Source of the DNA: Octopus bimaculoides
Lineage: Eukaryota
Length of the DNA: 64,000 bases
Direction: 5' to 3'
Assembly: GCF_001194135.2 (NCBI RefSeq)
Contig: NC_068983.1
Location: 165,905,374-165,969,373 of the forward strand
This document shows, in pieces, positions 1 through 64,000 of the stretch (the first letter of the stretch is position 1; every line of letters begins with the position of its first letter). The notes below the pieces were generated by a model that was given only the letters and a program-made list of their open reading frames with translations, was not told where the DNA came from and made no database searches. A program made the position numbers and the translations under genes.

Positions 1-430
1 ATACTCCTTTGAGTAAAATATTTAATGTGAGTGAATCTTGGACGATAAGCAAAGTCATTGAGAAGAGACTCAAAGCTGCAGAAATGTGGTTTTGTAGAAA
101 AATGCTTAGAATCTGGTGGGTAGAGAGGGGGTGACGAATGTGGAAGTGTTGAAGAAGAAGAAAGTGAAGAGGCAGTTGATGGATAGAAGCAGAGAGAGAG
201 AGAGCGAGAGTGGAGATTTGTTGGTCATTTTCTCAGAGAGGATGACGGATTGGAGTGTTGCACGGTGAAGACTGAGCTGGTGGGAGGGAGAGCGAGAGGA
301 AGGCAGAGAATGAATGTGCGGTGGGAGAAAGACCTGGGTGATGTTCTGAGAGACAGAAATAAATGAAGGAGGAACAAGCAATGATTCCTCAATCGTATGA
401 ATATGCCATGACACGAGAGAGAAATGATGA
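1..430 (+). mobile_element. Degraded RTE-type LINE 3' fragment
   Basis: SESWTISKVIEKRLKAAEMWFCRKMLRIWW..VTNVEVL..FVGHFLR..GRARGRQR, the RTE post-RT C-terminal region with frameshifts. Confidence 0.7.
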
Positions 431-734
431 TAAAAAGACAGGAAGAATATTTGATTGGAGATTTTCTGTTTTGGGTCCCTGAAGTGGAGCTGCAGGATTG
501 CCTGCAGGCAGCAAGGGACCTGATAAGGAATGATGGACAATGAGGCTTAGCGCCTCAATTTATGTGATTATAATTGTTTGAAAAAAAGAGAAAAAAGAAG
601 TGTTTTCGAGGGCAATCAGTCGGCAGGCGTCGTTGCTCCTCCCATCAATATCATATTTTGCTATCGTTTAACCTTGTTTGTGTTTCTGTCCTGCCCACAT
701 TTCTTCTATCTTTGTACTGCCCTTGTGGCAAATT

Positions 735-1075
735 TCATGAAATAAAGAAGCTTGCTTCCCAATCACATGGTTCTAGGTTCAGTCCCACTATGTGGCACCT
801 TGAACAAGTGTCTTCTGCTATAGCCTCGGGCCGACCAAAGTGGATTTGGTAGACGGAAACTGAAAAAAACCTGTGGTGTGTGTGTGTATGTATGTATGTA
901 TGTATTTGTGTGTCTGTATTTATCCCCCTACCATTGCTTGACAACTATTGTTGGTGTGTTTACATCAGTGTAACATAACGGTTCAGCAAAAGAATAAGTC
1001 CTGGTATCGATTTGTTCAACTAAAGGCAGTACTCCAGCATGGCCACAGCCTTTGGGCTGGAACATAGAAAAGAGT
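735..1075 (+). mobile_element. SINE family A (tRNA-like head, internal microsatellite)
   Basis: GGTTCAGTCCCACT..CACCTTGGGCAAGTGTCTTCT..GGAAACTGAAAG core; other copies at about 5680-5920(+), 8228-8600(-), 10870-11030(-), 31270-31475(-), 32340-32575(-), 33060-33230(-), 36750-36900(+), 40022-40200(+), 42640-42800(+), 45690-45850(-), 46970-47070(-), 62730-63100(-), 63220-63360(+). Confidence 0.85.
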
Positions 1076-2078
1076 CGCAGCACTGGCCCCATGACGTGTG
1101 TGTTGAGGAGATTTACACCTGGCAGAGTCCATTGCTCTCACCAGGTTTGACAAAAGTTGATTTCTTATACAGAGACAGACAGGGAAGAACTGACTCCAGT
1201 GAAAAACTAATTCTCTATCAACCCTGGAAGGATAAAAGATAAAGTTGACTTCAACAGGATTTGAACTCAAAGTGCAGAGATTCAAAACAATTCCTCTGAC
1301 ACTCAAACAACTCTGTCAATTGGCCCCCTAATCTGTATACCTTGGACAAATAACAGCAACAATAATCATAGAAACTCCCTTTGTATGAGGATTAGGGTGG
1401 GTTTTGAAATAAATTCACTTAAATTTGTCATTCAACCATAGAATCCGCACCAATACAGAGAGGTGGTGCACAATGCAGTCCTTCAACATGTCAGATCCTG
1501 TCAAACTCTTCAACCCATGGCAGAATAGAAAACAAAGACATGTCCCATCATACCCTAACATTAAGCTGCTTCCCTTTAATGCAACCCCAATCAAGGGGTT
1601 CCTGGTCAAGCAGGTTAATTGGTGATTTCATTACTTTTGGTACCACAAAAAAAGGGCACCCAGAGCAGATTGGAAAGTGGTCGGAATTGGAAGGGTCTCC
1701 AGATGTAGAAACCATTCCAAAGTAGACAGGTGGAGTACAGTGCAGTCCTTGGACACGTCAGATCCTCTCCAACCATCCAACTGGAAACTAAATGATGTGG
1801 ATGGATAACGAATGATGGTGAATCTCCTTCAGGAAGGTATGTCACATCATTCTCAAGCCAGATCAAAGGAAAGGTAAAGTTGATTCCGAAAGGAGATGAA
1901 TTCAAAACAAACACGAAATCAAAGACATTCACGCAACCATTGCAACAATAACAACAACACATAATAAAAAGAATAAACAAACAGGAAAAATGATGTAACT
2001 TTTACTTCATGATTTGATGTTTCATTTGAAATGAATTTTTAAAAATTAATGTAAAAAATATTTTTTTAGAAAGTGGAA

Positions 2079-27737
<25,659 letters not shown>

Positions 27738-27890
27738 CTTCCCATGTGAGTGATCTCCCTTCCACCTTAGCATCTCCAGTTTTAATGAGCATAAAAACAC
27801 CACTTGCCCCCGTCCTGTTGTCTCTTTGCTTCGATAATTCGAGGAGTTCGCTTTAGTATTCGCGATGTTTCGGGTTCGATGTCACCCTAG
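27738..27890 (-). promoter_or_regulatory. PPIL4 5' UTR/proximal promoter (CpG-rich, TCGCGA core)
   Basis: Local CpG enrichment immediately upstream of ATG 27737. Confidence 0.4.
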
Positions 27891-28235
27891 GGCACCCTGA
27901 TTAAGGGTCATCTACCACAGCTTTGGTCAAACGAAGTTTTGCGAGGGAAATTAGGTAGAAACTGTGTGTTAGCATAAAAGACCAGCCTTGTTACGTTGAT
28001 TCTTCTTACGGATTACTTTAAGGATACAAGTGTCTGTGGAATACTCACCCATTTACTATGACTCAACGCGCAGATCGTTTAGTTGATTGCACAATTAGAA
28101 TAGGGTGGTTCCACTTACTCTTAAACCCATCGTTCAACATCCGAAGACCTCCTACCCACTCACACAATTTGTTGCGATCTTTATATTCAATTTATATTGA
28201 AATAATGGCAGGTAGATAAAATGTGATCCCATTGA

Positions 28236-28335
28236 GGTAGGATGCATATTGCTGACCAGCCCCTCTGCAGGTCCTGTTGGGCGTCACAGGGGCCAACAGG
28301 CAAAAGGACATGAAGTTAGCTAATGGAAGCAGCAA
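28236..28335 (+). ncRNA. Candidate HDV-like self-cleaving ribozyme (degenerate) at 5' end of an RTE remnant
   Basis: P1 GGUAGG/CCUGUU, P2 UUGCUG-A-CCA/UGG-AAG-CAGCAA, P3 GCC/GGU, L3 CCUCUGCA, GG for P1.1, J4/2 G-C-UAA. Confidence 0.45.
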
Positions 28336-28339
28336 ACGT

Positions 28340-28530
28340 TACATCAAAATGGCTATAGATTAGCAAGTGTGAACCTTCGAAGGAGTAGTTCTACCTGGGT
28401 AGAAGCTAGTGCTTGATCAACCCCAGTTGGATCACCTGGCTGAGGGTGTTTGATTGTTTAAAAAGATCCGAAACATCCACATTGATGATGTATCTCGATG
28501 CGTTGAAGAACTTCGTTAAATGGTCCTTTA
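28340..28530 (+). mobile_element. Degraded RTE-clade endonuclease 5' remnant
   Basis: RLASVNLR and IDDVSRCVEELR resemble the APE-domain motifs LRIGTLNV / IDVCCVQEVRW; stops and frameshifts. Confidence 0.45.
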
Positions 28531-29822
28531 CTTATGTGTGCATTCTGGTATTACACAATCTCCTAAAAGTTCGCAAGTTTAAGCAAAATAAAGAAGTACC
28601 TTACAATTTTTCGAAATTATATTTTGTTCTGTTTTTCTTTCCTTTTTTTTTTTTTTTTGATATATTTGTATTCTTGGCGAACTCCATATTGTATGAAAAA
28701 TTAGATCAATCAGCTTTAAGCCAATCCTAACTGAACAGGTCTGTGATTTTGTTACCTGCATTTCTGTATGATTTGAGGCATATTCGACTGGTAGTTTTAG
28801 CAAGTCAACGTATTAGGCCTACTCAAAGTTAAATCTATCCGTCAAAAGCTAACCAGATCGTTGATTGGAAATATAGAAAACATGACTGTCAACAAACTGA
28901 ATTATCGACTTACAGTTGCGTTTGTATCTTTACTCTTCAAGCAATAATTATGAGGTTTTTTTGGGAGGGGTTGATGGCCGAAAAGACGCACGGGTATATT
29001 ATATGCACCCCAGTTGTAGAAGCACATATTTGCGAAAAAACGGTTTTTAGTGCATTAAAGCTTATAGAGGCTCGACTTCGCATGTAGGACCCGGGGTGAT
29101 TTTTTGAGGGGGAAAAAATGAGCGTTTTATAGGACAGCAAATACAAGGGACAACTCGACATATGTTCCAGTGTAATTAGACCTCCTCAGCGTTGACTTCA
29201 CTCAAGCGTATATTCAGCCGTCTGGGTAGAACTTTCGCTTGTGCAGCTGACAACGATAAAAGAGGCAGCAATTGCAGGATCACAGACTCTTCTAATTTAT
29301 CTATTTCATTTCTTTTCCTTTGAGCATGAACCACGCTCTCCACCCCTCCATTTATATCTCCTTTCAGATACTGTTGAGTCTCGTGTATATAAGAAAAGGG
29401 TAAGTTGAAAACCTACGTTCAGTTGTAAATATCCAAGCAATAAGTAAACAAAGTCTCCCTCTGTGTACTCAAAAATCAAAAAAAAACAAGCAAGAAAAAT
29501 AATTTTAATACGACCAAGATTCTTAACCCCATAAACAGATTGGAATGGTAGTGAAGGGATCTAAGACATGTCTGTTGGCAGCAAATACTACCCTCGGATA
29601 GTCACCACTTCAACCATATACATATATATATAAATGTGTGTGTGTTCTTATTCTTCGTCTTATTCCGTTCTATTTTTTTCTCTCTTCTTCCCCCATCGTG
29701 ACGGGTCAAATCGTCTTCACCTCAACAATCAGATTAATTCGGGTCGAGTAATTTAACCTCGTTTATTTATTTATCAATATGATTGAAGTATAGAAATATC
29801 ATAGAGCTACTTATCTCTCTCT

Positions 29823-29862
<40 letters not shown>

Positions 29863-29887
29863 TTTACATAGTTTGCAAGATAAATGT

Positions 29888-29980
29888 GGCGGAGGTAAAG
29901 AATATGCACACCACCCGTTTTCGGCGTAACAAAAACCCTAACTCTAAACACCGGGTGTGTGCGTATTCTTTACTTTCGCC
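29888..29980. repeat. 30-bp-arm inverted repeat (small MITE-like) in the intergenic promoter region
   Basis: GGCGGAGGTAAAGAATATGCACACCACCCG vs reverse complement GGCGAAAGTAAAGAATACGCACACACCCG. Confidence 0.85.
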
Positions 29981-30171
29981 AACAAATGGTGAGTAGAATA
30001 AGATGCAGTCGTAGGGATTTGGTAGAATCTAAAGACGGTTTTAAATCTTTTGTCGTATTTATTTAACCTGTCACCCGATAATCTGAACGATCTCCACTAA
30101 TCTAAATTAATACTGTATCTCTTTAAGGTCTCTGATTAAATTTAATATTCGTAGTTGCTAAAAACATACAT

Positions 30172-30325
30172 CCAATTTAACACACACATTAATACACCAG
30201 CAAACTCACCCCACACCCTTTACTCAACAAGTCCCAAGTCGCTTCTTTGCCGGTTGTCGGATGACTTCCGGGCAATTATTTATTTCTCTCCACGTGTTGG
30301 GCGATTCAATCGGAAATTTTGACGT
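30172..30325 (+). promoter_or_regulatory. ACAT2 proximal promoter: CCAAT, SRE-like CTCACCCCAC, ETS ACTTCCGG, E-box CACGTG, CRE-like TGACGT
   Basis: Motifs at 30172-30176, 30205-30214, 30264-30271, 30291-30296 and 30320-30325, in a CpG-retaining segment 85-240 nt upstream of the ATG. Confidence 0.5.
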
Positions 30326-30408
30326 GAAACACTCACACACATACATCTATTTACATCTCTATATAATTATCGCCTCTTGTTTTTTTTTCTGTTTGAAATA
30401 ACACAGTT

Positions 30409-46086
<15,678 letters not shown>

Positions 46087-46740
46087 GAAGTTCTTTTGCC
46101 TTAAATATCTCTGGAAATTTACCTGAATATGTGTGCTCTCTCTTTGTCTCTCTCTCTCTCTCTCTCTCTCTCTTTTCATATATATATATATATAATTCTT
46201 TCATAAAAAATATGATATATATTTATTGCATATTTTTCTTGCTATTATTATTATTATTATTATTACTTTATAATATGGAGTGCTAAAAATGGTTGTATCA
46301 GACAAAATGCCTTACAATATTTACTTTTCATTCTTTCTGTATTTGGAATTTAAAGACTCACTACTAATTTGCCTTTCATCCCTCTGCTATCAGTACCAGA
46401 TGTATACTAGGGTTGGTTCAGTTAATTATACACCTCCACTACAAGTCTGTGTCATTATACTTACATATGTTCAACATTCAGCTGCAGATGCGATACTTGG
46501 ACCCATCATCAACATTGTATCCTAGGATCACTGGGTGTTTCAGGTCTTCTAACATACACCCACAATTATGTGGTCCGAACAAAGATGATCAAGCCACAAC
46601 CCAAGTACCTGACATATACTAAGGGCTAATTCGGTTCATTATACTCTTCCACTGCAGATTTATGGCACTGCACCAACATAAGCAGTTTTTATGTAAAATT
46701 TAATTAACTATATTTTGGTTTATGTTACTTACATGATACT

Positions 46741-46746
46741 AATAAA
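46741..46746 (+). terminator. Candidate polyadenylation signal of ACAT2
   Basis: First AATAAA I found after the stop codon, about 650 nt downstream. Confidence 0.4.
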
Positions 46747-47334
46747 TATGAAATTTATACAAAATCTCCTTGAAACACTGTTCTAAGGTTAATCTGATTG
46801 TTTTCTCACTTTTCCTAATTTTTTTTAATGTCTATTTTTCCATGCTTGCATGGATCAGATGAATACATTAGAACAGAGTATATGAATAGCAGTGTCATTG
46901 TTTGCAACCAATAAACATATACGAAGGTAAAGATAAGTACAAACATACACACACACACAGTACATGTTTGACCTATTTCTCCACTCACAAGACTAGTTGA
47001 TCTGAAGCTATAGAAGAAGACAGTTACTCAAAGCGGCATGCAGTGGGACTGAGCCTGAAACCATGGTCTTTGGAAGTGATCCTCAAATTTATTCCCATTA
47101 TTACCATAACCCTTTATCTTGTGTGTGTGAGAGAAATTGCATTGAAATGTATTGGGAGAAATGCCTCTCTCATTCTATCTGTTTCATGTTCCCTCTCACA
47201 CACACACAGTCCCTTCCTTGTATATTGTCTTCATTCTTGTCTCTAAGCTTACCATTCTCTTGTTTAGTCTTTCCAATAAAGGTACTGTTATTTGTATCTT
47301 TTATTATTTAAAAACCCGTTTTCATCCCTCCATC

Positions 47335-48555
47335 TACGAGTGGTGTGTTCATTAAAGATTTCCCCTGACCCACTTCCCAAGAACTGGGATAAATGAAACT
47401 TGGCATAATTATTAGTCCTTCCCTACATGGCCACCACCGATGGTGACACACTTCTCCCATCACTATATGCAGCTGTGAAGACCTCGTCTGTAGAAGTTGG
47501 TAGGTTGTGTCTGGAGCCAAGACTTTACCTTGGAAACAAGTTCATTATCATCTGAAAAGTGGTGGAAGTCAGATGGTGCAAGGTTGGGAGAGTAAGGGGG
47601 ATGAGGAAGGATTTCATAGCTGCTGGAGTGTGCTTCATCTGGGCAACATGCACATTGCAAACTGAGGTGTTGTCTTGGAGGAGATGGACTCCTTTTGTCA
47701 GTTTGCCATGCCTCTCTGCTTTAATGGCATCTTGCAATTTCTGCAGCAGAAATATACCTCATTAACTGTGGTGTGCTTTGCCAGAAAATCCATCATCACA
47801 ACTCCACGCTGGTCCCAAAAGACTGAGCACCACCTTGCCTGCTGAGGGTTGGACACGAGCCTTCTTTGAAGGTGGTGAGTTATCATGCTTCCATTGCTTC
47901 AACTATAGTCTCAGAATTATAGTGATGTATCCATGTCTCATCTTGTGTGATAAGACTGCTGAAAAAGTCTTCGTTTTCTTGGCACGTTGTCAAAAGAGCC
48001 TGGGAGCAATTGACTCGTTAAAGGTGTGAGTATCCGGGGAATCTACCATGCAGATAACTTCCACGTGCAAATGGTCATGAATCATTTTTTTTTCCCACAG
48101 ACCCTACACTTGTCTTCACTTCTTGCGCTAGTTGCCAAATAGTTATGTGGCAATCCTCCAAAATGGCAGCTTCCACTTTATTGATGATGTCATCATCAAT
48201 GGCAGAATGTAGTTACCCAGGAATAGGAGCAGTTTCCACCAATGTCCAGCTGCATTTGAACTGGCGATGCCAGTGTTTGACTACGTCATATGATGGTGCA
48301 TCGTCACCATAAACTTCTTTCATCTCATCAAAAGTCTCTTTTGGTTTATGACCTTTCAAGTATAAGAGCCTGATCACTGATCTGCATTCGTCTGCCTCCA
48401 TTTAATAATACCTTAGTCCACTTCTGAAGCCGTAAAAGACAAACGAATACTAGTGGAAAGCTGCAATTTACAATGCAACATGTAGAAACATGTATAATTA
48501 TACTTGGAACAAGTTCCGTTTCCTGCAATAACTGGAAGTAAGTCGGGGGAAATCT
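47335..48555 (-). mobile_element. Mariner transposon, degraded near-full-length transposase
   Basis: MEADECRSVIRLLYLKG HTH, SVFWDQRG, LLQDN, HPPYSPNLAPSDFH; left TIR at 47335, right TIR truncated at 48555. Confidence 0.9.
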
Positions 48556-49340
48556 GGAAGTCTGGACCAATCCAAACTCCAAGTAGCTTAACAGGACCTT
48601 TTGTCCAACACTCCACAACGTTATTGGACGCCATCGGCTTGATCCTCCAGATGCTGAGTTGCAAACTAACCAACCTGTCCTTGTTAACCTTTGCTCCTGC
48701 CACCGCCTCCTAACTTCTGGGTCCTTCCTGATCAACATCACCACCCCTCGTCTCGCAGACTTGGGAATTCTCCCATTCTGCTGCCAATAGGTGTAGACAA
48801 TGGCCAACAGGTGCTCGAACAAGTCTGGCATACTTTTATAAAATTCATAGGGTAGACCATCAAGACCCGGTGACTTCTCCCCGGGGCATTTGCCTAGTAC
48901 CTTGATCACCTCCTCGGCTGTAATTGGCCCTTCGCAGCACTCAGCATCTCGGGCCACCGGACAGGAAGTCCCTAAGGGCCTCACCATGATCCAGCGTCCC
49001 ACCCCTCCCAAATAACTCAGTGAAGTACTTGTAAAGTGCCTCACACATCATGTCTTGTCCGTCGACTGAACTCCCATTGTCATCAACAAGAGACTTTATT
49101 GTGACATCATTGCCACACTGGGTTTCTACCGTACGGGCCCATCCGACAGCATTAATTCCCTCACGGCCCAATATGCGCACTTTAGCCCGGACTCTGCACC
49201 CCTCGTGTTTGGCTTTGAGGTGACGGTCCAAGGCCATTCTCGCTGCCAGAATGTGGGATGTAGAGCCCAACCTCAATGCCTCCTCTAAGTCCTTAACTAG
49301 CTGCCATTCTATTCTAGTCTTAGCTAGTGGCTCCCCTAAT
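48552..49340 (-). mobile_element. L1/Tx1-clade LINE fragment with internal deletion of RT core
   Basis: PITAEEV..KSPGLDGLPYEFY..RGVVMLIRKDP joined directly to EAVAGAKVN..PVKLLGVWIGPD. Confidence 0.8.
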
Positions 49341-49949
49341 GGGGAGGGGCACAAAAATTAGTTGCAGGCTAATGTCAATGACAGGATATAATGCATGGCT
49401 GTCATAACATTTCATATGCCATTAGCATAGCAATAAGGGTTTCAAATTTTAGTACAAGGCCAGCACTTTGGGGGAGGGGGTAAGTCAATTACATCAACCC
49501 CAGTATTCAACTGGTACTTGTTTTATCAACCCCAAAAGATGAAAGGCAAAGTCAACTTCAGTGGAATTTGAACTCAGCATTTTGACTGGTGTGCTAATAA
49601 TTCTACCAGCTTTGCCACCTTTTATGGCAAAGCAATATTGTCTGGAGAAATTCCTCATGTAAATATTTCTTTTCATATTATAAACTATTGTTTATATCCA
49701 CCCAACCACGGAAGATGATAATCATATTCTGAAATGAACCATGTCAAAGGAAAGGAAACCATTCAACTACAAAATGTTTTCTTGAAACAAACAAAAACAG
49801 AAAAATTATAATTTGCATAATTTGGCAATTTTAGATGTTTTTACACTATTTTGTTTTTTAATCCAGTTCTGAGATGAAAATGGAATCCATTCTCAACCAG
49901 AAGACAATAGAAACTGGCATGGTTCTTCTTGCAATTCTTCAAAGTATTG

Positions 49950-52000
49950 ATGTTTATATAAAAGTTTCCTGTTTCCTTAAATAGTTCTTTGTATTTCTAT
50001 TGAGCTCTGCGACATCTTTTGTACTGCAGAGACTGAGTAGCAGAGGGAAGACAAAGCAATGCTTCTCACTAAAATGGTCTGCTTTGCCACCGTCACAGGG
50101 GTCTTGTACACTCATCAGACCATAACAAATTTCAATCATCCCATTCTTGTTCTCAGGTAGTCGAATGTCTTCCATAGAATCCATGGTGCTTCTGAGTCAA
50201 GAGGGAAATCATTAGCAGGAGAGATCTCCATGTCAATTGGAGAAGAGTTCTTCTTGAGTTTTTCCATCCAGAGATATTGTTAGGTGTTAGGCATGGCTGA
50301 GGTTGTTTTTTCCTTGGTTTCAATCATTGAACCAGGCATTGATGTCCATGGAAGAGGTAGCATTTATCACTAGTAACTTTTGCTATCTTGACTCAAGTAT
50401 AGTTCAACAAATTGAGTCATTCATTTCACATTTGTGACTCAGTCTCAGATCATGGTATCTTAGGCTTTTGGTTGACTTCAATATTTTTAAATAGATTGGG
50501 TAAATGTGACAAATCCTGTCAAATGGATTGTATCTGTAATTCCTAGGTCACACTATCTGTCTTTTTACTGACTCCATGAGCCATTAAGTCAACGCTTATG
50601 TTTGGTTCTTGTGGCATTAAGTGGAGGAGAGAGAAATTTACCTCTTAATAAGATGCCAGTCTTTTACAGGTAACTTCCTTTCAGATGGGAATTAAACTTC
50701 ACACTTGAATGTACCTCCTCCTCCTCTTCAGTTTTATTGTCTACAGTCTTAAATTACACTAACCTGATGACGCCTCTATGCAGCCTCCTAATCTTGAAAT
50801 AGTAACCAAATTCCCACACATTCCACCCTATTGTGTTAAAGCAAGTAGAACCCAGTTGTAGTTTTAGCCATATAAAATGACAGAATGGGCAGAGCTGGAA
50901 TGCTTATGATCATAGGTCTGTTTGATCAGAGCTGACCTGGGGTTAAACAACAACCACTCACTCGTAGTTGGGAAACCTTAAATGGGGAGGTCAAGTGTTT
51001 GAGCCATCAATGCATGTGGTGGTTCTTGTTGCTGGACACAAACCACTGATCCATCTTTCAGTTGGTTTGTCCCATCTCACTCTTTGACTTCTTCAAACAT
51101 TCATCATTTGTTCCATAAAACAATGTTTAGGACAAGAAACAAAGGACTCTGCTATTGATACATGTTGTGTCCTTTGCTTGCAGTCCTCCATGAAAGCACA
51201 TCTGGGCTTTTCAACATGTTGCTTAATCTTTATAAAGAAAAGGATATTCAAACAGGGTTCAGTTGTTTCCAGTTCACTCAATGTAACCATGTTTGGGCTG
51301 TTTGTTGTCCAATAGACTAAGGAATTAATACTTTACTTAGAAACGGGTGAGAGTTGGTGACATGAAGAACATTCCACCGCATAAAATCTGCCTCAACAAA
51401 TTCTGTCTGACCCATGTAAGCATAGAAAAGTGAGCATTAAAACCATCGTGATAATGGTTGTTAAATTTTTACTCACTTATTAAGTATTCACTATAATCTA
51501 CTGCAAATTTCTATTGTGCAGTTTAACTGGATTTGGGCTTCCAACCACAGAAACCAAACCAACTGTAGTTCTCGAGGGGATGGCGCTGTGAGGATCCATC
51601 CATTCTATAACATGGAATGTGGACATAAGATGATTATCTGAATTGTTAATGTCAGTCATAAATGTTGAGGTGACTAAAGGATTTTTTATCAGCTCTGTAG
51701 GCAAGATCCTTTTAAACTCTCCCTAGCTCAGTCCATCTTACCACAGATAGGTGCCATTTTGGTGGCTGAGTGGCTTTAATCCTTGACTCTGTTATGGATC
51801 CAATGTCCGTGTCCCTTTGTTGTGTATTGTTTGTATTTATCCAGCTATTTGAAGGAATAACAACCAGACCATCTGAGGATGTTTCTTACAATAGACTATC
51901 ATCCTGATCCGTATTGGAGATCCTTCGATTGTTCTCTGCCATTTAACACATCCTACATTTAACACATGCAGAATAAATCTCCAACTTGTAAATCCATGCA
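49950..52000 (-). mobile_element. Old, interrupted LINE resembling Vingi/Ingi
   Basis: C-terminal WILWKTFDYLRTRMG followed by DPCDGG..EKHC..LCSTKDV, plus decayed RT/endonuclease-like stretches; many stops. Confidence 0.5.
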
Positions 52001-52129
52001 ATCCAGGGAGTAATTAAGTTGGTAATTCATAAAACCCACAAGAACTCAACTATAGAACATACAAAGTGCCTTTTATTGTTGTCTCACATGTTATCCAGTT
52101 GATGGGTGGGCAGTGTTATATTCCCTTAT

Positions 52130-52555
52130 TTAACCCTCTTTTCTACCAAATTTCTATTAAAAAATGCTCCCTTTTTTGTTTCAGTAAATTATGAAAATAA
52201 TGAATTTAGTAAAATATTCTTGTCAGTATTAAGCTGGGGTTTGGAATATGAATTAAGCTTTTTTATACCAACCTACATGAAACTAACCCTAATTCTATGA
52301 TATCAGTTTCTCATCTTAAAATGATCCAAATTTTCTCCTTCCAATAAAATTCCATGTAGAGTTATGTTCCAAACATCATCTTAAGGTCAAAGTTAACTTT
52401 GCTATATTCTTCATTATTTTTTGAAGTTAATTGAAACAAATTCAGTGTATTTCATCAGAAATGGTTAACTGGAAGATTTTGAGATAATTTTAAAATAGGA
52501 AATTTCTATCCTAGAACCAGGGCTGTCTCAGGCAGGTTGATATTAAAAGGGTTAA
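52130..52555. mobile_element. TTAA-site (piggyBac-like) MITE containing an inverted copy of itself
   Basis: Outer TTAA 52130-52133 and 52552-52555; inner copy bounded by TTAA 52253-52256 and 52465-52468; other family copies at about 57535-57741, 59495-59614, 60241-60421, 60805-61233. Confidence 0.75.
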
Positions 52556-53294
52556 TGGATGTATATGTTTCTTTTTCTTTTTTTTGCAAATTTCAAGATG
52601 GATTGATTATTCCTTATTCAGATAATATGTGGAAAGGAAAAAGCTTAGAGTGAATTGCTTGAAGAATTTTGGGTTGTTTGATTTTTTTTACATAAGAGAA
52701 TTGTTTCTTGTATAGTTCTACAGTTCTTTTATTTTTTCTTTTAAATTCCTTTATTATAAACGTACAATAAAATGCTTAATGACTTCTCAGTGCCAATTAT
52801 TTTTTTCCTCTCCAATTGTGATACTTAAATGCTTTCTTTTGAAACAATTATATTTTTTTGATAATAAAATGCAGTGATATCGTTTACAATTAATTAGAAC
52901 AATTTCAAATTCTTCTTCATATATTTCTATTTTTTATTTGTAAAAATGAATAATAGAAATAATTAAAAGAAAAGTGTAATTTTCTATACTTTTGAAGTAA
53001 AAATAACACCAATTGTTGTTGTTTATTATTATTAATATTATTATTGGAAGCAGACCTGCAATATATGTTTTTTATAAGCTTGTAAATTCCTGAAAAAAAA
53101 ATGACAATAGATCATTTTGCAGATTTGATTGCCATTCCCATGCTTCTATGGAACTAATACAAAGAGATGAATATATTTTTGTGCTGTGTTTTTAATTTTT
53201 TTTACAATTTCCCTGTTTGGGTGGTGAGAAAAAAACCCTTTGCCTGTTGAAATTTTTTTTTTTTTTTTAAGTGGCAGCTTTTAAAAGTATTTAA

Positions 53295-53990
53295 ACTTGG
53301 ACTCCATCAATTTGGTTGTGATAGCAGCATTTATGGCTGTTTGTTTCCCAACATAAGCATTCTTCTGATTTAAAATAAAGCAAAAAAGCTTCCACCTCTT
53401 CATTGATGAAGCGTCCCTAGCACTGGATGTGAGCCACAAGTTGGAACAAGTATTAATCCAAGGAAGTTAGGTTCGGACTATATGCTGGGTGGGGAATCCT
53501 TTCAATTCCCTCAAGTTCTTGGAGTTTATGTTGGGTCGCTGGAATGGTATGAGGTCTTGAGTTGTCTCGCTGCAGAAAAGTTTGTTTTCTGTTAACCAAT
53601 GCCGGGTATTTTTTGCCACACAATGGCATACATCAGTGAGATGCCAAACTCACCAGATTTGCATCTCTGGCTTGGAGCACATCCTTGGAATCCAGTTTTA
53701 GGTCTACTTCACTTTGTCTGATCATCAAGGTTCTTGCAACACAAAATCTCTTGAACTGTCTGGCTATTTATGTTATGATCGACTGTGCCTTCACCTGTTT
53801 GTGGTTGCATCTGTGGCATTATGGCCCACTTTGAAATTGTAAAACATAAGTTCCTGAACTAGACAACATTGCACATTCATCTGTGTGGCTTTCAAATCAC
53901 ACATGTCTGCTCACCAACTACTATGATACTATAAACCTCAGCAGCTACCTTCCATGGCTTGAACTCCTTTGGTCATGTGATATATACATC
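53295..53990 (-). mobile_element. Old mariner remnant
   Basis: LQRDNSRPHT..QHKLQEL..PHPAYSPNL. Confidence 0.7.
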
Positions 53991-54717
53991 ACAAACTAGC
54001 ACTTATGCAAATATTCTTTTCTACTCTAGGCACAAGGCCCGAAATTTTTGAGGAGGGAGCCAGTTGATTAGATCGACTCCAGTACGCAACTGGTATTTAA
54101 TTTATCGACTCAAAAAGGATGAAAGGCAAAGTTGACCTCGGCAGAATTTGAACTCAGAACATAAAGACAGACGAAATACTGCTAAGCATTTTACCAGGCG
54201 CGCTAACGTTTCTACGAGCTCACCACCTTAGCACTTGTGCAAATATTATAAAATTTTTGACTTAAACTCGATATTTCTAAAAAAACTGATTATATTTCAG
54301 ATATTTATCATCATCATCATCATCGTTTAACGTCCGTTTTCCATGCTGGCATGGGTTGGGTGGTTTGACTGGGGTCTGGGAAGCCAGGAGGCTGCACCAG
54401 GCTCCAGTCTGATCTGGCAGTGTTTCTACAGCTGGATGCCCTTCCTGACGCCAACCACTCCAAGAGTGTGTAGTGGGTGGGTTTTATCTGCCACTGGCAG
54501 AGGGGGCTGGCAACGACCATGATCGGTTGGTGCTTTTTTTATATACAAACTATTTCTTTGTTTCTTTCTAAGTTTGTACTAACTTCATTAAAAAATAATT
54601 GTGTAGAAATGAATTCATTTTGAAGTGTTTCCATCAATATTGGATTAAGAAGATAATTCAGAATTCTGAAATTGATTGTTTAAATGGGAAAATAGGATCT
54701 TTGACAGAAGAATTGTC

Positions 54718-55050
54718 CATTATTTACATTTGACGGATATTTGTCCTCATCTTGTTTGTTGTTAACACATTTTGGTTGATATACCCTCCAGCCTTCATCA
54801 GGTGTCTTGGGGAAATTTTGAACCTGGATTCACATTCCTAAGGTATTTTTCAATGTTGTTGTTGTTGTTCAGGTCACTGCCTGGAATAATAATAACACGG
54901 AAAAATACCTTAGGAATGAGAACCGAGGTTCAAAATTTTCCTGAGACACCTGATGAAGGCTGGAGGGTATATCAGCTGAAACATTGTGTTAACAACAAAC
55001 ATCCATCAAATGTAAATAATGTAAATAATTCCTCATCTCTTAAGTATAGA
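54718..55050. mobile_element. Non-autonomous Penelope-like foldback insertion with 14-bp flanking direct repeat
   Basis: Arms about 54718-54851 and 54900-55020 are reverse complements; ACAGAAGAATTGTC at 54704-54717 and 55051-55064. Confidence 0.6.
54945..54990 (+). ncRNA. Minimal type I hammerhead ribozyme motif (Penelope-type), probably inactivated
   Basis: GACAC-CUGAUGA-AGGCUG-loop-CAGCU-GAA-ACAU-U-GUGUU; stem I GACAC/GUGUU; inverted degenerate copy at 54764-54806. Confidence 0.6.
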
Positions 55051-56829
55051 ACAGAAGAATTGTCATCATCATTATCATTGTTTTAATGTCCACTTTTCCC
55101 TGCTTGCATGGATAGGACGGAATTTACTGACACAGATTTTCAAAGTCTGGATGCTGTTCCTGTTGCCAACCTTCACCTGCTTCCAGGGCAAGGTAATATT
55201 CCCCCCTCAGCCAGACATGCTATCATAGAAGATTGTAAATGAACAATGGTGTATGATGATGATCCTCATTTACAGATATCTCATGATGTCAAGACAAAGG
55301 TACCCACAGTCACACATACCCCAAACATGTGTGATGCAGATGTGGATGTGCAGCTAAGAAGCTTGCTTCCCAACCATGTGATGCCAATAAAATGAAGTAA
55401 AAGTCCGAACCAGAACTGTCAGTAGGTATTCAATAACTTTAACCATACATATATAGCAATAACACAGGAGATAAAAAAAACAGTTTTATTTTGGATAGAA
55501 GATAAAACCCAATATAACTACAACACGCATGCTACAGCATCTTGCCTTTCAATTATGTATATACATTTAGTATGATATACTAATTTAATGCTGTTTTGTG
55601 GACAAGTTTTCTGCAGCCTGGCAAGCTTTCTGCAATATCAGTGAATGTCTCATTATTTTTTGTTTTTTATACATTGGAGGAGAATGGATTTTCATTTGGG
55701 CAGGTAACAACCAGGTACACATCATCGACATGGTCCAAGAAGGTCAAAATGTGTCTGGCATTCTTGTGAGTAACTGCCAGGATAATGTTCACCTCACTGC
55801 AATACTTAGTGATTTTAAATCAATGTATCTAGGAACAGATTTACTCTCAGACAAAAACCATAACATCATGCCTTTCAGTGGTGTATGTACAATAGGTATG
55901 GTACACAGATGTGTGTTGTGTGTGCACGTGATAATTGTGTTATATCTGTTTGAATAAATAACTGTTTAAGCTGTGTTTTTCTTATTATCATCTTTATACA
56001 TAAAAGGCAGGATGTGTGTGTGTACGTGAATGTAATTTATGCACGTCCACAAATTAGTATGCATGTCGCTCCAATTTTAGGAGGACATTCGTCATGACCC
56101 TAGCTGCATTTTCATCAATTTATTTTTCCCAGAGGCACCAGCGAATAGCAGTAAAAATAAATTTTCAACGAAAACTTTTAATAATTTTCAAATTGGAGAA
56201 ATCCACAATTGTTTACAAACAGGAGTTAAGTCCCCTTCTAGCGACGAGTAAGTTTTTGTTAAGACTTTTGTTGGTTTTTTTTTTCCATTGAGGAAAAAAT
56301 GTTTTGTTGATATACGGGCAACACACACACGAACATGTATGTGTACAAAAAATATGTATGCTAATGGTGTATGTACGTGTGTGTTGCCTATNNNNNNNNN
56401 NNNNNNNNNNNNNNNNNNNNNNNNNNNNNNNNNNNNNNNNNNNNNNNNNNNNNNNNNNNNNNNNNNNNNNNNNNNNNNNNNNNNNNNNNNNNNNNNNNNN
56501 NNNNNNNNNNNNNNNNNNNNNNNNNNNNNNNNNNNNNNNNNNNNNNNNNNNNNNNNNNNNNNNNNNCTCAATCAAATTTAATTTATCAAAAATTAAAATT
56601 AAATTAAGTTTCACAGTATATAATATATAAATATATAATTTAGAGAAAAGAACCAAAGTTCATGAACTCATCCATGAAAATCCAGTCACATATAGAAAAA
56701 TTTAATAAGTAACAAAAAATATTCCTTTCTAGATGGAATGGGGATATCCTTCAAAGATGAATTCCAAAACAGCAGCTCTATTCTACCTGTAAATTCCATA
56801 ACTAATGAAAATTAGAAGTTAAATACAAA

Positions 56830-57170
56830 CAATAGACATTATACATACACTTAAGACTTCGTTGTGATCTGAACAGAACCACTTCTGACAGAGAATCGGG
56901 AGCCCTTTTGAGCATTCTATTTTTCTTGCTGGAAGGGTTCCCGACCCATGTGCAAAGAGGGGTTAGATGATGGGGGTGGTGTTTTCAAAGGGCTGGCATG
57001 TGTAACCTGATCACCTCTGCCAATCAAACTCCCAACCCATGAGCTCCCGTCGCGACTCTGATTCTGCCCAAATTTGACGTCGATGTTACTTAGTTTGGTT
57101 TGAAAGAAAGAACTTGATTAGCTCAATAATCCTAACTTAATCCCGGGCAAAGCCAGGCTATACTGCTACT
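56830..57170 (+). mobile_element. Helitron-like non-autonomous element (3' end at 57141-57170)
   Basis: CCCGGGCAAAGCCAGG hairpin followed by a CTAG-like terminus; 5' end uncertain. Confidence 0.45.
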
Positions 57171-57767
57171 TAGACATATATCTCCCTTGTTTTTACATGG
57201 TTTTTGATTTACACTTGACTGATGGACCTAATCAGTCATGTAGTCCCAGGGTCAGCTGTACAAACCATTTAGCTTTGTCCAAAACATGCAACTACTATAC
57301 TCTGGAAACAGTTATGCTTTCAACTTTTTACATCTTGACTGTCATTATCAACAGAACAACCACACACACACACACACACATTTGCACGCAGCTTCTATAC
57401 TCTGGTTGCAGATCTCCAGTTATAACTACAGATAATAGTGTTTTTGGTACCAAATGCTAAATCAGTAACCAAAATATAGGAAGATGGCAGTAAGCACTAT
57501 AAGGTATTTATAATGCCTAAATAAATAGTTTTAACCCTTTTGTTAAAATACACTACCTTTGTTTTAATAAATTTTGATAATAATTAGGAATATTTTGTAA
57601 AATAACTGTCATATTATGTTGGTGTTTGATATATAACATGAAATTTTGATGGAAAGATGTAAATCTAGTGTACTTTAGAACAGGAAATTTGTATCATTGA
57701 AACGAAAACCGGTTTTGGTTCAGTTGGTGCCAAAAGGGTTACAAAAGAAGCATCCTTCAAACTTGAT

Positions 57768-58363
57768 TTAGAAAATGCTTTGGAGGACCTCAGGACATGA
57801 TGCAGAATGGTTCCTTTCATAGCAATCATTGTATGGGACAAGCAAATCTGTTTTCTTATCAATGTATTCTTCATTAGAATCACTTTCACTGGGTGCCAGA
57901 GTAAAACATGAGACTCCAGGGTCCCAGTTTTGAAGAGCTGTTGTATTATCAACAAAAGAAATCACTGGTTTATCAGACTTGTATGTCACTTTAGCAAATG
58001 GCGTGTCGCCTTCAAACAACAATTGTCCATTTAACAAAATACTTGGTCTGTTGTGAGGTTTATAGGCAGGTTTCACTTCCTCGTCAATTAATTTGTTTGT
58101 CTCCAACTCATCTTTCTCTGTATTGTCAACATCGTCTGACATATCTTCTTCCATTCCTGAAGATTTTTTTGCAGTCTTTTTGTGGAACTTCTTGATAACA
58201 CAACTAATGAAATTCAAAATCAAAATGATACTTAAAACACACAGTATGAAAACTAAAATGTTTAAAACCATCTTCAAGTGAATCAATTCTGCTTCTGGAT
58301 TTGGAATCTGACCAATTTTTTTGGACGTAGCAAAGAAATGGGTTGTGCATTCCACTGAAGTCT
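57768..58363 (-). CDS. Transmembrane + cytoplasmic exon of orphan membrane protein
   Basis: Part of the 210-aa ORF 57768..58400; polypyrimidine AG at 58365-58364; about 26-aa hydrophobic run followed by a basic cluster. Confidence 0.78.
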
Positions 58364-59971
58364 CTGAAACAAATGAAACTATATTGGAGATTACAAACAC
58401 AAATAATAATAATAATTATTATTGAAGCAAAAAAAAAAGATATGACTGTAGAGAACAAGAAAAAGAGAAAAACAGTGTAATATGATGGGTTTTGCAAAGT
58501 CCTTTTTGATAAGAGAGTGGATACCAAAGAAATTGAGAAATACGAAGACTTAGCCAAAGAGAAATGAACAGATTATGGAAGGCAAAAGTGAAGATTGTTC
58601 TTGCGGTATTTGGTGCATTTGATACCACATCCAAATTGCAATCTAAGAGGCTGAAGAATACTGGAATTGAGACATGCATTACCAAACTGCAGAAAAGTGC
58701 AATTCTGTATTCTGCACAAATTCTAAGAAAGATGCTTGAGGTTTGAGGAGACTTGTTCTCACCAAACCTCAGGATAACGTACCTCCTCATTAAATTAGCT
58801 CATTATAGCTTTTGAGTAGTAGTAGTAGTAGTTTCTACTACAGGCACAAGGCCTAAAATTTTTGGGAGGGGAGAGGACAAGTTGGTTACACTGACCCCCC
58901 CCCCCCCATCCATGTTCATGGTGGTAGTAGTAGTTTCAAATGTTGGCATAAGGCCAACAGTTTTCAGGTTAGGGGGTTAATCAATTACATCTACCCCAGT
59001 ACTTGACTGCTATTTTATTTTATTGACCCCCAAAAGGATGAAAGGCAGAGTTGACCTTGGCAGGATTTGAACTCAGAAGAAATACTGCAAAATATTTCTT
59101 TCTTTGAAGAAAGCCACCAAGGAAATAGGCCCAGCAGCAAGAACTAGCTCAAGGTGGCCATGGTTGAAAAGAAACTGCAAGTGGAACCGTTCTGTAGGGG
59201 AAGACTAGTTCCCTGCCCCACTCAGGTGAAGTGCGCAGGCTAAGGGGCAGAACACTTGTGACCCTGAGATATCTGTTGGCGCTAATGGAAGGGCTTTCGA
59301 AGAGCAAACCTCTGAATAACCCCTGCAGTTTCTCTGTATGGGGCAAGGCATCTCCGATATTTATTCCCCCTCACTTTCTGCTGCCTTAGAGATGACGAGA
59401 AGAATCAGCCCAAACACTGGTGTTTTATTCGCTGACCCCAGAAGGGTGGAAACAATGTTGGCCTTGGTGAGGCCTTTGCCATTATTGAGCTGCTGATTGG
59501 AACATAAATTAACATGAAATTGTGAAGGAAGATTTTAATTTAGATCACTTTCAAGTAAGAAACATGTTTCATAGAACCATGGTCAGTCCAAGATGAGTTA
59601 GTCTCAAAAGGGTTATTAATCTTTATTACTCTTTGTTTATAAACTTGCTTTACCTTTTTTCTCCGGAAGGTGACAGGTGGCAGTAAACGTCTGCAAGTTA
59701 CACAAAGCTTTGCAGCTGAAAACCTGTGCTGTACGTCTGTCACTTATTCTTATTTTTGAAAAATATCCATTATGGAATTTTGGTTGTTTACTAATGGTCA
59801 AAACCACTTCTTTGTGAGTGTCCTGGTCTATTTCTTGTACCCACCAAATATGTTCACATTTCAAGTGTGTGTCTGTTAAATCTGTTACTTTACAATTTAA
59901 AGATTGTGTGTTGTTGGTGTTTCCAGAAGATTCTTTCACAGTAATCATTATTTGTATCTGTCCTTCTACAT
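57768..59971 (-). CDS. Orphan Ig-like domain, single-pass type I membrane protein (5' end uncertain)
   Basis: Exon 59971-59654 (318 nt, phase 1-1, tttttAG/GTAAAG) encodes SLNCKV..IWW..GYFSKIRI..FSC. It splices in frame to exon 58363-57768 (ttgtttcAG), which encodes a stalk, TM segment MVLNILVFILCVLSIILILNFISCVI, KKFHKK stop-transfer and an acidic cytoplasmic tail ending QSIF*. Confidence 0.75.
58480..58790 (+). mobile_element. RLE-encoding (R4/Dong-like) non-LTR retrotransposon 3' fragment
   Basis: KIEKYEDLAKE..RLWKAKVKIVLAVFGAF..LQKSAILYSAQILRKMLEV*. Confidence 0.75.
59100..59340 (+). mobile_element. Possible HERO/NeSL-like RLE LINE 3' end
   Basis: LKKATKEIGPAARTSSRWPWLKR resembles the C-terminus of this clade. 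Confidence 0.4.
59654..59971 (-). CDS. Ig-like domain exon of orphan membrane protein
   Basis: Open frame of 105 codons, phase 1 at both ends, Cys...Trp...x-x-Cys spacing typical of a constant-type Ig fold. Confidence 0.7.
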
Positions 59972-60898
59972 CTAAAAACGATGAAATAAAAAAAGATTAT
60001 TTATTTGAAATTATGAAATCTACAAGAAATGTTAGTTTTTGTTGTATCTTTCATATTTTTTATAGAAAAAATTCTTCCTTCATTTCATTGAGGAATTTTG
60101 TTGTATTTTTATGAGTTGACCAAAATTAAAGGAACAATAACATAACACCTAAAAAAACTTCCCAAGTTAGTGGAGAAATTTGATGTTTTGTACAAACTTC
60201 TGAAGGCTGGTAGCTGTTGGAATTTGGGGTAAGAATTTAACCTTTTTGTTGACATATTTCTGCTGAAATACTCTGCCTTTGTTTCATTTAACTGTCATTA
60301 TTAATCTGGTGTTTGGGACATGAAATTATGATGGAAGGTTTTAATTTATATCGCTTTAAAACAGGAATTTTGTATTATTAAAACCAGGAACCATCGTTAG
60401 TGGGTTAATATCAAAAGTGGGTTAATTTCAACCAGCTGAAAATGGGTAGATTTACTTCTGAGGGTAGAGAACATAGATTCGATAGATTTTTCACAAATTA
60501 GTAAATTCAAAGTGTCAGAGAGTTAAGCCTTCTTTAGCATTTAAACCGGTCAAAATATTCTGTCTGTTTTATGCTCAAATTGGCCAGATCTGGTTTCTTA
60601 CACCTACCTGACAATGTCATTCTAAAAATCAAAATCTCATCGCTACAAGATAATACATGATTAATTCAAAACAGTGTGAAAAAATAAGCATTACTTCTGA
60701 CAGAATAATAGGAATGCTAAAGAATTAAGCAATTGCTTTTATAAAACAGCCGTAAACTCCCACAAAACCATTTCCTGTTGCTTCAGGTTCAGCTATACCA
60801 CTGAACTTCTCTCCTACTCGTTTCTGTTGAAATGCACCGGCTTTGTTTCAATTAATTTTGAAATAATGAAGAATTTAGTAAAATAACTTATGTCGTTA

Positions 60899-61126
60899 TT
60901 AACCCGTGAACATTCAGATTATCTTATTAAATGTAATGTTTATTTATTTACATTGTTTTGAATGAATCATGATTCATCTCATAAATTTAAGATTTCAATG
61001 ATGCAATTGTTTATTTTTAGGATGACATTGTAGGGAAGGTTTGAGGAGCCAGATCTGGCCAGTTTGAATGTAAAACAGATAAAATCTATGGGCCAGATAT
61101 GGTCTACTTAAATGCCAAAGGGTTAA
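60899..61126. mobile_element. Second TTAA MITE family, nested in a first-family copy
   Basis: TTAA 60899-60902 and 61123-61126 interrupt the host consensus GTCATTATTAATCTGGTGTTTGG; other copies at 25635-25854, 60527-60724 (inverted), 8651-8740 (partial). Confidence 0.8.
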
Positions 61127-62071
61127 TCTGGTGTTTGGAATTAGCCTGAAATTTTTATGGAAGGATCAATTTAAAACACAGAGTCTGTATCATGGGCCCA
61201 GGGACAATCTCAGGTAGATCGGTATCAAAAGGGTTGAAATATTTTTAACCAAGTACCAAGATATGTGTCATTTGAAAGTTGTGTCACGGCTGATATACAA
61301 GATTCTCTACAAGAGTAAAGGTTTTAGTGATAATTAAACAGGTTTTATATAAATAAAGCAGAGTAGAAAAGAATAACATTGTATGAGATGTATTTATCAA
61401 CATGAGGCCCCTCGGTTCAATATTGAAATGGTGATCAGATATTAATGTGGTGCTACTGTATTTAAATTGTTGTCAACCTGTGAGAGAGAAATTAAATCTT
61501 TTCCATGTAAGATAATCCACCAAACCTTGTAATTCAAAGCTAACACTTATTCAGACAATCAAGAAAGCTTTCTTTATTTTTGTATGAGTGTGTGTGNNNN
61601 NNNNNNGTAAGTGTGTGTATGAATGTGTAGTTGGGGGGAGGGGTGTTTGAATGTATGTGTGTACAAATGTGTGTGTAAGCATGCAGGTGTAATACTATGT
61701 GGGGATGGTGTGTGTGCGTGTGTGCATGTATCCCTCTGTGTGTGTGTGTATACTGGAGCAGAATGTGTATCACCATGCCACCTGTTATCTCAGTCCTTAC
61801 TTTGTACTACAACAAGATGTCTGAGGTTTGTGATGATCTGTGAGCATTGAAGTAATTTAATCTTCATTGACGACATCCAACTCGTTTATTATTCTTTTTC
61901 TCCACACCTCTTTTATAAATTCCTTACAACCAAACCAGTGTGTCCAATCTCTGGGGTCCCACTGCCACAAAACAACAAATCCTTCAGATTCCAAACCACC
62001 CCTTATTCAGTTTATACTGTCCCTGCTATAAAACAACAACAATAAACTCCCTCAAACTCACATTCATAACA

Positions 62072-62309
62072 TACAGGGTTGGCCAAAAGTCAGCTGACAC
62101 TAAATGAAACCCATTTAATTCCAAGATTTATTTAATTTTTAACAACTGAATGAATTTAATAAAAGCACCTAAATATGAAACCTCAGGAAAATTGTTCAAC
62201 CTGAAGTCCTTCTCGACTGACACATTTTTCCATTCGAATCATTACAGAATTACAGATAATATTTATGGAATTTTGATTTACTGTCAGGTGACTTTTGACC
62301 AATCTTGTA
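62072..62309. mobile_element. Tc1/mariner MITE
   Basis: 28-nt TIR TACAGGGTTGGCCAAAAGTCAGCTGACA matches the other end 24/28; TA ends. Confidence 0.85.
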
Positions 62310-63615
62310 GTCTATGCTTTCAGTTCTTCCATTCCCCTTAACTTACCCCTCACATATTTTTCTGGTTCTGTCACTCAAATAACACCTCTCATTTGCAAAG
62401 TCTTCCTTTTCATTCTTCACAATGTGATATAAACAAACCAACACCCCGGTCATTAGCAAGTGGAACTTCCAGCTTAGTGCAGTGAATCTTCTTCAGTTTA
62501 ATCTTCAACAGAAACTTTGCCATTATGGGAGCCCTCCAGGAAATGTAGAGACCAACCCCATTGTTTATACATTGTAGTTTTGGATGGACTATAATTACTG
62601 TATGTTGTTAATGATTAATGAGAAGAATTATGTGAGATCACAAGGGTCCCATGTGGCATGCTTGCTACATGTTGTAAATGGAAGGTGAAATGACTGCATT
62701 AGTAGAGCGCTTCTAGACTTTTCTTTTGCTTGTGGCAGCCATTAGATTGTGGCCATGCTGCAGCACTGCCTTCAAGAATTTTCAGTCAAATGAATCAACC
62801 ACAGAACTTTTTTCTCTCTAAGCCTGGTACTTATTCTGTTAGGTCTCTTTTGCCAAATTGCTAACTTATGGGGATGTAAACACACCAACATTGGTTGTCA
62901 AAGCAGTGTGGGGGACAAACACACACGCACAGATAGATGACAGGCTTCTTTCAGTTTCCGTCTACTATATCCACTCACAAGGATTTGGTTAGCCCGAGGC
63001 TATAGTAGAAGACACTTGCCCAAGGTGTCACACAGTCGGACTGAACCTGGGGCCATGTGACTGGGAAGCAAGCTTCTTACCACACAGCCACTCCTGCACC
63101 TACAATGAAATATTTATGGGTGGACGTTGGTTCACTGGAATTATTGATTATAATTTGTAAATATCAAATAAAAATAAAAGTCTATTAAAGTGTTAGGGTG
63201 GGTGTATGGGGAAAAAACTTTCCAACCATGTGGTTTCAAGTTCAGTCCCACTGTGCAGTAGATGGAGGCCAATGTCTTCTACTGTAGTTCTGGGTCAACC
63301 AAAATTTTGTGAATGGATTTGATAGACGGAAATTGAAAGTAGCCTGTTGTGTGTGTGTATAATTTTTTTGGACTAATGGGTATATGTCAATTAGCATGCT
63401 GTGTAAAGTACATTCACCATTTTGAGCCACCTGGTGTCATCAACGGTTGGGGTATAATTCCACTGGATCTACATCAGGAATTCCACAGTTTTAGTTGAAA
63501 TAGGAATAACTGATGAAAGAAACAGAAGATGGATTTGATTCTAGTCTTTAAAGACCAGAACAAAATCTATCTTTTGTTTCCTTCATTAATCATTACTATA
63601 TGTATATGGGTATAT

Positions 63616-64000
63616 TACAGAGGCATCAAGCTGTTAGATCAGGTTATGAAAGTTACAGAGAGGGTCATAGCCCAACTAATTAGGGAGCGAATCAATTTAG
63701 ATGAGATGCAGTTTGGGTTCGAGCCAGGTAAAAGCACTACTGATGCCTTATTTCTAGTGAGACAGTTGCAGGAGAAATACCTAGCTAAGGATAAACCTCT
63801 GTACCTGGCTTTCGTTGACATGGAGAAAGCCTTTGACAGGGTCCCCCGATCCCTTATCTGGTGGTCAATGAGGAAACTTGGGATAGAAGAATGGTTAGTG
63901 AGAGCTGTGCGAGCCATGTACAGAGATGCTGCCAGTAAGGTGAGGGTTGGAAATGAGTACAGCAATGAATTCCGGGTAGAGGTAGGGGTCCACCAAGGTT
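63616..64000 (+). mobile_element. 5'-truncated RTE-clade LINE, RT frame open to window end
   Basis: YRGIKLLDQVMKV...QFGFEPGKSTTDALF...FVDMEKAFDRVPR...GVHQG; same family as 13651-15592. Confidence 0.92.

Follow-up and report, generated by a model that had tools for sequence, protein, structure and literature searches.

A probable divergent immunoglobulin-like ectodomain and a conserved coleoid tail in the predicted membrane protein encoded by Octopus bimaculoides LOC106867350

Results

Gene structure of LOC106867350

The window analysed here is a 64,000-nucleotide stretch of the Octopus bimaculoides genome (contig NC_068983.1, positions 165,905,374 to 165,969,373 of the forward strand). On its minus strand, positions 57768-59971 contain the last two of the three coding exons of LOC106867350 (Table 1), the product of which is 100% identical to an NCBI 'uncharacterized protein' (P0001). 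Searching the literature under the locus name, accession or topic turned up nothing on this gene. Coding exon 2 is delimited by an acceptor (tttttAG, at 59973-59972) and a donor (GTAAAG, at 59653), and its boundaries are the exact ends of the RNA contig matches. It encodes the end and cleavage region of the signal peptide, followed by seven core strands (A, B, C, C', E, F and G) that carry the motifs SLNCKVTDL, IWW, GYFSKIRI and FSC, together with Trp43 and five cysteines, two canonical and three extra (Cys26, Cys38, Cys86, Cys90 and Cys99). Word depth within intron 2 exceeds 25,000 at 59017-59117. Exon 2 joins position 58363 in frame (acceptor tttcAG) through a split GAG codon. An initial sequence-only reading of this DNA had described a phase 1-1 exon of about 105 aa with these motifs and three extra cysteines, spliced in frame to a stalk, a 26-aa transmembrane (TM) segment, a basic stop-transfer and an acidic tail ending QSIF, all of which are present on the minus strand. 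These two exons are the last coding exons only, exon 1 lying outside the stretch, and the predicted β-domain also uses an eighth strand and a sixth cysteine contributed by the terminal exon.

No upstream exons were found when 59960-64000 was searched, and no LOC106867350 transcript contig maps to 59972..64000, a part of intron 1 that holds SINE-like repeats and, in antisense, a fragment of a LINE RT. Coding exon 1, which encodes the signal peptide (MDYFLLFSLFCLSFLK), was instead recovered from a 32-nt loose end of the X3 transcript, in which it is joined to exon 2. This end matches the genome exactly, is followed by GTGAGT and lies ~4.3 kb past the window end, at about window 68364-68316 (1585-1633 of the upstream genomic locus L003). 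By the -3/-1 rule, the signal peptide is predicted to be MDYFLLFSLFCLSFLKDVEG, cleaved after VEG and before a Q, and orthologues have equivalent signal peptides. The NCBI model of LOC106867350 does not include this exon; with its N-terminal end and signal peptide missing, the publicly available O. bimaculoides gene model would lead automated pipelines to class the protein wrongly as non-secretory. Run X17 shows an alternative 5' exon with an in-frame TAA, which was not located in the window or the 10 kb upstream and may fall within a 2.5-kb assembly gap or further away.

Table 1. Features of LOC106867350 in window coordinates (position 1 is the first letter of the window)
Feature	Position	Strand	Description
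Intron 1, 3' part	59972..64000	-	Whole intron ~8.3 kb; 5' end beyond window
Coding exon 2	59654..59971	-	318 nt, phase 1-1, 105 whole codons
Intron 2	58364..59653	-	1,290 nt, GT..AG; high-copy SINE-like repeats
Terminal exon, coding part	57768..58363	-	Stalk, TM segment and cytoplasmic tail; stop TAA 57770-57768; from ORF and translation
Stalk segment VECTTHFF	58329..58352	-	Eighth predicted β-strand; conserved sixth Cys (Cys111)
TM segment MVLNILVFILCVLSIILILNFISCVI	58194..58271	-	26 aa, then basic stop-transfer KKFHKKTAKK
Cytoplasmic conserved block 1, RPSILLNGQLLFEGDTPFAKVTYKSDKPVISFVDNTTALQNWDPGVSCFTLA	57894..58049	-	Near-invariant between octopus and cuttlefish
Cytoplasmic conserved block 2, LLVPYNDCYERNHSASCPEV	57786..57845	-	Invariant L, P, ND, Y, SASCP
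C-terminal Q-S-I-F	57771..57782	-	Form of a class I PDZ ligand; from alignment of C-termini
3' UTR	57300..57767	-	Transcript contig runs at least 160 nt past 57300

Splicing and expression

The junction 59654->58363, put forward earlier as a check on the gene, skips 1290 nt (CT..AC on the forward strand, GT..AG in sense) and is present in contigs assembled from the RNA of five runs (X3, X15, X17, X18 and X25) belonging to three studies. The X3 contig (1,803 nt) maps over its positions 579-1642 to 58363-57300 and then continues. Expression is low, with a contig depth of 2.5-9, and exon coverage was essentially nil in the 2026 raw-read RNA runs X24, X35 and X36 (~6% sampling). A variant at 58070, considered as a possible A-to-I editing site, is a C>T change in the sense direction and hence a SNP. 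Junction contigs, identity to the NCBI product and the existence of orthologues agree with the original proposal of a spliced, expressed gene for a membrane protein.

Relatives in cephalopods and gastropods

The sequence-only reading had recognised no orthologue, yet orthologues were found throughout coleoid cephalopods (O. sinensis, O. vulgaris, Argonauta, the cuttlefish Acanthosepion and another decapodiform), with a distant relative of the ectodomain in the gastropod Lottia. Within the window, a tblastn search for paralogues yielded none; one weak match at 34919-34596 (E 1.4) was rejected as it is interrupted by stop codons. The Lottia gigantea protein LOTGIDRAFT_152706 (P0024), labelled 'Ig-like domain-containing protein' in UniRef, and a further relative, P0025 (ENA assembly ERZ25071447), were retrieved with HMMER E-values of 9.7e-6 and 1.9e-4. 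Both resemble the octopus protein in being type I single-pass proteins and in having the ectodomain signature L, C, C, W, E, C, C, C. As in octopus, the Lottia gene has three coding exons with phase-1 boundaries and a Glu codon split as G/AG before the stalk cysteine. Identity between the Lottia-type and octopus ectodomains is 22-23%. No relationship exists between the two kinds of tail (hhalign probability 0.5%): where cephalopods have the PSILLNG...NWDPGVSCFTL block, the Lottia-type proteins have LPSY and PPSY motifs of the PY type. On these comparisons, the family is older than the cephalopods at the level of the ectodomain, since Lottia has the same signature and exon phases, while the cephalopod tail is new and its most constrained part.

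The ectodomain as a probable immunoglobulin superfamily member

Domains of the immunoglobulin superfamily (IgSF) are recognised by 7-9 antiparallel strands, a B-strand Cys, a C-strand Trp, an F-strand (Y/F)-x-Cys and a Cys-Cys spacing of ~55-75 residues. AF2 models of the ectodomain, built on shallow alignments (6-8 sequences), predict a β-sandwich with 8 β-strands (pLDDT 76, pTM 0.73 with an alignment of 8 sequences), in which strands B, C, E and F coincide with the motifs to which the sequence-only reading had assigned them. At 9-11 residues, the predicted strands are longer than usual, and the eighth, at residues 110-118 or 113-117 in the two models, is the one encoded by the terminal exon. 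The Cys26...Trp43...Cys86 triad falls on predicted strands B, C and F, has a Cys-Cys spacing of 60 residues and is invariant in 8/8 family members. The wider set L24, C26, C38, W43, E46, C86, C90 and C99 is also invariant from octopus to Lottia, and within the cephalopods neither E110 nor C111 varies. The canonical B-F disulfide would be Cys26-Cys86, accompanied probably by Cys38-Cys90 between strands C and F, and probably by Cys99-Cys111 between strand G and the stalk strand.

Comparison of the family profile with PDB sequences gave 52 listed hits, 47 of which were IgSF chains in the B/C/E/F register. The best was VEGFR1 D3 (E 0.0034; best single domain 0.039), followed by NCAM2, VEGFR2, CD79b, DSCAM, Dpr4 and titin. 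The best of these sequence-profile matches are I-set/C2-type domains (VEGFR1 domain 3, NCAM2 Ig1-2, DSCAM, Dpr4, titin), which align with the family at the B-strand Cys, C-strand Trp, E-strand L-x-I and F-strand Y-x-C, and also resemble it in a Cys-Cys spacing of ~60 residues and a phase 1-1 exon, although the E-values are marginal (0.003-0.1) and superposition gives TM < 0.5. Unlike I-set/C2 domains, the octopus domain has three extra cysteines, a stalk-derived eighth strand and long strands. The only recurrent Pfam families among the family ectodomains were Ig_3, I-set, Unc5 N-terminal Ig and V-set_CD47, all sub-threshold, with the best relative scoring 23.4 bits against a cut-off of 30 for Ig_3 (E 8.4e-5) and 17.4 against 23.7 for I-set. 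The Pfam gathering score was reached by 0/8 family members for any Ig model; the octopus protein itself had no Pfam Ig match at E <= 10, with the spliced protein giving TM-driven noise only, and phmmer of the protein against PDB gave no matches.

Foldseek searches with the full-length and ectodomain models retrieved generic Ig-like sandwiches throughout (TM 0.36-0.50, E >= 1e-3), headed by the non-IgSF proteins superoxide reductase, YEATS, ASF1 and ApaG. Because these matches are generic, with TM < 0.5, they provide no basis for assignment to an Ig set. A phase 1-1 exon, which is typical of the IgSF though not exclusive to it, encodes the domain in octopus, in Lottia and at the ERZ25071447 locus, and the modelled order of strands, A-B-C-(4-residue turn)-C'-E-F-G, is C2/I-like. 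The ectodomain is probably a divergent IgSF member, a homology that we infer from marginal statistics.

The membrane anchor and cytoplasmic tail

Hydropathy of the TM segment peaks at 3.2 (best 19-aa Kyte-Doolittle window), and a long AF2 helix spans residues 128-172. Judged from its sequence features, the LOC106867350 product appears to be a genuine type I single-pass membrane protein of ~320 aa in full. The tail of 141 aa (D+E = 27, K+R = 17, 5 Tyr, ending QSIF-stop) is made up of a basic cluster next to the membrane, an acidic stretch that varies, and the two conserved blocks. It was modelled by AF2 with pLDDT < 40; a tail profile had no matches in PDB or Pfam, and block 1 fits no known family. 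The ITAM consensus is YxxL/I(x6-8)YxxL/I and that of the ITIM is (S/I/V/L)xYxx(I/V/L); direct reading of the tail revealed neither (Tyr contexts AYKPH, TYKSD, EYIDK, PYNDC and CYERN).

The protein had been expected to be fast-evolving, an expectation contradicted by dN/dS values of ~0.2-0.24 for the ectodomain and ~0.06-0.08 for the tail core. For block 1 (~52 aa), dN/dS is 0.077 between two decapodiforms and 0.055 between octopus and decapodiform, compared to 0.2 for block 2 and 0.66 for the acidic stretch. The stalk and TM together gave 0.11 between the two decapodiforms, and the TM gave 0.6 between octopus and decapodiforms. Constraint is highest in the tail and exceeds that on the ectodomain.

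Class I PDZ ligands end in S/T-x-hydrophobic, and the QSIF terminus, proposed earlier as such a ligand, does have this form. Its conservation did not hold up: in an alignment of orthologue C-termini, S-I-F is confined to O. bimaculoides and O. sinensis, the others being RNIF (another octopod), KRIS (Argonauta), and FCKP and KYTT (decapodiforms). The PDZ-ligand idea is weak because QSIF is not conserved outside Octopus.

Discussion

We favour, with a probability of roughly 65%, a reading of LOC106867350 as a type I protein of ~320 aa with a signal peptide, a divergent I-set/C2-like IgSF β-sandwich, a stalk, a TM segment and a conserved tail, acting as a cell-surface recognition molecule. In such a molecule the single Ig-like domain would bind an extracellular or cell-surface partner, and the conserved cytoplasmic block could conceivably dock a conserved intracellular one. 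Divergent single-Ig membrane proteins to which no function is assigned are common in invertebrate genomes, and this plausible but ordinary lineage-restricted receptor does not overturn current understanding. The genetic basis of the novelties of the cephalopod nervous system and body plan is still mostly unannotated, and LOC106867350 offers a concrete and clearly bounded case of a cephalopod cell-surface protein restricted to its lineage.

Introns full of SINE and LINE fragments, together with low expression, might have pointed to a chance ORF, a pseudogene or transposon-derived sequence, but conservation and dN/dS values rule this reading out: orthologues in octopods and decapodiforms have intact ORFs under purifying selection. 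Correct splicing in five runs and a product free of any TE domain also speak against it. It is improbable that the ectodomain is an Ig-like sandwich non-homologous to the IgSF, its Cys-Trp-Cys pattern having arisen by convergence. The ranking of non-IgSF folds first by Foldseek (TM < 0.5), the failure of every Pfam Ig model to reach threshold and the lack of any Ig match to the octopus protein itself would agree with convergence. The correct strand register of the 47/52 listed IgSF hits, the recurrence of Ig families alone in Pfam, the phase 1-1 exon and the invariant triad of B-Cys, C-Trp and F-YxC at 60-residue spacing argue for common descent instead. More specifically, the B-strand context had been described as 'C1/C2-like', which raised the prospect of an immune receptor with a C1-set (constant-type) domain. 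Such domains, unusual outside jawed vertebrates, are identified by a C1-set profile match, an F-strand Y-x-C-x-V-x-H and a D strand instead of C'. A few weak profile matches to antibody constant regions (E 0.3-2.5) lean this way, but C1-set Pfam matches were found in 0/8 family ectodomains at E <= 10, the I-set and V-type matches (VEGFR1 D3, NCAM2, CD79b) are better, and the F strand has VFSCKALC or VYSCHALC where a C1-set domain would have YxCxVxH. The tight 4-residue turn after strand C in the model indicates a C-C' hairpin, and the tail contains no ITAM or ITIM. We consider a C1-set receptor highly unlikely.

The preferred recognition molecule must also be weighed against an auxiliary subunit, held in a larger membrane complex by its TM helix and conserved tail block, in the manner of sodium-channel β subunits and CD79b, which are single-Ig type I partners of such complexes. 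CD79b (Ig-beta), which recurs among the best profile matches, has the same layout of signal peptide, one Ig-like domain, TM and short tail. The small single-domain architecture, the constraint on stalk and TM between two decapodiforms (dN/dS 0.11) and extra cysteines that could form an intermolecular bond would all suit a subunit. On the other side, sequence relation to known auxiliary subunits is nowhere above chance, and homology to the CD79b ectodomain holds only at the generic IgSF level; the octopus tail, unlike that of CD79b, has no ITAM, and the two tails show no detectable similarity. The TM differs substantially between octopus and decapodiforms (dN/dS 0.6), and the even number of six ectodomain cysteines fits three internal disulfides. 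We regard a subunit role as rather unlikely.

Within the preferred reading of a cell-surface recognition molecule, the tail, being both new and the most constrained part, is the place to look for function. Its two blocks (consensus PSILLNGxLLxEGDTPFAKVTYKSxKPVISYVxxxxALQNWDPGVSCFTL and LLVPxNDCYxxNxSASCPEV) might tentatively be viewed as a new intracellular signalling or docking domain, a coleoid invention added to an Ig-like ectodomain of older, molluscan origin, with gastropod relatives using PY-motif tails. If this were true, the new coleoid tail domain would define a cephalopod-specific receptor pathway. In the genus Octopus alone, the S-I-F terminus may provide an additional PDZ contact.

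Gene structure and expression of LOC106867350

LOC106867350 is a real, spliced and expressed gene, which public annotation already lists as coding for an uncharacterised protein. The exon, strand motifs, stalk, transmembrane segment and tail described in an earlier sequence-only reading were all found. Exon 2, phase 1 at both ends, translates to (D)VEGQIQIMITVKESSGNTNNTQSLNCKVTDLTDTHLKCEHIWWVQEIDQDTHKEVVLTISKQPKFHNGYFSKIRISDRRTAQVFSCKALCNLQTFTATCHLPEKK, and the terminal exon, which opens by completing a Glu from the split codon G/AG, encodes the stalk ETSVECTTHFFATSKKIGQIPNPEAELIHLK, a hydrophobic segment of 26 residues, the basic cluster KKFHKKTAKK and a net-acidic cytoplasmic tail of 141 residues ending in QSIF-TAA. 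The predicted junction, 58363/59654 (CT..AC on the plus strand, GT..AG in sense; 'skips 1290'), was present in assembled RNA contigs of five runs (X3, X15, X17, X18 and X25) from three studies, one from 2015. The spliced product matched the NCBI entry 'uncharacterized protein LOC106867350 [Octopus bimaculoides]' (P0001, 296 aa) at 100% identity. Contig depth was low (2.5-9) and exon coverage was essentially nil in three 2026 raw-read RNA runs (~6% sampling), so expression is weak or limited to some tissues. Contigs of X15, X17 and X18, not those of X3 and X25, carried a plus-strand G>A change at 58070 (CCT>TCT; Pro204Ser, a residue of the variable acidic stretch of the tail); since this is C>T in sense, A-to-I editing was rejected in favour of polymorphism.

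The NCBI model has its start at an internal Met (MITV) and no signal peptide. Of the 1,803-nt X3 contig, ~258 nt lie upstream of exon 2 and map nowhere in 59960-64000; their 30-nt loose end, in sense and in frame (...FSLFCLSFLK/D), has an exact copy at 1602-1633 of L003, the genomic locus fetched for P0001, preceded by an ATG at 1585 and followed by a phase 1 donor, GTGAGT. The product of this true first coding exon, MDYFLLFSLFCLSFLK, is a signal peptide, probably cleaved after VEG, and its recovery brings the full protein to ~320 aa. The exon lies ~4.3 kb beyond the end of the window, on the far side of an assembly gap of 2,504 N that starts directly after position 64000. In X17, exon 2 is joined instead to another exon upstream (...TCTTAAGCCTTTGTAGTTTTAAAAATCCACAG), one that contains an in-frame TAA; this exon was not found in the window or in 10 kb upstream. 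This alternative would yield a transcript without a signal peptide, like O. sinensis isoform X2, and the X3 and X17 5' ends parallel the X1/X2 isoform pair annotated in that species.

Coordinates of the gene and of other features (window positions unless stated)
Feature	Position	Strand	Remarks
Coding exon 1	L003 1585-1633; ~68364-68316		outside window; exact X3 match, ATG, GTGAGT
Exon 2 (Ig exon)	59971-59654	minus	318 nt; tcgtttttAG before, GTAAAG after
Intron 2	between exon 2 and 58363	minus	1,290 nt; acceptor tttgtttcAG at 58364-58365
Terminal exon, coding part	58363-57768	minus	
Tail block 1	57894-58049	minus	~52 aa
Tail block 2	57786-57845	minus	
LINE-type reverse-transcriptase fragment	63601-63999	plus	runs off window end; Pfam RVT_1 E 3.7e-13
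Other RT-like ORF fragments	34934-35773; 48346-49354	minus	
Other RT-like ORF fragment	~15494	plus	
SINE-like repeat	59017-59117		intron 2
SINE-like repeat	62930-63199		intron 1
Hairpin	63511-63588		sub-threshold
Gap/microsatellite regions (among others)	6083-6995; 15593-16440; 19257-19829; 24363-24882; 31497-31968; 34975-35586		

A divergent Ig-like ectodomain

AlphaFold2, run from the ectodomain alignment, models a β-sandwich (pLDDT 76, pTM 0.73) whose strands span 4-13, 22-29, 38-48, 53-61, 69-75, 82-90, 93-101 and 113-117, in agreement with the B (QSLNCKVT), C (CEHIWWVQEID), E (YFSKIRI) and F (QVFSCKALC) motifs originally picked out. Seven core strands are encoded by the phase 1-1 exon, and the eighth, with Cys111, by the terminal exon. 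Judging from strand adjacency in the model, the extra cysteines would pair 38-90 and 99-111; the octopus ectodomain has one sequon, N19-N-T.

The octopus protein alone matched no Ig model in Pfam. Its relatives matched Ig_3 (E 8.4e-5; 23.4 bits, cut-off 30), I-set (E 0.0045-0.076), the Unc5 N-terminal Ig domain (E 0.005-0.018) and V-set_CD47 (E 0.45). Against PDB sequences (E <= 10), IgSF chains supplied 47 of the 52 matches to the family profile, including VEGFR1 D3 (E 0.0034), NCAM2, VEGFR2, CD79b, DSCAM, antibody V-kappa, Dpr4 and titin, and aligned in proper B/C/E/F register. This sequence-profile evidence is consistent but marginal. Foldseek returned only generic Ig-like sandwiches (TM 0.36-0.50, E >= 1e-3), among them superoxide reductase, YEATS, ASF1, ApaG, a few nanobodies and FGFR4 D3, and a convergent Ig-like fold outside the IgSF is possible. 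The ectodomain is concluded to be a β-sandwich and probably a highly divergent IgSF domain with I-set/C2-like strand order. The hint of a C1-set domain is effectively excluded: no family member matched a C1-set profile, YxCxVxH is absent from the ectodomain, and strand C is followed by a turn of four residues, which points to a C-C' hairpin.

Relatives and family age

Orthologues in octopods and decapodiforms, where the sequence-only reading had recognised none, came from searching 5.8 billion proteins by word index: O. sinensis LOC115209176 (90% identity; isoform X1 with signal peptide MNYFLLFSLFCLCFLKVLEVEGQ), Argonauta hians (63%), fragments from O. vulgaris and a further octopod, the cuttlefish Acanthosepion pharaonis, and two decapodiform transcript families (43%) that have signal peptides too. 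Only seven matches emerged when a HMMER profile was run exhaustively against 1.84 billion representatives, the two distant ones being Lottia gigantea LOTGIDRAFT_152706 (E 9.7e-6; UniRef label 'Ig-like domain-containing') and an ORF of ENA assembly ERZ25071447 (E 1.9e-4). Both share an ectodomain signature with the cephalopod proteins, and L24, C26, C38, W43, E46, C86, C90 and C99 are invariant in an eight-sequence alignment.

Like the octopus gene, the Lottia gene has three coding exons in identical phases: its signal-peptide exon ends ...TCAG/gt, its Ig exon begins AG... and closes ...ATAG/gt, and the AG opening its terminal exon completes a Glu codon four residues ahead of the stalk Cys. Lottia-type tails, in contrast, carry LPSY and PPSY motifs, and profile comparison with the cephalopod tail detected no similarity (hhalign probability 0.5%). 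With signature and gene layout shared and tails unrelated, the ectodomain is older than the whole protein: it descended from an older molluscan family, while the whole protein is known only from coleoid cephalopods. Tails at two ERZ25071447 loci and the Lottia locus (KB201304.1) conserve QxMxDGSxxxFVP...LPSYE and SSPPSY. These are motifs of PY type, typical ligands of WW domains, and suggest that regulation in the non-cephalopod branch of the family follows a different logic, of Nedd4 type.

Constraint on the cytoplasmic tail

Constraint on the protein is strongest in the tail (Nei-Gojobori estimates below). This pattern shows no fast evolution, as relaxed or positive selection, of the Ig domain, contrary to the sequence-only reading.

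dN/dS by protein region
Region	Between two decapodiform transcripts	Octopus vs decapodiform
Ectodomain	0.24	0.21
Stalk + TM	0.11	0.60
Acidic juxtamembrane stretch	0.66	0.53
Tail block 1	0.077	0.055
Tail block 2	0.22	synonymous sites saturated

Invariant across octopods and decapodiforms are P-S-I-x-x-N-G-x-L-x-x-x-G-x-T-P-F-A-K-V-x-Y-K-S...K-P-V-x-S-x-V...A-L-Q-N-W-D-P-G-V-S-C-F-T-L and, further on, L-x-P-x-N-D-x-Y...S-A-S-C-P. The conserved blocks matched no Pfam family and no PDB chain, and the 1.84 billion representatives yielded no further match to them; in the AlphaFold model their pLDDT is < 40 and two β-hairpins are hinted at. ITAM, ITIM and NPxY are all absent from the tail. The C-terminal S-I-F does have the class I PDZ-ligand form ascribed to it, but RNIF, KRIS, FCKP or KYTT replaces it in other species, and it therefore cannot be the conserved function of the tail.

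Proposed function

The gene product, still uncharacterised, belongs with the familiar single-Ig-like type I membrane proteins. From its architecture and constraint pattern, we propose a type I cell-surface glycoprotein whose Ig-like domain most likely serves to recognise a partner outside the cell or on a cell surface, and whose conserved cytoplasmic block most likely acts as a docking site for a partner inside the cell. In the main rival reading, the protein may instead belong to a larger membrane complex as its auxiliary subunit, by analogy with CD79b, itself among the profile matches, or channel β-subunits. With the junction and orthologues in hand, a non-gene reading is effectively excluded. 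The initial observation is confirmed and its interpretation supported in part only. No paper on LOC106867350 was found in the literature; somewhat novel is the combination of a highly constrained, cephalopod-specific cytoplasmic module with an older molluscan ectodomain.

Other features of the window

The LINE fragment at the window end lies antisense within intron 1 of LOC106867350, and LINE fragments apart, the 64 kb held no other long non-N ORFs. Word depth in RNA contigs reached 25,000-88,000 over the high-copy SINE-like repeats, against 3-9 over the gene's exons; neither repeat gave a tRNA (ARAGORN) or a family (Rfam). Ten assembly gaps total 4,255 N and are flanked by microsatellites (CA, TA and AAT/ATT runs). 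The hairpin resembles, below threshold, the miRNA models mir-577 (31 bits; gathering score 100) on one strand and MIR3444 on the other, and is probably a chance palindrome adjoining the LINE fragment.
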